In this document: positions 1 through 64,000 of the stretch, in pieces | Layout of the letters: each line of letters begins with the position of its first letter | How positions within the stretch are numbered: the first letter of the stretch is position 1 | Assembly: GCA_050011565.1 (NCBI GenBank) | Contig: JBEKIW010000002.1 | Span: forward strand, 128,001-192,000 | Source of the DNA: Dehalococcoidia bacterium | GTDB lineage: Bacteria > Chloroflexota > Dehalococcoidia > GIF9 > UBA5629 | DNA length: 64,000 bases | Reading direction: 5' to 3' | Notes under the pieces: model-generated | Told to the model about the DNA's origin: nothing | The model's input: the letters and a program-made list of their open reading frames with translations, nothing else | The model's database searches: none | Translations under genes and position numbers: made by a program

Positions 1-5
1 ACATC

Positions 6-629
6 ATGACCTGGAATGTAGTTACCGTGTCCAGTGACACACCCATTATGGAAGCCAGGAAAGTCATGGATGCGCACAAGATTCGGCGCATGCCTGTGGT
101 TGATAAAGGAAAACTTGTAGGCATGATAAGCCGGGATGGCATAACTCGCGCCAGTCCTTCACCGGCAACCAGTCTCAGCGTTTGGGAAATCAATTACCTT
201 CTGGCAAAAATGACTGTTAAAGACATCATGTCAAAGAAGTTGGTTACAGTTACTCCTGATACCACCGTAGAAAGTGCGGTTGCTCTGGCACAAAATAAAG
301 GAGTAGGTGCTCTGCCCGTGGTAGAAGATGGTACCCTGGTAGGTATAGTGACTACCGATGATTTCTTCTACAAAATTCTGAATCCAGTGTTGGGCATAGG
401 CAAGCCTGGTACCAGATTACTAATCGGTAACTGCGGCTCACCTAAATGCATACAAGAGATTATGGAGGTTGTGGATAAAAACGGAATAAAGATAATTGGC
501 GTACACAATATGCCTCCAACAGATGGTGAAGCGACTGAATTGGTATTACATCTTGATAACACTGACCCAACTAAGATTACAAAAGAATTAATGGCTAAGG
601 GTTATACCGTAGAGGTAAGAGAGCGCTAA
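6..629 (+). CDS. CBS-pair plus C-terminal ACT-like domain protein (AcuB-like); probably 5'-truncated by the window edge
   Basis: Two CBS repeats (RRMPVVD..GKLVG, ALPVVEDG.LVGIVT) and the AcuB-like SPATSLSVWE linker; frame is open to the window start. Confidence 0.85.
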   Translation: MTWNVVTVSSDTPIMEARKVMDAHKIRRMPVVDKGKLVGMISRDGITRASPSPATSLSVWEINYLLAKMTVKDIMSKKLVTVTPDTTVESAVALAQNKGVGALPVVEDGTLVGIVTTDDFFYKILNPVLGIGKPGTRLLIGNCGSPKCIQEIMEVVDKNGIKIIGVHNMPPTDGEATELVLHLDNTDPTKITKELMAKGYTVEVRER

Positions 630-686
630 TCTAGAAATCTTTGCAAAGCGCTCACCAAACTGACTTCAGAAAAAGACCGGGAAGGA

Positions 687-1124
687 ATGATGGACAAAGC
701 TATAATAATTTATAGCACGAGAACAGGAAATACAGAAATAATGGCTGTGGCCATACAGGTCGGACTAAAAGAGGCCGCAGTTCAAGTAACATCGAAAAAT
801 GTAGAAAAAGCGAAGTTAAGCGACCTTAAAAATGCCGATGCCCTAATTCTTGGATGCCCTACCTATTATAATGACTTGCTGCCCGCCATGAAGTCATTGC
901 TTTTTGAAATTCGAAAGGTGAACTTGAAAGGAAAAGTCGGAGCGGCTTTTGGGCCCTATGCCTGGAGCGGCGAATCGATTCAAATGATAACTGATACCAT
1001 GAAACATATTTTCCAAATGAATGTTATCGAGCCCGGTCTGAAGCTACTACAGAGGCCGGAAGGTAGTGACATCGAAGCCTGCGTGGAATTCGGCAGAAAG
1101 ATTGCCGCGAAAATAAGAGGTTAA
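687..1124 (+). CDS. Flavodoxin-domain protein
   Basis: FMN loop YSTRTGNT, GCPTY, FGPYAWSGE. Confidence 0.85.
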   Translation: MMDKAIIIYSTRTGNTEIMAVAIQVGLKEAAVQVTSKNVEKAKLSDLKNADALILGCPTYYNDLLPAMKSLLFEIRKVNLKGKVGAAFGPYAWSGESIQMITDTMKHIFQMNVIEPGLKLLQRPEGSDIEACVEFGRKIAAKIRG

Positions 1125-1168
1125 AAACAGTCCTGAGTTGAAGGTTAATATCAGTTGATGGGCGAATG

Positions 1169-3334
1169 CTACTGTGTGATTTCAAACGTACTTGCCAGCA
1201 GTTCGGCGCTGTGCATTACTTTAATGCGGCTGCAGCGCTTATCCAGGCCGCCTCTGAGTTGCAGTACGCAGGCTAAGCAGTTCGTAATCACTGTTTCCAC
1301 GCCAGCTGCTTCTATATTATCCAGTTTTCTCTTCAAGACCGATTTGGACAACTCGGGATAGCTGAGCACGACATGACCACCAAAGCCGCAGCAGGCGTCT
1401 GAATCCGCCATTTCTATCACCTCAAAGCCTTCCCGTTCCAACAACCGCCTGGGCTCATTAAAGACACCGATGCCGCGCCTTAAATGGCAGGGGTCATGAT
1501 AAGTGACCTTCTGATTTCGTGACGGCTTTTTCGGCATGGAGGGGGTTAGCTCCAGCAGTAGCTGTGAGAAATCACGAATTTTACCGGCCAATGCTCTGGC
1601 TCGCTGGTTCCATCTCGGCTCAGCAGTGGTTAAGTTTAGATATTCCCGCTGCAATACGGCGGCGCAGCCCGGGCATACGGTAACGATATAGTCGGGCTTC
1701 ATTTCTTCAAGCGCAACGATATTTGTCTTAGCCAGATTCAATGCCGTCTCTATATCGCCGGCAAAATATGCCGGAGCGCCACAACACGCCTGCTCCGCCG
1801 GGTAATACGGCTCGGCGCCGCACTCTGTCAAGACCTTCATCACCTGTTCACCGATTTCAGGATAGGCATAAGCGCCAACACAGCCAGAATAAAAAGCCAC
1901 CTTAGGCTTATCTGTCAACTTGGGCGAAGAATAATCCCTGAGCCTGTCACGTAAAAAATTACGCGACAGTGCTGGAAGGCTGATAGTCTGGGTCAGCGCA
2001 TTCAACGGACCCGGAAGCCGTCGTATCATAAGGTCTGCATCAACGAAAGGTTGCTGCAAGTATGAGCCAATTCTTACCACTCTATCCAATCTGGGCTGGT
2101 GTTTCAGAATGCTGCGATAAGCCATACTGTTCAACATGGGCAAGCCTTTTTCTTCTGCCAGACTGGCTCTCAACCGCGTTATCATCCGCGGTATGTCAAT
2201 TCGGGCGGGACAGGCTTCTTTACAGGCCATGCAGCCAAGGCACAGGCTCGCCACCTCTTCAGCTTTATCCATACTGTGTAAAAAGGCGGTTAATATGGCA
2301 CCTATGCCTCCCTGATATACGTAGCCATAAACCTGCCCAGCAACTGAGGCAAAAACCGGGCAGACGTTAAGACACGTGCCGCACTTAATGCAATATAGCG
2401 CTTCCCTGAATTCGTCAGATTCTCTCATCTGCCATCGGCCGTTATCCACCAGTACGATGTGGACTTCACCGGGACCTCCGGCACCGTGAAGCATTGTCCC
2501 GGGAATGGCATCGGTACGACTTGGCCCGGTAATGTGGGAGACATACACCGGCATTTTCATGCCGGCGGTGCATCGACTGAGTAATCTGAAAATGGCAGCA
2601 GCATCTTTCCAGCTGGAAACTATCTTCTCATAGCCGACTACCGCCACATGAACCGGAGGCAAAGTTGTCGCCATACAACCGTTTCCCTCGTTGGTGACAA
2701 CGACCAATGTCCCGGTCTCAGCTATGGCGATATTAGCTCCCGAAATGCCCATGTCGGCATCTATGTAGGTCTGCCTCAAGGCACGACGCGCCGCATCCAG
2801 CAAAGCTTGAGGGTCGGTTCCCAGCTCCTGGCCGGTCGCCTTGGATATAAGCTCAGCCACCTGTTCTATGGTCTTGTGTATCGCGGGGCCAACCAAATGT
2901 GCCGGTCTTTCCCCTGCAAGCTGGACAATCCACTCCCCAATGTCGGTTTCCGTCACACCAATGCCGGCTTTTTGGAGATGCTCTCTTAACTCAATCTCCT
3001 CGCCCAGCATGGACTTCGATTTCACTATATGTTTCACTTTGCGTTCCTGCGCCAGCTTCAGCACATATTTAACGGCATCCTCAGCGTCTTCGGCTTCGTA
3101 TACCACGGCCCCGGCTTTGGTGGCTTGTGACTTAAACTGCTCCACCAGCTGCGGCAGGTTGGCGATGGAATTCTCTTTAACGCGACGAATCTCCTGACTT
3201 AAAGACTCAAAATCGAGTCCCGTAAATGCTAGCTGACGTACGAATTTAATCAGCCCCAGTAGTCTGGTAAGGGCGGTTTGCAAGTTTTCATCCGTTAGTG
3301 CCTTGTGCACGCGCTTTGTCATGGCCCGACTCAT
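1169..3334 (-). CDS. LUD domain + 2x[4Fe-4S] + CCG domains (LutB-LutA-type fusion, lactate utilisation)
   Basis: KSKSM..EEI, ETDIGEWI, CIKCGTCLNVCP, CLGCMACKEACP, two CCG motifs, YHDPCHL. Confidence 0.88.
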   Translation of the reverse strand: MSRAMTKRVHKALTDENLQTALTRLLGLIKFVRQLAFTGLDFESLSQEIRRVKENSIANLPQLVEQFKSQATKAGAVVYEAEDAEDAVKYVLKLAQERKVKHIVKSKSMLGEEIELREHLQKAGIGVTETDIGEWIVQLAGERPAHLVGPAIHKTIEQVAELISKATGQELGTDPQALLDAARRALRQTYIDADMGISGANIAIAETGTLVVVTNEGNGCMATTLPPVHVAVVGYEKIVSSWKDAAAIFRLLSRCTAGMKMPVYVSHITGPSRTDAIPGTMLHGAGGPGEVHIVLVDNGRWQMRESDEFREALYCIKCGTCLNVCPVFASVAGQVYGYVYQGGIGAILTAFLHSMDKAEEVASLCLGCMACKEACPARIDIPRMITRLRASLAEEKGLPMLNSMAYRSILKHQPRLDRVVRIGSYLQQPFVDADLMIRRLPGPLNALTQTISLPALSRNFLRDRLRDYSSPKLTDKPKVAFYSGCVGAYAYPEIGEQVMKVLTECGAEPYYPAEQACCGAPAYFAGDIETALNLAKTNIVALEEMKPDYIVTVCPGCAAVLQREYLNLTTAEPRWNQRARALAGKIRDFSQLLLELTPSMPKKPSRNQKVTYHDPCHLRRGIGVFNEPRRLLEREGFEVIEMADSDACCGFGGHVVLSYPELSKSVLKRKLDNIEAAGVETVITNCLACVLQLRGGLDKRCSRIKVMHSAELLASTFEITQ

Positions 3335-4071
3335 ACGCTACCCCTCCTGGCAGCCTTATTCATCAGTATTACGTGCTCCTCGGCAGGCCCCTGAGCTCTG
3401 GCCAGTACAGCACCGGGTATATCAGCAGTTGTATTTCTGCCGGTGATATAAGTGACATAACCTGGCACGACCTGACCAGCTATATTTCCCTTGAGCGATT
3501 TAAGCCTGGTAATAACATCTTCCATAAAAGGAACCAGATTTTGACTCTCAACCAGAGTTACATGTATACGAGGTAAAACGGCAACCAGACGGGTGACGCC
3601 TTCATTTCCGACGATGATTAAAGTTCCCGTTTCAGCTATGGCTACGTCAGCTTCCGATATGCCCATGTCGGCATCAATACAGTATTGCCTTATGGTTCTA
3701 TTGGCTGCATTTAACAGAACCCGCGGGTCGGGATTTAGTTTCTTGCCGGTTGCCTTAGAAATAAGCTTCTCCACCTGTCCAATCGTTTTCCGTCCCGTCG
3801 GTTTTTCACCGGCTAACTGAGCCATCCACTCCTTCAAATCGGCCTCGATTACCTCGATGCCAGCCTTCTCCAGATGTTTCCTCAATTTAATTTTATCAGC
3901 GACTTTGGATTTAGATTTAACTGCGTTTTTAACATGGCGTTCCTGGGCCAGTTTCAATATGTAATTACTGGCATCTTCAGCACTTGAGGCCTCGTACACC
4001 ATAGCACCTGCCTTGCCGGCCTCTGCCTTGAACTGGGCTGCTAGCCCTGCAACTTGAGCACCCATTTTCAA
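3331..4071 (-). CDS. LUD-domain protein (LutC-like)
   Basis: ADMGISEADVAIAETGTL, ITGRNTTADI, GPAEEHVIL; paralogous to the N-terminus of the next gene. Confidence 0.8.
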   Translation of the reverse strand: MKMGAQVAGLAAQFKAEAGKAGAMVYEASSAEDASNYILKLAQERHVKNAVKSKSKVADKIKLRKHLEKAGIEVIEADLKEWMAQLAGEKPTGRKTIGQVEKLISKATGKKLNPDPRVLLNAANRTIRQYCIDADMGISEADVAIAETGTLIIVGNEGVTRLVAVLPRIHVTLVESQNLVPFMEDVITRLKSLKGNIAGQVVPGYVTYITGRNTTADIPGAVLARAQGPAEEHVILMNKAARRGSV

Positions 4072-4092
4072 TCCCCGTCTACAAACCCTACA

Positions 4093-5343
4093 TTAAGAGG
4101 CAGATAAATACTGAATGGTACCGTCAGGAACAACCGCTACCCTGGCGCCATCAGGGAAATCTTGCTTTAATATGCCAGTCACCTCAGACCACGACTTTGC
4201 CCATATAGTGTCGGGTATCGCCAGCCAGTCAGTCGTAGACCTCTCGAATTGCGGAGATAATACCATGAATCTTCTTAACCACGGTAGCTGAAAATCAACG
4301 GAGCTGAATAAGCGGCCTCTGGCTTTCCCGCCAAAACTACCCAGCAAATAATGGACTACCTGGCCGGCCGGGCAGTCCATTATCAGTACCAGCTCGCCCC
4401 CCTTTTCCATCAGCATCTGTATGCCTATGATCAAGCCGACTATGGCTTCGCTGCCCTTGCTATAAGTATTCACCACAACCACATCAGCCCCCGGGACTGG
4501 TTTTGTAGCGTAGTGCGACAGAGCAAACTTGACCGCCTCATAGTATTCCGCCTCAGGCTCGCCCACGAATATAGCACAGGGCTCTCCACTCCCATTGATT
4601 ACGGTGTCAATCTTGAGGTCGAGACCTATCATTTTTGCCGCCTCATTAAAATCCTTGACCATAGGATTATCGAGGTAATTGCCCAGCCCAACAGTATTTC
4701 CCCGGCCGCCTTCTCTGGCTTTTATTTCAAGCAAGTGAAAAGCCTCGATTGAGTCGATAGAAGCTATGCCAGGCAGTACAATTTTGCCACCGCCGCCGAA
4801 TCCACTTTGAGGATGAGGAATTACCGAGCCGATGCCGATTTTCAAATCGCAGCTCATTACCTCAGAATTGACAGAAAGCCGTGTCCCCTGCGAAGTCTGC
4901 CCGACATAGGTGCAGTTCTCATAGATATTGTGATTGTAAACCGGGAACCTGTCCATTATCTTCTGGCCCAGCTTCTTCTGGAAATCCTGATAAGTATGAG
5001 CCCCGTGAGCACCGGCAGCACAGATGAATCTGATTGCCTGCTCAGAAATGCCCGCCGCCTCCAACTCCTTAATAACATAGGGTATCAAATCGGCGACTCT
5101 TGTAGGACGCGAGATATCATCAAAGATTACGGCAACTTTATTTTTACCTTTGGCCAGCTCTTTAAGCCTGGTACTGCCGATAGGATTATCAAACGCTGTC
5201 TTTATCTGTTTGGGGGCTATCTGTGGGATGTCATGCCCCTTCATCAGGCAGGGCACCACCTCCCAAGATTCGGGGAAGGTCAGCCGCAATTTCCCCTCTT
5301 CATACCACATCTGCCTGGGAACTGCTATAGCCCTGGTACTCAT
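4093..5343 (-). CDS. larA: LarA-family (nickel-pincer lactate racemase/2-hydroxyacid epimerase) protein
   Basis: DDISRPT, GAH, HNIYE, VIPHPQSGFGGGGKIVLPGI motifs; adjacent to LUD genes. Confidence 0.75.
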   Translation of the reverse strand: MSTRAIAVPRQMWYEEGKLRLTFPESWEVVPCLMKGHDIPQIAPKQIKTAFDNPIGSTRLKELAKGKNKVAVIFDDISRPTRVADLIPYVIKELEAAGISEQAIRFICAAGAHGAHTYQDFQKKLGQKIMDRFPVYNHNIYENCTYVGQTSQGTRLSVNSEVMSCDLKIGIGSVIPHPQSGFGGGGKIVLPGIASIDSIEAFHLLEIKAREGGRGNTVGLGNYLDNPMVKDFNEAAKMIGLDLKIDTVINGSGEPCAIFVGEPEAEYYEAVKFALSHYATKPVPGADVVVVNTYSKGSEAIVGLIIGIQMLMEKGGELVLIMDCPAGQVVHYLLGSFGGKARGRLFSSVDFQLPWLRRFMVLSPQFERSTTDWLAIPDTIWAKSWSEVTGILKQDFPDGARVAVVPDGTIQYLSAS

Positions 5344-5372
5344 TTTTATTCCCTGTTATAAGGTTTATTCCG

Positions 5373-5627
5373 TTAGTGGTTTGCCAGCTCAACCACAGTT
5401 ACGCCGACTCCCCCCTCGCCCCAATCACCGAACCGGAATGACTTGACCAGAGGATGTTCCGCCAGAGTCTCATGTACTGCTTGTCTTAGCACTCCCGTTC
5501 CTTTGCCGTGGACGATGCGCACCGAGGGCAACCCTGCCATGAAGGCAGCGTTAAGGTAATGGTCAAGTTTGGGCAAGGCCTCATCTATCCTGAGCCGGCG
5601 TATACGCAATTCGGAATCCACCGCCAT
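5373..5627 (-). CDS. Stand-alone Smr/MutS2 C-terminal domain protein
   Basis: IVHGKGTGVLR and GEGG.GVTVVEL. Confidence 0.9.
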   Translation of the reverse strand: MAVDSELRIRRLRIDEALPKLDHYLNAAFMAGLPSVRIVHGKGTGVLRQAVHETLAEHPLVKSFRFGDWGEGGVGVTVVELANH

Positions 5628-7054
5628 TAAGTTAACCTTTCAAATTTCAAGCTCAGTATGTTCTTCGTCTTTTCAGTAACCTTAACCCTGTCATCCATTC
5701 TCCAGCCGACGACCCACAGAATTTGCCTGGCTGAGGTAACCAACGGCACCCGGTCTCGCCATGTACGGGGAATTTTGGCATCGACCATAAAGTCCTGGAG
5801 CTTCTTGGTCTGATTCATGCCCAGAGGCTGAAAACGGTCGCCGGGTCTGCGTCGCCGCACCACCAGTTTTTTGCCAACCTTATCCAAGTCAAAGCTGGCG
5901 GTAATACCATTGTCGCTGCCGACTGACTGTTGAACTATATCCGCCCTAACCCGCCAGCCCGATAAATCAGTTTCCCCAGGGATATTAATGCTGGTTGTAC
6001 CCTGGAGAGGAGGCAAGGGACATACTGAAGCTCGAGTCGGTGTTATAACCAGACGGCCATACTCCGTGGACAGCGTCAACCCGTCAGGCAGACAAAATCT
6101 CTTTCCCGCTGGTTTCGATAGAGACTCAATCATGGCTTCAATATGGTCGGCCTCGATGTCCTTCAGGTCTCCTCTTAGTAGCTTAACTACTTTTCTAAAG
6201 ACCTGCCTTTGTACGGCACGCGGCAGAGCACGCATCTTGTTCACGTCAAGGTAAAGTGCATCGCCGTCTTTTTGTACTAAATCCGCCCACAGCAAAGAAG
6301 CTTGTTCCTCAATAAAAGAGATGTCATCTGTAGCAATATCGGCCAGCCTCAGCAGCACCTTGTCAATACCGGAGTTATAGCTTCTAAGTACAGGCAGCAA
6401 CTCGAGGCGGATACGGTTTCTTAAGAAGGAAAGCGATTCATTGGATGAATCGCTCCGCGGGGCCAGTCGGTGCCGCCGGCAATAACTCAACGTTTCCTGC
6501 CGGGTAATTTCAAGCAGCGGCCTGACTACTTCAAGCCGGTCACCTTTGTCACCGTGTGGCAATGCCGAGCGAGACTGCAGACCACGTAGTCCTGCTGTGC
6601 CCGCGCCGCGCAGTAAATGCAGCAGAATAGTCTCGATATGGTCGTCACAGGTGTGTCCTGTTACCACTTTAGAGGCACCGACCTTCTTAGCCACATTAGC
6701 CAGGAAGCCGTAACGGACTTCGCGGGCAGCTTCCTCTAATGAGCCGCCCTTGCGGTTACGATATGCTGCTACATCCCGGCGCCCAATAGCGGCCGGCACG
6801 CCGAGCTTATGCGCCAAATCAGAAACATAACCGGCATCGGCATCGGATTCAGCATTTCGAAGCTGGTGGTTGAGATGGGCGGCATGCAGCTCTACACCCA
6901 GGTCATCCAGGTGATGCGCCAGAATATGAAGCAAACAAACCGAATCGGCACCCCCGGATACAGCCACTACCAGCTTATCGCCGGCTGAGATAAGACTTTG
7001 CTCGCGGATAAAGTCGATTACTCTTCCGTCCAGCGTTTTGTCTTTTCTGGCCAA
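5627..7054 (-). CDS. tilS: tRNA(Ile)-lysidine synthetase
   Basis: PP-loop AVSGGADS, HTCDDHIET, RNRIR, C-terminal RRPGDRF/KKLQDF. Confidence 0.95.
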   Translation of the reverse strand: MARKDKTLDGRVIDFIREQSLISAGDKLVVAVSGGADSVCLLHILAHHLDDLGVELHAAHLNHQLRNAESDADAGYVSDLAHKLGVPAAIGRRDVAAYRNRKGGSLEEAAREVRYGFLANVAKKVGASKVVTGHTCDDHIETILLHLLRGAGTAGLRGLQSRSALPHGDKGDRLEVVRPLLEITRQETLSYCRRHRLAPRSDSSNESLSFLRNRIRLELLPVLRSYNSGIDKVLLRLADIATDDISFIEEQASLLWADLVQKDGDALYLDVNKMRALPRAVQRQVFRKVVKLLRGDLKDIEADHIEAMIESLSKPAGKRFCLPDGLTLSTEYGRLVITPTRASVCPLPPLQGTTSINIPGETDLSGWRVRADIVQQSVGSDNGITASFDLDKVGKKLVVRRRRPGDRFQPLGMNQTKKLQDFMVDAKIPRTWRDRVPLVTSARQILWVVGWRMDDRVKVTEKTKNILSLKFERLT

Positions 7055-7055
7055 C

Positions 7056-7667
7056 TTAGCCCTCTCTTAGATGACAAGTATCGCTCAATGATACCAGGCG
7101 AGTCTGCCCATCTGTGAAGTCAATTATACTGATACTACCGGTCTGCACTCTAATCCGTTCTATAGTGGTCAGCGGCCATCCCAGAGCTTTACAGATGGTC
7201 GCCACGCACGTAAAAAAGTGGCTCACCACCACTACATTTCCGTGGTCATGTCTGTTCTTTATCGATTGAACTATGGTCCAGACCCTGTCAGCCAGCTCAG
7301 CGACACTCTCACCACCGGGTAACTTTTCCGTGCCCAGTCCCTGTCGCCAGTGAAGCAAAAATTGGCCAAAACTAGTCCCCAAATCAGCAATGGAGACGCC
7401 TTCTAGCTCACCGACTTCCATCTCCCGTAAATCGGGCTCTACCTGCACCGTTAAACTATGGTAGCCGGCAATGGCCTGTGCAGTATCCAGAGCGCGCTTT
7501 AAGGGGCTGGAATAAATAGCGCCAATTTCTGTGTCCTTTAGTGCCAGCCCCAGTCTCGCTGCCTGCTCTTTTCCGACCTCGCTTAATTCAATATCGCTGC
7601 TGCCACCCTGAATCCGCCTTTCCTGGTTCCAGGCGGTCTCGCCGTGTCTGACCAGAATAAGTTTAAT
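7056..7667 (-). CDS. Histidine phosphatase (GpmB/CobC-like), 203 aa, extended upstream of the ORF track to a probable ATT start
   Basis: Frame upstream of 7448 reads IKLILVRHGETAWNQERRIQGG...YSSPLKRALDTA (RHG catalytic motif); AAGGAGGT 5 nt before ATT at 7667. Confidence 0.88.
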   Translation of the reverse strand: MKLILVRHGETAWNQERRIQGGSSDIELSEVGKEQAARLGLALKDTEIGAIYSSPLKRALDTAQAIAGYHSLTVQVEPDLREMEVGELEGVSIADLGTSFGQFLLHWRQGLGTEKLPGGESVAELADRVWTIVQSIKNRHDHGNVVVVSHFFTCVATICKALGWPLTTIERIRVQTGSISIIDFTDGQTRLVSLSDTCHLREG

Positions 7668-7670
7668 CGC

Positions 7671-8822
7671 TTACCTCCTTCTAGGAGCTTTCATATTATA
7701 ACGGTTGGCCAAACTAACCCGCTTAGTATACGGTGGATGGTCATAAAATAACAGTTCCTCCCAACGGCTGGGGTCGGCCACACTTAGATTCTGGTTCGTA
7801 AGCCTGGTCATTGCCGTAACAAAAGCTTGGGGATTAGCCGTCAATTCCAGGGCAGCTTTATCGGCGGACGCCTCCACATACCGGCTGCAGGCATTAGTCA
7901 ATGGCGTTATTATTAAGCTCATAGCAGCTATGGACAATAATAGCAGAGGGAACGCCGCCACATCGGCAATTCCATCAAAACCAAATGGGATAATGCTGGC
8001 TCTTAAAACCAGATTGGACAGGTATAAACCCAGCAAAATCATAGCTGCCTGCAGGGCAATAAGCTTGGGAATATCCTTGTGGAGGTGATGCCCCAGTTCA
8101 TGCGCCAGTATCACTTCAATCTCATCCGAACTATATTTCTGGAGCAAAGTATCGGTGAGAATAATACTCCTCGTCCTGCCCAGGCCGGCTAACATAGCAT
8201 TGGCTGTGGTGCCTTTGCTGCTCAAGTCTATGGTGGACACATTGGAAATCGGGGCTCGAGCCCGCTTTGCCAGCTTCATCAATCTTCGTTTAAGCCCCGT
8301 GTCACCCAGAGGCTCTAACTTAAAGAACATGGGCAGCAGTAAAGTCGGCGTCAGCCGCGTTAAAAGTAAGCTGAGCAGGAATAAAAATACGGCAGCCCAC
8401 AACCACCACATGTCCGGGAAGCGGGCCAGCAGCCAGTAAACGAGAATAGCTACTGCCAGGCCCAATAAAAAGCCCAGGGCTGAGGATTTGGCTCTGTCTG
8501 CCAACCAGGCACTAAGCTTTTGATGCGACAAATCGTAGCGTCGCGGCAGGATAAAGCCCTGGTAGTAGTTCAGCGGCATCAAAATTATTCCCAGACCAAC
8601 CGCCAAAATAGTAAAGTACAAAGCGGATGCCCAGGGCTGAGGAAAAGCCAAAAAGTAGCTCAGTTTGACCGAGAGGCCGCCGAAAACGAGCACCAGCAAT
8701 ATAACGCCGACTATAGCCAACTCGATTAAAGACAGTCGCCTCATAAGCCGGGCGAATTTCCTGGCCAGCTTTTGACGCTTAGAATTCAAACGAGGCTGTG
8801 TTGATTGCATCTGATAACCCAA
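7671..8822 (-). CDS. M48 (Ste24/CAAX-type) membrane zinc metallopeptidase
   Basis: TM segments, ANAML.GLG, HELGH, E..AD, YDHPP. Confidence 0.9.
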   Translation of the reverse strand: MGYQMQSTQPRLNSKRQKLARKFARLMRRLSLIELAIVGVILLVLVFGGLSVKLSYFLAFPQPWASALYFTILAVGLGIILMPLNYYQGFILPRRYDLSHQKLSAWLADRAKSSALGFLLGLAVAILVYWLLARFPDMWWLWAAVFLFLLSLLLTRLTPTLLLPMFFKLEPLGDTGLKRRLMKLAKRARAPISNVSTIDLSSKGTTANAMLAGLGRTRSIILTDTLLQKYSSDEIEVILAHELGHHLHKDIPKLIALQAAMILLGLYLSNLVLRASIIPFGFDGIADVAAFPLLLLSIAAMSLIITPLTNACSRYVEASADKAALELTANPQAFVTAMTRLTNQNLSVADPSRWEELLFYDHPPYTKRVSLANRYNMKAPRRR

Positions 8823-8828
8823 TCGGAG

Positions 8829-9470
8829 TCAGTCTAAAATCAGATTGGTGCGATGAATAGATTTGGGACGTTTGGAGAAACCAAGGGCCTTAGTAACCTG
8901 CTCCGGCCTGCCCGCACCCTTTTCATCGCAGCGGAGTCTCATTCCCAAAACACATATTGAATCCTGGCAATCGATAAGCCGAAGGTCATCCACCAGGGCG
9001 CGCAAATCGTAGTAACGGTCGCCGGTATCCCGGTGATGGTGCCACGGCAGTTCCTTCATTGACAGAAAAGATTTCAAAGCTGACTCAACTTCCTGGCATC
9101 CTTTTTCCGTCTCTACTTCAACCCTGTACTCAACGAATTTAACCTGTGATTGAAGCGATGGAACGTTCGGCCCAACCGGCCAGACCTCAAGCAGAGCTAT
9201 GCCGCGAGGTAACTGCTTCTCTATCTGTGCCACAAAAGACTGAGGAGACACCCATCGAGATAGTGAAATATCCATTAGCTCAACGTCACTGGTCACGCCG
9301 ACTAACAGTGGAGCTGCCAGGGCAATCTGTGGATGAGGAGTGAAACCTTCCGAATAAGCTAACGGGAGGCCAGCCCGGCGTAAAGCCCTCTCCCAAAGCC
9401 TCATTAAGTCTAAGTGCGACAGAAACTTGAGCTCTTCACCACGGCCGAACTTAAGGCGCAGGCGCTGCAT
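8829..9470 (-). CDS. TIGR03936/DUF2344 radical-SAM-associated protein
   Basis: FLSHLDLMR...RRAGLPLAYSEGFTPHP signature. Confidence 0.88.
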   Translation of the reverse strand: MQRLRLKFGRGEELKFLSHLDLMRLWERALRRAGLPLAYSEGFTPHPQIALAAPLLVGVTSDVELMDISLSRWVSPQSFVAQIEKQLPRGIALLEVWPVGPNVPSLQSQVKFVEYRVEVETEKGCQEVESALKSFLSMKELPWHHHRDTGDRYYDLRALVDDLRLIDCQDSICVLGMRLRCDEKGAGRPEQVTKALGFSKRPKSIHRTNLILD

Positions 9471-10743
9471 CCTTTTCCCTGGTTATCTGAATCTTCTCTA
9501 TTTTCCGCCCCTGCATCTCAGCTATAGTTATTTTCAGGTCCTTATATTTTAAGTTCTCACCCTGCTTTGGTATGCGCCCTAAGTGGCTGAGAATGAACCC
9601 GGCCACGGTTTCATAGTCACCTGTAGGCAGGTCCAAATCCAGTTGCTCATTAGCTTCCTCCACCCTGACCCCACCATCGACCTCACAGGTATGAGCGTCG
9701 ATAGCTACGAAGTCTTTTTCCTTTACCGCCAGTTCATCGCCGATAACGCCCATTATCTCTTGAGTCAATTGCTCTAAGGCAGCTATACCGGCCACGCCGC
9801 CATATTCGTCAACAATGGCTACCATATGATAATTGTTATCCCTCATCTCAGCCAGAAGCTCACCCAGACGTTTGGTCTGGGGCACAAAATGCACGGGTCG
9901 AACCAGCTCATCGATAGGGCTATCCGGCTTCAGTAAATTTTTGGCCTGAGCCATAAGCACATCTTTAATCGATAAAACACCGACCACATTATCCGTTGTA
10001 CCCTTATAAACTGGAAAACGAGAGAAGGGATACTGTCTATAAATATCAAGAAAGCCGGCTAAAGTCGTCCCCTGCCTCAACCAGGTAACCTCGGTACGCG
10101 GCTGCATCACTTCACTGACCGGCCGGTCAGCGAATTCGAAGGTATTGTGTAGCATCTCCGCTTCTTCCTCTTCCCAGACCCCCTCCGCCTCACCAACGGT
10201 AATAGCCGTACGGAATTCATCCTGGCTAATCGTCGGCCTCGGCTCGGTACCGTCGGCAGCCATCCTGGTAAATCTGATGCCGATATGGTTAAGTACATAA
10301 ACAAATGGATAAAGTGCCGTCGATATAAATTCTATTGGCCTGGCATACGCCAGCGCTATTTTCTCCCCGTAGCGAGCAGCCAGGCTCTTGGGAATAAGCT
10401 CGGCGAAAATCAAAGTCAATATGGTTATTACGATGGTAGCTATGGCTACACCTAAGTTCTCCTTCCACAAAGATACAGCCATTACCGTACCCAGAGTAGC
10501 TACTGCCGTCTCGAAGAAATTGATGCACAAGAGCACGGTAGCCAGAAATTTCTCAGGTTTATCAAGAATTCGGGCTACGATTGCTGCTCTGGGGTGATTG
10601 ATACGTACCAGGTGTTTGAGGCGGAGTCGCTGCATGCCGATAAAAGCTGTCTCAGCGCTGCAGAAGAAGGCAGCTGCCGCCAGAGAAATCAAGAATAATA
10701 TTAAGAAGAGACCGCTAACGCCGTTCATATGTAGCCCAACCAA
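9451..10743 (-). CDS. HlyC/CorC (CNNM-CBS-CorC) membrane protein; real start possibly ATG at 10728
   Basis: FFCSAETA, ELIPKSLA, FSRFPVY, IVDEYGG, YETVAGF. Confidence 0.9.
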   Translation of the reverse strand: MVGLHMNGVSGLFLILFLISLAAAAFFCSAETAFIGMQRLRLKHLVRINHPRAAIVARILDKPEKFLATVLLCINFFETAVATLGTVMAVSLWKENLGVAIATIVITILTLIFAELIPKSLAARYGEKIALAYARPIEFISTALYPFVYVLNHIGIRFTRMAADGTEPRPTISQDEFRTAITVGEAEGVWEEEEAEMLHNTFEFADRPVSEVMQPRTEVTWLRQGTTLAGFLDIYRQYPFSRFPVYKGTTDNVVGVLSIKDVLMAQAKNLLKPDSPIDELVRPVHFVPQTKRLGELLAEMRDNNYHMVAIVDEYGGVAGIAALEQLTQEIMGVIGDELAVKEKDFVAIDAHTCEVDGGVRVEEANEQLDLDLPTGDYETVAGFILSHLGRIPKQGENLKYKDLKITIAEMQGRKIEKIQITREKDAAPAP

Positions 10744-10820
10744 TCAAGCGGCCGGGCAGTTCGGTACCATGATAGCATCGGACTTTAATAGTGTCAAAGA
10801 ATTATACTCGTTTTGTCGGC

Positions 10821-11003
10821 TTATCTGCCTCTCTTCTCGTAATCCAGGCACCAGATGGCATTAGGCCGCTCGGGGTTATGGCAGGCGCTTCGCCAGTCCC
10901 ATTTGCAGCTATCGCAAAGCAAGATTTTCATGCCCAGCATCTTCTTGATGCGGATTTTAGCTCTGTCCGCCCAGCTGGGCCTTAATTTCCTGCTTTTAGC
11001 CAT
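10821..11003 (-). CDS. Small Cys-rich hypothetical protein (possible zinc binder)
   Basis: 60 aa with CDSC...C...C; GAGGT RBS upstream. Confidence 0.6.
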   Translation of the reverse strand: MAKSRKLRPSWADRAKIRIKKMLGMKILLCDSCKWDWRSACHNPERPNAIWCLDYEKRGR

Positions 11004-11063
11004 TCCAACCTCGTTTTAAAGTCTTATTGTTCATATTTCACTAAAAAACATGTCTGGCTTATA

Positions 11064-11573
11064 CTACTTGTTCAACCCGCGCTGAATGCCGCGTATATAG
11101 GCAATCTGTCCCATGTGTAAAGCTATCTCAGTGGTGATGCGACACAATATATCGCCTACGGAGTCAGGCGAACGGTCCGGCCGCGCCAATTCGGATAGTC
11201 TTTCTGGAGAGATGCTGTTAAGCAAAGCCAGAGTCTTTTTTCGAACCGACTCGGAATAGCCGCGTATTATCTCCAACTTCGGCACCGGCCAGGCTCGAAG
11301 CTGCTCAAGTGTATAATCAAAGCCAGTATCTTTGGCTGGCGTGCCCAATTTCTCACGCCAACCTTCCGCCTCGTAAAGTTCTACACCTCGCTGGATAACA
11401 CGGATAACAAAGAAGTCTTCAACCCGGGTGACATGCCATAGTATAAAGGCAATGCTGTTAGACTCCTGTGCCGGGCTCCATGCCGCCTCTTCCTGAGTCA
11501 GACCATCAAGCGCTTTAGTAAGATATCCCTGGCTCTGCTCTAGAGATTTAACCATCGCCTCTGCAAGCTGCAT
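11064..11573 (-). CDS. DinB-family protein
   Basis: SNSIAFILWH...H.GQIAYIRG; AGGAGGT RBS. Confidence 0.85.
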   Translation of the reverse strand: MQLAEAMVKSLEQSQGYLTKALDGLTQEEAAWSPAQESNSIAFILWHVTRVEDFFVIRVIQRGVELYEAEGWREKLGTPAKDTGFDYTLEQLRAWPVPKLEIIRGYSESVRKKTLALLNSISPERLSELARPDRSPDSVGDILCRITTEIALHMGQIAYIRGIQRGLNK

Positions 11574-11744
11574 CTGTCACCTCCTAATATGATGCATCGA
11601 ACAAATTAATAATAGCAAACGACGAATCCGCGAAGCAAAATTGACTGCCCGCGATATTCGATAATGAATCGGGAAAATAGTGCACAGTGCCGGGCTGGAT
11701 TGTTAAAATAAACCCTCAGTATTATAATTGCCCAAATCCGTAAT

Positions 11745-13595
11745 TTGAGGATAACGACATTGACTTATAAGTCCAAAGGTAAATGGCTATTTTTTCCACT
11801 TGCCGGACTTGCGGCTCTAGGCTTATTCCTGAGCAGCTTCGGGACTCTGGGTGCCGCCGACAGGGTTTACCACTACGAGTCTATAAATGTCGACATTAAA
11901 ATTCTGGAAAATTCGGATTTTCAGGTCAGCGAGGTCCAGACATTCGTTTTCACCTCAGGCGATTTCCACTACGCATTTAGATGGATACCCACGGATAGGC
12001 TCGAGTCAATCGATAATGTGGAGGTTTGGGAAGGTGACCGGCAATATCCGCTTAATCCTGTCGTTAAAGAGTGGATAGACATCCGGAAAAAAACGGGCGA
12101 GTCAGCTGGTGGCGACACTTATGGCTATGCCACCTGGATGGAAAAAGACCAATTCTGGGTCGGCTGGTGGTTCCCTGAGACAAGTAACAGCCGCCGGATT
12201 ATAGAACTCAGGTACACGGTTCACGGTGGTCTGCGCCTCAACAGCCCTGCCGACCAGCTATATTGGAAAGCTATCTTCGGAGACCGCGACGCTTATGTCG
12301 ATTCAAGCCAGGTATTCGTTCATCTGCCTGGACCCGTGCCGCCAGAACAGCTTTTGATTTATAGCTACGGGGTATCTGCCACCAAACAAATCATAGATGA
12401 CACAACCATAGAGTTCATAACAGGTAGCATACCTGCTGCCGGAGAACTCGAGATTAATATCTATTTCCCACACGGCATGGTCAGCGGTGTGCCGCCAGCC
12501 TGGCAAAAAAAGCTGGAACAGCGAGAAGCCTATAACGACCATGTTAAGCCGATAGTTAATCTGTCACTTACCCTGTTTGGCTTAGTGGTTGTACCGCTGC
12601 TCGGTGCTCTCTGGATACGTCGCGCCTTCAGGAAAAGAGGTCGCCTGTCGAAAGTCAGCGCGGCGCCACAGTCGCAGTATTCACTACCCAGTGATTTGCC
12701 GCCGGCATTGGTGGCTTTAGTCACCCGTGGCAGAGTAGGTCCTACGGAGCTTACAGCCACTATCTTCGACCTGGCCAATAAGGGCATAGTCGAACTAATA
12801 CAAACGGAAAAACAGCATTGGTCTGGCACGCAAAAAGACATACTGCTCATAAAAGCTAAAGACGAGGAGAAATTCTCCTTCGAGGACCTGATTACGCAGA
12901 CTATGGCTAGCCGCGATGGGAAACTACTTTCCGAGCAGAAAGGACAGCATCCGCAGCTACTTAAGGAATTCACCCGTATGGTGGAACGCGAGGCAGTAAA
13001 GCTGAAACTTTTCGAGGAGGAGCCATCGCGGTCAGTCCAACGTCTGCTAATGCCCGGAATACTTCTTATCTTTCTTCCTATATTTCTCGGCATATTTCTC
13101 TTTGTGCTTCTGTGGCCATACGCTGAGATGATTTTCGTTCCCTTTGCCTTATGCCTCCCTATCGGTATGGCGGCAATCATACTTTCATCCAGGCTGCCAA
13201 AGCTAACAGAAGCAGGCGCTGCTGAGTGTGCTAAATGGAAAGCCTTTGGGAAATATCTCAAGAAAATGGCCAAAGACAAGCAGCTGGCCACCGACAACCT
13301 GAGCTATTGGGACTCCTATTTCGCCTATGCCGTAGTCTTCGGCTTAACCCAGGGCTGGGTAAAGCAGTTCAGTCAGCTTGATGCTCCGACACCGGTATGG
13401 TTTTATACCAGTGGAACAGACGGGGTAAGCGGGAACATATCATCGGTGCCATCGCTAAGCGCCGTAGGCGATGCCTTCAGCAGTATGGTAGACATGGTCA
13501 GCGGGGGCTTTTCCGGTGGTGGCAGTAGCGGAGGCGGCGGTGGCGGAGGAGGTGGTGGCGGAGGCGGTGGTGGAGGTGGCGGCGGCGCCGGCTGA
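11745..13595 (+). CDS. DUF2207 membrane protein
   Basis: DQLYWKAI, ATIFDLA.KG, KWKAF.KYL, YAVVFG, Gly-rich tail. Confidence 0.88.
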   Translation: MRITTLTYKSKGKWLFFPLAGLAALGLFLSSFGTLGAADRVYHYESINVDIKILENSDFQVSEVQTFVFTSGDFHYAFRWIPTDRLESIDNVEVWEGDRQYPLNPVVKEWIDIRKKTGESAGGDTYGYATWMEKDQFWVGWWFPETSNSRRIIELRYTVHGGLRLNSPADQLYWKAIFGDRDAYVDSSQVFVHLPGPVPPEQLLIYSYGVSATKQIIDDTTIEFITGSIPAAGELEINIYFPHGMVSGVPPAWQKKLEQREAYNDHVKPIVNLSLTLFGLVVVPLLGALWIRRAFRKRGRLSKVSAAPQSQYSLPSDLPPALVALVTRGRVGPTELTATIFDLANKGIVELIQTEKQHWSGTQKDILLIKAKDEEKFSFEDLITQTMASRDGKLLSEQKGQHPQLLKEFTRMVEREAVKLKLFEEEPSRSVQRLLMPGILLIFLPIFLGIFLFVLLWPYAEMIFVPFALCLPIGMAAIILSSRLPKLTEAGAAECAKWKAFGKYLKKMAKDKQLATDNLSYWDSYFAYAVVFGLTQGWVKQFSQLDAPTPVWFYTSGTDGVSGNISSVPSLSAVGDAFSSMVDMVSGGFSGGGSSGGGGGGGGGGGGGGGGGGGAG

Positions 13596-13650
13596 CTTTC
13601 CAGTTGGAACTAACAGGCAACTTCGTTCTTGTGTTACGAAAGATGGGAAA

Positions 13651-14319
13651 ATGACCTGGGATAATATGTATCGAAATCATCAGCGTGTCTGGGGTGACAG
13701 ACCCAGCGCCTTGGCTGCCTTTGCCTGCCATTATTTACAGGGCGTCAAATCTTCCGGTAGTGCTAATGAAATATTAGACCTCGGGTGCGGCTATGGTCGT
13801 GATGCCATATATTTAGCCCGCAGCACTAAATGCCATGTCCTGGGCATTGACAATTCCAGTGAAGCCATTGAAATGGCAGGAAAGGCGCTGGCTGCTGATT
13901 TGGAATCGCGTGTCAGATTCCAGTGTTGTGACTTCAGGCAAATGCCTGAGGGAAAATTCGAAATTGTATTCGCCTCTAACTTTTATCACTTGCTAAAAAT
14001 GGAAGAGAGGCAAGCCTTCAGAAATACAATTAAAAAGAGCCTGAAGCCTGGCGGAATGCTTTTCCTCAGCACGCTTTCCCCGAGTGACCCCGAGCACTTT
14101 GGCAAAGGCAAACCCGTTGAGAACGAGGATAACTCATTCCACGACCAGAGGTTCCTCCACTTTTGCACACGGGAAGAGCTGGAAACAGATTTCAGTTTTT
14201 TAACCATCAAGGAGCTATCTGAGCACGAATACTATGAGCCTCGCTCCAATGGGGAAGTTCACCATCACATTTTATGGATACTTCTGGGTGTGAAACAGCA
14301 AGGGCCTATAAGCATTTAG
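13651..14319 (+). CDS. Class I SAM-dependent methyltransferase
   Basis: ILDLGCGYGRD, GIDNS, LKPGG; start moved to ATG 13651 to avoid overlap. Confidence 0.88.
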   Translation: MTWDNMYRNHQRVWGDRPSALAAFACHYLQGVKSSGSANEILDLGCGYGRDAIYLARSTKCHVLGIDNSSEAIEMAGKALAADLESRVRFQCCDFRQMPEGKFEIVFASNFYHLLKMEERQAFRNTIKKSLKPGGMLFLSTLSPSDPEHFGKGKPVENEDNSFHDQRFLHFCTREELETDFSFLTIKELSEHEYYEPRSNGEVHHHILWILLGVKQQGPISI

Positions 14320-14348
14320 CTAACTTTCGCCAAACACGGAGAACTCCA

Positions 14349-15335
14349 ATGATAAAAGAAAATCAATTACAATGGCTACTGGAACCAGGCGATATCGGCG
14401 TGAGATATCTTGCCCTGCGTGACTTAGCCGAAACCGATGCCGATGAATTAATGGCAGCCAGGAAAAGGGCACATACTGAAGGCCCTATTGCCAAAGTGCT
14501 GGAAAAGATGGAGAAGGAAGGCTATTGGGTGCAACCCGGAGCCGGATATTATCCGAAATACAGGGGCACTGTGTGGTCGATTATCTTACTGGCTCAGCTT
14601 GGCGCTTCTATTGAAATGGATAAGCGCTTGGCAATCGCCGGCTCTTATTTATTAGAGCATACGCTGACAAAAGACGGGCATTTCACAATTAACGGAGCCC
14701 CGTCGGGAACAATAGATTGCCTGCAGGGAAACCTCTGCGCCGCCCTACTGGACCTCGGGTTAAAAGACCCGCGCCTGGATAAGGCGTTTGAGTGGATGGC
14801 AAAGAGCGTCACCGGCGACGGCGTAGCCCCCATGGAGGATAAGACAGCTCCGGTGCGTTACTACGCCGGGAAATGCGGGCCCAAATTCGCCTGCGGCGCG
14901 AATAATAAACTGCCCTGCGCCTGGGGAGCCGTAAAAATAATGCTGGCTTTCAGCAAATTGCCGAAAGGAAAAAGAACAAAGTTGATAGATAACGCCATCG
15001 ATACAGGAGTTGATTTCCTGTTCAGCAAAGACCCGGCCAGGGCAGATTATCCCTGTGGCTACAGCGCTAAACCGAGTCAGAATTGGTGGAAATTCGGCTT
15101 TCCGGTGTTTTATGTGACCGATTTATTGCAGAATGTTGAAGCGCTGGTCGGATTAGGCTATGGTCATGACCCTCGGCTGGAAAATGCTTTGACCACAATC
15201 CGTGACAAGCAAGATGCCCAAGGGCGCTGGTTGATGGAATACGATTACACCGGCAAGACATGGATAAACTTCGGTGCCAAAAAGCAACCTAACAAGTGGG
15301 TAACGCTGCGTGCCCTGCGCATCTTGAAAGCATAA
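14349..15335 (+). CDS. Prenyltransferase/squalene-oxidase-like alpha-barrel protein of unknown function
   Basis: LQWLLE..D..VRY, YYPKY.GT.W, FGFP.FY..D, KQDAQGRW, PNKWVTLRAL. Confidence 0.6.
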   Translation: MIKENQLQWLLEPGDIGVRYLALRDLAETDADELMAARKRAHTEGPIAKVLEKMEKEGYWVQPGAGYYPKYRGTVWSIILLAQLGASIEMDKRLAIAGSYLLEHTLTKDGHFTINGAPSGTIDCLQGNLCAALLDLGLKDPRLDKAFEWMAKSVTGDGVAPMEDKTAPVRYYAGKCGPKFACGANNKLPCAWGAVKIMLAFSKLPKGKRTKLIDNAIDTGVDFLFSKDPARADYPCGYSAKPSQNWWKFGFPVFYVTDLLQNVEALVGLGYGHDPRLENALTTIRDKQDAQGRWLMEYDYTGKTWINFGAKKQPNKWVTLRALRILKA

Positions 15336-15339
15336 ACTA

Positions 15340-15978
15340 ATGACCGGACATAAGCAAAGACCAACATTGAAAACTAAAGTTGTGATACTTGATGCCATGG
15401 GAGTAATGTATTCCATCGGGGATGACGTAAAAGACTTGCTCTGCCCGTTTATTGCCGAGAAGGGCGGTATCAACGATATAGATATAATCAACGGCCTCTA
15501 TGCTGCAGCGAGTCTGGGTAATATAAACTCAACTGAACTTTGGCAAGCCGTAGGTATAAACCCCAACCTGGAAGATGAATACCTGCAACGTCATAATCTG
15601 ACCGATGGCTTGATTGAATTCCTCGAGGCAACCAATTCAAGAGGCGGGGAAGTTTGGTGTCTATCGAATGACCTCTCAGAGTGGTCGAGAAAACTGCGAG
15701 ATAGATTTAAGTTTGAGAGATATATCCGTGGCTTTGTCATCAGCGGAGATGTCGGCCTCAGAAAACCAGACCCCGCTATCTTTCAATACCTAATCCGGCA
15801 GCTAAATGTCAACGCCAGTTCTGCGGTATTTGTAGATGACAACCCTAAAAACCTGGACTCGGCAACTGGGCTGGGGCTTCAGACTATTCTTTTCAATGCC
15901 AGTGGTGAAAATCTTGGCCATTCTGTTCATAAATCAGCAAGGAACTTTAATGAACTGCTGCACTGCCTGTCGCAATGA
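15340..15978 (+). CDS. HAD-superfamily hydrolase
   Basis: DAMGV, LSND, KPDPAIF, FVDD. Confidence 0.85.
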   Translation: MTGHKQRPTLKTKVVILDAMGVMYSIGDDVKDLLCPFIAEKGGINDIDIINGLYAAASLGNINSTELWQAVGINPNLEDEYLQRHNLTDGLIEFLEATNSRGGEVWCLSNDLSEWSRKLRDRFKFERYIRGFVISGDVGLRKPDPAIFQYLIRQLNVNASSAVFVDDNPKNLDSATGLGLQTILFNASGENLGHSVHKSARNFNELLHCLSQ

Positions 15979-16096
15979 AATTTAAATAACTGATGTCATA
16001 TATCAAAGCTCCACACCTGACCCAATTATGCCCCACAACTGACATTGATTTATATTTATGAATAACCTTCTCTTCGAATAGCTCACATGGAGGACA

Positions 16097-16906
16097 TGGA
16101 GCTGGGGAATCAATAGGTAGAACCATTTTTGAGGCGATATTTAGGCTAGCAACATAAACCCAGCTAACTCACTTCACATGAGTATCAGTGACTATATACA
16201 AAGCTGGGTCTACTAAAGGATTGTTATAAAAATGGCAACTCACAACGTAATTGGGACAAACCCCGTGAATGTTTGTGACCGCACTTTGAGAATGAAGGAG
16301 CTTTATCGACTTTTTTGACTTAGGAATTACGATAAGCTCCATGCGCAGACACTGTACTTGAGAAGGCAATTTCACTATTTCATGTCTACCCTCTAAATTC
16401 GTCTCCGTTGGCAGTGCAAAGATATTGCCGGTATAGACGCACAGAAGTAGTTGAGGAGTTCTTACTGGAAACCAATCTAGCTCCCATTCATCTACTATGC
16501 GGTTTTGGGCGTCAATCATATGAGCAACCCCATACTTTTGGCTAATTGGCGGCGGGTGAAAAGTAACATGCGGGCTCTCAGCATCTTCGATGTCAACAAT
16601 TCCTTTGGGTAAAGTCTGGATATGATTAGTAAAAGCACCGGATTGAACAACTGCACTACCCCACTCTGTGAATTTTAGAGTTTTCGATAAGAGACCGAAA
16701 GACAAGGAGCCGTCTTCCTGCAAATTAATCCAAGCATAAGAATAATGATGGTTTTTTATTAGAAGGTAGATACGTACTTGCCCAAGCCATTCCTTTCTCA
16801 TGCTCTTGTTCTCCACTTGTGCACTGGTAGTTTGCTGGTGGTGGCTATTAGTTAAACTTTTACGAAACGATTTGCTAGATTTATTTTAAACTTTTGCTAA
16901 ACAAAG
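16097..16906. mobile_element. Integrase-less islet at the 3' end of tRNA-Ala
   Basis: TGGAGCTGGGG (16097-16107) matches tRNA end TGGAGCTGAGG (16910-16920) at 10/11; AT-rich single cargo gene. Confidence 0.5.
16169..16816 (-). CDS. Hypothetical protein, AT-rich islet cargo
   Basis: 215-aa ORF with no recognised motif. Confidence 0.65.
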   Translation of the reverse strand: MENKSMRKEWLGQVRIYLLIKNHHYSYAWINLQEDGSLSFGLLSKTLKFTEWGSAVVQSGAFTNHIQTLPKGIVDIEDAESPHVTFHPPPISQKYGVAHMIDAQNRIVDEWELDWFPVRTPQLLLCVYTGNIFALPTETNLEGRHEIVKLPSQVQCLRMELIVIPKSKKSIKLLHSQSAVTNIHGVCPNYVVSCHFYNNPLVDPALYIVTDTHVK

Positions 16907-16982
<76 letters not shown>

Positions 16983-17100
16983 ATCCAATGATTGATTATA
17001 CTAGCAGGCAACACTCATTAACAAGCGGTTTCAGCTTGTTGCTACGTGTTCCATAGTGGGACAAAAAGAAGTCTTGCCGGCTACCGGGGGGATATCCGGG

Positions 17101-17346
17101 CTATTTCTTCATCAGTATTCGGCACAGGGCAAATATAACCAGCAGATAACCGATTATCCTGATGACAATGATAAAGGCATCCAGACTTGCTGCCAGCCCC
17201 GCCAGTGTCAGAGCATGAGAAATGGCGAACAAACCAAAGCCAATGCCGATGTAAAGAGCTACGTCAGACTTCCTCTTGACGAACGCCCAGATACCCAAAG
17301 CCAGTATTACGGTAGTCAGGACCAGATTGATAATAGTTACTGCCAT
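17101..17346 (-). CDS. Small 3-TM membrane protein
   Basis: Three hydrophobic stretches; AAGGGGG RBS. Confidence 0.75.
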   Translation of the reverse strand: MAVTIINLVLTTVILALGIWAFVKRKSDVALYIGIGFGLFAISHALTLAGLAASLDAFIIVIRIIGYLLVIFALCRILMKK

Positions 17347-17518
17347 TTGTGGTAACCCCCTTTTTTTAAATATTCAGCACTTTATGCCAGTCAGTCATCA
17401 TAGCAGCTTTGACCGGCAACGTAAAGCAGTACCATAAACCGCGCCGCGGCACGGCTGGCTTCAATTAGTCGGTGATTTCAATTACAATATAATTGATTGA
17501 CATTTCAGGAGGTGGACT

Positions 17519-18022
17519 ATGAGCCAGACCAGTGACAATCTACAAGTTGCTTTTGCCGGCGAAAGCCAGGCCAGCCGCAAATACCTTTATTTCTCTGAGA
17601 AGGCTGAAGAGGAGGGATACAAGCAGATAGCCCGTTTATTCCGGGCTGCGTCGGACGCGGAAACCGTCCATGCCCGCAATCACTTGAAAGTCATGCAGGG
17701 AGTAAAATCAACCTTGGACAACCTGAAGGCAGCCATCGGCGGTGAGCATTACGAGTTCACGAAAATGTATCCTGATTTCATCAAGCAGGCCGACGCCGAA
17801 GGTGACAAGAAGGCAAATGACACCTTCTACCTGGCGAATAAGGTTGAGCAAATCCACCACAGCCTGTATCAGGCTGCCCTCACCACGCTGGAAAAAGGCC
17901 AGACCATTCCCGAGAAGCCAATCTATGTCTGCCAGCACTGCGGCAACACGGTCGAAGGCGAACCACCTGATAAGTGCCCCATCTGCGGCATGCCGAAAAA
18001 GATGTTCAAGCGCATAGACTAG
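17519..18022 (+). CDS. rbr: Rubrerythrin-family protein
   Basis: AFAGESQA, E..HA, GE.YE...MYP, CQHCG...CPICG. Confidence 0.93.
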   Translation: MSQTSDNLQVAFAGESQASRKYLYFSEKAEEEGYKQIARLFRAASDAETVHARNHLKVMQGVKSTLDNLKAAIGGEHYEFTKMYPDFIKQADAEGDKKANDTFYLANKVEQIHHSLYQAALTTLEKGQTIPEKPIYVCQHCGNTVEGEPPDKCPICGMPKKMFKRID

Positions 18023-18049
18023 ATAGTAACGAAATTAAGGAGTTGACCT

Positions 18050-18337
18050 ATGTCAAAGAAGATGTCAGATGATGAAATCCGCGAAATAGCCACGCATAGG
18101 GTGAGAAGAAGGAGAAGATTCTACGCCCACCTGACGGCATACATACTCGTCAATTTGATGCTAGTGGCCATCTGGTACTTCACGGGCCACGGCTACTTCT
18201 GGCCCGGGTGGGTAATGCTGTTCTGGGGAATAGGGCTGGTGTTCAATGCCGTGGCTGTCTTCGCCAAAGGTGATATCGGGTCAGAGAGAGCTGCTATAGA
18301 AAAAGAAATAGAGAAAATCAAGAAAAGCGGCTTCTAG
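18050..18337 (+). CDS. 2TM-domain protein
   Basis: FYAHL..Y..VN...YFWP.W....WGIGL. Confidence 0.85.
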   Translation: MSKKMSDDEIREIATHRVRRRRRFYAHLTAYILVNLMLVAIWYFTGHGYFWPGWVMLFWGIGLVFNAVAVFAKGDIGSERAAIEKEIEKIKKSGF

Positions 18338-18361
18338 TTCGAGCCTTTGTTGCAGTTGCCG

Positions 18362-19165
18362 TCATTGGCCCATTAAGCTGTTTATATATTCGGGGTCGCT
18401 GTATTTGGCCATTATTTTTTCATAAACCGTTTTATAATCGATATCCTTTTCCTGCTTCAAGGCATCCAACGCGCTCTGCCAGGCGGTTACCGTGCTATCA
18501 GGAACGTCCTTGCTGAACGCTATGTAAAGGTCCGCCTGTATGACAACGGTGGGCATCATGACCAGGTCATCCGGATTTACTCCCGCCTGGGCAGCGGTGA
18601 TGGCCAGGCCGTCTTTATTTCCCAGCCATAATTGTACTGTGCCATCCATTAGTTTTTTCAAAGCCTCGGCATCAGTCAGACTTTCGTCCAGGTTAGTAAA
18701 TCCCTGGGATGCCAGGAACTGGGCCCCGGCATCGCCCTTGTAGATGCCTATCTTATTGACCTTTTTGGCGTCCTCAAGTTCATTAATTGTAATCGTTGTG
18801 CCTTTCTTGGCATAAAACGCCTGCTCGTAGTAGCCAATCGGTCCAACCCATTTGAAAAGGTTTTCCCGCAGGGGAGTCCTGTTCAGCGAATAAATTACCA
18901 CTTCAGGCCCCTTTTCAGCTATGGCCAGACCCTGGCTAAGCGGCATGACCTCTATATTAGCCCGGGTGCCTGTGTTTTCTAAGATAGCCTGTACAATTTC
19001 CGTGCTTTGCCCGGTAACATTGTTATTTTTATCCACAAAATTATAGGGCGGATATATTTCAGTGGTGATGCGCAACCCGCTGCTGGCTGGAGGCACCGTG
19101 CCTGCGGCATTGCAGCCCACCAGCAGCATGGCTGTTGCAAATAAGATAGCTAACCAAACCCTCAT
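18362..19165 (-). CDS. Substrate-binding lipoprotein (SBP family 3), no adjacent permease
   Basis: Lipobox LVGC, TEIYPPYNF, RTPLRE..FKWVGP, LYIAFSKD. Confidence 0.85.
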   Translation of the reverse strand: MRVWLAILFATAMLLVGCNAAGTVPPASSGLRITTEIYPPYNFVDKNNNVTGQSTEIVQAILENTGTRANIEVMPLSQGLAIAEKGPEVVIYSLNRTPLRENLFKWVGPIGYYEQAFYAKKGTTITINELEDAKKVNKIGIYKGDAGAQFLASQGFTNLDESLTDAEALKKLMDGTVQLWLGNKDGLAITAAQAGVNPDDLVMMPTVVIQADLYIAFSKDVPDSTVTAWQSALDALKQEKDIDYKTVYEKIMAKYSDPEYINSLMGQ

Positions 19166-19213
19166 TGTATTAGTCTCCTTCTCATCTCAAATTGGATTCC
19201 TGTTCAGTCATCT

Positions 19214-21280
19214 TTATTTATTAAGCAAGGGTAAATCATGGTCAGGTTCAGGTTCGGGGACTGGTGGTGGTAAAGGCTCGGGCTCCGGTCCCGGCACAGG
19301 TCCCGGCATAGGTCCTGGCTCTAATCCCTCGAAGTGGAACATAAGTGTAAAGGTTATGGAGCCACCGGCAGGTAACATCTGCGATGGAGGAGAAACACCA
19401 ATGAAAGAAGATTGTGGCGGACCTCCACCGCTGTACTGGACGCTATAGCTCCCCTGCGGCGCATTGGCAAAGTCGCGAGGTGCCGAATCGCCCGATTCCA
19501 CATATGGACCCTGGAGCACATACCCGACCGAACCCGTCCATTCCTGCCCGTCCAACGTAGCATTAACCGTAACGTATCCCCTGGGCTGTCCGGTGAACTG
19601 CAATACATATTGAATAGAGCCACCCGGCGCCAGATTTTGCGTCGGTGATGGCGAGATGCCGGTCAATGTGGCACCGATAGGCCCGCCTGAATTGTAGCTC
19701 AAAGTGTACATGCCGGATGGCATGCTGCTGAAGGTGCCAGGTATGGTATTCGCGGAATCACTGGCTGGGCCGGTTACCGTATAGCTAATTGGACCGGACC
19801 CGGGTTGCGTCATCCACTGCTGCCCGTCCACCATGGCACTTACCGTAATGGTACCGGTACTGGGCTGCGCCGTGAAGTTCAAATTGAATCCGATGGTACG
19901 GCCGCTTGCCAGCGATTGCGTTGGCGCCGGCGTGATACTGGTCAATATAGCGCCGGCGGGCCCACCTCCCATATACGTAACGGTGTAGTTGCCCACAGGC
20001 ACGTTGTTATACGTACGTGGCACCTGGTTATCATTGCTCTGGAAAGGACCGCTGAGCATATAGCCGACCGCACCAGACCACGGCGAACCATTCAAGTTGG
20101 CGTTGACTACCACATTGCCGGTTTGCTGCTGCGCATAATAATTTAGGATAAACCCGGCCGACCCGCCGCTGGTTAAAACCAGTGACTGACCGGGTGCGAT
20201 ATTTCCCAGTGTTGCTCCCGGCGGCCCGCCCGCTTTGTAGCTTATGTAGTACGTCCCCGGAGGAGCGTTATTTAATTGTAATGGAACCGATGTGTAAATA
20301 TTATTAATCGGCCCGGAGATTGAAAATTGTACCGGCCCTGTCCAGGCAGCCCCATTATACGACGCAGTCACCGACAGGCTCGATGCTGAGACTGCTGAGA
20401 AATTCAATGTATAGACGATATTGCCATTGGGCGCCAGCGTTTGAGTCGGCGACGGGGAAATACTGCTCAGTATAGCGCCGGATGGACCACCCGAATTGTA
20501 CGTTAACGTATACGTCCCCGAAGGCAGGTTACCGAAAGTTTTCGGAACAATGACGTCCGCATCCTTGAATGGACCGGTGATTGAATACCCAACGGTTCCG
20601 GACCACGGTGAGCCATTCAGTGTGGCAATGACATTTATGCTGGAACTGGTTTGGCTCTGGAAATTCAAGACGAAGTGCACCGTGTCGCCTGCCGCCAACT
20701 CCAAGGTCGGTTGTGGAGTTATGCTCGTTAACGAAGCCCCTGTCGGACCACCGTAATTGTAGGTTACGGTATAGGTACCGGCTGGTACAGTCTTAAAATT
20801 CCAAGGGACCGAATTATCTGTATCCGAGAAAGGACCGCTAACCCTGTAATTTACCGAGCCGGTCCACGGCGCACCATCGAGGGTAGCGCTGACTCGAACA
20901 GTTCCAGTACTGGACGGACCAGCCCCTCCTGGTGTATGGAAAGACCACGGGGCCGTCCAAGCCGATACCTGGTTGCCCTGCCGGGCCAGTACCTTCCAAT
21001 AATACCAGGTGTCGCCATTTAGTTTGCCCGAAGGCATAGTGTAGCTGAGGTCGCCTATATTGTTCACATCGAGCGCTAAATTTTGGAAATTGTTGTCCTG
21101 CGCTACCATCAAGCGATAGGTAGCTGCTCCGCTGCCGCCTCCCCAGGTAAAAGTAGGTGTTAGCGATAGCACCGCGCTGCCATCGGCCGGAGACGCCAGG
21201 CTTACAGTTAGCCTGGGCGGCGCCAGGCAACCTGCCAGGAGAAGTACGAATAAGAGTAGGATTTTTAAACAAGTACTCAT
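19214..21280 (-). CDS. Surface lipoprotein with an FN3-like domain and six ~85-aa Ig-like repeats
   Basis: Lipobox LAGC; YYWKVLA..W; six copies of V.A..NG..W.G.V.Y...GP...P.G.Y...Y..GGP.GA.L..I.P; Pro-rich tail. Confidence 0.8.
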   Translation of the reverse strand: MSTCLKILLLFVLLLAGCLAPPRLTVSLASPADGSAVLSLTPTFTWGGGSGAATYRLMVAQDNNFQNLALDVNNIGDLSYTMPSGKLNGDTWYYWKVLARQGNQVSAWTAPWSFHTPGGAGPSSTGTVRVSATLDGAPWTGSVNYRVSGPFSDTDNSVPWNFKTVPAGTYTVTYNYGGPTGASLTSITPQPTLELAAGDTVHFVLNFQSQTSSSINVIATLNGSPWSGTVGYSITGPFKDADVIVPKTFGNLPSGTYTLTYNSGGPSGAILSSISPSPTQTLAPNGNIVYTLNFSAVSASSLSVTASYNGAAWTGPVQFSISGPINNIYTSVPLQLNNAPPGTYYISYKAGGPPGATLGNIAPGQSLVLTSGGSAGFILNYYAQQQTGNVVVNANLNGSPWSGAVGYMLSGPFQSNDNQVPRTYNNVPVGNYTVTYMGGGPAGAILTSITPAPTQSLASGRTIGFNLNFTAQPSTGTITVSAMVDGQQWMTQPGSGPISYTVTGPASDSANTIPGTFSSMPSGMYTLSYNSGGPIGATLTGISPSPTQNLAPGGSIQYVLQFTGQPRGYVTVNATLDGQEWTGSVGYVLQGPYVESGDSAPRDFANAPQGSYSVQYSGGGPPQSSFIGVSPPSQMLPAGGSITFTLMFHFEGLEPGPMPGPVPGPEPEPLPPPVPEPEPDHDLPLLNK

Positions 21281-21436
21281 CTTTTACCCCGTTTCACGTA
21301 TTTGTACCAATGGTATCCGCATCGTGATGAAACGTCAATAGTCATATAGTCATAGGAGATTAAAATAACGGGGCTGACATAAATACTTTCGCCCGCTATG
21401 TATTAACGGCTCAGGGCTGGAGGTTCACAGGGCTCA

Positions 21437-21868
21437 TTACAGCGTATAGACTTCGATGCCAAAAGTATGAACCCAATTCTTCTCCAGTGCTTCTACCGCC
21501 TCTTTGGTCTTGTCTACGCCGATGATGACTACGGGCTGTCCGCTTTCCCCCTTGCCCAGATAGGTGTAGAAATAGAGAACATTGATTTTGGAATCGCGCA
21601 GAGGCTTCAGCACCGCCTGAAGACCTCCGGGATGGTCGGGGACTTCCACGGCAATGACGTCGGTTTCATGTACGGAATAGCCCGCGCTACGGAGCACGTT
21701 TGCCGTCTTTTCCGGGTTATCGGTGACGAATCTCACCGTACTGAAATCTGATGTATCGGCTACCGAAATTGCCCTGATGTTTATCCCCTCTCTGCCCAGG
21801 CATTCGCTCACCGCCAGGAATTTACCGGGCTCATTTTCCAGGGTTAATGAAATCTGTTTAACGCTCAT
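21437..21868 (-). CDS. Tandem ACT-domain protein
   Basis: KQISLTLENEPG, GINIRAISVADT, VPDHPGGL. Confidence 0.9.
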   Translation of the reverse strand: MSVKQISLTLENEPGKFLAVSECLGREGINIRAISVADTSDFSTVRFVTDNPEKTANVLRSAGYSVHETDVIAVEVPDHPGGLQAVLKPLRDSKINVLYFYTYLGKGESGQPVVIIGVDKTKEAVEALEKNWVHTFGIEVYTL

Positions 21869-21900
21869 AGTCCACTCCCAAGTCAGATTATTCAGCCGCT

Positions 21901-22431
21901 TTAGAAAAGGTCATATCCTGCCTTTAAAGCTTTTTCGTTAACCGCCAGCAGTTTTTGCTTCGTACCCAGGATAAATTTTAACGCTTCGATTACGCTGGTA
22001 AGCGAGACCAGCCCGCCTTTCTTCGCGAAGGCGCCGAGCATCACCATGTTGGCCGACTTTGGACTGTCCAAATTCTCGGCAATGCTATTTGCCGGCACCT
22101 TAATGACGCTGATATCGCCTCTTGCTATTTCGGATTCCACCAGAGAGGAATTGACAAAAAACAGGCCGCCCGATTGAATCTGATTTTGAAATCTCATAAC
22201 TGAAGGCTGGTTCATAGCAACGACGAACTCGGGCGATGAAGCCACCGGCGACGCAATCTCGTCATCGGATATGACCACCGTGCAATTGGCGGTACCGCCG
22301 CGGACCTCGGCGCCATAAGACGGCAAATAGGTCACGTTTTTGCCTTCGAGCATGGCTGCCTGGGCTAAATTGAGCCCAATGGACATGACACCCTGGCCGC
22401 CAAAGCCGGCGATGACTGTCTTAATCAGCAT
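21901..22431 (-). CDS. 2-oxoacid:ferredoxin oxidoreductase gamma subunit (Vor-type)
   Basis: AGFGGQG, PSYGAEVRGGTANC, ANMVMLGA. Confidence 0.92.
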   Translation of the reverse strand: MLIKTVIAGFGGQGVMSIGLNLAQAAMLEGKNVTYLPSYGAEVRGGTANCTVVISDDEIASPVASSPEFVVAMNQPSVMRFQNQIQSGGLFFVNSSLVESEIARGDISVIKVPANSIAENLDSPKSANMVMLGAFAKKGGLVSLTSVIEALKFILGTKQKLLAVNEKALKAGYDLF

Positions 22432-23176
22432 CTTTTCCGCCCGTTATGTCTTTTATGAGGCCCAAAGGAAATTCCTTGGCCATGACATTGTCAATCCACT
22501 GCCACGCCTCCAAGGGGCTCATCCTCCAATTGGTGGGGCAAGGAGACAGTATTTCCACCAGAGAGAAACCGAGACCGTCAATTTGCGTCTGGAAAGCTTT
22601 ACGGATAGCCTTCTTCGTTTTTCTGATATTGGCCGGCGAGTTTACAGCACAGCGTTCCACATACACCGCGCCCCTAACCACAGCTATGATATCGCTCATT
22701 TTTAGCGGATATCCTTCCAGATTATCATCCCGCCCATAAGGAGTGGTAGTAGTTTTCTGACCGGAAAGGGTGGTCGGCGCCATCTGGCCGCCGGTCATAC
22801 CGTAAACCGCGTTGTTAACAAAAATGGAGGTTATATTTTCTTTTCTGTTGGCAGCATGTATCGTCTCTGCGGTCCCGATAGCCGCCAGGTCGCCGTCACC
22901 CTGATAAGTAAAGACTATTGCTTCAGGAAAAGCCCGCTTGACTCCCGTGGCCACCGCGGCTCCCCTGCCATGCGCCGATTCTGCCATGTCGACATCAAAA
23001 TAGTAATAAGCAAAGACGGCACATCCCGGCGGTGGTATGCCAATGGCCTTGTCCTGAAGATTCATCTCGTCAATCACTTCACAGATAAGCCTGTGGATAA
23101 TTGAATGACCGCACCCCGGACAATAGTGGAAAACGGCTTTCTTCAATGACTTCGGTCGGGAATATATCTTTTTCAT
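22421..23176 (-). CDS. 2-oxoacid:ferredoxin oxidoreductase beta (TPP-binding) subunit, Vor-type
   Basis: HYCPGCGH, YQGDGDLAAIG, NNAVYGMTGGQ, CPTNW. Confidence 0.92.
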   Translation of the reverse strand: MKKIYSRPKSLKKAVFHYCPGCGHSIIHRLICEVIDEMNLQDKAIGIPPPGCAVFAYYYFDVDMAESAHGRGAAVATGVKRAFPEAIVFTYQGDGDLAAIGTAETIHAANRKENITSIFVNNAVYGMTGGQMAPTTLSGQKTTTTPYGRDDNLEGYPLKMSDIIAVVRGAVYVERCAVNSPANIRKTKKAIRKAFQTQIDGLGFSLVEILSPCPTNWRMSPLEAWQWIDNVMAKEFPLGLIKDITGGKDAD

Positions 23177-23180
23177 CGTA

Positions 23181-24248
23181 TTACTTCAAGCCCTTCTGAT
23201 AATAAAGGCGAGAAATCACTCTGGAAACCTCGCTTGGCGTGGGGATTACACCTCCCGGCCTACCATAGAATGAGACTTCCCCCTGGCCTTCCAGCGCCAA
23301 TTGCACATCTTCTATCATCTGTCCCATGTTCATTTCAAAGACGAGATAGTACTTCACCCTCTTGGCCAATTCCTTGACCGCTTCATTAGGAAACGGCCAG
23401 AGCGTAATGGGCCTCAATAATCCCACCTTCAAACCCGATGCACGGACCGTCCTGATAGCTCCTTTGGCGATTCGAGCCGCTATGCCGAAAGCCACAACTA
23501 TTAGCTCAGCATCCTCGGTCAAGAACGTCTCGCAGGCTGTCTCTTCTTTTTTAATTAACTCGTATCTTCGGAACAAGCTCCAGTTAATCTCCTCAAGTTC
23601 GGCCGGATTTGAGGTAAAGGTCTTTATGTATTTGCTGGGCCGTCCCCTGGCTCCCCTGAGCGCATCGCTCCTGACCGGCAATTGCTCCGGAGCTTCGTAT
23701 TTGAATTCCACCGGCTCCATCATCTGGCCCAGTACGCCGTCGCCGAGGATGATGACCGGAATCTTGTATTTGTCGCTGAGGTCGAAGGCTTTATGGGTGA
23801 GGTCTGCCAGCTCCTGTACCGATGACGGACCTAAAACAATGGTCCTGTAATCTCCGTGGCCACCGCCTCTGGTGGCCTGAAAATAGTCCGACTGCGCGGC
23901 GACTATGCTGCCCAACCCCGGACCGCCGCGGGACATATTGACGATAACTGCCGGCAGTTCGCAGGCAGCTAAATAGGAAATTCCTTCCTGCTTCAAACTA
24001 ATGCCGGGGCTGGACGAAGAGGTCATGGCTCTGACACCGACCAGGCTGGCTCCATAGACCATATTTATGGCCGCAATCTCACTTTCTGCCTGAATAAAAG
24101 AGCACCCCTTCTTCCGGCTCAGATTAGCCGCCATATACTCGGTCAGCTCGTTCTGAGGTGTAATCGGATATCCGAAGTAACACTGGCAGCCGGCCCTGAT
24201 GGCCGCCTCTCCGATGGCAGCATTCCCGGTCATGAGAACTCTAGCCAC
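23181..24248 (-). CDS. vorB: 2-oxoacid:ferredoxin oxidoreductase alpha subunit (VorB family, branched-chain 2-oxoacids)
   Basis: GYPITPQ, QAESE, TSSSSPGISLKQE, RGGPGLG, GGGHGDY. Confidence 0.88.
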   Translation of the reverse strand: MARVLMTGNAAIGEAAIRAGCQCYFGYPITPQNELTEYMAANLSRKKGCSFIQAESEIAAINMVYGASLVGVRAMTSSSSPGISLKQEGISYLAACELPAVIVNMSRGGPGLGSIVAAQSDYFQATRGGGHGDYRTIVLGPSSVQELADLTHKAFDLSDKYKIPVIILGDGVLGQMMEPVEFKYEAPEQLPVRSDALRGARGRPSKYIKTFTSNPAELEEINWSLFRRYELIKKEETACETFLTEDAELIVVAFGIAARIAKGAIRTVRASGLKVGLLRPITLWPFPNEAVKELAKRVKYYLVFEMNMGQMIEDVQLALEGQGEVSFYGRPGGVIPTPSEVSRVISRLYYQKGLK

Positions 24249-24459
24249 GATACACCTCTATAGCCACTTCGGGGCAGACCAGCGCACAAACAGCGCAGCC
24301 GGTACATTCGCCATTATCGTTGAAGACGGCCGGCAAATAACCGCTGGCATTTAGTTTGCTGGAGGTGGATATCAGTCGCTTGGGGCAGAAAGAGACACAG
24401 AGCTCGCAGCCCTTGCACAGCTCCTGCGAAATTTCAATAGACCCTTTTACATTAGTCAT
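24241..24459 (-). CDS. 2x[4Fe-4S] ferredoxin (oxidoreductase delta subunit)
   Basis: CKGCELCVSFCP; CTGCAVCALVCP. Confidence 0.92.
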   Translation of the reverse strand: MTNVKGSIEISQELCKGCELCVSFCPKRLISTSSKLNASGYLPAVFNDNGECTGCAVCALVCPEVAIEVYRG

Positions 24460-24614
24460 TTTTAATAAGTTTTCTATGATTTCACTAAAAACCGTACAGG
24501 CCGATTTTCGCCCACATAATTGTATTTACAAAAGGTTTTAATTACAAGTTTCCGGGCCCGACCAATACATTAATTCCGCACCTGTTTCCATCATTTTGAG
24601 AATCAGCCTATTTG

Positions 24615-24711
24615 TCATCGCGAGGAGCCCTTCTACGGAAGGGCGACATGGCGATCTTAACGGGAGGACATTTAGATTGCCACGTCCTTCAGCGGAAGGA
24701 CTAGCAATGAC
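24615..24711. repeat. Intergenic palindromic REP/MITE-like element
   Basis: GTCATCGCGAG...CTAGCAATGAC ends with internal hairpins; 24674-24711 is 36/38 identical to 32935-32972. Confidence 0.8.
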
Positions 24712-24720
24712 GGGAGACAA

Positions 24721-26160
24721 CTACCTGCTATCGGGTGCCTTCTTTTTGTCACGCAGCGCTAGGTTAAGGACCAGAAGCAGGCCGCCAAGTGCGGCGCCGA
24801 AAAGGAATATGGCGTGAAAACCGATGACGAAAGCTTTCGGCGGTAATGAATGAGCCGCTATATTCGCCGATGAAATGCCCTGTCCGGCAATCACCGAAAG
24901 GAAGATAAGCGTGAACACGGCAATGCCCATCACGGCTCCCACATTCCTTACCGTGTTCACCAGGCTGCTGATCACACCCTCATCTCCCCTGGTACTCATA
25001 GACATAATGAGGTTGAAATTTGCCGGCATAACCAGCCCGATTCCAACTCCCTCGATAGCCAGAGCTATAATTATATAGGGCAGTGTCGTCCTGGTGCCCA
25101 TTACAGCAAATATCATAAAGGCCGCGATAAGGACCGCAGACCCCAATATACAGATGCGGCGAGGGCCTATCCGGTCGGAAAGGAATCCTGCTATTGATCC
25201 GCACACCATCATGAGCAAAGCGGGCACTAACAAAATAAGGCCGGCGATATTTGCGGCAAACCCTTTTTCCAGCTCCAGATAGAACGGAAAAGCGTACCAC
25301 GAACCCTGCCCCATCAGAAGAACAAGCATCGCCACAATAACTGCCATGGCAAAATTCCTGTTTCGGAAAAAGCCGAGGTTGATTAACGGCGATTGAGCCC
25401 TTCTTTCGTTAAATATGAAACCAGCCCAGGCTGCCACCGAGACCACGATGCTTGCCAGGATTCCCCAGGACAGCCACCCTATATTGGTCCCCATGTTCAA
25501 GAAGAAGATAAGACTGACTAAAGCTACCAGAAGCAGGCCGGCTCCCGGCAGGTCAAATCGACCCTTGATGAGTTCGCCGCTGTCACGGGGCAATATGGCA
25601 AAAGCTAATATGATAGCCAGTATGCCCACCGGTATATTCACAAAGAATATCCAGTGCCAGCTGTAGAACTGGGACAGAAAACCACCAAGAGGTGTGCCGG
25701 CGGCGAGGCCGACCGCGGCTGATGTCGTCAGTATGCCGAAGGCGGTTCCGCGGATTTTTTCCGGCAGGTATCTAACCACCATGGCGCCGCCGATTGCCTG
25801 CAGCATGGCGGCTCCAACCCCCTGAAGTACGCGGAAACCTATGAGCAGAAAGATGGTCGAGGACAATCCGCACGACAGCGAACCGATAGTAAAGATAGCA
25901 AAGCCGGCGACATAGATTTTCTTATAGCCGCGAATGTCGGCTACCCTGCCTAAGGTGATAAGTGTACTCGAGACAACCAGCAGATAGGATATCGCCACCC
26001 AGGAAACAGTCGCCACGTCAGACTGAAAATACTTTGAAATCGAAGGCAGCGAGATATTAACGATAGTCGTATCAAGAGCTCCCATAAATGAGGCGAGCGA
26101 AATCAGGAGCAAAATAAGCCACTGAGGGGAACTCTTTTCGGAATGATTAACCGGATTCAT
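24721..26160 (-). CDS. DHA2-type (14-TM) MFS efflux permease
   Basis: LDTTIVNISLP, GRVADIRG, WHWIFFVNIPVG. Confidence 0.9.
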   Translation of the reverse strand: MNPVNHSEKSSPQWLILLLISLASFMGALDTTIVNISLPSISKYFQSDVATVSWVAISYLLVVSSTLITLGRVADIRGYKKIYVAGFAIFTIGSLSCGLSSTIFLLIGFRVLQGVGAAMLQAIGGAMVVRYLPEKIRGTAFGILTTSAAVGLAAGTPLGGFLSQFYSWHWIFFVNIPVGILAIILAFAILPRDSGELIKGRFDLPGAGLLLVALVSLIFFLNMGTNIGWLSWGILASIVVSVAAWAGFIFNERRAQSPLINLGFFRNRNFAMAVIVAMLVLLMGQGSWYAFPFYLELEKGFAANIAGLILLVPALLMMVCGSIAGFLSDRIGPRRICILGSAVLIAAFMIFAVMGTRTTLPYIIIALAIEGVGIGLVMPANFNLIMSMSTRGDEGVISSLVNTVRNVGAVMGIAVFTLIFLSVIAGQGISSANIAAHSLPPKAFVIGFHAIFLFGAALGGLLLVLNLALRDKKKAPDSR

Positions 26161-26219
26161 AATAAAACCGATATACTTAAACCGCCTCAATATAAACTAC
26201 TCAATCGAATTTTGCAATG

Positions 26220-26236
26220 CTGCTAATAATTAGCAG
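26220..26236. promoter_or_regulatory. Perfect 8-1-8 palindrome, candidate operator between divergent genes
   Basis: CTGCTAAT-A-ATTAGCAG. Confidence 0.5.
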
Positions 26237-26264
26237 GGAATGTCCGTTACCTTATATACGTTTT

Positions 26265-26294
26265 TTGACTGACCTCTAATCCCGAATATATAAT
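26265..26294 (+). promoter_or_regulatory. Sigma70-type promoter
   Basis: TTGACT-N18-TATAAT upstream of 26338. Confidence 0.55.
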
Positions 26295-26337
26295 GCAGGC
26301 GCAATTGACCACCAAATACTAAGTGAGGAAAGTGAAT

Positions 26338-27390
26338 ATGACACAAGAGGTCTACAACAAACTGGCTGATGCGCTTAATGCCCGCAGCATGACATATCCG
26401 TCCGTACCTTGCGATGAGTTCTACGTTCTGGCTGAAGAGCTGTTTACCCCGGAGCAGGCGGAAATTGCTTCGAACATGCCCGTTAATCCCATATCAGCCG
26501 AAGAACTCGAAGCCAAGATGAAAGGGTCTAACGCTGCTAAATTAAGAAAGCAACTCGATGAAATGGCAGACAAAGGCTTGGTACGTGTCAAAGAAAAAGC
26601 CGGTAAGCGATTATATGAGCTCATGCCACTGGTTCCGGGCATCATCGAATTGCAGTTCATGCACGGCCGTGTTGACGAACGTACCAAGCGTTTGGCGCAA
26701 CTCTTCAAAAGCTACGCCAGGGCGCTGAAAAACATAATGCTGACGGTGGCTCCGCCACCTCCCGCCGCCGATGCGGCGCCGGTTAGAAAAATCTCCGTAG
26801 AAGAGGAAATCCACGACCGGTCCACGGTCCTGCCTTATGACGAGGTGATGAAGCTGATTGATAAAACGGAGTATATCGCCGCCGGGACTTGCGTTTGCCG
26901 GCATCAGGGCGACTTGCTGGACAGGCCCTGTGACAAGCCAAAAGATAACCTGTGCATGATTTTTGGTCCTTCGGCAAAGTTCGCCCAGAGCCACGGCTTC
27001 GTCCGTCTGATTTCCAGGGAGGAAGCCCGACAGAGAATTGACGAGGCGGAGAAAGCCGGCCTGGTCCATAACTATGCCAACAGCCAGGATAGATACATCG
27101 ACCTGCTGTGCAACTGCTGCGGCTGTCACTGTCTCATACTAAGAGGAGCTAAGCGGGCCCCGGTTCCCAGCCAGGCAGTTGTTGCCAACTGGGTTATAAC
27201 CATAGACGACGATGCCTGCATCGGCTGCGGCGCCTGCATCGACCGGTGCTGGATGGAAGCCTTGAAAATGGATGGTGACCTGGCGGTGCGCGATTTCAAT
27301 CGCTGTATCGGCTGCGGCATTTGCCGCTACGTATGCCCCACCGACGCCATGAAACTGGTGCACAGAGAAAAAGCCGCGGTCAAAAGCTAA
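26338..27390 (+). CDS. Fe-S protein (N-terminal HTH-like region, C.CR / CNCCxC motifs, C-terminal 2x[4Fe-4S])
   Basis: CVCR, LCNCCGCHC, CIGCGACIDRC, CIGCGICRYVCP. Confidence 0.85.
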   Translation: MTQEVYNKLADALNARSMTYPSVPCDEFYVLAEELFTPEQAEIASNMPVNPISAEELEAKMKGSNAAKLRKQLDEMADKGLVRVKEKAGKRLYELMPLVPGIIELQFMHGRVDERTKRLAQLFKSYARALKNIMLTVAPPPPAADAAPVRKISVEEEIHDRSTVLPYDEVMKLIDKTEYIAAGTCVCRHQGDLLDRPCDKPKDNLCMIFGPSAKFAQSHGFVRLISREEARQRIDEAEKAGLVHNYANSQDRYIDLLCNCCGCHCLILRGAKRAPVPSQAVVANWVITIDDDACIGCGACIDRCWMEALKMDGDLAVRDFNRCIGCGICRYVCPTDAMKLVHREKAAVKS

Positions 27391-27520
27391 AACCAGCTTT
27401 AACCCCGTAACTCCATATTGCTCCAAATACCCGTCTTACCCATAGATTGTTTTTCCACTGTGGCTTATCACGGCAAGGCTCTGATAAAATTAGGCCCTGG
27501 ATGATAGATAGAGGTGACCG

Positions 27521-29128
27521 ATGAATCTGGCAAGGCTGATGGAAGACAATGTGGCAAGGTTCGGCGAATATGACTTTGTCCACTTTGACGGGCAGTGGCA
27601 TACCAATGTCGAAATGAACCGCACGGTTAACTGGTTGGGCAATGCACTGAAAAGCCTAGGCATTAAAAAAGGAGACCGGATAGGTGTTCAGTTATTGAAC
27701 TGTCCCCAGCTAATACAGTCATTTTTCGCAGCCTTCAAAATCGGCGCCACATTGGTTCCGGTGAACCCGTCGCTGCGTGCCGACGAGCTCGCCTACATCT
27801 ATCAGGATGCCGGAATAAAAGCCTTAATCAGCAGCTCGGATGGCATGGACAGGATAAGAGAAGCCCGCCGCGAAGCACCCGAGCTAGAAAACGTAATCCT
27901 GCTTGGCGACGAAACCCCAGATGATGCCATTTCCTACGATAAAATCGTTAAGCAGGCTTCGGATGAACTGGTCATGGAGGACACGGATAACGACGATGTG
28001 GCCGTCATACTCTACACCGCCGGCACCACGGGCAGGCCAAAAGGAGTGATGCTGACCCATTACAACTGGTACACGCACGTTTCCGGATATTATGAGCTGG
28101 TATTACTGGATACCAGAGGCGTGATTGTCAAAGGAACGATTAGGGAGCCGGATGCTCGACAGGGTAAAAGGCGGACTAAGAAACAGGTGGAGGTTTTCGG
28201 TGTAAACCGGGACCGCGTCTCTCTGATTACTCTGCCTTTGTTCCACGGTTACGGAGTATTCGCCGTAAATCTTGAGTTCCTGACGGGCGGAAAGCTGGTC
28301 CTGCTCAGGCGATGGGATACCCAAGAGGCAATGAAGTCTATTGAACAATTCAAGGTCACCGAATTTCGCGGTGTGCCCACCATGTATATCCAGATGCTTA
28401 ATTACGCCGATGCCGGGAAATATGATTTGAGCTCCTTGCAGACCTGCATCTGCGGTTCGGCGCCCATGCCGCTGGAGGTAGCCCGCCGCTGGAAGGAGAG
28501 ATACGGCATCGATATCTGGGAAGGCTACGGGCTGAGTGAAGCCACCACCGTCAACTGCGGCAATGTAGCCGGAAAACGGCCGCCCAAATACGGCTCCATC
28601 GGCAAATGTTACCAGAAATGCAATACCATAAAGATATTCGACCACAATGATAAAGAACTGCCGCCAGGCGAGTTAGGCGAGATAGTTATCAAGGGCCCGG
28701 GGGTTATGAAGGGATACTGGAATAAACCTGAGGAAACCGCAGCTGTGCTTCGTAACGGCTGGCTTCACACCGGTGATATAGGCTATACCGATGAAGACGG
28801 CTATATTTATCTCACCGAGCGAAAGAAGGACCTTATCATCCGCGGCGGCGAAAACGTTTATCCCAAAGAGGTTGAAGATGTTCTTCACAGACACCCGCAG
28901 GTACTGGAAGCCGGAGTCATCGGCGTCCCCGACCCGGTTTACGGCGAGGAAGTAAAAGCGTTTGTCGTCCTAAAGACTTCGGGGGCAGCCTGTGAAGCCG
29001 AGCTAATAGAATTCTGCAAGCAGCACTTGCCTGCTTTCAAGAGACCAAAATCAATCCGGCTCATGGATGCACTACCCAAGAGCGCCGTGGGCAAGATACT
29101 CAGACGAGAGCTTAGAAAAATCGCTTAA
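27521..29128 (+). CDS. Long-chain acyl-CoA ligase (AMP-binding family)
   Basis: YTAGTTGRPKG, EGYGLSE, WLHTGD, LPKSAVGKILRR. Confidence 0.92.
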   Translation: MNLARLMEDNVARFGEYDFVHFDGQWHTNVEMNRTVNWLGNALKSLGIKKGDRIGVQLLNCPQLIQSFFAAFKIGATLVPVNPSLRADELAYIYQDAGIKALISSSDGMDRIREARREAPELENVILLGDETPDDAISYDKIVKQASDELVMEDTDNDDVAVILYTAGTTGRPKGVMLTHYNWYTHVSGYYELVLLDTRGVIVKGTIREPDARQGKRRTKKQVEVFGVNRDRVSLITLPLFHGYGVFAVNLEFLTGGKLVLLRRWDTQEAMKSIEQFKVTEFRGVPTMYIQMLNYADAGKYDLSSLQTCICGSAPMPLEVARRWKERYGIDIWEGYGLSEATTVNCGNVAGKRPPKYGSIGKCYQKCNTIKIFDHNDKELPPGELGEIVIKGPGVMKGYWNKPEETAAVLRNGWLHTGDIGYTDEDGYIYLTERKKDLIIRGGENVYPKEVEDVLHRHPQVLEAGVIGVPDPVYGEEVKAFVVLKTSGAACEAELIEFCKQHLPAFKRPKSIRLMDALPKSAVGKILRRELRKIA

Positions 29129-29167
29129 GTACCATCTCCGATAATCATAAAGTACTAGTGTCATCTA

Positions 29168-29196
29168 TTGACACCTGCTGTCGAAGCCAATACAAT
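29168..29196 (+). promoter_or_regulatory. Near-consensus sigma70 promoter
   Basis: TTGACA-N17-TACAAT, then AAGGAGGT RBS. Confidence 0.75.
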
Positions 29197-29219
29197 TTCT
29201 TAGTCAAGGAGGTGGTATT

Positions 29220-29780
29220 ATGAGTGCGAAAGCTAATCCAATCGAGATACTTAACGAAAAACACTGGTGGGCAATAGCCCTGCGAGGGTTTGTGGCGCTG
29301 ATATTCGGCATCGTGGTACTGGCCTGGCCTGCAATCGCCCTGTTCATCTTGGCCATTGCCTTCGGCGCCTACGTTTTTGTGGACGGCATCTTCACCCTGG
29401 TAGCTGCAGTAAACTACAAAGCCGGAGCCGGAAGGCGTACCTGGCTGTTTATCCGGGGCATAGCCGGCATTATCGTCGGTCTCATTACCTTTTTCTGGCC
29501 GGCAATTACAGCCTTAGCCTTAGTCATTATTATAGCCGCCTGGGCACTGGTCACCGGAGTTATGGAGTTGATTTTTGCCTTCAAGGCAAACCAGGACTCC
29601 GCTATCAGGTGGATGTTCGCCATCAGTGGTATCCTCTCTCTAATTCTTGGAGCCCTAATGGTGGCACAGCCTATTTTAGGAGCGCTGGTTATTGTTTGGG
29701 TAATCGGAGCTTACGCTGTGCTGGCCGGTATACTGCTTATCATTCTCGGCTTCAGGCTGCGCAGCGTCAAGGCCAGTTAA
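29220..29780 (+). CDS. HdeD/DUF308-family membrane protein
   Basis: WW..ALRG..A.IFG....WP, FGAY..VDG, two repeated halves. Confidence 0.88.
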   Translation: MSAKANPIEILNEKHWWAIALRGFVALIFGIVVLAWPAIALFILAIAFGAYVFVDGIFTLVAAVNYKAGAGRRTWLFIRGIAGIIVGLITFFWPAITALALVIIIAAWALVTGVMELIFAFKANQDSAIRWMFAISGILSLILGALMVAQPILGALVIVWVIGAYAVLAGILLIILGFRLRSVKAS

Positions 29781-29814
29781 AAGGCGTCGAAACGACAACT
29801 TCCAAAAACGTATA

Positions 29815-29871
29815 CTGCACACCGGCAAGAATTAGCTCATGACCCGGCACCAGAACATCTTGCCGGTGCAG
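29815..29871. terminator. Long inverted repeat between convergent genes
   Basis: CTGC(AC)ACCGGCAAGA ... TCTTGCCGGTGCAG; no clear U-tract. Confidence 0.45.
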
Positions 29872-29932
29872 CCGGAAGATTATTTCGTAGGGTCTGCTTG
29901 TCTTTCCGAGTCAAAACAGACTTTTATAGCCG

Positions 29933-30157
29933 TTATTTCCACGCGCCCATGCCGGGCCACAGGAAACGATGCGGCGCCAGACCAAGAGCGGCCACGAGAC
30001 ACCAGATAATCACGCCGATAAAGGCAGCCAGCACTGACCATTTCCCCACCATCGCCAGTTCTTCCTCTCTGCCGGAAAAGACCCAGAACGTAATAAAGCC
30101 GATTGGTGGGAAGAAGAAAGACGCAATGTATACTAAATACTGAACCCAACCTAACAT
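29933..30157 (-). CDS. Small membrane protein
   Basis: AAGGAGGT RBS; SFFFPPIG plus a second TM. Confidence 0.75.
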   Translation of the reverse strand: MLGWVQYLVYIASFFFPPIGFITFWVFSGREEELAMVGKWSVLAAFIGVIIWCLVAALGLAPHRFLWPGMGAWK

Positions 30158-30437
30158 GATGAACCTCCTTATGTGTTTGTAAAAAATTATATACAGTCCT
30201 TCATTAAAAAGTTATAAATTAAGCCTGAAGAACCTTGAAAAACTATTACATTTTGAAATGTCTTTATTCCGGCGGACAATTACGAAAATCCATGAAGTAG
30301 CCCTAAGACATCAACCCACCCACACCCATGTCTTTTATGGTGGGCCAGTGTGGACAGTTCCCGAATTAGTATTTGAGAAGAAGCAATTCATTCCAGTTTT
30401 GCAGCAACTGCTTTAACCCCATAAAAAGCCACTAGAC

Positions 30438-31115
30438 TCAGATAACACCTGTCTTTTTTAGATAGCGAAGTAAGGATTTGCTTTGTCTTGCCCTTTGTTC
30501 CATTTGCTCTCTTAGTACAAATCCCTGATTCTGCGTAGCGTAATTCCTATGTAGGACATCAATGATTTTTTCATAGATTTGTGTCAACTTGTTTAATTGT
30601 TGCTTATTTACTGCATGTCCCCGACCAGCAAAGGAAAAAAGTTCGCCCGCAAAATTACCCCAATCCCTTATAGGGGCTATGGGCTCACCACGCTTCTTAT
30701 TTATTGCTCTCTCGTCAATATGTTCAAGGGCATCTCGTAAATCTATGTCCTCACCAAATATCTCCGTGAATTTAGTGTGTATGTTTTTAAGATCAGAGCT
30801 TGGTAGCTCCTTACATAAACGCTTTAGAAGTTTATTGATTTGACCGATACAATCAAAATAGAAATGATAATCACAATAGAGTCTTAACAAGCTGAAGTCC
30901 CGACTCCGGGTTCTGGAAGCATATGCGGCAATTTTTACAGAGCTCATTTCCTCGCGAAGATTCTTGTCTATATTTTTACGGGTTCTTTGGATTCTTGCAG
31001 TTTGCATGATTGCCCCATTTATATAGTGCTCTAAATGATAGAGAATCAAAGAGGCACTTCGGTTATTGGGAGCACTATCGATATGTCCCCAATACTTCCA
31101 AGCTAACTTATACAT
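30438..31115 (-). CDS. Hypothetical protein with a HEPN-like Rx4H motif
   Basis: Helical-looking 225 aa; DLRDALEH. Confidence 0.55.
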   Translation of the reverse strand: MYKLAWKYWGHIDSAPNNRSASLILYHLEHYINGAIMQTARIQRTRKNIDKNLREEMSSVKIAAYASRTRSRDFSLLRLYCDYHFYFDCIGQINKLLKRLCKELPSSDLKNIHTKFTEIFGEDIDLRDALEHIDERAINKKRGEPIAPIRDWGNFAGELFSFAGRGHAVNKQQLNKLTQIYEKIIDVLHRNYATQNQGFVLREQMEQRARQSKSLLRYLKKTGVI

Positions 31116-31393
31116 ATAAAACCTCCCTTAACTTCAATTATAGTTGGCGAATCAGCGGGTAAACAAGTTGGTGAAATGTTTTCTGCGGAGTAATACGTAA
31201 AAGTTTGATTGGGGCAATCTTGTGTAGGGAGAGGAGGCGTGGCTGGATTGTATTATAAAAGAGAATCCTGTGGCGATGTGAAGCTTATAAACATTAGTAA
31301 CTTCTTTTTGGACAACTCATAGGCGTATAATGGTGTTAGTTGAGAGACTCTTAAATGGTATGGGGATAATTTGATTTATGAGGTGGTACAAGG

Positions 31394-32347
31394 ATGAAAG
31401 AGAAGAAGTGCTTCGTCATTATGCCGTTTTCTAAGACTGAGTCGTGTAGTCAGCAAACATGGACAAAGACATATGAAGAGATGATTAAGCCAGCCATTAC
31501 TGGAAGCAAACTAGGTTTTACTTGTGAGAGAGCTAAGCCAAGAACTGGGAGTCTAATAAGAGACATCTTGACCAAGTTGAATGTTGCTGATGTTGTGATA
31601 GCCGACCTCACTGATAGGAATCCCAACGTCTTTTATGAATTGGGTGTCAGGCATACACTGAGAAACCGTACTATTCTTATTGCCCAGGATTTTGAACATG
31701 TCCCATCCGACCTGCAACCATATGGAGTAATTGTGTATGGGAGAGGACAAACTGGACGTGATGACTTCAAAAATAAAATAAGGGGAATACTACGGGAGAT
31801 GATTGAAGCTCCTGACAAACCAGATAGTCCTGTAGCTGATTTCTTAACGGAGACCAATCGGGCACTACTCTCACAAGAGAAATCGGCCAACCTTAGGAAG
31901 TTAACGGCATTTCTTTCTGAATTATCGTATAACGCAGACACAGCCGATAATATCCTCGTCTTGGCAAAGCAAAGCTTAGAGCGAAAGCAGAAGAATAGGC
32001 TAGGCGTAGTAGCACAGATCCGGTTTGACGATACATGCTTGAAACTGCTTATCTCCACACAGTATATTGGAGTCCCAAATGGCATGCAGAGGTCCCTAAT
32101 GAATCTCAGCCGTTCAATCAACATATACAACTGTTGGCTTGGGAACTGGTCTACGGCCACTAACTTGCAAAGTACGGAAAATACGTTGAGCGAATATCTG
32201 CCCAAATTCAAAAAGCATCTGCTGGGATTACTGAAGCAGTTTAGTAAAATCAGGGTTGACTACTTAAAAGATAATTACCAAGAACAGTATGCCCCCGCTG
32301 TTATATTAATGAGCAAGGAGCATGAAGCCTATGTTGAGTCAACCTAG
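31394..32347 (+). CDS. Nucleoside-2-deoxyribosyltransferase/TIR-like N-terminal domain plus unknown helical C-terminus
   Basis: CFVIMPF...ADVVIADLTDRNPNVFYELG.RH...VPSDL; GAGGTG RBS. Confidence 0.75.
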   Translation: MKEKKCFVIMPFSKTESCSQQTWTKTYEEMIKPAITGSKLGFTCERAKPRTGSLIRDILTKLNVADVVIADLTDRNPNVFYELGVRHTLRNRTILIAQDFEHVPSDLQPYGVIVYGRGQTGRDDFKNKIRGILREMIEAPDKPDSPVADFLTETNRALLSQEKSANLRKLTAFLSELSYNADTADNILVLAKQSLERKQKNRLGVVAQIRFDDTCLKLLISTQYIGVPNGMQRSLMNLSRSINIYNCWLGNWSTATNLQSTENTLSEYLPKFKKHLLGLLKQFSKIRVDYLKDNYQEQYAPAVILMSKEHEAYVEST

Positions 32348-32390
32348 TATTTCCAAGATTAGGTCACTTGACGGTGGTTTAAGTTCACGG

Positions 32391-32463
32391 TGGGCGATAG
32401 TGGATTTGAACCACTGACCCCCTGCGTGTAAAGCAGGTGCTCTAACCGCTGAGCTAATCGCCC
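32391..32463 (-). tRNA. tRNA-Val(TAC); followed by CCG rather than CCA
   Basis: GGGCGATTAGCTCAGCGGTTAGAGCA CCTGC TT-TAC-AC GCAGG ... GGTTCAAATCC. Confidence 0.96.
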
Positions 32464-32467
32464 AAAA

Positions 32468-32543
32468 TGGTACGCCTGGTGAGATTTGAACCCACGACCT
32501 CAGCCTCCGCAGGGCTGCGCTCTATCCGCTGAGCTACAGGCGC
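32468..32543 (-). tRNA. tRNA-Arg(GCG)
   Basis: GCGCCTGTAGCTCAGCGGATAGAGCG CAGCC CT-GCG-GA GGCTG ... GGTTCAAATC...ACCA. Confidence 0.94.
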
Positions 32544-32546
32544 ATG

Positions 32547-32629
32547 TGCCGAAGGTGGGATTTGAACCCACATATCCTTTCGGATACTACGTCCTGAACG
32601 TAGCGCGTCTGCCATTCCGCCACTTCGGC
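32547..32629 (-). tRNA. tRNA-Leu(CAG)
   Basis: GCCGAAGTGGCGGAATGGCAGACGCG CTACG TT-CAG-GA CGTAG, long variable arm ATCCGAAAGGAT. Confidence 0.96.
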
Positions 32630-32630
32630 G

Positions 32631-32703
32631 TGGGCAGTACTGGATTTGAACCAGTGACCTCTTGCGTGTGAAGCAAGCGCTCTAACCGCTGAGCTAACCG
32701 CCC
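32631..32703 (-). tRNA. tRNA-Val(CAC)
   Basis: GGGCGGTTAGCTCAGCGGTTAGAGCG CTTGC TT-CAC-AC GCAAG ... GGTTCAAATCC. Confidence 0.96.
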
Positions 32704-32715
32704 CGAAACCGTTCT

Positions 32716-32744
32716 ATTTTAGCCACAAAAAGGAGCTTTGTAAA
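32716..32744 (-). promoter_or_regulatory. Sigma70 promoter of the tRNA operon
   Basis: Minus strand TTTACA-N17-TAAAAT, 12 nt before tRNA-Val(CAC). Confidence 0.7.
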
Positions 32745-32773
32745 CATACGCCTTTGAAGGGGGTACCTTGAGC

Positions 32774-32974
32774 GGAGATTCTTCGCTACGCTCAGAATGA
32801 CAGTTAGGAGCGCACCCCTACGAGATTGCCACGCTTTACTCGAAATGACAGGGAAATAGCGCGGGCATTCTTCGACAGGCTCAGAATGAGCGGGAGAGAG
32901 ATCAGAATGAGTGGTAGAGGGGCTCACCTCTCCGAGATTGCCACGTCCTTCAGAGGAAGGACTCGCAATGACAG
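32774..32974. repeat. Cluster of REP-like half-elements
   Basis: Repeated (GAGATT)...CTC(A/G)(G/C/A)AATGA(C) units in one orientation; last unit matches 24674-24711. Confidence 0.75.
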
Positions 32975-32988
32975 AAAAAAAGAAGGGC

Positions 32989-33804
32989 TTATTCTTTCTT
33001 GTCCGGCAGGCGGCGGACGCTATTGGATTTGCACTTGGGGCAGACGCGCTCTTCGAGCCCTTTCTTGGCATCTGTAGTCATCTTATATTTGAAGCCGCAA
33101 TTGAGACACTTGAGTTGTTCTTCCATGTTAATCACACCTTGGCTGCATCGCTGAGTTCGTCCTCGACTTCCGGTTCTTCTTCTCCCCCACAGCCAGCTAC
33201 CCAGCCAGAAAAGGGCCATTACGATTACCAGGGCGATTATGAAAAGTGCTGGAGATGGGGCGATACCGGCAAACGTGAAACCGGTCCTTACCGCCAGTCC
33301 GGCGGCTATCTCTGCGCCATCCGTAATCACGGACGAAATCACGACGCCCAGGCAGAAATAGAGATATCTAATCTGGAAAAGCCCGGCAGCGACAGTCGAC
33401 GGCGTTAGCAGCCCGGGCGTCAATCTGGCCATAGTCACAGCCATCGGGGAACGTTTTTTCATGCTGGTGCCCAGGTCCTGGGCCCGGCGCAGTATATTTG
33501 GAAATCTTCTGCCCAACCACCGAACAAATCTGGGGCTCAATAAACGAGCAACCCAATAGATGATTGACCCGCCGAAGATTTTCCCCGCGATGAGCGCCAG
33601 CATAACCAGCGGTGCCAAATGCAGAAGTCGGCCCGTAGGCTCATATCCGACGTAAAAAAGGACAGTATCCTGAACAAACGGGACAGGTATGGCCATTTCG
33701 ATAACTGTGGAGATGAGAAACAAGGCGCCGAAGACCGACGGGTCACCTTGCTGAAGCCACTGTGTCAGAGTCGAGGCAATCCCCTGAAACCATTCAAACA
33801 TCAA
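32989..33804 (-). CDS. DedA/VTT-family membrane protein fused in frame to a CxxC..CxxC zinc-ribbon peptide
   Basis: E..IPVP, GGSIIYW..R, ARLTPGL; last 45 aa duplicate ORF 33879-34016. Confidence 0.8.
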   Translation of the reverse strand: MMFEWFQGIASTLTQWLQQGDPSVFGALFLISTVIEMAIPVPFVQDTVLFYVGYEPTGRLLHLAPLVMLALIAGKIFGGSIIYWVARLLSPRFVRWLGRRFPNILRRAQDLGTSMKKRSPMAVTMARLTPGLLTPSTVAAGLFQIRYLYFCLGVVISSVITDGAEIAAGLAVRTGFTFAGIAPSPALFIIALVIVMALFWLGSWLWGRRRTGSRGRTQRCSQGVINMEEQLKCLNCGFKYKMTTDAKKGLEERVCPKCKSNSVRRLPDKKE

Positions 33805-34060
33805 TATGCTGCCCGGTTATTCGACACTTGACGTGGGTAATTCGGAATGGTGCTTTCTCCGCTACCCGAGGGAGCGAACTATTCTTTCTTGTCCGGCAGG
33901 CGGCGGACGCTATTGGATTTGCACTTGGGGCAGACACGCTCTTGAAGCCCTTTCTTGGCGTCTGTTGTTATCTTATATTCGAAGCCGCAGTGGAGACACT
34001 TGAGTTGTTCTTCCATATCAATCACACCTTAGCCACGTCGCTCAGCTCGTCCTCGACCTC
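32991..34060. repeat. Diverged ~180-bp direct repeat (32991-33170 and 33881-34060)
   Basis: Colinear at 890-bp offset, first 55 bp identical, scattered substitutions afterwards. Confidence 0.93.
33879..34016 (-). CDS. 45-aa zinc-ribbon protein (below ORF-track cutoff)
   Basis: MEEQLKCLHCGFEYKITTDAKKGLQERVCPKCKSNSVRRLPDKKE; AAGGTG RBS; second copy conserves all four Cys. Confidence 0.78.
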   Translation of the reverse strand: MEEQLKCLHCGFEYKITTDAKKGLQERVCPKCKSNSVRRLPDKKE

Positions 34061-36481
34061 TGTGTCTTCTTTCGCCTTACGCCTCTGCTCGGCGAGCATC
34101 TTCCGCCCATGCGCTATCTCCTCGGGCGTTACTTTCTGGCGCATCTCCTCGAGCTGACGCATTATCTGAGCAAACCGGGGACCTTCAGCGGCGCTTATCC
34201 ACTCCAGTTGCAGCCGTTCCGGTCGAATGCTCAGCTTTTCCAGCTTGTTCCAAAGCTTATCCGCCCGGCGCATCGTCCAGTGATTGGCGCTGATATAGTG
34301 GCAATCGCCTAAATGACAACCGGACAGCAGCACCAAAGGTGCGCCTTTCTCGAAAGCACGGAGGATAAAGCTCTCGTCGACACGCCCGCTGCACATGGTG
34401 CGGATGAAGCGGTTATTAGGCGGAAACTGCATTCTGGAGACACCAGCCAGGTCGCTGGCGGCATAGCTGCACCAGTTGCACAGAAAAGTAATAATTTTCT
34501 GCTCCGGGTCAGTTTCCAGAGCAGCATCGATTTGGGCCAGCACCTGGGCATCGCTGAAGTGCTGCATGGCTATGGCATCAAAGCGGCATTCGGCGGCACA
34601 GGCGCCGCAGCCGGCACAGGCAGCAGCTACGAGTTGCGCTCCTGACTTCGCCTTAACATCCACCTTCATGGCGCCGTAAGGGCAGACGCGGGCACAGACG
34701 CCGCAAGAGGTGCACTTTTCGAGGTCTATCATGGCCTTGATAGCCTCACCTTTGAGGACACCGGCATTAAGGAGAATTGAGCTGCGTGCTGCAGCGGCTC
34801 CGGCCTGGGTGACGCTGTCCTTTATATCCTTGGGCGCTTCCACGCAGCCGGCATAGAATATGCCGGGTGTCGGTGCGTCTACCGGTCTGAGCTTAGGATG
34901 AGCTTCCATCAAAAAGCCGTCGCTGGTCTGCGATAGGTTCAGCACATTGATTAATCTCTTCAGGTCGGCCTTGGGCTCGAGTCCCACCGATAGTATCACC
35001 ATATCCAGCTCATATTGCTCAACGCGCGAAGTCGTGGTATTTTCCACCTTAAGCAGCAGATTCTTAGTCACCGGGTCTTCCTTTATTTCGCCGGGGAAAC
35101 CGCGAATATAGCGGACACCGGCATCCCTAGAGCGGCGGAGTAAGTCCTCAAACCCCTTACCGAAGGCGCGGAGGTCCATATAAAAGACAAAAATTTCGGC
35201 GTCGGGGTCATGCTCCTTGATGAGCAAACTGTCCTTAACCGTATTCATACAGCAAACATTAGAGCAATAGGGATTGCCGCGGTTCTCCGTCCGCGAGCCG
35301 ACGCATTGTATGAAGCCGATACGCTTTGGGGTTTTGTGGTCGGAAGGTCGCACCAGGTGACCCTCGGTAGGTCCGCCACCGCATATTAACCTCTCGAATT
35401 CCATGCTGGTGATGACATTCTCAAAAAGAGTGTATCCGTACTCATCCAGCTGAGCTGGGTCATATACGTCCATTCCGGTGGCGACGATTATGGCGCCGAC
35501 CTCAATCTCCATTATCTTGTCCTGCGCGTGTAAATCAATGCACTTTTTCTCGCAGGCATCCATGCATTTAACGCAGGCAACTGGTCTATTCCCCAGACAG
35601 TGTTCCATGTCGACGAGGAAGGCCGAGGGTACTGCCTGCGGGAAAGGTATATAGGCTGCCTTGCGCGATGAAAAGCCCTGCTGAAACTCGTCGGGCAGCA
35701 CCACCGGGCAAGCCTCGGCGCATTTGCCGCAGAGGTTGCACAGTGTCTCATCCACATAACGGGCTTTCCGGCGGATGCGGACTTTAAAATTACCAACGTA
35801 GCCGGACACCGCTTCCACGGTGCTGTAGGCCAGAAGTTGTATTTTGGGATGGCGCCCCACATCCATCATCTTCGGCCCCAGCACACAGATAGAGCAGTCC
35901 ATGGTGGGGAAGGTCTTGTCCAGCTCGGCCATGATGCCGCCGATTGACGGCTTTTCCTCAACCAGGTATACCTGGTGCCCGGCATCAGCCAGGTCGAGTG
36001 CTGCCTGAATACCGGCGACGCCGCCGCCGATAACCAGTGCAGCATCGGTCACCGGAATCTCCATCTCCTGCTGCGGCTGAAGCAGGCGGGCTCGCGCCAC
36101 CGCCATCTTCACGATATCCCTGGCTTTTTTAGTCGCCGACTCGCGGTCATACAGATGCACCCAGCTGCAGTGCTCTCTTATGTTAGTCATTTCCAGCAAA
36201 TAAGGATTCAGTCCGGCGTCAGCGATGCACTTTCTGAAGGTGGACTCATGAAGCCGCGGCGTGCAGGAAGCTACGACGATGCGGTTGAGCTTGTGTTCCT
36301 TGATGTGCCTTTTGATTTCAGCCTGGCCGGGGTCGGCGCAGGTGTAGCGGTTTCTCACCGAAACGACCACACCGGGAAGCTTTTCAGCCGAGCGCCGTAC
36401 TTCCTCGGTATCTACAGACCCGGCAATGTTCAGTCCGCAATCACAAACAAAGACGCCTATTCTCAGCTCATCTTCAGCCAA
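34022..36481 (-). CDS. hdrA: Heterodisulfide reductase A-like flavoprotein fused to MvhD
   Basis: CDCGLNIA, ASCTPRLHE, NIREHCSWVH, GGGVAG, LDKTFPT.DC..C, CSNVCC; C-terminal CNWCSY/MCSGR/GCH.GDCHY. Confidence 0.93.
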   Translation of the reverse strand: MAEDELRIGVFVCDCGLNIAGSVDTEEVRRSAEKLPGVVVSVRNRYTCADPGQAEIKRHIKEHKLNRIVVASCTPRLHESTFRKCIADAGLNPYLLEMTNIREHCSWVHLYDRESATKKARDIVKMAVARARLLQPQQEMEIPVTDAALVIGGGVAGIQAALDLADAGHQVYLVEEKPSIGGIMAELDKTFPTMDCSICVLGPKMMDVGRHPKIQLLAYSTVEAVSGYVGNFKVRIRRKARYVDETLCNLCGKCAEACPVVLPDEFQQGFSSRKAAYIPFPQAVPSAFLVDMEHCLGNRPVACVKCMDACEKKCIDLHAQDKIMEIEVGAIIVATGMDVYDPAQLDEYGYTLFENVITSMEFERLICGGGPTEGHLVRPSDHKTPKRIGFIQCVGSRTENRGNPYCSNVCCMNTVKDSLLIKEHDPDAEIFVFYMDLRAFGKGFEDLLRRSRDAGVRYIRGFPGEIKEDPVTKNLLLKVENTTTSRVEQYELDMVILSVGLEPKADLKRLINVLNLSQTSDGFLMEAHPKLRPVDAPTPGIFYAGCVEAPKDIKDSVTQAGAAAARSSILLNAGVLKGEAIKAMIDLEKCTSCGVCARVCPYGAMKVDVKAKSGAQLVAAACAGCGACAAECRFDAIAMQHFSDAQVLAQIDAALETDPEQKIITFLCNWCSYAASDLAGVSRMQFPPNNRFIRTMCSGRVDESFILRAFEKGAPLVLLSGCHLGDCHYISANHWTMRRADKLWNKLEKLSIRPERLQLEWISAAEGPRFAQIMRQLEEMRQKVTPEEIAHGRKMLAEQRRKAKEDTEVEDELSDVAKV

Positions 36482-37630
36482 TTAATCTGCCTCCTGGTCC
36501 AGCGACCGGGCTGCCAGACAAGCCAGGTCCTGAATATCAATTTTAGGCTTTTTCCCATTCCGGCTTTGCTGGGTGCACTTCAAATGAATCCGGCACTTAG
36601 GACAGGAGGTCACCATCACCTCAGCTCCGGTAGCCTCTGCCTGGGTAAGGCGCTCATCCTGTATCTGCCGGTTGGCCGCACCGCAGTGTACCCAGGAGCT
36701 GGCTCCACAGCACAGCGCCGTCTCCCGGTTCGGCTGCATTTCCACCAGTTCCAGGCCTTTTATCGCACCCAATATCCGGCGGGGTGATTCAAAAATTCTC
36801 AAGCCCCTGCCCAGTGTGCACGGGTCATGGTAAGTAGCCTTTTCCTTGAGCCTGCCAAGGTGCAGCTCGCCGCTGTCAAGTAAGGGAGCTACGGCTTCGG
36901 TCCAATATACTACCTCAGCGATTGTTTTACCCAGCATCCTGGGATAATCAACCTTCAATGCATAATAACATTCCGGGCAGCTGGCGATGATTTTCTTGAC
37001 GCCCAGGCGGTTGAACTCATTTACGTTGGCTTGCGCCAGAGCCATAAAGCCCTCTTTGTCGCCCTCAAGAAGCAGGTCACGTCCGCAGCAAAGCTCGTTA
37101 GCTAAAAGGTTAAAAGGTATTTCAGCGCGGTTCAGCAGCCTTAATGCCGCCTTCACACCTTCCAACGTGTTCACTTCCAAATCCCTGAACATGATGTCGA
37201 AATAGGGAGCGCAGCCTACAAAAAATATAGTATCGTGTTGAGTAGATAGCCTGATATCAGACGACAGCCAGCCCAGCCGCTGCTGTTTTACCTTTTCCCC
37301 GGCCATCAGATGCATCGATGCCTGCAATGCCCCGCCGTGGCTGCACTGTCCCTGAGTTCCTTTAACCAGTGCCTCCGTTCTCAATATGCGAATGAATTCG
37401 GGGAATTCTACACGGTAATTACACCGCTCCAGGCACATATAGCAATTAAGGCAGGACCAAATTGTCTCATCGTTAAAATTCCGATTCCTGTGTTCCATAT
37501 TTCTCTGGACTATAAGCCGGGGATTAAACTCGGGGTTGTACCGGGCAATAGGGCAGACCACAGTACACTTGCCGCAGTCAAGACAAAGATGTATACGGGT
37601 ATCTTTTATTTCCTGCTTATGTTTAGACAT
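36482..37630 (-). CDS. HdrD/GlpC-like Fe-S plus CCG-domain protein
   Basis: CLDCGKCTVVCP, CLNCYMCLERC, two CCG motifs, YHDPC.LGR. Confidence 0.88.
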   Translation of the reverse strand: MSKHKQEIKDTRIHLCLDCGKCTVVCPIARYNPEFNPRLIVQRNMEHRNRNFNDETIWSCLNCYMCLERCNYRVEFPEFIRILRTEALVKGTQGQCSHGGALQASMHLMAGEKVKQQRLGWLSSDIRLSTQHDTIFFVGCAPYFDIMFRDLEVNTLEGVKAALRLLNRAEIPFNLLANELCCGRDLLLEGDKEGFMALAQANVNEFNRLGVKKIIASCPECYYALKVDYPRMLGKTIAEVVYWTEAVAPLLDSGELHLGRLKEKATYHDPCTLGRGLRIFESPRRILGAIKGLELVEMQPNRETALCCGASSWVHCGAANRQIQDERLTQAEATGAEVMVTSCPKCRIHLKCTQQSRNGKKPKIDIQDLACLAARSLDQEAD

Positions 37631-37645
37631 GGTTCCTAAATTCCA

Positions 37646-38038
37646 CTATCCGGCCTGCTCTACTTCGGCAATGAAATTCTCGACCTGTTTCACAAAGCCT
37701 TTGCCGTCGCCTCGAGGCAACCAGGCTAGCCTGAGCCTGTCTGCCCCCAGACCCAGCAGTCCCAGTATACCTCGCGTCTTCTCGTACTCCTTAACGTTAA
37801 ACCTTTCATCCTTCTGGTAATAACAACTTTCCGACTCGCACCCCAGGAGCATCACACCGTCAGCTCCCAGCTCAAAAGCCTTCAGGATGAGACCCGAATG
37901 CACCCGGGAAAGGCAGCTCACCTTTACCACCTTTATCGAAGGCGGATAGCTAAGACGGCTTTGTGCCGCGGCTTCAACGCAGCTAAGACCGTCCCAGTTG
38001 CAGGCAAAAACTACGATATCAGCGTTATTCCGACTCAT
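37646..38038 (-). CDS. MvhD/FlpD-like [2Fe-2S] subunit (divergent)
   Basis: FACNWDG, SCLSRV, AFELGADGV...GC. Confidence 0.85.
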   Translation of the reverse strand: MSRNNADIVVFACNWDGLSCVEAAAQSRLSYPPSIKVVKVSCLSRVHSGLILKAFELGADGVMLLGCESESCYYQKDERFNVKEYEKTRGILGLLGLGADRLRLAWLPRGDGKGFVKQVENFIAEVEQAG

Positions 38039-41000
38039 GTGGTCGCACCCACCTTGCCAGGTCTGGCCAATAAAGCTTCCAGCGTACTAATTATACTTAA
38101 ATCACTTTGAACGGGCTGTGTTATAGCTCCGGTTGGACATGAGGTAATGCAAGCTCCGCAGCCCAGGCACAGTATCGGGTCAACAGCGGCATAAGCAGCG
38201 CCGGAGTCACTGTCTTTCATCTCTATATAGGGACATACTGCAGTGCAATCGCTACAGCCGCGGCACAGTTGTCTATCGATATTAACGGCGGTAACCCGTG
38301 CCCTGAGCACGCCCTGACCCAAATAGCTTAACACTCTGGCCGCCGTCGCCTGCCCCTCGATGACTTGTTTTTCAGGCGACTCCGCTGTGTTTGACGGCAC
38401 CATATATATACCGGTGGGGTCGCCGATGGCGAACTCCCAAAGTGCAAAATCCAAAATCTGGCGATTGTCCGGGTTTTTATGCCAGGTAAAAATACGGCCA
38501 ACAAGACTTTCTTTGAAAGAAGTATCGGTCTGAGCCAGTATTTTAGCCACGGCTCCGGAATCCGCTACCACGGCGCCGACCTTGACATCGGCTGTCTCCG
38601 AAGAGTGCTCCAGTGCAACCTCATAATTACCGGGCACACCATGAATACTTATTCTTTTAGACCAGGGCATGACAGATACGCCTGATTTTTCAAGCTCTCT
38701 CAATAGACCGGCTTCTGTCTCAAAGTACTTAAGGGGCTGTTTTTCCCTGGTCTTCTTTAATCCTGATTTGTAAAGAACGGTAACCGGGTAAGTCTGAGAC
38801 GCCAGACTCACTGCCGCTGCCAGACCGGAAAGCCCGGTGCTTAATACAAGTACGCCCCGGCTGATTTGCCTCTCCAGCAGTATAGAGGGCACAGTACCGT
38901 GAGCCCGAAGAACTCCCGATGTGATTATGTCAACAGCCTTGCGCGTAGCCTCGGCAGTATTACCACTGTGTACCCAGGCACATTGTTCGCGGATATTAAC
39001 GAACTCGACAGGTATTTTGAGGTCACCGGCTAACTGCTCATTCAGATATTGCTGACATCTTACACGCTGCTCGGTACAACTGAAGCAGATTTGCTCCAGA
39101 TTACAACATCGACAGGCGGCTACGACCAGTCTGTTGAGTTTCTCTTCAGAGGCCAAAGCTTTAATCTCTCGTGCTGTCTGCTCAGTGCAAATCTGAGATA
39201 ACTCCCGGACATAAGAAACGCCGGGCATAAGCTGTATTTCCCCGGCTGCCTGTGAGAGGTCAATTATGGAGCTGATGCTGCCGCCGCAACGACACAGTAT
39301 TACGCCGGTGCGCTCATCGCCGAGCACTTCCGGTTCTAAATTCAAGCCTTCATCATGGTTCCCCCCAGCATCTGCTTTAGCTGAGACAACCTTCTCCATC
39401 AGCTTTAAATCACGTGCTACCCCCAGGGCAATTGCCGAAGCGCGACTGAGTTCATCTTTTAATTCGCCGTCACCCTCAGTTTTTACGACAAACACGCCGG
39501 GGCCCGAAATTTGAAGCGTCTTCGCAGCAGCGTTATCGGAAACAAAATTAACTACGGCTCCAGCTTCTATGGTCACGGACTCAATAATATCCTTATGTGA
39601 AACAGCATTTACCTGGCATATCCGCTCACATTCCAGACAACCGCTGCATAAGGCGCAACTGAGGCAGCGTCCGGCTTCCAGCCGTACCACCTCGGCAGAC
39701 AGACCTCTCTTAGTCTCCTCATAACTACCCATCCTGTCCATGTGAGGCAGCGTCGGCATCTTAGCCCGCTTTTGAGGAGACACATATCTCTGCTCAATAT
39801 CGACTTCGACCGGTTTAGGCCCTTCCAGGCTGCGTCCCTCCTTCAGGTCGCGTCCGCTGAGATACCTGTCCAGCGACTCGGCAGCTTTGATACCGGCAGC
39901 CATAGCATCGACAACGGTATTGGGGCCGGTGACGCAATCGCCGCCGGCGAAGATGTCGGGTATGCTCGTCTGAAGCGTTAGCGGGTCGACATTTATCGTT
40001 AAATCTTCGTTGGCTTTAATGTCCTTTATTCTGAGCAGCGCTGTGCTCGGTCGCTGCCCTATGGCCACCACCACGTGGTCGGCGTCTATGGTAAATTCCG
40101 AGCTCTCGATTGGCACCGGTTGGCGACGGCCGGTAGCATCGACCTTCCCTAACTTCATCCGCTGGCAACGTATGCCGGTGACCCTGGTTCCATCGCCGAT
40201 GATTTCAACCGGCGCGGTGAGAAACTCAATCAGCACGCCTTCTTCAATAGCCTCTTCCACGTGCTCCTTTATGGCAGTCATTTCTTGTGCCGTACGCCGG
40301 TAAAGTATACGCACCGTACCCTGGCTCCGCCTTTTTACGGCTCTGGCCGAGTCCACGGCGCTGTTGCCACCGCCGATAACCACCACATTGGAACCGACCG
40401 TGGTGCCAACCTTCAAATTAAGTGCAAAAAGCATTGAGATTACATCAACGACGCCTTCGAAGTCTTCACCCGGAATATTCAGTTTATTATTCAAACCGGC
40501 ACCTATGGCCAGGTAAAAAGCCTTGTAGCCTTGCTCCCTGAGGTCGGCAAGCGTTATGTCCCGGCCCACAATTATGCCCGTCTTTACATCCACTCCCATA
40601 GCTTTAATGGCCTCAACCTCCCTCTCGCGTACCTCACGCGGCAGACGGAACCGAGGAATACCTGTAGCCAGCATACCACCGACCACCGCATGGGACTCAA
40701 ATATAGTGGGAGTGTAACCGCGACGGGCAAGTTCCCAGGCTGCAGCCAGCCCGGATGGGCCGCTGCCGACAATAGCTATTTTCTCTTCTCTGGGTTTGAT
40801 GGGGCTGGTGAGGTAATTAATACTGCCGGAAGCATTATCTGCAGCATAGCGGTGCAGAGCCTTGATGAACACCGGGCTATCGACTTTGGCCCGCTGACAA
40901 TTGTCTTCGCACGGATGGCTGCACACGCGGCCGAGTATGCCGGCTAAAGGCGCCGCCTGGTTGATGAGATTAAGCGCTTCGTCTGCCTTATCTTTAGCCA

Positions 41001-41520
41001 GCAGGCAGATGAATCCGGGCACATTGATACCTAAGGGGCAAGCTACCCGGCAAGGGGCAGTTCCAGTCTTATCTATAGCATAGGCTGCCGGTACCGACCG
41101 GACACCCACCAGCGGCTCATGAATAGCGCCGCGTATAGAGGTTGAACCACGGTCAGAAAAAGGTATTTTGACGGGGCAGGCTTCCTGGCATTGACCGCAA
41201 CTGGTGCATAAGCTCTCATCTACATATCGGGGCAGTTTCTTTACCGCTACATTAAACTGACCGCGTTTCCTGGTTACAGCTTCTACGCCGGAGCCGGCAT
41301 AAACCTTAACTCTGGGATGACTTGCCGCCCTGAGCAGCAGCGGCCAGATGCGAAGGTATTCGTCGGTTGTGCCGATTTGGGAATCGCTGCTTCCCTTCTC
41401 TTTTAAACTTAATGCCTTAGCCGAGACAATAAGGCTGACCTCGGCGCCCATGCCAGCCAGAGCCAGAGCACACTGAGCTGCTCCAACACTATTACCAATT
41501 ACTGCAACGCTCCTCACCAT
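38035..41520 (-). CDS. HdrA-like protein with an inserted GltD/NfnB-type NAD(P)H oxidoreductase module
   Basis: APCRVACP, LGRVCSHPCE, GSGPSG, GGGNSA; flanking HdrA parts (PRYVD...C..CG.C...CP; CRCGGSI; NIREQCAWVH). Confidence 0.85.
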   Translation of the reverse strand: MVRSVAVIGNSVGAAQCALALAGMGAEVSLIVSAKALSLKEKGSSDSQIGTTDEYLRIWPLLLRAASHPRVKVYAGSGVEAVTRKRGQFNVAVKKLPRYVDESLCTSCGQCQEACPVKIPFSDRGSTSIRGAIHEPLVGVRSVPAAYAIDKTGTAPCRVACPLGINVPGFICLLAKDKADEALNLINQAAPLAGILGRVCSHPCEDNCQRAKVDSPVFIKALHRYAADNASGSINYLTSPIKPREEKIAIVGSGPSGLAAAWELARRGYTPTIFESHAVVGGMLATGIPRFRLPREVREREVEAIKAMGVDVKTGIIVGRDITLADLREQGYKAFYLAIGAGLNNKLNIPGEDFEGVVDVISMLFALNLKVGTTVGSNVVVIGGGNSAVDSARAVKRRSQGTVRILYRRTAQEMTAIKEHVEEAIEEGVLIEFLTAPVEIIGDGTRVTGIRCQRMKLGKVDATGRRQPVPIESSEFTIDADHVVVAIGQRPSTALLRIKDIKANEDLTINVDPLTLQTSIPDIFAGGDCVTGPNTVVDAMAAGIKAAESLDRYLSGRDLKEGRSLEGPKPVEVDIEQRYVSPQKRAKMPTLPHMDRMGSYEETKRGLSAEVVRLEAGRCLSCALCSGCLECERICQVNAVSHKDIIESVTIEAGAVVNFVSDNAAAKTLQISGPGVFVVKTEGDGELKDELSRASAIALGVARDLKLMEKVVSAKADAGGNHDEGLNLEPEVLGDERTGVILCRCGGSISSIIDLSQAAGEIQLMPGVSYVRELSQICTEQTAREIKALASEEKLNRLVVAACRCCNLEQICFSCTEQRVRCQQYLNEQLAGDLKIPVEFVNIREQCAWVHSGNTAEATRKAVDIITSGVLRAHGTVPSILLERQISRGVLVLSTGLSGLAAAVSLASQTYPVTVLYKSGLKKTREKQPLKYFETEAGLLRELEKSGVSVMPWSKRISIHGVPGNYEVALEHSSETADVKVGAVVADSGAVAKILAQTDTSFKESLVGRIFTWHKNPDNRQILDFALWEFAIGDPTGIYMVPSNTAESPEKQVIEGQATAARVLSYLGQGVLRARVTAVNIDRQLCRGCSDCTAVCPYIEMKDSDSGAAYAAVDPILCLGCGACITSCPTGAITQPVQSDLSIISTLEALLARPGKVGATT

Positions 41521-41531
41521 CGATAGTACGC

Positions 41532-42083
41532 CTAACTTTTCTTTCCATGCTTCTGCCCGTACTCATAGCCGGTCGTGAAAGCTTTGATGTTAAATTCTCC
41601 AGTACCTTCGGGGACAGTTGCCAGTATAGATTCCTTGAGCGCTTTAGCCGAAACCACATCGCTAACCGCCGCCACAAATCCGAGCATTATAATGTTGGCC
41701 ACCACCACCCGCCCCATATCACGGGCCAGGCTCGTAGCCGGTATAGATAGTATGTTCGCGTTATGAGACGCGTCGGGTTTGACCAGGTCGGGGTCTATAA
41801 TTATCAGGGATTCCGGACTTAGACCCGGCGCGTATTTGTTATATGCTTCTTGCGACATAATAACCAGCACCTCGGGACTTATCACATAGGGATAGCCTAC
41901 GGATTCATTCGAAATTACTACCTCAGCCGAGCAGGAGCCACCCCTTGCCTCCGGGCCATAGCTTTGAGTAAAGGTGGCCAATTTTCCCTTTTCATGCAGG
42001 GAGGCTGCCTGTCCCAGAATCTGACCGGCGAGCACAATCCCCTGTCCGCCGGCGCCGCTTAACCTTATCTCTGTTCGGCTCAA
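41532..42083 (-). CDS. korC: 2-oxoacid:ferredoxin oxidoreductase gamma subunit (Kor-type)
   Basis: SGAGGQG, QSYGPEARGG, ANIIMLG. Confidence 0.88.
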   Translation of the reverse strand: MSRTEIRLSGAGGQGIVLAGQILGQAASLHEKGKLATFTQSYGPEARGGSCSAEVVISNESVGYPYVISPEVLVIMSQEAYNKYAPGLSPESLIIIDPDLVKPDASHNANILSIPATSLARDMGRVVVANIIMLGFVAAVSDVVSAKALKESILATVPEGTGEFNIKAFTTGYEYGQKHGKKS

Positions 42084-42126
42084 GTTATCCTCTCCAATAG
42101 TCTTTTTGAATTAGCCGCCTGTCGCT

Positions 42127-42975
42127 CTATCGTTTCTTGTGCTTGCCGGCTCGGTCAAGTACCTGCCGGTAGCAATCCCACAGAGTGGGGCGCTCAATAT
42201 CGACAAATTTACCTACCACGATGGGGCCATTCATCGACAGCTCGACATCTCTGGGGTCAGCGCCATCACGGATAACGCTTCTCTCCTGATATCTGCGCAT
42301 CTCATCCAGGCCGCGCGGCTGTTTATTCAGGCGGCCATATACAGTGGGGCACGGGCTGAGCACCTCTATAAAACTGAACCCGGGCTTGGTCAAAGCTTCG
42401 GCGATTGACCTCTCCAGTTCCCGCAAATGCAGCACCGTCCACCGGGCAACGTATGTAGCACCGCTGGCAGCCACCAGGTAAGGCAAGTTAAAGGGATACT
42501 CGTAGTTGCCGTACGGAGAAGTAGTGCTGCGGGCATCGAGCGGTGTGGTCGGCCCCATTTGCCCGCCGGTCATGCCGTAGTTGAAGTTGTTTATACAGAT
42601 GACGGTCATATCGATGTTACGGCGGGCGGAATGGATAAGATGGTTGCCGCCTATAGCCGCAATATCCCCGTCACCGGAAAAGACCACCGCCGTCAATTCC
42701 GGATTGGCCATTTTCAGACCGGTAGCAAAGGGTAGAGCCCGGCCGTGTGTGGTATGGAAAGAATCCAGCTTTATATAACCGGCTACCCGCCCGGAACAAC
42801 CTATTCCCGAAACCACGGAAACCTTGTCAGGGTTCAGACCGGCACGGTCGATAGCTCTGACGAAACACCCGGTTGCCGGCCCAATGCCGCAGCCGGCGCA
42901 CCAGATATGCGGTATCCGGTCCACTCTAAGATAGCAGTCCAGAGGATTTGCTTCTACGGTCACCATTTTTGTCAT
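42127..42975 (-). CDS. korB: 2-oxoacid:ferredoxin oxidoreductase beta subunit (Kor-type)
   Basis: WCAGCG, SGIGCSGR, HTTHGRA, GDGD..AIGGNH. Confidence 0.9.
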   Translation of the reverse strand: MTKMVTVEANPLDCYLRVDRIPHIWCAGCGIGPATGCFVRAIDRAGLNPDKVSVVSGIGCSGRVAGYIKLDSFHTTHGRALPFATGLKMANPELTAVVFSGDGDIAAIGGNHLIHSARRNIDMTVICINNFNYGMTGGQMGPTTPLDARSTTSPYGNYEYPFNLPYLVAASGATYVARWTVLHLRELERSIAEALTKPGFSFIEVLSPCPTVYGRLNKQPRGLDEMRRYQERSVIRDGADPRDVELSMNGPIVVGKFVDIERPTLWDCYRQVLDRAGKHKKR

Positions 42976-44123
42976 CGGGCTTCCTCGCGTATAGCCTCAA
43001 GAACTGTTTCGGGAAGATGCACGCCGCCACCCATATGAGGTACCAGCCTGACTTTGGCTTTGCCTGCCACGCAACGTTCTACTTCCCTGACTATCTGTCC
43101 GTAGTTTATCTCCGGGACTATAAAGGCTTTCACCGCCGTCGCCAGCTCTCTAATGCGGTCATCGGCAAAAGGCCATACCGTTATCAGCCGCAGCAGGCCC
43201 GCTTTTATCCCTTCTTCTCTTGCCTTTTGCACCGCATATCGGGCAATGCGGGCTGATATCCCGTAGCTAACTACAACGACCTCAGCATCATCGACTTTTA
43301 CCTCTTCGTACTTCGTGATATCTTTTATATTCAGTCGAATTTTATCCACCAGCCGTCTAACCAATTTGTCCTGAGCCTCTGCCGTCATTGTCGGATAGCC
43401 TCTGTCGTCATGCGTCAGCCCGGTAACATGGAAGCGATATCCCTCGCCGGCTACTGCCATCGGAGGCACCAATCCCTTCCTGGAATCATAGGGCAAATAC
43501 TTTTCCGGCGCGACTTTCGGGCGCGGTCGATTTACCAGTTCCTTTGAACTTATCTCAGGTATGACCACCTTCTCACTCATGTGGCCCACAGCCTCGTCGG
43601 CCATGAGCAGCACCGGCACCCGGTATTGCTCAGATAAATTGAAAGCCGAAACGGTGAGGTCAAACATCTCCTGCGGCGAATCGGGAACGAGGGCGATGAT
43701 TTCATAGTGCCCATGCGAGCCCCATCTGGCCTGCATCATATCTCCCTGAGCGACCAGTGTCGGCAATCCCGTTGACGGGCCTGCCCTCTGGACGTTGGCT
43801 ACCACGCAGGGTGTTTCCAGCATAACTCCCAGCCCTATATTTTCCATCATCAAACTGAACCCAGGGCCGGAGGTAGCCGTCATGGCTTTTACGCCTGCCC
43901 AGGAAGCTCCGAGCACGGCGTTCATGGAAGCTATCTCGTCCTCCATCTGGATAAAAACACCGCCTATTTGAGGCAGACGTTCGCTCATTCTCTCGGCAAC
44001 CTCAGTTGCCGGAGTAATCGGATAGCCGGCAAAGAAACGGCAGCCGGCGCTTATAGCTCCTTCGGCGCAAGCTGTGTCGCCGTTCATAAAAAATTCGCCG
44101 CAGAGCACATCATCTTTGGGCAT
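42972..44123 (-). CDS. korA: 2-oxoacid:ferredoxin oxidoreductase alpha subunit (Kor-type)
   Basis: GYPITP, QMEDEIAS, TSGPGFSLM.E, QRAGPSTGLPT. Confidence 0.9.
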   Translation of the reverse strand: MPKDDVLCGEFFMNGDTACAEGAISAGCRFFAGYPITPATEVAERMSERLPQIGGVFIQMEDEIASMNAVLGASWAGVKAMTATSGPGFSLMMENIGLGVMLETPCVVANVQRAGPSTGLPTLVAQGDMMQARWGSHGHYEIIALVPDSPQEMFDLTVSAFNLSEQYRVPVLLMADEAVGHMSEKVVIPEISSKELVNRPRPKVAPEKYLPYDSRKGLVPPMAVAGEGYRFHVTGLTHDDRGYPTMTAEAQDKLVRRLVDKIRLNIKDITKYEEVKVDDAEVVVVSYGISARIARYAVQKAREEGIKAGLLRLITVWPFADDRIRELATAVKAFIVPEINYGQIVREVERCVAGKAKVRLVPHMGGGVHLPETVLEAIREEAR

Positions 44124-44400
44124 GCGTCACCGGCTCTTCTTCTTTTTCTTCCGTGGTAACGTAGATTCCAAACTCAGGACACATCGCCTGGCAGAGGCCG
44201 CAGCCCAAGCATTTGATTTCGTCGACTACCTTGACTAAGTTATAGCCCTTAGGACTGAGCTCATCGGTCATTTTCAGTACGCCGCGGGGGCAAAATTCAG
44301 CACAATATCCGCAGCCCTTGCACCTGTCTACACTAATATGCACCCTGACGGGCCTGGGGGCCTTATCGGTCATATCAAAGGGCTTTCTCCACAACTTCAT
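44110..44400 (-). CDS. korD: 2x[4Fe-4S] ferredoxin (delta subunit)
   Basis: CKGCGYCAEFCP; CLGCGLCQAMCP. Confidence 0.85.
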   Translation of the reverse strand: MKLWRKPFDMTDKAPRPVRVHISVDRCKGCGYCAEFCPRGVLKMTDELSPKGYNLVKVVDEIKCLGCGLCQAMCPEFGIYVTTEEKEEEPVTHAQR

Positions 44401-44563
44401 ATCAGTACCGCTTTACCTTATTTGTATTAGTCTTTAACCCCGCTATAAAGAAATAACAGCCAGCAACGCTGGCTATAACTACATTTAAGAAAAAAGTATA
44501 GCAAATTCGTATCTACTTAACAAACTATTGAGGTTCAGTCCTATTAAGGCTAAAATACAGTCG

Positions 44564-45220
44564 ATGCACAAGTCCCTTTTGGCAGTTTTACTATTACTGT
44601 CGTTGGTGACAGGTTGCACACGACAGTTACAGCCTGCCGATGCCCAACCTCCGACAGCGGATTTTACCGCCAGTTCGGAACAGGGGTCAGCTCCCTTAAA
44701 GGTCACCTTCACTGATTCATCCACGGGTGATATTACTCACTGGCACTGGGACTTCGGCGATGGACAATTCAGCAGCGATTCGGAACCTAACCATAGTTAC
44801 ATCGCGGCCGGAGACTATGCGGTTTCGCTGGCCATAATGGGACCGGGAGGCAGTGACATCGAGACAAAAGCCGAATATATAAAAGTGGCTACCGGCGTTA
44901 TAAGCTGGGATGAGGCCAGCAGTTATATCGGGCAACATCAAGTAGTCGAGGGAATAGTTGTTGGCGCTTATTATGCGGCTGACACAAAAAGCCAGCTTAC
45001 ATTCCTGGATTTCCATAAGCCCTATGAAAACTATTTCAAGTGTATAATCTGGGGTCGCGACAGAGATAAGTTTGTAAAAGAGTTCCCTCCCAATCCCGAA
45101 ACTTACTTCCTGAACAAACATGTTCAGGTCACCGGCTTAATCGAGGAATACCCTAAAGGGTCAGGCGTCCCGGAAATGGTCCTCAAAGACCCGTCTCAAA
45201 TCAAGCTCGCCGCAGAATAG
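44564..45220 (+). CDS. PKD-domain lipoprotein with C-terminal OB-fold-like region
   Basis: Lipobox VTGC; WHWDFGDG...P.H.Y..AG.Y.V.L. Confidence 0.82.
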   Translation: MHKSLLAVLLLLSLVTGCTRQLQPADAQPPTADFTASSEQGSAPLKVTFTDSSTGDITHWHWDFGDGQFSSDSEPNHSYIAAGDYAVSLAIMGPGGSDIETKAEYIKVATGVISWDEASSYIGQHQVVEGIVVGAYYAADTKSQLTFLDFHKPYENYFKCIIWGRDRDKFVKEFPPNPETYFLNKHVQVTGLIEEYPKGSGVPEMVLKDPSQIKLAAE

Positions 45221-45378
45221 ACTGCAGTTTGCGCCGCATGCTTACAGCTAGCTGAGGACTAAAGTCCTATCTATTTCACAACCCGTTTATTGATGTTTTT
45301 CAGTTGTGTACCGTATACTATTCGTACCTGAATCGCAGGAAATGAATACGGTTATAGCGATATAGATAGTAAATTTAG

Positions 45379-46305
45379 ATGAAAAACGAAGCTGTTAGAT
45401 ACTTAGTCTCACTCGTGGTATTGCTATTACTAACACTTAGTCTGGTCGCGGCTTGCGCTCAACCGCTGCCAAACCTGGCACCGGTGCCCCCTAAGTCTCA
45501 GGTGACAGCGCCGCCAGCTACCAGCGAAAACCAGTCAACAAAAGAGGCGGAAACACCCCCGGCTAATCAGGCCGTAGATGAGGAGAAATGGTACCCGGTT
45601 GAAACCTTTAGCGGTGAAGCGAACGAAACAACTCCAATATTTCATATATATGGCACAGAATGGCACCTCACCTGGACCATAGACACCGACCATCCCGAAA
45701 CAGCCGTATTTAAGCTGGCTATTTACCCCAAGCAGGAACCTTATTTCCTTTGGCAGACCGTTTCTAACACAGGCGGCAGTACCGGCACCATTAATTACCT
45801 CGTATCCTCGGTAGATAAACGGGATTACCTTATCAAGGTCACGGCTCAAAACCTACGGCACTGGACTATTGCCATAGAAGACAATGCCACCGCGGCAACC
45901 TCTTACCCGGTCCAGATAAGTTCGATTCACTACAAAGGAACTGTATATTTACCGGACCCTTCAGCAGAGTGCTGTACCTACGAAAGGGTCGAGCCTGATG
46001 AATACGTGGTCATAAAAAACCTCAGCACTCGCTCTCAAGATATAACTGGCTGGGTGCTAAAAAATATAAGCCAGCCCAGTCCCCCGTTTAAATTCCCCAC
46101 CTACACAATTTCGCCAGGTGAAATCATACGCGTTTATACCGACGAATACCATTCTGAAACCGGAGGCTTCACTTTCTACTATGGTTACGGCGACATATGG
46201 AATAACGACAACTCCAATACAGCTGTGTTATACGATGCACACGGCAATGAGGTCTCCAGAAAAAGCTACGCAGTTCCAACGGAACTAAATGGGACGATAA
46301 AGTAA
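45379..46305 (+). CDS. Lamin-tail-domain lipoprotein
   Basis: Lipobox VAAC (Cys26); DEYVVIKN...DITGW.L...IWNN...AVLYD..G.EV. Confidence 0.82.
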   Translation: MKNEAVRYLVSLVVLLLLTLSLVAACAQPLPNLAPVPPKSQVTAPPATSENQSTKEAETPPANQAVDEEKWYPVETFSGEANETTPIFHIYGTEWHLTWTIDTDHPETAVFKLAIYPKQEPYFLWQTVSNTGGSTGTINYLVSSVDKRDYLIKVTAQNLRHWTIAIEDNATAATSYPVQISSIHYKGTVYLPDPSAECCTYERVEPDEYVVIKNLSTRSQDITGWVLKNISQPSPPFKFPTYTISPGEIIRVYTDEYHSETGGFTFYYGYGDIWNNDNSNTAVLYDAHGNEVSRKSYAVPTELNGTIK

Positions 46306-46494
46306 ATGGCAGAGTACCTGAATACTGGAATGCTCAAGAAGACTTTTTCCGTTTTGTTAGTTAGCGCAATCCTGGCAGTGCTGCTGATGCCCATTCAGGC
46401 CCTTGACAAGCCAGCACTTGCAGAATTGTCGCTTATCATAGTTGTGGCCGGAACGACGGCATGGTTTATGATGCGTAAGAAAAAAACATTATAG
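46306..46494 (+). CDS. Small 2-TM protein
   Basis: 62 aa, two hydrophobic segments, basic tail; abuts the previous stop. Confidence 0.55.
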   Translation: MAEYLNTGMLKKTFSVLLVSAILAVLLMPIQALDKPALAELSLIIVVAGTTAWFMMRKKKTL

Positions 46495-46503
46495 GAGTCT
46501 ATT

Positions 46504-47475
46504 ATTAATTCAGCATTTTCAGCCCGCCTGCTTATTTACATCGGACTGGTACTCCTGTCAGCCAGTTCTATTGTAGCCTGCGGCTTAACGACACCGACTG
46601 CACCGGTTGCTGAACCCAAAACACGGCCGCCGGCTGCCGTGGAAAATCAACAACCGGCTGAGGCATCGCCCTCTGAGGCATCTACTGAAAATGAAGCCGG
46701 ATGGACTCACGTTAAAAGCTTCAACGGTAAAGACAGTCAGACTACGGCTGCGTTTCCTATTTCGGGCACCAAATGGCGCATTATCTGGACGGTAGACGCT
46801 CAAAACCCTCAATATGCCGTTTTTGACATCCTAGTATATCCTAAGGACAATCCAGGCGTGCTTATCGAAAGGATTTCCTATTCAAAAGGCATGTCCGGCG
46901 ACACGGCCTACATTATTGATGAAGGCGGCCGCGATTACTATCTGAAAATTATAGTTGCCAATTTAGCCAACTGGGCTGTAACGGTCGAAGACTATGCAGG
47001 CGAAAGTGCCGCTGAACCCGTTCAAATAACCAGTATCCACTATAAAGGCATGGACTACCTTAGTACTATTGCGAGTAACCGTCTGATAGTTGAATGGGAT
47101 GAATATATAGAAATAAAAAACACGAGCTATTCGCCGCAGAACATAGCCGGTTGGACGCTGAAAAACATAACGAAGGGACAACCCACATTTATTTTCCCAA
47201 TCTTTACACCGTGTTCCTGCAATTATTTGGGAAGCTTGCAAAAATGTGTTGAGGAATGCTATCCGCCGCGCCCGGACACTATAGAGCCGCGTGAGAGCAT
47301 CAGAGTCTACACTGGCGAACCTCAGTGGGAATCCGGGGGCTACTGCTTTTACTACGGGCCAGGTGACATCTGGAATAACGAGACACCTGATACGGCCGTT
47401 TTATATAATGCCGAAGGACAGGAAGTATCTAGAAAAAGCTATGTAATACCTTCTAAAAACAACGCTATTAAATAA
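46504..47475 (+). CDS. Lamin-tail-domain lipoprotein paralog, probable ATT start
   Basis: Frame upstream of 46639 encodes a signal peptide ending IVAC (Cys26 from ATT 46504, as in the paralog); AGGAG 6 nt upstream. Confidence 0.78.
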   Translation: MNSAFSARLLIYIGLVLLSASSIVACGLTTPTAPVAEPKTRPPAAVENQQPAEASPSEASTENEAGWTHVKSFNGKDSQTTAAFPISGTKWRIIWTVDAQNPQYAVFDILVYPKDNPGVLIERISYSKGMSGDTAYIIDEGGRDYYLKIIVANLANWAVTVEDYAGESAAEPVQITSIHYKGMDYLSTIASNRLIVEWDEYIEIKNTSYSPQNIAGWTLKNITKGQPTFIFPIFTPCSCNYLGSLQKCVEECYPPRPDTIEPRESIRVYTGEPQWESGGYCFYYGPGDIWNNETPDTAVLYNAEGQEVSRKSYVIPSKNNAIK

Positions 47476-47663
47476 GTAACCCGGCCAAAACTTATAAGAC
47501 GACGGATAGCCTGAAATACCGCTACAATACAATCTTTAAATTGGCGACTCGACTATTGCTTTCTTTTTAGCATCAGATGTATAATCATAATAATAAAATG
47601 CTGCTACGAACAGCAGGAGTCTCCGGTTTGGAGCAAAAAAGGATAGCAATAGAGAACTGAAAT

Positions 47664-48455
47664 ATGCAACAGAGATGTCCTAATTGCGGTTCACCCGTTA
47701 TACCCGGTCAGCGTTTTTGTGGCGGTTGTGGAGCTCAGTTAAGTCTGTCCTGTCCTCAGTGCCGGATTACGGTCAGCCCCGGTACCAGATTTTGTCCTAA
47801 TTGCGGCACTACGCTGGGCGGTGGACCGACACAGCAGCCGGGATGGGGACAGCCCGGTGGACCGCCTCCACATCAGCCGGGAATGCCACCGCAACAGCCG
47901 GGTATGCCGCCACAGCAGCCGGGAATGCCGCCGCAGCAACCGGGTTGGGGACAGCAGCAAGCCTGGGCTCCGCCGGCACCGAAGAGCCAATCGTCATCAT
48001 CGAGACCATTTCTGGTAATACTGCTAATAGTTCTCGTGATTGGACTTGGCGGGCTTGTCTACTGGCAATTTGGCGATCAGCTCCTAGGGTTTTTTAACTC
48101 TTCCATCGGTGGTGGCAGTTCTACTATTGTCGATACCACAAAACCGGTGATCACGTTTTCTGAGGACCCAACTGTGTCAGTAAAAAGCGCCAGCATCTTC
48201 TGGCATACTGATGAGTTTGCTAGCACGCAGGTTGAATATGGCACTAGTAACACTTACGGCACACTCGAACCTGCCCAGCCAGCAGACGACCCAACTGGCG
48301 GCCAGTCGCTTGGAGTTATTGACCACTCTGTACTTTTAAGTGACCTTCAGCCGACTACTACCTATCATTACAGGGTCAAGTCGAAAGACAAAGCTGGTAA
48401 CGAGGCAATATCCTCCGACGATAGGACTTTTACGACCATTGCAGCTACAGAGTAA
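47664..48455 (+). CDS. Double zinc ribbon + Pro/Gln linker + TM + FN3-like domain protein
   Basis: CPNCG..FCGGCG..CPQC..FCPNCG; TM; YHYRVKSKD.AGN. Confidence 0.85.
   Translation: MQQRCPNCGSPVIPGQRFCGGCGAQLSLSCPQCRITVSPGTRFCPNCGTTLGGGPTQQPGWGQPGGPPPHQPGMPPQQPGMPPQQPGMPPQQPGWGQQQAWAPPAPKSQSSSSRPFLVILLIVLVIGLGGLVYWQFGDQLLGFFNSSIGGGSSTIVDTTKPVITFSEDPTVSVKSASIFWHTDEFASTQVEYGTSNTYGTLEPAQPADDPTGGQSLGVIDHSVLLSDLQPTTTYHYRVKSKDKAGNEAISSDDRTFTTIAATE
47833..47960 (+). repeat. Coding tandem repeat (21-nt, QQPGMPP units)
   Basis: Degenerate CA(A/G/T)CAGCCGGG(A/T)ATGCCNCCN copies. Confidence 0.8.
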
Positions 48456-48648
48456 TAGCTAAATTTCGGCCTACTAAGACCAAGCATAATCCTCGTATGA
48501 ATGAGCCTATACCCGGGTTTGAATTCGAGCTTATCTTTCCCGTCAGCATCTTTTTGATGTTATTCCCGGTCGTTGTTTTATTTTCGTGGCACAAGTTGTA
48601 TAATCGGTAGGTGACCCTGAGGGTCTTAAACTAATGCGGGAGGTTATT

Positions 48649-48981
48649 ATGAAATACATTAGCTTGCTAGCTGCTATTTTTCTTCTAGTCTCGTTTGGAG
48701 GCTGCACGCTGATAAACAGCGCACCACGTCATTCGGCCGACGAGGTAGCCGCTATAGCTAAAAGCTTCAGTCCTACGTGCCAGAAGCTGATACCGCCAGC
48801 TCCCGGAGCACCACACACCTGAGGTTGCGCCGCTCCTCAGTATGAGGAGGTCGCCTCGACTTATACGGCGCAATATCAGGATAATGGAATGTGGACTATA
48901 ACGAAGGCCTGCCCCGTAGACTCCACATATGACCGCAGCTGGTCCTTCAATGATAATACAAATGAATTGATATGGAAATAA
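48649..48981 (+). CDS. Putative selenocysteine-containing lipoprotein (110 aa, U-G-C), TGA at 48820-48822
   Basis: GGAGGT RBS, lipobox FGGC, frame open for 52 codons after TGA to TAA 48979, SECIS-like hairpin downstream. Confidence 0.6.
48825..48873 (+). promoter_or_regulatory. Candidate SECIS element
   Basis: TTGCGCCG/CGGCGCAA lower stem; GAGG-[AGGTCG]-CCTC upper stem-loop. Confidence 0.5.
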
Positions 48982-49020
48982 AGCTTATAGCGAACGATTT
49001 AGAAAGAACTGAGTCTTAAA

Positions 49021-49341
49021 GTGACTGACATTCTGGATGAAGCCCAGGCGTTAGTTCAATGCAAGGCCTGCCCCTGGTATAAGAGCTGCGCCTTACCGGT
49101 GAAGCTAACAGAGGATGACTTAAGAAAACAGCTCGAGTCTTCAATGCCGGGAGCCGCCAACCCGGGTACCTCCCCATACGGCATGCAGCAGTTGTTATCC
49201 GGCCTGGCAGCCGCTGCTGAAAACTCCATTCTGGAAGGCTGTCCGGTATTTATCAGCAGGCTTCGCTCCAGCCCCAAGCTCGCCGAGCAGATAAAAAAGC
49301 TAATGCAAGACTGGTCAAAAGAGACCCAGAGCCAGCCTTAA
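49021..49341 (+). CDS. Hypothetical protein with CxxC-x5-C and a distal CP
   Basis: CKACPWYKSC...EGCPVF. Confidence 0.7.
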   Translation: MTDILDEAQALVQCKACPWYKSCALPVKLTEDDLRKQLESSMPGAANPGTSPYGMQQLLSGLAAAAENSILEGCPVFISRLRSSPKLAEQIKKLMQDWSKETQSQP

Positions 49342-49421
49342 TTATCCGACCGCATTTTTACCTTCACCTGCTGCCTCACTGAATACTATCCTTGCGGAAT
49401 AAACATAGAAGGATAACCTGC

Positions 49422-49997
49422 ATGAAGAGATTGTCCAAATGGTTTTATCTCGGCTCGATGGTCGGCGGTCAAGTCGGCGGCATCATTCTGCTAACAGCCG
49501 GTGTAGTTCTCTTAGTCGTTTCTGGAATATTAACCAATTATGTTCTCGACCTCAGCCACGCCGATATATGGACACTGGCGAACTCTCTTCTGCTCATCTT
49601 ATTGGGCTGTGCCGCCATACTGTTCGGGGCAACGATATGGTACCTGTTGCTTTATAGGGCATGGTCGGTAATACAAGACGGCAACGCCAGTACTACGCCG
49701 GAAAAAGCGGTAGGCTTCATTTTCATACCATTTTTTAATTTCTACTGGATTTTCAAGGTCTGGTACGGATTCGCCCTGGATTATAACCGTTACATTGAAC
49801 GCTATGCACTAAATGCACCGAAGCTGGGGAAAAGCCTTTTCCTGGCTTTTTGCATTTTGTTTATCTGCAGTATGGTGCCCTTCTTGAACTACCTGGCCGG
49901 ACTGCCATTCCTGGTGATATTAGGTATTACATCTAACAAAACTATTGATGCAGTAAACGGCTTACTGGCGTTACAGGCGGCCGCTACAAATCAATAG
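49422..49997 (+). CDS. Membrane protein (DUF4328-like)
   Basis: TP.KAVGF.FIPFFNFYW.F; four TMs. Confidence 0.7.
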   Translation: MKRLSKWFYLGSMVGGQVGGIILLTAGVVLLVVSGILTNYVLDLSHADIWTLANSLLLILLGCAAILFGATIWYLLLYRAWSVIQDGNASTTPEKAVGFIFIPFFNFYWIFKVWYGFALDYNRYIERYALNAPKLGKSLFLAFCILFICSMVPFLNYLAGLPFLVILGITSNKTIDAVNGLLALQAAATNQ

Positions 49998-50024
49998 CAT
50001 GAAGAAGATTGTTCGCTATTGTGG

Positions 50025-50324
50025 CTAAAAGATGTAGCCGTGCTCAGCATCTCCCGAAGGCGGAACCGGCAACTGAAGTGATTTATTAACGGAATGATTA
50101 CCGATTGCGATTTGAAATGCAGCCAACTCACCCAATCGTTTGGCTACTACAGGAGGTATCCAATTGGAAGGCTTCCAGGAACCGGTGTAACTTGGCGATA
50201 ATACCAGATAATAACCATCGTCACTTGTTATCCCCATCCTACAGCCATTGCCTAAATCAACTACTTCCTTTGGTTGCCAAACCACCGGTCTTTCACATAC
50301 AATGCTACCCATATTTACCCCCAT
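50025..50324 (-). CDS. Hypothetical protein
   Basis: 99-aa ORF; GGGGT RBS before the second ATG; no motif. Confidence 0.45.
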   Translation of the reverse strand: MGVNMGSIVCERPVVWQPKEVVDLGNGCRMGITSDDGYYLVLSPSYTGSWKPSNWIPPVVAKRLGELAAFQIAIGNHSVNKSLQLPVPPSGDAEHGYIF

Positions 50325-50364
50325 AAAAGAAATAGTTTTACTTGAAGTGAAGAGATGCTTTCAT

Positions 50365-50448
50365 CTAGAACAAATACCAGGCAAAGAAAAAGAAGACCAG
50401 ACACACAAACAGAAAACTTCCGAGTATGGCGATAAGCTCTTTGTTCAT
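50365..50448 (-). CDS. Candidate 27-aa single-TM small protein
   Basis: MNKELIAILGSFLFVCLVFFFFAWYLF*; purine-rich leader. Confidence 0.4.
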   Translation of the reverse strand: MNKELIAILGSFLFVCLVFFFFAWYLF

Positions 50449-50540
50449 GGCCTTTTACACACCCCTCCTTGGTTCTAAAATATATAACGAATCAGCACCG
50501 AAAATGGTTTAGGCCTCAGCCATAGAATGGGATTATAAAG

Positions 50541-51269
50541 ATGAAAAAATTAATGTTGTACACCGTCATTACCGTAGCTCTGCTACTTATTTCAGTCGCG
50601 GCTTGCAGTCCGCCGGTCAGTCAGCCCGAGCAAGAGTTCTTCAACCGATGTGACCAGATGCGTAAAAATATAGAACAAGCGCAGGCTATCGCTTCAGAGC
50701 TACAGCACTTCGATTGGAAGGAGTTCGCAGCCATCGGTATATTATGCCCGCCGGGCGGAATATGCCCGGTGGGAAACTTGCCTATAGTGGAAAAGGCTTC
50801 AGTGGCTAAAGAGCTTGCAGACCGCGTGGTCCCTTTGCCCGAACGATTGCCATCGCCCGAGACAGCCGAAACCTACTCCGTGCAGTGCGCCAGCTGTTTG
50901 AAATTCACCATAGAGGTCTGTTCAAATAGCCCCTATAATGAATCACAAGCCAGTGCCGCGGGGTCGGAAAATATTACCGCTCAGTGGCAGCAGTTATGTG
51001 GTCAACTCCAATCAGCCTTACAGGGAGCTGAATATCTGGCTTCCAGAGACAAGACCATTGCCGCAGATTACACGTTCCCTCAACTGTTCGCTTATTTCAC
51101 TGCCTCTGAGGAAAAGGTAAAACAGAAGTATCTCGAAAAGTTTATCGCCAAATCTGACGAATACATTAGACTTCATGATGAGCTAATACAAAATATGCAG
51201 CAGGCCAAACAAACCGCATTAGACCTGTCTAACTGGCAATTCAGTCCTCAAGACACCTCAGCGCAATAA
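50541..51269 (+). CDS. Cys-containing hypothetical lipoprotein
   Basis: Lipobox VAAC; CPPGGICP, CASC. Confidence 0.72.
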   Translation: MKKLMLYTVITVALLLISVAACSPPVSQPEQEFFNRCDQMRKNIEQAQAIASELQHFDWKEFAAIGILCPPGGICPVGNLPIVEKASVAKELADRVVPLPERLPSPETAETYSVQCASCLKFTIEVCSNSPYNESQASAAGSENITAQWQQLCGQLQSALQGAEYLASRDKTIAADYTFPQLFAYFTASEEKVKQKYLEKFIAKSDEYIRLHDELIQNMQQAKQTALDLSNWQFSPQDTSAQ

Positions 51270-51342
51270 ACACGGAAAAGGGGAAAATTCTCTTTTGCTT
51301 TTGTCGGGTATATAATTAAACAAATTGTTCAGAAGTCGTGAC

Positions 51343-52323
51343 ATGAAACATAAGCATATCCTCAATATTTTTTTACTTTTTAGCCTGGCCGTATTATCGG
51401 CCTGTTCGGTAATCTCCTGTCGCCCGGAACCGCCGTCTATTGTCCTTTTCTCTGCCACTCCTTCAGAAATCAATAGCGGAGCGTCATCGACCTTAAAATG
51501 GGGTGTGAAAGATGCTACCAGCGTGACTATAGACCAGGGTGTAGGCGAAGTTTCCGCCAACGGTTCAAAGGAGCTATCACCCTCTAAAACCACTGCTTAC
51601 ACCCTGACGGCTACTAACGCCGGCGGTACCGTCACCAGGTCGGTAGTCCTTTATGTTACGGAACCACCACCGACACCACCGCCACCAGTAGTTGATACCA
51701 CGCCACCGGTAATCAAAACCGTCTCAACTTCATCTGAAACTGAGACCAGCGCCGTCATAACCTGGACGACAAACGAGCCGGCGAGCAGCGACGTTGAGTA
51801 CGGTAAAGATGCCGACTACGGTTTAACCGCCTCCTCGGCTGAACTGACCACCGACCACAGCCTCACCTTAAGCGACCTCGCGCCTAATACCGCCTATCAC
51901 TTCCGGGTAAAGTCCAGTGATAAAGCCGGTAATCAAGCTTCATCCGCTGACAATATTTTTGTTACAGCACAAGAAAAATCACAGTACTCACTGGCACTTC
52001 TGTCACTGGAATGGGGAAGGAGAACAGAGTCCACGGATATCGGCATGGGGATCAGCCCGGTACAAGGTAAAAAGTATCTCTACATCAAGGGTACATTACA
52101 GAACAAGAGCCAGGCAACCCTGAGGGCAATAATATATACGATGAATTGTTGGAGCGGCAGTACAATTGTAAAATATGAAGTATACGTGTATCGCGGTCCT
52201 GCCTTACCGGGACAGGTTTTTTCATTTAATATAGAAACTGCCGATGACCCCACGGTTGACAATGTGACCATTGATTTCGCCGACTCGGTGGGCAGGGATA
52301 TCGTGGTTACCAAACAACAATAA
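51343..52323 (+). CDS. Ig-like plus FN3-like lipoprotein
   Basis: Lipobox LSAC; TT.YTLTATN.GG; YHFRVKSSD.AGN. Confidence 0.8.
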   Translation: MKHKHILNIFLLFSLAVLSACSVISCRPEPPSIVLFSATPSEINSGASSTLKWGVKDATSVTIDQGVGEVSANGSKELSPSKTTAYTLTATNAGGTVTRSVVLYVTEPPPTPPPPVVDTTPPVIKTVSTSSETETSAVITWTTNEPASSDVEYGKDADYGLTASSAELTTDHSLTLSDLAPNTAYHFRVKSSDKAGNQASSADNIFVTAQEKSQYSLALLSLEWGRRTESTDIGMGISPVQGKKYLYIKGTLQNKSQATLRAIIYTMNCWSGSTIVKYEVYVYRGPALPGQVFSFNIETADDPTVDNVTIDFADSVGRDIVVTKQQ

Positions 52324-52416
52324 AGAGATAACCGAAAGCCCAGCCTGTTTTAAACGCGCGCCATATGTCTGACCGGCATATCGTGTAAGCCAGCAGAAGA
52401 AGGAAAAAAGAGTTAC

Positions 52417-52743
52417 ATGAACGAAACAACGACGTTAATGTTACTTACCGCTTTAATACTCATTATTATATTCGTGCTACCCCAAATAATGTTGAGGCGT
52501 GCCATCTCTTCCGTAATACGTACCTTCCGGCAAAGTAAGGCCGTCGGTGCTCAGAATGCTAAGACGATTGATGAACTTGGGCTCAGACCGAAGAGCATGA
52601 TGCAGGCTATATTCCGGGGAACGCAGTATAAAACAACCGCTTTACTGGTGTTGAGGAATGCCGCTGTCATCGAGAGCACTGAAGACAGCAAGCTGTACCT
52701 TTCCGAGGAAAACCTTTCCCGTAGCCGATGGAGAGGACGCTGA
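52417..52743 (+). CDS. Hypothetical single-TM protein
   Basis: N-terminal TM; NAKTIDELGL.P; KLYLSEE. Confidence 0.7.
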   Translation: MNETTTLMLLTALILIIIFVLPQIMLRRAISSVIRTFRQSKAVGAQNAKTIDELGLRPKSMMQAIFRGTQYKTTALLVLRNAAVIESTEDSKLYLSEENLSRSRWRGR

Positions 52744-52816
52744 CGCGACTATCCGATTCTCCAATCTGGCACGACATAGGTCTTAATAATAATGGCGTCG
52801 TCATGTCTGTTTTACG

Positions 52817-53956
52817 TTAGGCGAGCAGGCAGCGCGAGATGACCACCCGTTGTACCTGGTTGGTGCCCTCGTAAATCTGCGTTATCTTGGCATCCCGCAT
52901 CATCCTCTCCACCGGATGGTCTTTTATGTAGCCGTAGCCGCCCATAACCTGCACCGCATCGGTGGTCACCTTCATGGCCACGTCGGAAGCGAATGTCTTC
53001 GATATGGCCGACAGATAGGTGAGGTTTGGCACTTTGTTGTCGATAGCCGAAGCCGCCCGGTAGACGATGGCGCGCGCTGCCTCGACCTAAATAGCCATGT
53101 CGGCCAGCATGAACTGTACCGCCTGTAAGCTGGCGATGGGCGCATTGAACTGCACCCTTTCTTTAGCGTACTTGGTCACGTAGTCCAGCGCTCCCTGAGC
53201 TATGCCGGTTGCCTGGGCGCCTATCACCGGCCGGGTTCGGTCGAGCGTCATCATGGCATAGGTGAAGCCTCTGTTTGCCTCACCGAGCCGGTTCTCAACG
53301 GGCACGGGGCAGTTTTCGAAGATAAGCTCGGCTACCTGCGAACCGCGAATCCCCATCTTGTCCTCCATCTTGCCGATGGAAAAGCCGGGCGTTTTTCCGG
53401 GAACGATAAAGGCTGAGATACCGCGCACACCTTTCTCCGGGTCCGTCTTGGCGAAGATGGTATAGGTAATAGCCACGCCGCCGTTGGTAATAAAGCACTT
53501 GCCGCCATTGAGTATATACTTATCTCCCACTTGTTTAGCAGTAGTCTCCATGGCAGCGGCGTCGGAGCCGGCTTTCCGCTCGGTTAGTCCGAAAGCGAAC
53601 ATACCTTCTCCCTTAGCCAGTGGAGTCAGATGCTTAACCTTTTGCTCCGGACTTCCGGCAATTAGTATCGGCTCGGCCGCCAGCCAGCTCGAACCGACTA
53701 TGTTGGAGCAACTGGGGTCGACACGTGACATCTCCTCGGAAAAGATGCAGCAGGTTACCATATCTTTATCAACGCCGCCGCATTCCTTTGGCATATGCAA
53801 ACCGAACAGCTTGTTAGCCTTGAATATTTCGAAAATGTCCCAGGGGAACTCTCCCGTGCGGTCGATTTCCGCGGAGCGCGGCGCTACTTTTTCCTCGGCC
53901 AATTTGCGTATGGTCTGGCGGAACTTCTCCTGCTCCTCTGTCGTTATATATGGCAT
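52817..53956 (-). pseudogene. Acyl-CoA dehydrogenase interrupted by one in-frame TAG (53087-53089)
   Basis: LTE..AGSD, KCFITNG, KMGIRGS; continues in frame [16 protein letters not shown]...[26 protein letters not shown]. Confidence 0.75.
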
Positions 53957-54131
53957 CGGCTTCTCCTTTCTGGAATTTATCATTGTATTTTCTTCTCCCT
54001 CTCCAGTCAATAGCACATAATGTTTACACGGCGATGTTTAGGATAGTACAATAGGGCTTTCCTGGCCGCGCTTTATTTTAGCGCTTAGATATTATTTATC
54101 GTAAACGAGTAACTAATTGGGAGGGTAGGAC

Positions 54132-55316
54132 ATGAAATTGGAATTCAACTATTTTATACCAACCAGGATTCTTTTCGGTGCCGGAAAGCTAAAAGAGCTG
54201 GCTAAGACGCCTTTTCTGCCGGGGAAGAAAGCTCTGATTGTGATTAGCTCGGGTGCTTCCATGAAAAGACACGGATATCTCGACCGGGCAATTAGCTATC
54301 TGGGCGAGCGCGGCACACAGTCAACCGTTTTCGACAAAATACTGCCTAATCCTGTAGCCGAACACGTCGCCGAAGGAGCGACACTGGCTAAACAGGAAGG
54401 ATGTGATTTCGTTATCGGCCTGGGCGGCGGCAGCAGCATCGATAGCGCCAAAAGTATAGCTTTCATGGCCAAAAATCCGGGTGAATACTGGGACTATCTC
54501 CGGACCGGGACCGGCAAGAAAATGCGCCCCTCGGGAGAGGCGCTGCCAATTGTAGCCATTCCCACTACCGCCGGTACTGGAACTGAAGCCAACCCCTGGA
54601 CGGTTATAACTAAAACCGAGACGAAAGAGAAAATCGGTTGGGGAGCTGATTACACCTTTCCTGCCCTGTCGATAGTTGACCCGGAGTTGATGACCAGTGT
54701 CCCCCCGCTACTGACTGCCTATCAAGGGATGGACGCCTTCTTCCACGCCGTCGAAGCCTACCTGTCCATTAGAAACAATCCGGCAAGCGATATGTATGCC
54801 CTTGACGCCATTGGATTAATCACGGAGTACCTACCCATAGCAGTAAAAGACGGCGGCAACATTGAAGCCCGCGCCGCGCTGGCCTGGGCCAGCACCGAAG
54901 CCGGCTTTGTGCAATCGCTTTCAACTCTGATATCGCATCACTCACTGGAACATGCCATCAGCGGGCATCATCCTGAAATTCCCCACGGCGCCGGCTTGAC
55001 CGCAACCTCGGTTGCTTATTTTAGCTGTCTGGCAGAACGCAATGTTTCCAGGCTTTCGGATATCGCCGGAAAGATGGGTGAGAATGTGAATCAATTATCG
55101 GGCGATAAAAAACCGTCTGCTTTTATCACCGCCTTGAAAAAGCTAATCAAAAAGATTGGATTGGAAAAAACAGATTTAGCCAGCTTCGGCGTCAAAAAAG
55201 AAGAGGCAGCCGTCATAGCCCAGAACTCGATGGATACAGGCGGCTTTCTATACTTAAGTAATCCGGTGCCACTGACTAAAGAAGACGTGGTAAAAATCTT
55301 CGAGAGTTGTTTTTAA
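54132..55316 (+). CDS. Iron-containing alcohol dehydrogenase
   Basis: GGGSSIDSAK, PTTAGTGTE, DAFFHAVE, HSLEH, PHG. Confidence 0.92.
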   Translation: MKLEFNYFIPTRILFGAGKLKELAKTPFLPGKKALIVISSGASMKRHGYLDRAISYLGERGTQSTVFDKILPNPVAEHVAEGATLAKQEGCDFVIGLGGGSSIDSAKSIAFMAKNPGEYWDYLRTGTGKKMRPSGEALPIVAIPTTAGTGTEANPWTVITKTETKEKIGWGADYTFPALSIVDPELMTSVPPLLTAYQGMDAFFHAVEAYLSIRNNPASDMYALDAIGLITEYLPIAVKDGGNIEARAALAWASTEAGFVQSLSTLISHHSLEHAISGHHPEIPHGAGLTATSVAYFSCLAERNVSRLSDIAGKMGENVNQLSGDKKPSAFITALKKLIKKIGLEKTDLASFGVKKEEAAVIAQNSMDTGGFLYLSNPVPLTKEDVVKIFESCF

Positions 55317-55346
55317 ACTTGTAATCTTTTTTGGGGGGACTTACCT

Positions 55347-55745
55347 ATGCATCAAAATTCCACCGTCACTGAAAAAGAACCCACCGCAAATAACTCGGGG
55401 CAAGGTTTTCGTGTAGGCGATGCCCCGGAAGAAATTAAAGAATGGAACTGGGGAGCTTTCTTCCTCACCTGGATATGGGGCATAAGCAACCGGGTGTGGC
55501 TGGCACTTGTTGCCCTGGTACCGCTTCCGCTAGTGGGGTTGGCCATGGGGATACTTCTGGGAATTAAAGGCAATGAATGGGCCTGGCAGTGCAAGAAATG
55601 GGACAGCGTGGAGCAGTTCCGCCACAGACAGCGCATCTGGATGTACTGGGGCATCGCCGGCGCATTAGCGCCTTTTGTCTTTATTCTTGGCTGGATTCTG
55701 ATAATAGTTGGACTGCTCGGTTACTACGGCTACATTCACTTCTAG
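55347..55745 (+). CDS. Small membrane protein of the WNWGAF family
   Basis: WNWGAFFLTWIWG...KGNEWAW...W.S.E.F...QR.W. Confidence 0.75.
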   Translation: MHQNSTVTEKEPTANNSGQGFRVGDAPEEIKEWNWGAFFLTWIWGISNRVWLALVALVPLPLVGLAMGILLGIKGNEWAWQCKKWDSVEQFRHRQRIWMYWGIAGALAPFVFILGWILIIVGLLGYYGYIHF

Positions 55746-55773
55746 CAGGAGTAAAGCTAATCAAATCTATTAG

Positions 55774-56502
55774 ATGAGAATAGAAAATCTAATAAAAAAA
55801 CATATACCCGATGACGGCGAACATACATGGGGGTTCGCCGATTTAACCGGCCTGCTCCACCCCCGGTTCAAGGGATACAACTACGGAATAGTAATCGGGA
55901 AAAAACTGGACGATGGCATCGTCGACTCCGTGATTAACGGGCCGACGATGGAGTACTGCAACCAGTACATTGACACCAACCGTTATTTATCCGGCCTGGT
56001 GAAAGAGCTGGCGGATGAGCTAACGGCAGCGGGCATCAAGAGCCTCCCTATAAATGCGACACCAAACGAGATTGACCGCGCCGACGATTATGACCGGACA
56101 TTGAGAAACACCTTCTCTCATAAAATGGTCGCCACCCGGGCCGGACTGGGCTGGATAGGCAAGACTGACTTGTTCATATCGAAAAAATTCGGGCCCAGGT
56201 TAAGGCTGGCTTCCGTCCTGGTGGACTACCCGTTGAAACCCTTAAATCCACCAATAGACAAAAGCCGGTGCGGTAAATGCAACCTGTGCGTGGAAGCCTG
56301 CCCGGCAAAAGCCGCCAGCGGCAAACTGTGGAACATACACATAGACCGCGACCAGTTCTACAGCGCGGCTAAATGCAAGGAAACCGCCAATCGACTTACT
56401 CTGGAAAAAATCGGTAAGGATGAGCGCCTGTGCGGCATCTGCGTCGCCGTCTGCCCGGTCGGTAGGTTGCGCAAGGCAAGTGTTACAAAGGGAGGTAAAT
56501 AA
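55774..56502 (+). CDS. QueG/reductive-dehalogenase-like cobalamin-Fe-S protein
   Basis: SHK..A.RAGLGWIGK, FGPRLRL..V, CGKCNLCVEACP, CGICVAVCP; no Tat signal. Confidence 0.82.
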   Translation: MRIENLIKKHIPDDGEHTWGFADLTGLLHPRFKGYNYGIVIGKKLDDGIVDSVINGPTMEYCNQYIDTNRYLSGLVKELADELTAAGIKSLPINATPNEIDRADDYDRTLRNTFSHKMVATRAGLGWIGKTDLFISKKFGPRLRLASVLVDYPLKPLNPPIDKSRCGKCNLCVEACPAKAASGKLWNIHIDRDQFYSAAKCKETANRLTLEKIGKDERLCGICVAVCPVGRLRKASVTKGGK

Positions 56503-57083
56503 TGTCTGAAAAGGTACGTTTCTATGACTGGTTTATTGACAACTGGGCCAAGGCAAGTCTACCTCTGGCCATAGTTCTGTTTCTTATCAGCCCGTTTGTT
56601 TACAAGGGCATCGGCCTAGCGGCTTTTCTGGTCTATCTTACCCTGCCGTTCTATATGCTCCACCAGTATGAGGAACACGCCGGCGGCCAGTTCAAGGCTT
56701 TCGTAAATAAAACCGTCGGCAGAGGTCGGGAAGTCCTGAGCGACAGAGCCATCTTCCGGGTAAACGTGCTGTGGGTATGGCTGGGTACCCTGGTTGTGCT
56801 CTACCTTTGCGTATACGTCAACATAGTCTGGGGTCTGCTTTCCGGATACCTGGTCGCCCTTAATGGAATAGTGCATATCGTTACCAGCATAAGGATGCGG
56901 AGATACAACCCGGGATTGTGGACGAGCGTGGTGGTCTTCCTGCCGCTGGGCATCTACATAATATACCTGATAAGTAAAATATCCGGCGCCGGCCTGCTCT
57001 ATAACGGCATATTTCTGGTCGTCACCATATTGCTGCACTCGATGATTTTACTCAACATTAGGCGACAGCGCAGACAGGCTTAA
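56502..57083 (+). CDS. HXXEE-domain membrane protein
   Basis: LHQYEEH, YNPGL.TS. Confidence 0.88.
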   Translation: MSEKVRFYDWFIDNWAKASLPLAIVLFLISPFVYKGIGLAAFLVYLTLPFYMLHQYEEHAGGQFKAFVNKTVGRGREVLSDRAIFRVNVLWVWLGTLVVLYLCVYVNIVWGLLSGYLVALNGIVHIVTSIRMRRYNPGLWTSVVVFLPLGIYIIYLISKISGAGLLYNGIFLVVTILLHSMILLNIRRQRRQA

Positions 57084-57165
57084 CACGTTTCCTGGAAATC
57101 TCCGTAATACTTCCCCCGTTTATCCGTATATTACTGTAGACAAACGGATAAAAAGGAGGTTCGCC

Positions 57166-59001
57166 ATGAAAGGCTCAAACTCGCTGACCCATCGGATTGT
57201 TCCCCTTTTTCTCATCTTGATACTGCTGGCTACAGCACTGGCTTCGGCCTGCGCACCAAAAGCCGGAGCACCTGCTACTCCCCCGGTGCAGCAATACATA
57301 CCACCGGCACCATCTACCCAACCACCTGTTGGCGCACCTTCACCAGCCGCCGAAAGTGCGCCGCCATCTACATCTGCACCATCAGGCGGCTATCCGGCCA
57401 TTTCGCCAACCCCACCATCCGCTCCCAGCACGACCGCACCATCAATCACCTTCCCCTGGTCCAAGGGCTCGGACACCATAGGCTTTGCCGTGGGCGGCTC
57501 CAAGGACATCAACAACTTCCGGGAAAACATAAAGCACGGCTATTTGCCGCTGCCCTCCGACATGACCCCTGAAGGCCTGTACTACGGCTACTACTTCGAT
57601 ACCGGCCAGACCAAATCGTGCAACAAGCTCTATTGCCCGTCTTACAGCTACGCCGTCACCAGAGACCCCTTCTCCAATAAGACGGAGTACTACCTCTCCG
57701 TAGGTCTCAACTCGGGCATGAAGCAAAGCGATTTCGAGCGAAAGAAGCTGAACCTGGTTATCGTCCTCGATATCTCCGGCTCCATGTCATCGCCGTTCAA
57801 TTTCTACTACTACGACCAGTTCGGCAATCAGACGGAACTCCCCTGGGAAGAGCAGCACATGCAGAAAATCGAGGTGGCCAAGGACGCCGTCAGGTCAATA
57901 CTCGACCAGCTAAATGACGGCGACCGCTTCGGCATCGTGCTGTATAACAGCCAGTCGTACCTGCTCCAGCCCATGACACTGGTTAGCCGTGCCGACATGG
58001 AAGAGGTATACGACAGGATTTCCGAGGTACAGGCGGAAAGCAACACCAACCTATCCGCCGGCATGCTACTGGGCACCGACCTCCTGGAAAAATACAGCGA
58101 CGACGACCCGTACGATTATGAGAACCGCATTATCTTTCTCACCGATGCCATGCCCAACACCGGCGAAACCGGCGAATACAGCCTGCTCAACATGCTCAAA
58201 AACAACGCCGCTAATCATATGTACACCACCTTCATCGGCATCGGCGTCGACTTCAACACCGAGCTCATCGAATACATCACCAAGACCCGCGGCGCCAACT
58301 ACTACTCCGTACACTCACCTCATGAATTTATGGGTCGGGTGGACGATGAGTTCGACTACATGGTGACGCCGCTCGTTTTCAACCTCCGCCTGACCTTGGA
58401 CTCCGACGACTGGCAAATCGAACAGGTCTACGGCAGCCCCGAAGCTGACAAAGCTACCGGCGAATTGATGAAAGTAAACACGCTGTTCCCGTCCAAGAAA
58501 GTCGAGGGCGAGACCAAAGGCGGCCTGATACTGCTCAAGCTAAGGAATATAGGCGATGAGGGCGGCAGCCTCAGGCTCAAGACCAGCTATGAAGACCGCG
58601 CCGGTCGCGTGGACGGCAGCGAAACCAAAATCAATCTCACTGACGAGCGGCCGGAGTACTTTGAAAACAGCGGTATACGCAAGGGCGTGCTGCTTGCCCG
58701 CTACGCCGACCTCGTCCAGAACTGGCTCATCGATGAGCGGGAACACGCCAGCTGGAGCCGACCCTGGGAGCCGCGGGTAACTACGGAAGACGGCATCTGC
58801 GTACCGCCGTCCCAGCTAGGCCAATGGGAACGCACGTCGCTGCCGCTGACAGTGTCGTCGCCGTACCGCTCCCTGTTCCGCGACTTCAGCGTCTACTTCA
58901 GTAATGAGATAAACGAAATCGGAGATAACACAATGCTGCAGGAGCTCCAAATACTCCGACAGCTTGGCGGCGTGATTAGCTACGGCGGCTACGAAGACTA
59001 G
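57166..59001 (+). CDS. VWA-domain lipoprotein
   Basis: Lipobox ASAC, Pro/Ser linker, MIDAS DISGSM, TD..PN, IGIGVDFN. Confidence 0.88.
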   Translation: MKGSNSLTHRIVPLFLILILLATALASACAPKAGAPATPPVQQYIPPAPSTQPPVGAPSPAAESAPPSTSAPSGGYPAISPTPPSAPSTTAPSITFPWSKGSDTIGFAVGGSKDINNFRENIKHGYLPLPSDMTPEGLYYGYYFDTGQTKSCNKLYCPSYSYAVTRDPFSNKTEYYLSVGLNSGMKQSDFERKKLNLVIVLDISGSMSSPFNFYYYDQFGNQTELPWEEQHMQKIEVAKDAVRSILDQLNDGDRFGIVLYNSQSYLLQPMTLVSRADMEEVYDRISEVQAESNTNLSAGMLLGTDLLEKYSDDDPYDYENRIIFLTDAMPNTGETGEYSLLNMLKNNAANHMYTTFIGIGVDFNTELIEYITKTRGANYYSVHSPHEFMGRVDDEFDYMVTPLVFNLRLTLDSDDWQIEQVYGSPEADKATGELMKVNTLFPSKKVEGETKGGLILLKLRNIGDEGGSLRLKTSYEDRAGRVDGSETKINLTDERPEYFENSGIRKGVLLARYADLVQNWLIDEREHASWSRPWEPRVTTEDGICVPPSQLGQWERTSLPLTVSSPYRSLFRDFSVYFSNEINEIGDNTMLQELQILRQLGGVISYGGYED

Positions 59002-59019
59002 CCCTCCTTTCTTAAGCTT

Positions 59020-59053
59020 CTGCCCGTCCTTTCTCAAGAGAAGGGGCGGGCAG
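59020..59053. other. GC-rich intergenic hairpin
   Basis: CTGCCCGTCCTTTCT-CAAG-AGAAGGGGCGGGCAG; no U-tract. Confidence 0.55.
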
Positions 59054-59664
59054 TGGCCGGGTTGATTGAAATATCGAACGTGCTACAATGTTACAACGGA
59101 ATACCGAATCGAGAAAAGAGCGTGGCAGACAGCAATATTGCCCGGCACAATGGTATAAGCGGCTTTACCGCGTTGTATGAGGAGCACATGGCTTACGTTT
59201 TTCGCTATATTAACTATCGACTGGGCAACCGGAACGAAGCCGAAGACCTGACGTCGGTCGTTTTCGAGAAAGCGCTGGCTGCCTTCGACAGGTACGACCG
59301 GCGGAAGGCGGCGCCGCAGACCTGGCTGCTGAGCATCGCCCGCAACACGGTCACCGACCACTTGCGGAAATCATCTAAGAGGAAAACTATGCCGCTGGAT
59401 AACGCCCTCGGTGTCGAGTCGTTAGACCCCCCACCGCCGGAGGAGGCAGAGAGGCGGGAGGAATACCAGCGGCTGCAGTTCTGCCTGGCGGCGCTGCCGC
59501 AGCGCGAGCAGGAAATCATATCGCTCAAGTTCGGCGGCGAGCTAAATAACCGTCAGATTTCCTCGGTGGTCGGGCTATCTGAAAATAACGTGGGCACCAT
59601 AATATTCCGCGCCATTTACAAGCTGAGGAATTGCTTAAAGGACTGGTCGAATGAAAAAAGGTAA
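59053..59664 (+). CDS. ECF-type RNA polymerase sigma factor
   Basis: AEDLTS.VF, TWL.SIARN...DH.RK, LP.REQEII.LKF, region-4 HTH. Confidence 0.92.
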   Translation: MAGLIEISNVLQCYNGIPNREKSVADSNIARHNGISGFTALYEEHMAYVFRYINYRLGNRNEAEDLTSVVFEKALAAFDRYDRRKAAPQTWLLSIARNTVTDHLRKSSKRKTMPLDNALGVESLDPPPPEEAERREEYQRLQFCLAALPQREQEIISLKFGGELNNRQISSVVGLSENNVGTIIFRAIYKLRNCLKDWSNEKR

Positions 59665-61015
59665 GTCCACAGAAAAACTGTTTCTGGAATATCTGGACAG
59701 GTTGCTGGCGGGCGAGCAAATAACCGTCGGCGACGAGCTCAGCGATGAGGCGCGGGCAGCTCTTGAGCTCGCCCGGAAGATGCTGGCTTTTCGCGAAGAG
59801 CCTTCAGCCGCTTTCAGAGCCGACCTCAGAGACAGATTGTTGCGGCAGGTGGCCGAGAAACAGGCCGCGACCTACCCCTTGACAGAGAGAGAAGGATTCT
59901 GGGACCGGGTGGCTAACCTGTTCCCTCAGCGGGCAGTCATGATTGCCGTAACCAGCACGGCGCTGGTGGTGCTGCTGGCCTTCATCGGCGTTGTCTGGTA
60001 TTCCAGCAGATTTGCTGGGGCGCCACAGCAAGCCCTGGCTCCATCCGTCGCTAAATACTCGGTCAGGCTGCCGGCAAATATCGTCCCGGAAGGCATAACC
60101 TTCGAAGCTACAACACCGCTGACGACCAATCCAGGCCAGGCGGCGGTCTACCGGGTAAATAGCAGCCAGGTCACGGTTGCCTCCGTAACCGAGCTCGGCA
60201 GAAGGCTCGGCTTTACCGGCCAGGCCAGTCTTAGCCACGACGGGACGAAGATTGTCATGACTCAGGGAAGCGATGAAGAGGCCAGGCAGCTTACCGTCTG
60301 GACCGCTTCAGGAGCCGTTGAGTACGGGTACGTGGAACCCGAAAAGCTGTATCCATCCCAGCCGGCTCAGCTTCCGTCGCAGTCGGAGGCAGAGCTAATC
60401 GCCTATGACTTTTTGCAACAAGCTGATTTGCTACCGTCCGGATACCGCAGCCCGGCTCAGATAAAGGATGAAACAACCGTAGTCGCCGGCGGCGGCTACT
60501 CCGTCAGCCCGAAGTATGCCGCAGAAGCACCACCAGCCGCAGCGCCGGCTGCACCGTCGGCGTCATCGGGACCGGCGGAGCCAACCACACCCGCACCAAC
60601 CACACCGACCGCGCCGCAAGCACCCACCTACTGGCTGGTCGACTTACCGTATCAGGTTGACGGCGCCTCGGCTACGGGACCCGGCTCGAAAATCGAGGTC
60701 AGCGTCGGCGATAAAGGCGAGGTAGTTAAACTTGTCTGGTCGTGGAGGCAGATGTCACCGCTGGGCACGGACAATATCATATCCCAGCAGCAAGCCTATG
60801 AGGACCTCATCCAGGGCAAAGGCAGCCTCGATGTCCCTCTCGACTGCCGGAAGGTGGTCGTTGAGCAGGTCCAACTCAAATACTGGCTGGATCCGCCTTC
60901 CGAAAAGCAGGACTACGCCCTGCCCGTCTACGAGTTCACCGGAACGTGCCTCGATAAAAACGGCAAAACCCTAGAGGACTTCACCGGCTGGACACCGGCC
61001 CTGTCCAGCAACTGA
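59651..61015 (+). CDS. Probable membrane anti-sigma factor with large extracytoplasmic domain
   Basis: Overlaps the sigma gene; PS.AFRA.LR.RL, single TM, C-terminal PVYEF.G. Confidence 0.7.
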   Translation: MKKGKSTEKLFLEYLDRLLAGEQITVGDELSDEARAALELARKMLAFREEPSAAFRADLRDRLLRQVAEKQAATYPLTEREGFWDRVANLFPQRAVMIAVTSTALVVLLAFIGVVWYSSRFAGAPQQALAPSVAKYSVRLPANIVPEGITFEATTPLTTNPGQAAVYRVNSSQVTVASVTELGRRLGFTGQASLSHDGTKIVMTQGSDEEARQLTVWTASGAVEYGYVEPEKLYPSQPAQLPSQSEAELIAYDFLQQADLLPSGYRSPAQIKDETTVVAGGGYSVSPKYAAEAPPAAAPAAPSASSGPAEPTTPAPTTPTAPQAPTYWLVDLPYQVDGASATGPGSKIEVSVGDKGEVVKLVWSWRQMSPLGTDNIISQQQAYEDLIQGKGSLDVPLDCRKVVVEQVQLKYWLDPPSEKQDYALPVYEFTGTCLDKNGKTLEDFTGWTPALSSN

Positions 61016-61136
61016 ACTAAATTCTCGCCCCCATCCTGGCTTTGTAGCATTATCTCCACCCCTCCACGGAAGCTATACTGCTCACACGTAAGAAGTGATA
61101 CAATAGCTTGGGGCAGGTCAGTCGGCGGCTAATACA

Positions 61137-61892
61137 ATGAGTGTGCGGCATCAAAGTCAAAAGTTACTACAGAGCCGGTTTGATATTGTCTGGCAGCGCC
61201 TGGATGATGCCGGCGAACAACAGATGGTAACGCCAGACGGTCACAGGTTTATGGCACTGGCTTCCCGGCGTAAAAGGACTCCGGAAGACCAGGACCCCAG
61301 GTTCATTGCAGTCAAACAGCGCGGGCAGGAGTTTGCCCGTATCTACCCCTGCTGTTGGGGCCACACCACCAATTGCCATGGCACGCGAATAGGCGGCTAT
61401 AGCGATGGGCTGGATGCCTGGGCTAAAGGCATGATGATAAGCAAGGAGAGTCTGACTTTAAAACCTAATGATGAGGTCATTTACCTGCTCAGTAAGTTGC
61501 TCAACTCAGAGGAGTTAGACTATGACCAGGCTTGCCTGCATCTTCCCCCAAAACCGGGAGTCTATCTAGTCTATGATAGAAAGCAAAAGAAATACATCTA
61601 TGCCGGTAAAGCTCTGGATATACAGAAAAGAATTCAGCAGCATGCCCAACATCAAAATAGGTTGTTTGGATTTAGTAATCAACCGGTTCAGAAAGGGCTA
61701 ATCGATAAAAAACTTTGTGCCGACTCAAGTGGAGCCCAAGAATACTTAGCCACAAACTGCACTGTAAGGTACCTGGTTGTATCCGATGAAAAACAAAGAA
61801 AGCAGCCCTGGAAGAAGCGCTCGCTTTTAGAACATTACGCTATTTGCGTTATTGAACCTGAATACAATATTTCTGGCGAATTCGAGCATTAG
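61137..61892 (+). CDS. GIY-YIG nuclease-domain protein with an uncharacterised N-terminal domain
   Basis: GVYLVY...YIYAGKA..IQKRI.QH, LE...I....P.YN. Confidence 0.78.
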   Translation: MSVRHQSQKLLQSRFDIVWQRLDDAGEQQMVTPDGHRFMALASRRKRTPEDQDPRFIAVKQRGQEFARIYPCCWGHTTNCHGTRIGGYSDGLDAWAKGMMISKESLTLKPNDEVIYLLSKLLNSEELDYDQACLHLPPKPGVYLVYDRKQKKYIYAGKALDIQKRIQQHAQHQNRLFGFSNQPVQKGLIDKKLCADSSGAQEYLATNCTVRYLVVSDEKQRKQPWKKRSLLEHYAICVIEPEYNISGEFEH

Positions 61893-61906
61893 CCACGCCA
61901 ATATCG

Positions 61907-62719
61907 CTATCGTACATTATCAAGGAGCCTAAATAATTCAATAACCTTATCTTTGGATAATCTTGTTGATATTACTTTACCAACTACTTCCTTACTTTCT
62001 GATTCCACCCGCCCCTTAAAATAATTCACTTGTATATCGTATTCCCCCTTCAGTGAATCTGTATCCATTAAAAGTTTGTTAGTGAACTCAGGTTCATTTT
62101 TGTACCAATTCGTCATCCTTTTTAAGAATTCAATACATAAGAGCAATTGAAGCCTGAAAAGAAATTCCACAGATTCTGGATAATAAAAACCACCTAAAAA
62201 TAAATTATGTCCGTAATATGGTTTATCCGCCCCATAAACAGGAGTAGCCTTGCTATTCGTATGTATATATAAGGACAGCCAGTCCCATATATCTTTCCAT
62301 TCCTGACCGTCTTCAATCTTGTCTTTAATATTATTTATACTAAACCGAAGTCTTTCTTTTTTAGTCTCTGCTTTCCACCAAGCTAAAGCATCATTTGGGA
62401 AAGAATGTAAGTATTCCGTTAGAGCCATTGCCTCTATTGCATCCCTTACTACCATCATGGCCTGGAGATAAAAACCATTCTTTGTCAATTCACTAGTTAC
62501 CTTCAAATCATTCCATATACGAACCCCAAGATCGACAGTATGCCTATCTACTCTATTAGCCCTATCCTTTTTAGTTAATAGCCGGATATATTGCGCTAAA
62601 TATTCATATGCCTTATCCGATACGTTTTGAAGTTCCCCGATTAAATTAGCTATCTTCTCGCGAGTTACCGTGGAGTCTTCTTCCATTACATTTTTCAAAA
62701 TATATAATGGTCTAGGCAT
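61907..62719 (-). CDS. AT-rich hypothetical protein (DUF5677/HEPN-like)
   Basis: G.Y..A....R..IE, W..LS.YIH; GGAGG RBS. Confidence 0.6.
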   Translation of the reverse strand: MPRPLYILKNVMEEDSTVTREKIANLIGELQNVSDKAYEYLAQYIRLLTKKDRANRVDRHTVDLGVRIWNDLKVTSELTKNGFYLQAMMVVRDAIEAMALTEYLHSFPNDALAWWKAETKKERLRFSINNIKDKIEDGQEWKDIWDWLSLYIHTNSKATPVYGADKPYYGHNLFLGGFYYPESVEFLFRLQLLLCIEFLKRMTNWYKNEPEFTNKLLMDTDSLKGEYDIQVNYFKGRVESESKEVVGKVISTRLSKDKVIELFRLLDNVR

Positions 62720-62915
62720 GTGAGCCTCCGTCCATAATAATTATTGATAGTATATGTCTACAAAATCTTCTTTACAATATTTTTACTCAATTTTTACCCA
62801 TTCGAATGATTTCTTATAAGGCCGATAGCTAGTATAAAGTTGATAAATAACGCTAGTTACCATTGATTTTATGATATCGGCGGCTCTAATTCAGTAAGTG
62901 ATATAATCCCTAATC

Positions 62916-63047
62916 GTGCTTCTATTCAACTATTCCACCATTATCGACCCGATACTGAAAGACGTCAGGACTTGTGTCGCTGAGCTTTATGGCATCAAGG
63001 CGGGCGACAGGGTACTGGATGTCGGCTGCGGTACGGGCGGCCTTTAA
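62916..63047 (+). pseudogene. Truncated class I SAM methyltransferase (43 codons)
   Basis: Reads ...GIKAGDRVLDVGCGTGGL* and then turns abruptly into A-rich sequence. Confidence 0.72.
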
Positions 63048-63191
63048 TTAAATCAAAAGTTAAAAGCCAAAATTCAAAAATACAAGTAAAATGTAATAAA
63101 TAGTCTCTAGACTGCGGAGATTTTTTCAGATTATGAAGGACGTGATACAATAATCCGGCGCATCATATATTAACTTGAGGAGACGACCGCT

Positions 63192-64000
63192 ATGACTACC
63201 GTTTATGAGAAGCTTCGCGAGAGATTGGATATGTTCCCACAGGGGTTCGCCAAGACGGAGAGCGGGGTGGAGCTGGAAATACTGAAACGCCTGTTTACTC
63301 CGGAAGAAGCGGAAATTATGCTGGGGCTCAAACCCATGCCGGAAAAGCTGGCGGATATTGCCCGGAGGATGGGCAGGGACGAAACCGAACTGGGAGAGAA
63401 ACTGTACGATATGTCCAAGCGGGGACTGCTCATGCGCTGGCAGGCACCCGATAAGGAAATGTACTATTTCCTGATTCCGTGGGCAATCGGTATTTTCGAG
63501 TTCCAGTTGAATAACCTCAACAAGAAAAACGTCGAGCTGTTCGAGAAATTCTACGAAGAAGGCATGGTGCCTTCCTGGAAAAACAGAAAAACGGGCATGG
63601 TCCGGGTTATTCCCGTTCAAAAAGAAATAGAAGGGAAAACCGAGATTCAGCCCTACGAAAGGGTGTCGCAGATTATCGAATCGCATACCAGGTTTGCTGT
63701 GGCTGACTGCATCTGCCGGAAAATAGGCAAAATGCAGGGACACGGCTGCGACAAGCTGATGGAAGCCTGCATGAGCTTCGGGCCGGCGGCGGATTTCTAC
63801 ATCGAGAACGGTATCGGACGGGAGATTACCAAAGAGGAGGCAAAGCAGATACTCGAAAAATCCGAGGAAGCCGGACTGATTCACTGCTCGACAAACAAGG
63901 TGGGCACCAAGACATTTATATGAAATTGCTGCGGCGACTGCTGCGGGGTCCTGCGGCTCATCACCAAATACGATAATCCTGGAATGGTAACCACATCTAA
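63192..64000 (+). CDS. Fe-S protein of the same family as 26338-27390, putative selenocysteine at TGA 63921-63923; runs off the window
   Basis: Read-through gives FI-U-NCCGDCCGVLRLITKYDNPGMVTTS, aligning with LL-C-NCCGCHCLILR of the paralog. Confidence 0.78.
63940..63957 (+). promoter_or_regulatory. Candidate SECIS element
   Basis: GCTGCGG-[GGTC]-CTGCGGC, loop begins 24 nt after TGA. Confidence 0.6.

Follow-up and report, generated by a model that had tools for sequence, protein, structure and literature searches.

A candidate selenocysteine-containing lipoprotein family encoded through an in-frame UGA in anaerobic Chloroflexota

We propose that the in-frame UGA at codon 58 (48820..48822) of a gene at 48649..48981 in our window, the whole 64,000-nucleotide stretch of DNA analysed here, is decoded as selenocysteine (Sec), and that the gene belongs to an unannotated family of selenoprotein lipoproteins in one anaerobic Chloroflexota group. 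On the strength of the sequence comparisons presented below we put the probability of this reading at about 0.88. UGA-58 would be read by the canonical bacterial route: a hairpin at 48833-48849 would recruit SelB carrying Sec-tRNA(Sec), and a selD-selA-selB-tRNA(Sec) cluster elsewhere in the genome would supply the charged tRNA. In the product, Sec58 would be part of a flexible loop that evolves fast, and would nearly always have as its neighbour a Cys of variable position. The initial annotation of this DNA had suspected a hidden, membrane-anchored selenoprotein of about 110 aa from an unrecognised family, and that suspicion is supported by homology on both sides of the UGA, by Cys alternation at that codon, by the presence of Sec machinery and by the lack of a match to any curated family.

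The gene, like all features of the window described here, is on the forward strand. A Shine-Dalgarno-like GGAGGT (48639..48644) lies 4 nt 5' of the ATG at 48649, and the frame runs for 110 codons including UGA-58 to a TAA at 48979-48981. The continuation of the frame beyond the TGA that had been noted earlier is real: 52 further sense codons precede the TAA, and the next gene begins at GTG 49021. Translation table 11 splits the same region into an ORF at 48634..48822 (62 aa) and a second of 30 aa at 48889..48981. The hydrophobic N-terminus forms a predicted signal peptide (48649..48705) with the lipobox-like sequence S-F-G-G-C, in which residues 16-19 are F-G-G-C, so the ribosome-binding site and lipobox were both read correctly at the outset; Cys19 is the predicted lipidated first mature residue. 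Phe at -3 is unusual against the lipobox consensus, and [GA]-C at this site is common to most short-form homologs in our alignment. The genome encodes both Lgt (two copies) and LspA. We infer that the protein would be exported and then anchored by its lipobox on the outside of the cytoplasmic membrane.

A first line of evidence for decoding of the UGA is its conservation. A six-frame search of 61 relatives returned matches in 26 genomes, all of them in the source's own taxonomic family (the source genome itself and 25 of 36 same-family relatives; 0 of 24 genomes across four sister families). When 29 extracted loci were read through, the TGA fell in one column in every case (29/29) with homology on both sides, and C44, U58, W82, K86, C88 and F100 were invariant. 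When 77 same-family genomes were surveyed with a profile, 39 of them yielded a total of 71 matches; 62 of these matches cover the full domain, and exactly one in-frame TGA is present in 61 of the 62; the sole exception is a distant match (37 bits) whose codon was unread, and no TGG was seen. Conservation on both sides of the TGA, which the initial annotation had suggested looking for, is thus what the alignments contain, and because such two-sided homology recurs in dozens of related genomes, the in-frame TGA is more than a chance occurrence. A class-level sample of 401 genomes contained the family only within the same taxonomic family, in four genomes including the source.

Metagenomic DNA was compared as well. 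In three metagenome loci the frame likewise meets a stop at this position, and contigs with near-identical DNA come from runs labelled as peat, freshwater-sediment, sediment and wetland metagenomes; the 21 runs listed for this near-identical DNA include no RNA run. Directly 5' of the Sec codon is a hypervariable loop (48795..48819), which varies in length and sequence in the family alignment and which carries strain variants and a 3-nt deletion in independent metagenome contigs. In contigs from four other runs, belonging to four studies, the 48795-48818 loop and many downstream positions vary, and among the 40 of 67 rows listed no variant at 48820-48822 was found in those four runs. The loose ends of the divergent contigs read ...GGC-TGA-GG....

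A second line of evidence is the residue found at the Sec column in protein databases. A collection of 5.8 billion proteins yielded seven near-length matches, of which one, P0002 (68% identical), is full-length with Cys at this column; the other six are fragments cut off precisely at the TGA and, where named, are called 'hypothetical protein'. Bacterial selenoproteins are systematically mis-annotated, and the near-length entries here, which end at the UGA except for one Cys homolog, are an instance of this. An exhaustive profile search extended the set to 58 proteins at E <= 1e-3, and in this larger set the Cys/Sec alternation anticipated by the initial annotation was indeed observed, as four database homologs (P0002, P0011, P0013 and P0018, all derived from ENA or JGI gene calls) carry Cys at the Sec column. 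The contigs that carry P0011 number 12, and they reach 10 kb in length.

Seven further proteins (P0009, P0010, P0012, P0014, P0015, P0020 and P0067) show Trp at this column, a residue that had been named beforehand as evidence against Sec; among the full-domain matches in the genomes surveyed, no TGG was seen. Six of them are representatives of 50%-identity clusters, and P0067 is a second member of the P0020 cluster. The representatives are singletons, encoded on ENA contigs that measure 545-882 bp, and P0067 comes from JGI/IMG. Among the DNA searched there was no match of more than 64% identity to any of these Trp-containing proteins, and locus scans with P0009 returned three metagenome and two genome loci, none of which encodes such a form. 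The protein collection includes code-4 gene calls according to its documentation, and the Trp residues may be TGA translated as Trp by code-4 calling on tiny contigs. They may instead be genuine TGG codons, and the argument for an essential Sec in those proteins would then be weaker.

Downstream of the UGA we found a conserved structure that resembles a bacterial SECIS element. Folding of the 60 nt 3' of each TGA gave one recurrent feature, a hairpin of 6-7 bp whose start, counted from the U of UGA, is at 13 nt in 17 sequences and at 16 nt in 12 (spacers of 10 and 13 nt). In the gene described here it occupies 48833..48849, starts at 13 nt and consists of the arms CUCCUCA/UGAGGAG with the loop GUA; alone it has a folding energy of -9.9 kcal/mol (z -3.13). 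In a MAFFT alignment 93.1% of hairpin cells are paired, as against 47-60% in a control in which the 3' arm was slid by 1-3 columns. Covariation had been put forward as a check on the RNA structure, and compensatory changes on both sides are seen in five of the seven pairs of this hairpin, with a covariation score that none of 500 shuffles attained. In every aligned sequence the loop opens with G. The peptide encoded by the hairpin varies (PQYEE, SLYEK, SQYET, LQSAE and others) as the pairing persists, which argues for constraint on the RNA itself; some of the hairpin's conservation is due to the protein sequence, since conserved codons fall within it. In the same genome selD carries a hairpin of like geometry, with a stem of 7 bp that begins 12 nt from the U of the selD UGA. 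RNAalifold alone recovers only the four central pairs, and an Rfam search over 48600-49050 at E <= 10 returned two chance snoRNA matches and no SECIS family.

This assignment reverses an earlier one. The initial annotation took the 8-bp stem TTGCGCCG (48825-48832)/CGGCGCAA (48866-48873) for the SECIS and regarded the hairpin inside it as a mere competitor, when it is the inner hairpin that is conserved and covarying. The outer stem (48825..48873) does exist here, with 8/8 pairs, and forms part of the minimum-free-energy fold (-29.2 kcal/mol, z -4.16), but it is unconserved, retaining only 3-6 of 8 pairs in 15 other loci. Similarly, the GGTC that had been pointed out downstream of the TGA is present at 48849-48852 but is not conserved among homologs. 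Compared with fdhF-type decoding, the arrangement is alike in having an in-frame UGA followed by a short hairpin with a G-first loop, in a genome with selA, selB, selC and selD. It differs in that the loop here is of 3 nt (GUA), or of 5 nt without the closing pair, and in that no bulged U, a feature of the E. coli element, is evident in the hairpin; the GGUC typical of that element lies outside the conserved hairpin here.

The source assembly (2.0 Mb in 8 contigs, 99.2% complete) encodes the machinery that Sec insertion would need, and the search for it that had been recommended recovered selA, selB, selC and selD. They form a compact selD-selA-selB-tRNA(Sec) cluster on contig C4: selD at 46992-47918 on the minus strand (395.9 bits), with its own single in-frame TGA at the classic position; selA at 48265-49350 on the plus strand (469 bits); selB as a 645-aa frame ending at 51357 (wing domain, 76.6 bits); and tRNA-Sec at 52855-52951 on the minus strand (72.1 bits against a gathering score of 47; tRNA-SeC(tca) by ARAGORN). 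Two other explanations for readable UGA codons were considered and rejected: general reassignment of TGA, given that TGA terminates 250 of the 875 frames with 300 or more codons, and a suppressor tRNA, given that tRNA-Sec has the only stop-reading anticodon among 48 tRNAs.

Across the 77 same-family genomes the presence of the gene family tracks SelA, which was counted at E <= 1e-10 (39 genomes; 44 at E <= 0.001, the five additional matches of 19-25 bits being treated as other PLP enzymes). A TGA-bearing homolog occurs in 38 genomes, of which 32 have SelA and the six without it are 62-88% complete; seven genomes have SelA and no homolog, and 32 have neither, counts that are descriptive and overstate independence because all of these relatives are kin. 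Among the 18 SelA-less genomes of the same family that are at least 90% complete, none contains a homolog. The distribution is thus unusually Sec-dominated.

Could the UGA be passed, or have arisen, without selenocysteine? The gene might be a pseudogene created by a nonsense mutation in a Cys-containing lipoprotein gene, and frameshifted copies do exist in two relatives (G012 with two shifts and G007 with one, all within the pre-Sec loop region). We nevertheless consider this explanation to have almost no chance of being correct, as the TGA is kept in 15 genera, single genomes hold up to three paralogs with the same TGA, the downstream part shows conservation like that produced by purifying selection (W82, K86, C88 and F100 being invariant), and the C-terminal half alone matches a relative at E 2.3e-29. 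Alternatively, the UGA might be read through with insertion of Trp by a near-cognate tRNA, or two products might be made, with the hairpin merely slowing the ribosome; the seven database homologs with Trp at the column would fit such a scheme. Against it, the residue is Cys rather than Trp where code 11 calls are trusted (P0011, on its 12 contigs), 61 of 62 full-domain matches have TGA, and complete SelA-less relatives lack the family. The hairpin also has the distance from the UGA and the G-first loop expected of a bacterial SECIS, and there is no conserved start 3' of the UGA from which a second product could begin, M81 being replaced by I, V or T. Readthrough without Sec is thus very improbable, and decoding of UGA-58 as Sec is the reading that we carry forward.

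The cysteines of the family fall into two classes. Cys44 (codon 48778..48780, 'SPxC') is invariant in 30/30 alignment rows and is also present in many Sec-less distant homologs, and Cys88 (codon 48910..48912, 'K-x-C-P') is invariant in two family alignments. Since both are kept in Sec-less distant homologs, they probably form a structural disulfide. The distant matches keep a helix motif together with these two outer cysteines and have no Sec loop, which suggests a wider two-Cys superfamily into which the Sec loop may have been inserted. A further cysteine of the protein described here, Cys60 (48826..48828), is vicinal to Sec; the U-G-C motif remarked on in the initial annotation is correct for this gene, but its position is not fixed among homologs. 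By reading of the alignment, a Cys lies within -3 to +5 of U in 28 of 29 TGA-bearing sequences (L026 has none), the positions seen being -3, -2, +1, +2 and +5.

An AlphaFold2 model built with 30 sequences (mean pLDDT 86.5) predicts a mature domain of about 85 residues in which one helix packs on a small antiparallel sheet. After the signal helix come helix 30-40 and strands 44-48, 64-68, 71-77, 81-87, 96-101 and 106-109, with Sec58 in a lower-confidence loop between the first two strands. The domain has no Pfam or NCBIfam match (NCBIfam release 20), and none of the 29 members matches a relevant Pfam model at E <= 1. Foldseek with the domain model found nothing in the PDB at E <= 0.001, and the family profile gave only chance-level NDUFB10 matches (E 0.007) among PDB sequences. 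With VIA-align the best score was Z 6.5, within the range of common arrangements and below the value of about 8 at which matches become meaningful.

The leads that exist point towards PepSY (PF03413) and cystatin-like rolls, which like our model combine a helix with a four- to five-stranded antiparallel sheet in about 85 residues and are extracytoplasmic and often membrane-tethered. The VIA-align matches were the YpeB C-terminal domain (Z 6.5, rmsd 3.0, 62 aligned), the CD1622 lipoprotein (6.0), a designed cystatin fold (5.9), YpmB (5.8) and UipA (5.3), all below 8, and a structure search of the Atlas with the Cys homolog P0002 gave sub-threshold leads (feature scores 0.83-0.84), among them PepSY clusters at TM 0.44-0.56. 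The predicted fold is at most weakly PepSY-like. Unlike PepSY proteins, none of the 29 members matches PF03413 at E <= 1, and we know of no PepSY domain with a Cys/Sec triad; our searches found no literature that joins selenocysteine with PepSY.

Members of the family occur in three architectures. Short lipoproteins such as the gene at 48649-48981 represent the first. The second, of about 240-260 aa, opens with an N-terminal double zinc ribbon (PF12773, E 4e-10), which one hydrophobic helix and a Pro/Thr linker separate from the Sec domain, an order seen in 6/6 examined. The third, of about 330-350 aa, starts with a signal or lipobox, continues with the Sec domain and ends in a C-terminal region of some 200 aa. 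A paralog of the zinc-ribbon form lies within the Sec cluster itself, between selB and tRNA-Sec (C4, approximately 51358-52065, minus strand). Its adjacency to selB was seen in both relatives checked, and in 13 genomes belonging to two genera a zinc-ribbon paralog keeps this position, at a distance of about 2 kb from selA.

The C-terminal region of the third form connects the family to a second gene in the window. In 5/5 cases it is homologous (E 1e-16 to 9e-7) to a 242-aa lipoprotein encoded at 50541..51269, a probable partner that has a nearly invariant CxxC and, in 12 of the 13 genomes of the same genus, shares a contig with the short form. Its model is a long four-helix bundle (pLDDT 87.5) that matches generic bundles only (Foldseek best E 2.3e-3, to designed maquettes; VIA Z 15.8). 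A further fusion is found in the Cys form P0013, which is joined to an AhpC-TSA/Redoxin domain with CPSC (PF00578, E 7e-27). Directly downstream of the Sec gene and on the same strand lies a conserved neighbour (49021..49341; 106 aa, with four Cys in the pattern CxxCx5C...C), an arrangement shared by 17 loci (16 and our own), two of which overlap one G012 contig; this neighbour has no Pfam or NCBIfam match.

What might such a protein do at the cell surface? The movable vicinal Cys (28/29), the redoxin fusion and the fusion to the CxxC lipoprotein (5/5) suggest an extracytoplasmic redox role. Specifically, Sec58 and its vicinal Cys might form a redox-active selenenylsulfide and take part in an extracytoplasmic thiol/selenol-disulfide relay with the CxxC lipoprotein encoded 1.5 kb downstream, a proposal drawn from sequence patterns that we hold tentatively, at slightly less than even odds. 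Against a redox function, the predicted fold is without a thioredoxin-like site and the fold matches are weak (Z <= 6.5). The main functional rival is that the protein is a selenoprotein in which Sec58 and the cysteines act as surface ligands for a soft metal or metalloid, such as Cu, Ni, Co, Hg or selenium species, and that it serves as a chaperone, scavenger or sensor. Three invariant chalcogen residues with a fourth Cys nearby would suit this role, and the weak PepSY-type fold matches include the metal-binding UipA (Z 5.3). The matches of the 242-aa partner likewise include four-helix-bundle copper storage proteins (Z 12.0 and 9.9) among the generic bundles, the redoxin fusion scores weakly for SCO1/SenC (E 0.0086), and the zinc-ribbon paralog sits inside the selenium-utilisation locus in those 13 genomes. 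However, all of the structural matches are within the range of common arrangements, the invariant residues (C, U, C, W, K, F and W) include no conserved His, Met or Asp ligands, and a vicinal Cys that changes position is more readily explained as a resolving Cys than as part of a fixed coordination sphere. We regard metal or metalloid binding as unlikely, though deserving of attention, and give the redox relay preference over it.

DsbA-like, TlpA/ResA-like and Prx-like proteins are extracytoplasmic thioredoxin-fold families, and they resemble the present one in being exported or anchored proteins with Sec next to Cys; a TlpA-like Redoxin domain is also what is fused to P0013. Unlike them, the family has no Trx-clan Pfam match and its predicted structure is a helix with an antiparallel sheet, and in place of a CxxU or UxxC motif in a Trx context it has a variable Sec-Cys spacing. 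The selB-adjacent paralog is similar to NF049953, 'zinc ribbon-containing (seleno)protein DG', in combining a zinc ribbon with one Sec, but in the paralog a transmembrane helix precedes the C-terminal, extracytoplasmic domain that contains the Sec. NF049953 (cut-off 130 bits) matched neither the gene product nor the long paralog at E <= 1, and an upstream zinc-ribbon gene without Sec touches its ribbon at E 0.43. The family was not found in the selenoprotein literature that we searched, a body of sources that stands apart from BSepDB's list of 111 families, and the accessible parts of a 2026 review and of the deep-Sep paper contain no mention of Chloroflexi or lipoproteins. The decoding mechanism is canonical, and the family, which is absent from Pfam and NCBIfam release 20, appears to be new; it introduces no new principle.

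The family would, however, add to the known contexts of Sec a fold that is small, non-thioredoxin and outward-facing, as well as a paralog embedded in the Sec-machinery locus and up to three paralogs per genome. It would offer a target for studying the role of selenium at the cell surface of uncultured anaerobic Chloroflexota in peat and sediments, and would improve annotation models (NCBIfam, BSepDB) for these genomes. A more speculative idea, which we think improbable, is that a lipoprotein, a form fused to or encoded near a CxxC four-helix-bundle partner, and the zinc-ribbon/transmembrane form beside selB and tRNA-Sec make up a dedicated Sec-dependent surface system of the lineage in which the paralog at the sel locus gauges selenium supply. 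If this were true, the extracytoplasmic domain of the paralog would be completed only when its UGA is decoded as Sec, and the ratio of truncated to full-length membrane protein would report Sec-decoding capacity to the cytoplasm through the zinc ribbon.

As a separate observation on the surroundings of the gene at 48649-48981, it lies within a block of surface-protein genes (PKD, two LTD, zinc-ribbon-FN3 and FN3) that is itself flanked by genes of anaerobic metabolism.

The selenium-utilisation machinery of the window's own genome lies on contig C4, where a compact locus (46992-52951; loci L041 and L043) contains, in order, selD, selA, selB, a zinc-ribbon/transmembrane (TM) protein paralogous to the window selenoprotein, two small ORFs on the + strand and tRNA-Sec. 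The selD of this locus is itself Sec-encoding, and a 7-bp hairpin starts 12 nt from the first base of its UGA. The paralog, a 235-aa protein, is encoded convergently to selB, and its place beside selB is kept in 13 genomes from two genera, the selB adjacency holding in both of the relatives that were checked for it.

The layout of this paralog, with a zinc ribbon, a TM segment and an outside domain, recurs in the product of the gene at 47664-48455, upstream of the selenoprotein gene. That product has two zinc ribbons in tandem (a double ribbon) together with three PGMPPQQ-like repeats, one TM helix and a domain resembling FN3/purple-acid-phosphatase-N; most of the orthologous loci keep its gene beside that of the selenoprotein. 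Directly 3' of the selenoprotein gene, at 17 loci including that of the window, is a gene (49021-49341) for a 106-aa protein with a CxxCx5C motif and a distant fourth Cys but with neither a signal peptide nor an assigned family; the product may be a small protein of the same operon that carries zinc or an Fe-S cluster. Further downstream, a predicted 242-aa lipoprotein (50541-51269) with a nearly invariant CxxC matched no known family, and its predicted structure is a long four-helix bundle. It is encoded near the selenoprotein gene in 12 of 13 same-genus genomes, and in five other genomes the Sec domain and a homolog of this lipoprotein form one fused protein.

Contigs from independent metagenomes place a hotspot of strain-level variation in the loop just 5' of the Sec codon (48795-48818), where many substitutions and a 3-nt deletion occur; the TGA and the hairpin are unchanged among the variants listed (40 of 67). 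Two orthologs are frameshifted within this hypervariable loop around the Sec codon, one from relative G012 (L038, contig C5, 1501-1830) by two 1-nt shifts and one from relative G007 (L054, contig C7) by a single shift. Either the two copies are decaying or the shifts are errors of the consensus sequence, the region being variable between strains.

A wider superfamily without Sec (P0016, P0023, P0025, P0027, P0031, P0034, P0036, P0037, P0042 and others) has both the helix 'PRYTADQVI...SPxC' and the sheet 'W-x-V-x-K-x-C ... WYFYEDTG' in common with the selenoproteins, lacks the Sec loop and is likewise undescribed. Zinc ribbons and several TM helices occur in some of its members.

Elsewhere in the window, an acyl-CoA dehydrogenase ORF (53087-54016, - strand) ends at 309 aa with its C-terminal domain covered at only 62 of 150 positions. 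Translating TGA as a sense codon gives no extension, so a frameshift, truncation or assembly error is the likely cause of the short ORF. The - strand also carries, at 32389-32703, tightly clustered genes for the tRNAs Val(tac), Arg(gcg), Leu(cag) and Val(cac), four in all.

Follow-up and report, generated by a model that had tools for sequence, protein, structure and literature searches.

The textbook case of an in-frame SECIS is that of Escherichia coli fdhF. Selenoproteins decoded through a bacterial SECIS (bSECIS) combine a UGA at the position of a Cys, a hairpin that follows immediately within the coding sequence, and the genes selA, selB, selD and tRNA-Sec. Members of the family NF005503 carry Sec in a Cys-rich Fe-S motif and have 4Fe-4S ferredoxin domains. 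In the CxC motifs of ferredoxin:thioredoxin reductase, one Cys binds the cluster and the other is redox-active. Sec forms of the catalytic subunit of this enzyme are represented by NF041072, with the motif CxU (Table 1 in PMC13188914). For most Sec residues at metal or Fe-S sites, according to the same source, the assignment is a prediction from Cys homologs (PMC13188914).

A gene of a Dehalococcoidia bacterium, located at the end of the DNA analysed here, shares all these traits of bSECIS-decoded selenoproteins. Similar to NF005503, its product would place Sec in a Cys-rich Fe-S motif next to 4Fe-4S ferredoxin domains, and the JGI label 'RnfB' is used for both. Membership in NF005503 was considered and rejected, the model being absent among the best 25 NCBIfam matches of the protein. 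A Cys paralog from the same DNA scored 33.9 bits with NF005503 (cut-off 252), in the ferredoxin domain only, and the winged helix and the central domain of the putative selenoprotein are without counterpart in that family. With NF041072 it has in common a Sec in a C-x-C type motif of an Fe-S protein, which makes this family a model for a Sec beside a cluster; no sequence or fold relationship between the two was found with NCBIfam, Foldseek or VIA. Table 1 of PMC13188914 (May 2026, 119 families) contains no such architecture or domain, and a listing elsewhere is possible. The gene appears to represent an uncatalogued selenoprotein family.

The gene and its product

The window, i.e. the whole stretch of DNA that was analysed, comprises 64,000 nt (G000:C2:128001-192000, G000 being the source genome and C2 the contig). 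Near its end, an ATG-started ORF of 243 codons on the forward strand (63192..63923) ends ...GTKTFI-TGA. Beyond the TGA the same frame reads NCCGDCCGVLRLITK..., the portion from the TGA to the window end at 64000 being NCCGDCCGVLRLITKYDNPGMVTTS, and it remains open to a TAA at C2:192272-192274. With the TGA read as U, the product has 360 aa and the CDS ends 274 nt beyond the window. Coordinates of the gene, its parts and its paralog are given in Table 1.

Table 1 Location of the putative selenoprotein gene, its domains and its Cys paralog in the window
Feature	Position	Strand	Basis or remark
Shine-Dalgarno-like GAGGAG	63177..63182	+	9 nt 5' of the ATG, read from the sequence
Codons 1-243, portion called by standard annotation as a 243-aa protein	63192..63920	+	ORF list
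N-terminal winged helix (MarR/ArsR-like), residues ~14-132	63231..63587	+	AlphaFold, VIA-align, Foldseek
Central Cys-rich domain, residues ~133-272, interrupted by the window end	63588..64000	+	138-sequence alignment
UGA, predicted selenocysteine U244, start of the motif U-N-C-C-G-D-C-C	63921..63923	+	Alignment, orthologs
Candidate SECIS hairpin	63928..63957	+	Folding, synonymous freezing in Sec forms only
Codons 245-269; CDS runs on to G000:C2:192274 (= window 64274)	63924..64000	+	Reading past the window
Cys paralog, likelier start ATG 26338, motif C-N-C-C-G-C-H-C	26323..27390	+	Same three-domain architecture as the putative selenoprotein gene

It is highly probable, judging from the comparative evidence below, that this is a functional selenoprotein gene in which the UGA is decoded as selenocysteine. 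The ribosome would take the codon as selenocysteine instead of stop, and the hairpin formed by the codons of N-C-C-G-D-C-C-G-V-L-R would act as a bacterial SECIS, recruiting SelB carrying Sec-tRNA(Sec). The predicted product consists of a winged helix, an alpha/beta domain that has no name and in which eight Cys positions are conserved, and a 2x[4Fe-4S] ferredoxin. Sec would take the place of the Cys that opens the central-domain motif C-x-C-C-x-x-C-C and is conserved universally.

An earlier note on this DNA, made from the window alone, had placed the TGA at a conserved Cys. This agrees with the BLASTP alignment to the paralog in the window (30% identity over 344 columns, E 1e-51), in which U244 lies opposite the first Cys of the paralog motif CNCCGCHCLILR (CNCCGCHC), and with a 138-sequence family alignment, where the U244 column holds Cys in all 137 other sequences. 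The residue following CCG is Asp in the selenoprotein and Cys in its nearest Cys-type relatives. The same note had proposed reading beyond position 64000 for an intact C-terminal ferredoxin domain. Such a domain lies complete between the TGA and the TAA stop (residues 276-327 in Pfam; PF14697 with 37.9 bits at a cut-off of 35, PF00037 with 35.5 bits at a cut-off of 21.1). Both of its CxxCxxCxxxC motifs (C280, C283, C286, C290 and C310, C313, C316, C320) are complete and conserved in the 138-sequence alignment.

Recurrence of the TGA codon

Orthologs were searched in 41 related genomes. The closest ones (71-87% identity) contain the internal TGA, with seven copies in six genomes of the genus (G000, G004, G003, G009, G012 and two copies in G013). 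Orthologs with 67-74% identity (G008, G002, G005, G010, G006, G035 and a split one in G007) have Cys. The identical codon is TGA in 7/7 TGA-bearing copies and Cys in 7/7 of the more distant orthologs. Because of extra frame disruptions upstream, G012 was left out of later counts. When metagenomes were included, 60 ortholog loci were examined and 58 had the motif, 34 with TGA and 24 with Cys. Six of the TGA loci are the same genomes in two collections, so that about 28 distinct contigs with 13 distinct 48-nt versions remain. With this many independent contigs, an assembly artefact at the codon is very unlikely. The TGA thus recurs at the exact codon in other species and in many metagenomes, the ortholog comparison that the earlier note had called for. 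A scan of wider relatives kept 80 genome loci, five with TGA (all Dehalococcoidia-type MAGs) and 75 with Cys; these proportions are biased because the seeding relied partly on the CNCCGDCC pattern.

Truncation by standard annotation, predicted in the earlier note, is widespread among public proteins. When new protein clusters were compared with the N-terminal 243 aa, 62 of the nearest 65 were found to end ...FI just before the codon, and 58 of these 62 have a length of 243 aa. Public names of the truncated forms are 'hypothetical protein [Dehalococcoidia bacterium]', 'RnfB' and 'MarR family transcriptional regulator, partial'. Some were named 'winged helix-turn-helix transcriptional regulator' by NCBI.

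A check at the level of reads had also been suggested. In an independent peat DNA run (X3), one contig was identical to the window over 63894-64000 and hence across the codon. In an RNA library (X24), a single 151-nt contig of a relative bridges the codon with three differences and continues ...NYYAEKDDD; since DNA carry-over is possible this contig is no proof of expression, and as support for decoding it is weak.

Selection on the coding sequence

Downstream of the TGA, 114-116 open codons ending GK.FPF[DE] were present in 15/15 distinct full-length Sec genes. The median dN/dS was 0.112 for the downstream part (41 equal-length pairs) versus 0.127 for the upstream part (104 pairs). The open downstream frame together with the low dN/dS indicates that the 3' part is translated.

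Synonymous sites immediately after the codon behave differently in the two forms. In Sec forms, synonymous differences amounted to 21/170 (12%) in codons +1 to +12, compared with 37% elsewhere in the gene; the respective values for Cys forms were 30.5% and 30.7%. GGG GTC CTG CGG, codons with four- to six-fold degeneracy, are invariant in Sec forms, whereas the codons for G-V-L-R vary among Cys forms encoding the same residues.

The candidate SECIS element

The constrained region comprises the 37 nt 3' of the TGA, which are nearly frozen at synonymous sites in the Sec forms only. The sequence TGAAAYTGCTGCGGCGAYTGCTGCGGGGTCCTGCRGC is common to all Sec forms, and divergence is free past position 37. 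Within this region, positions 63928-63957 fold into a hairpin of 11 bp with a 1-nt bulge (dG -16.3), termed structure A. Its outer stem pairs 63928-63934 with 63951-63957 (positions 8-14 with 31-37) and its inner stem 63936-63939 with 63947-63950 (positions 16-19 with 27-30); the bulged C is at 63935 (C15) and the apical loop GCUGCGG at 63940-63946. The earlier note had described a 7-bp hairpin, GCUGCGG/GGUC/CUGCGGC. This hairpin does exist at 63940-63957, but it is only part of the larger one. Its register, termed structure B, pairs 63940-63946 with 63951-63957 (positions 20-26 with 31-37) around a GGUC loop and has 7 bp, two of them G.U, at dG -10.9. The GGUC loop of this shorter register resembles the apical loop of fdhF.

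The distance from the UGA is 16 nt in structure A (4+7 bp) and 23 nt in structure B (7 bp). As in bSECIS hairpins, a G starts the loop of 4 or 7 nt, 16-23 nt after the UGA. In the bSECIS model as given in PMC13188914, the loop has 3-9 nt, the stem 4-16 bp, the distance to the UGA is 16-37 nt, and G is found in the first two loop positions; structures A and B both conform to the model in this form. The loop of structure A starts at +20, which is also the loop start of the selD SECIS in the source genome. Unlike a textbook SECIS, the hairpin derives from the Cys motif's own codons in two registers. It is built of repeated UGC-UGC-GG codons, hence the two alternatives.

Taken by itself, the fold energy is modestly unusual relative to chance: a 45-nt segment folds with -17.7 kcal/mol (z = -2.07), and 7/200 shuffles were as good. 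A permissive Rfam scan of the element returned no SECIS family and one chance snoRNA match (E 4.9). Five positions vary among Sec forms (6, 12, 15, 18 and 35), all in ways compatible with the structure. The changes are one-sided (C>U opposite G, G>A opposite U, or at unpaired bases), and no double compensatory change was found at these five positions. As all changes are one-sided, they do not tell registers A and B apart. The comparative evidence, i.e. the recurrence of the TGA, the frozen synonymous sites and the purifying selection downstream, is strong, and the selenoprotein reading proposed in the earlier note is upheld by it.

Selenocysteine machinery

The source genome (2.0 Mb in 8 contigs, 99.2% complete) encodes the complete set of Sec genes, each above its curated cut-off; tRNA-Sec and SelB had been asked for in the earlier note. 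A tRNA-Sec was identified with ARAGORN and Rfam (72.1 bits, cut-off 47), and selB (368 bits), selA (572 bits) and selD (396 bits) are clustered on contig C4. The selD gene has a TGA of its own at the canonical ...GAG-U-ASK site.

SelB scored above the cut-off in 4/5 further genomes with the TGA form. In the remaining one, G003, neither selA nor selB was found although its tRNA-Sec scored 74 bits; this assembly is a short-contig scaffold of 77% completeness, with a 100-N gap 63 nt from the break of synteny with the sel locus of the source genome. SelB was likewise above the cut-off in 4/5 genomes of the genus with the Cys form. These relatives therefore keep Cys despite having the Sec trait.

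Other readings of the UGA

Three other readings of the codon were weighed against selenocysteine. According to the first, the UGA is a genuine stop of a 243-aa winged-helix protein, and the ferredoxin is either a separate gene or reached by rare leaky read-through with Trp or Cys. UGA is the leakiest stop codon, and in the source genome TGA ends 282 of the 1005 ORFs of at least 250 codons (28%). Yet a stop at this site would cut through the Cys motif and so break a compact domain in two. The first in-frame Met 3' of the TGA is 24 codons on, and no ribosome-binding site was seen. What is replaced is in every case Cys, a residue chemically analogous to Sec, and a hairpin specific to the Sec forms, at the position of the selD SECIS, points to SelB. 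A genuine stop is consequently considered very improbable.

The second reading is that of a pseudogene, in which a TGC>TGA nonsense change, kept as an alternative in the earlier note, truncated the protein to 243 aa and left the downstream part to decay. The two codons differ by a single base, annotation pipelines do call the 243-aa product, and the relative G012 has its additional disruptions upstream. Against decay, the TGA has been kept throughout a clade that comprises this gene and 62 truncated clusters from public data and whose proteins share 77-93% identity. Every distinct full-length gene has an intact frame downstream, at a dN/dS of 0.11, and 3' of the TGA the conservation of synonymous sites is higher rather than lower. 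On these grounds the nonsense alternative was excluded, with hardly any probability left to it. The third reading is a genome-wide reassignment or suppression of TGA (code 4 or 25), with Trp or Gly encoded here; reassignment of TGA is known from some uncultured bacteria. This reading has next to no probability either: the regular use of TGA as a stop in this genome shows that the code is not reassigned, tRNA-Sec was the sole tRNA reported to have the anticodon tca, and Trp or Gly would be implausible where a metal motif has an invariant Cys.

Protein family and predicted structure

A HMMER search against 1.84 billion representatives yielded 6761 relatives of the putative selenoprotein at E <= 1e-3 and 688 at E <= 1e-30. 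Named members belong to Dehalococcoidia/Chloroflexota and to many Desulfobacterota. The AlphaFold model of the full protein reached a pLDDT of 94.2 and a pTM of 0.91.

The first 130 residues have a winged-helix fold like MarR/ArsR regulators. Residues 14-132 matched wHTH regulators in VIA-align with Z of about 8-9.4 (2nyx_A with Z 9.2, rmsd 2.0 and 60 aligned residues), values that can reflect a mere common arrangement. Foldseek matched this domain to MexR and AbfR with E of about 5e-3 to 2e-2. No MarR family of Pfam was found at E <= 0.01. In sequence searches of the PDB the ferredoxin domain alone was matched; the N-terminal 243 aa gave nothing below E 0.3, and MexR appeared at E 0.6-1.3 only. 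Unlike MarR regulators, the protein has an acidic putative recognition helix and no basic residues conserved across the family, it lacks a Pfam MarR match, and paralogs without a winged helix exist. The source genome itself encodes such paralogs, consisting of the central domain alone (181 aa) or of the central domain and ferredoxin (271-276 aa).

The central domain is predicted as alpha/beta, and no Pfam or NCBIfam model was found for it. Its conserved Cys positions are C173, C175, C186, C193, U244, C246, C247 and C251. Among the 138 sequences, C173 and position 244 are invariant and the other six at least 90% conserved; across distant paralogs, the motif positions 244, 246 and 251 are always retained. 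Folded alone (pLDDT 84.5), the domain had no match among solved structures, the best values being E 0.83 in Foldseek and Z 4.3 in VIA. These fold matches consist of a weak GNAT-like topology only, and a new fold is not thereby proven. A search of the ESM Atlas with residues 150-290 of the Cys paralog retrieved unnamed clusters only (best score 0.90). The HdrB-type CCG domain (PF02754) was rejected as a candidate, with no Pfam match at E <= 0.01, though the motif contains C-C-G.

The gene neighbourhoods show no conserved neighbour. Around 15 ortholog loci, the sole recurrent neighbour was a UbiE-like methyltransferase (five loci). Around 73 Desulfobacterota-type loci, 67 of them with the family's own cluster, no neighbour was common to more than 10; an OYE flavoenzyme was counted 10 times, a Mo-oxidoreductase 8 times and an AMP-binding ligase 5 times.

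Evolution of the Sec site

A tree was calculated from 110 N-terminal sequences with a quick IQ-TREE run and SH-aLRT support. It contained 63 Sec forms, 6 Cys-D forms and 41 of the 118 Cys-C forms, the latter sampled as every third row plus five forced ones (77 dropped). Sec and Cys-D rows formed one clade (SH-aLRT 97), separate from every C-N-C-C-G-C form. The Cys-D cluster, composed of P0002 and five others and derived from ordinary JGI/ENA gene calls, lies deep within the Sec clade with a support of 99. The tree needs a minimum of two changes, and its topology implies, as far as the sampled sequences go, one Cys-to-Sec gain followed by one reversion. The six-member cluster of Cys revertants within the Sec clade indicates that Sec is not indispensable.

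A second subfamily has the same substitution. In a different genus, the genome G017 encodes a 400-aa paralog that is 30% identical to the U244 gene and reads ...PDTI-U-NCCSCCC at the same position. Its ortholog in G053 (50% identity) has Cys. Of the nine clusters closest to the N-terminus of the G017 paralog, seven end ...PDTI (82-90% identity, 66 member sequences); more distant clusters of this subfamily are full-length Cys forms. In 301 class-level genomes, the search for the second Sec clade gave a single match at E <= 1e-60, the Cys-type sequence of G053. From this distribution, the second subfamily is taken to have gained Sec independently at the same codon.

Possible function

Besides the ferredoxin clusters, the protein probably has one or two more Fe-S clusters in its central domain, wired to the former. 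U244 may serve as a ligand of such a cluster, but for a Sec site a redox-active role beside the cluster is more likely; this would be similar to the CxC motifs of ferredoxin:thioredoxin reductase. The motif U-x-C-C-x-x-C-C may have the metal-site role that the earlier note had assigned to it. We lean towards a soluble redox or electron-transfer protein, a reading favoured by the paralogs without a winged helix and by partial neighbours that are reductases. A redox-sensing regulator, suggested by the modelled N-terminal fold, is conceivable and rather unlikely. Less probable again, at a long shot, is a DNA-binding redox sensor tuned by selenium, in which U244 would be the selenium ligand or reactive partner of a new Fe-S site. 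If this last reading were true, the protein would be the first selenoprotein transcription factor, and the two independent Cys-to-Sec replacements would identify the atom responsible for sensing or catalysis in an unstudied family that has 688 clusters at E <= 1e-30.

Significance

The mechanism of recoding proposed here is textbook; new are the family, the unnamed domain and the apparent double, independent gain of Sec at one Cys. As the TGA is almost certainly read as Sec, public annotation shortens this gene and misses an apparently uncatalogued selenoprotein family. The mis-annotation is systematic, affecting 62/65 of the closest clusters and 7/9 in the second subfamily, whose proteins are truncated as 'hypothetical' or 'MarR/wHTH'. 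The codons of a Cys motif (UGC UGC GG, repeated) can themselves furnish a SECIS, which helps to explain how easily bacteria may convert Cys to Sec. Gains of Sec tend to mark redox-active residues, and two gains at one Cys therefore point to the functional centre of the family, a large and unnamed Fe-S family of anaerobes from Dehalococcoidia and Desulfobacterota.

Genomic context and paralogs

Immediately 5' of the gene under study, a UbiE-like SAM methyltransferase remnant (...GDRVLDVGCGTGGL) is encoded. At 5 of the 15 ortholog loci this position is occupied by a full-length UbiE-like methyltransferase gene of ~200 aa, and the copy in the window appears truncated. The ORF beside the remnant is unrelated and had no Pfam match. 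In the window, the Cys paralog and an MFS transporter-like ORF are divergently oriented, and an AMP-binding acyl-CoA ligase-like ORF follows downstream of the paralog; AMP-binding ligase neighbours also occur at five of the Desulfobacterota-type loci. At another locus, from a Desulfobacteraceae MAG, the match of a neighbouring ORF to dimethylamine methyltransferase (PF09505) spans only profile positions 3-353 of 463. An in-frame TAG (pyrrolysine) codon is known in this family, and the partial match would be the pattern expected if the ORF were cut at such a codon.

Shorter paralogs of the Cys-rich module are present in the source genome. One consists of the central domain only, and three combine it with the ferredoxin domain in the absence of the winged helix (one of 271 aa, two of 276 aa). 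Both 276-aa proteins carry the variant motif C-N-C-D-x-x-D-C and an N-terminal CxxC. Among the relatives, a local frame slip 5' of the Sec codon introduces additional in-frame TGAs into the Sec-type copy of G012, and in G007 the Cys-type copy falls into two overlapping fragments. Either assembly indels or genuine decay may account for these disruptions.

Features of the source genome (G000) and related genomes (C, contig; L, extracted locus)
Feature	Location	Strand	Remarks
MFS transporter-like ORF	window 24721-26190	-	named by eye from sequence
Cys paralog	window 26323-27390	+	
AMP-binding acyl-CoA ligase-like ORF	window 27521-29128		535 aa; named by eye
Unrelated ORF	window 61907-62719	-	270 aa
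UbiE-like remnant	window 62916-63047	+	43 aa
Peroxiredoxin (AhpC/TSA)-like gene	G000:C2:194196-194648 = L124:11196-11648	+	~2.2 kb past window end
selD	G000:C4:46992-47918	-	internal TGA
Central-domain-only paralog	L204:564-1109 (G000)	-	181 aa
Central domain + ferredoxin	L205:602-1417 (G000)	+	271 aa
Central domain + ferredoxin	L206:683-1513 (G000)	-	276 aa
Central domain + ferredoxin	L207:739-1569 (G000)	-	276 aa
Disrupted Sec-type copy	L033 / L046 (G012)		
Split Cys-type copy	G007:C1:24117-25194		
PF09505-matching ORF	L047:3606-4670	-	
Sec-bearing paralog	L209:566-1768 (G017:C11)		400 aa

Further selenoproteins, including a probable one

The selD gene of the source genome, adjoined by selA, selB and tRNA-Sec, encodes a selenoprotein too (...GAG-U-ASKLGPGDL). 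Its 7-bp hairpin has the loop GGGAG, beginning 20 nt from the U of UGA. The peroxiredoxin-like gene probably encodes a Prx-type selenoprotein, a family already known; under table 11 it yields only a 103-aa fragment covering profile positions 46-123 of 124. The in-frame TGA of this gene sits precisely at the peroxidatic Cys (...WTPV-U-SDQ...).

Another Sec-bearing paralog (...PDTI-U-NCCSCCC) was found in G017, a genome of a different genus within the same family as the source genome. Seven of the nine public clusters closest to it are truncated at the Sec codon, and one truncated cluster is labelled by NCBI as 'winged helix-turn-helix transcriptional regulator'. DNA of this type came from a single sequence. 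The subfamily of this paralog is 30% identical to the protein under study, and the G017 lineage is a second Sec clade, independent of the first.
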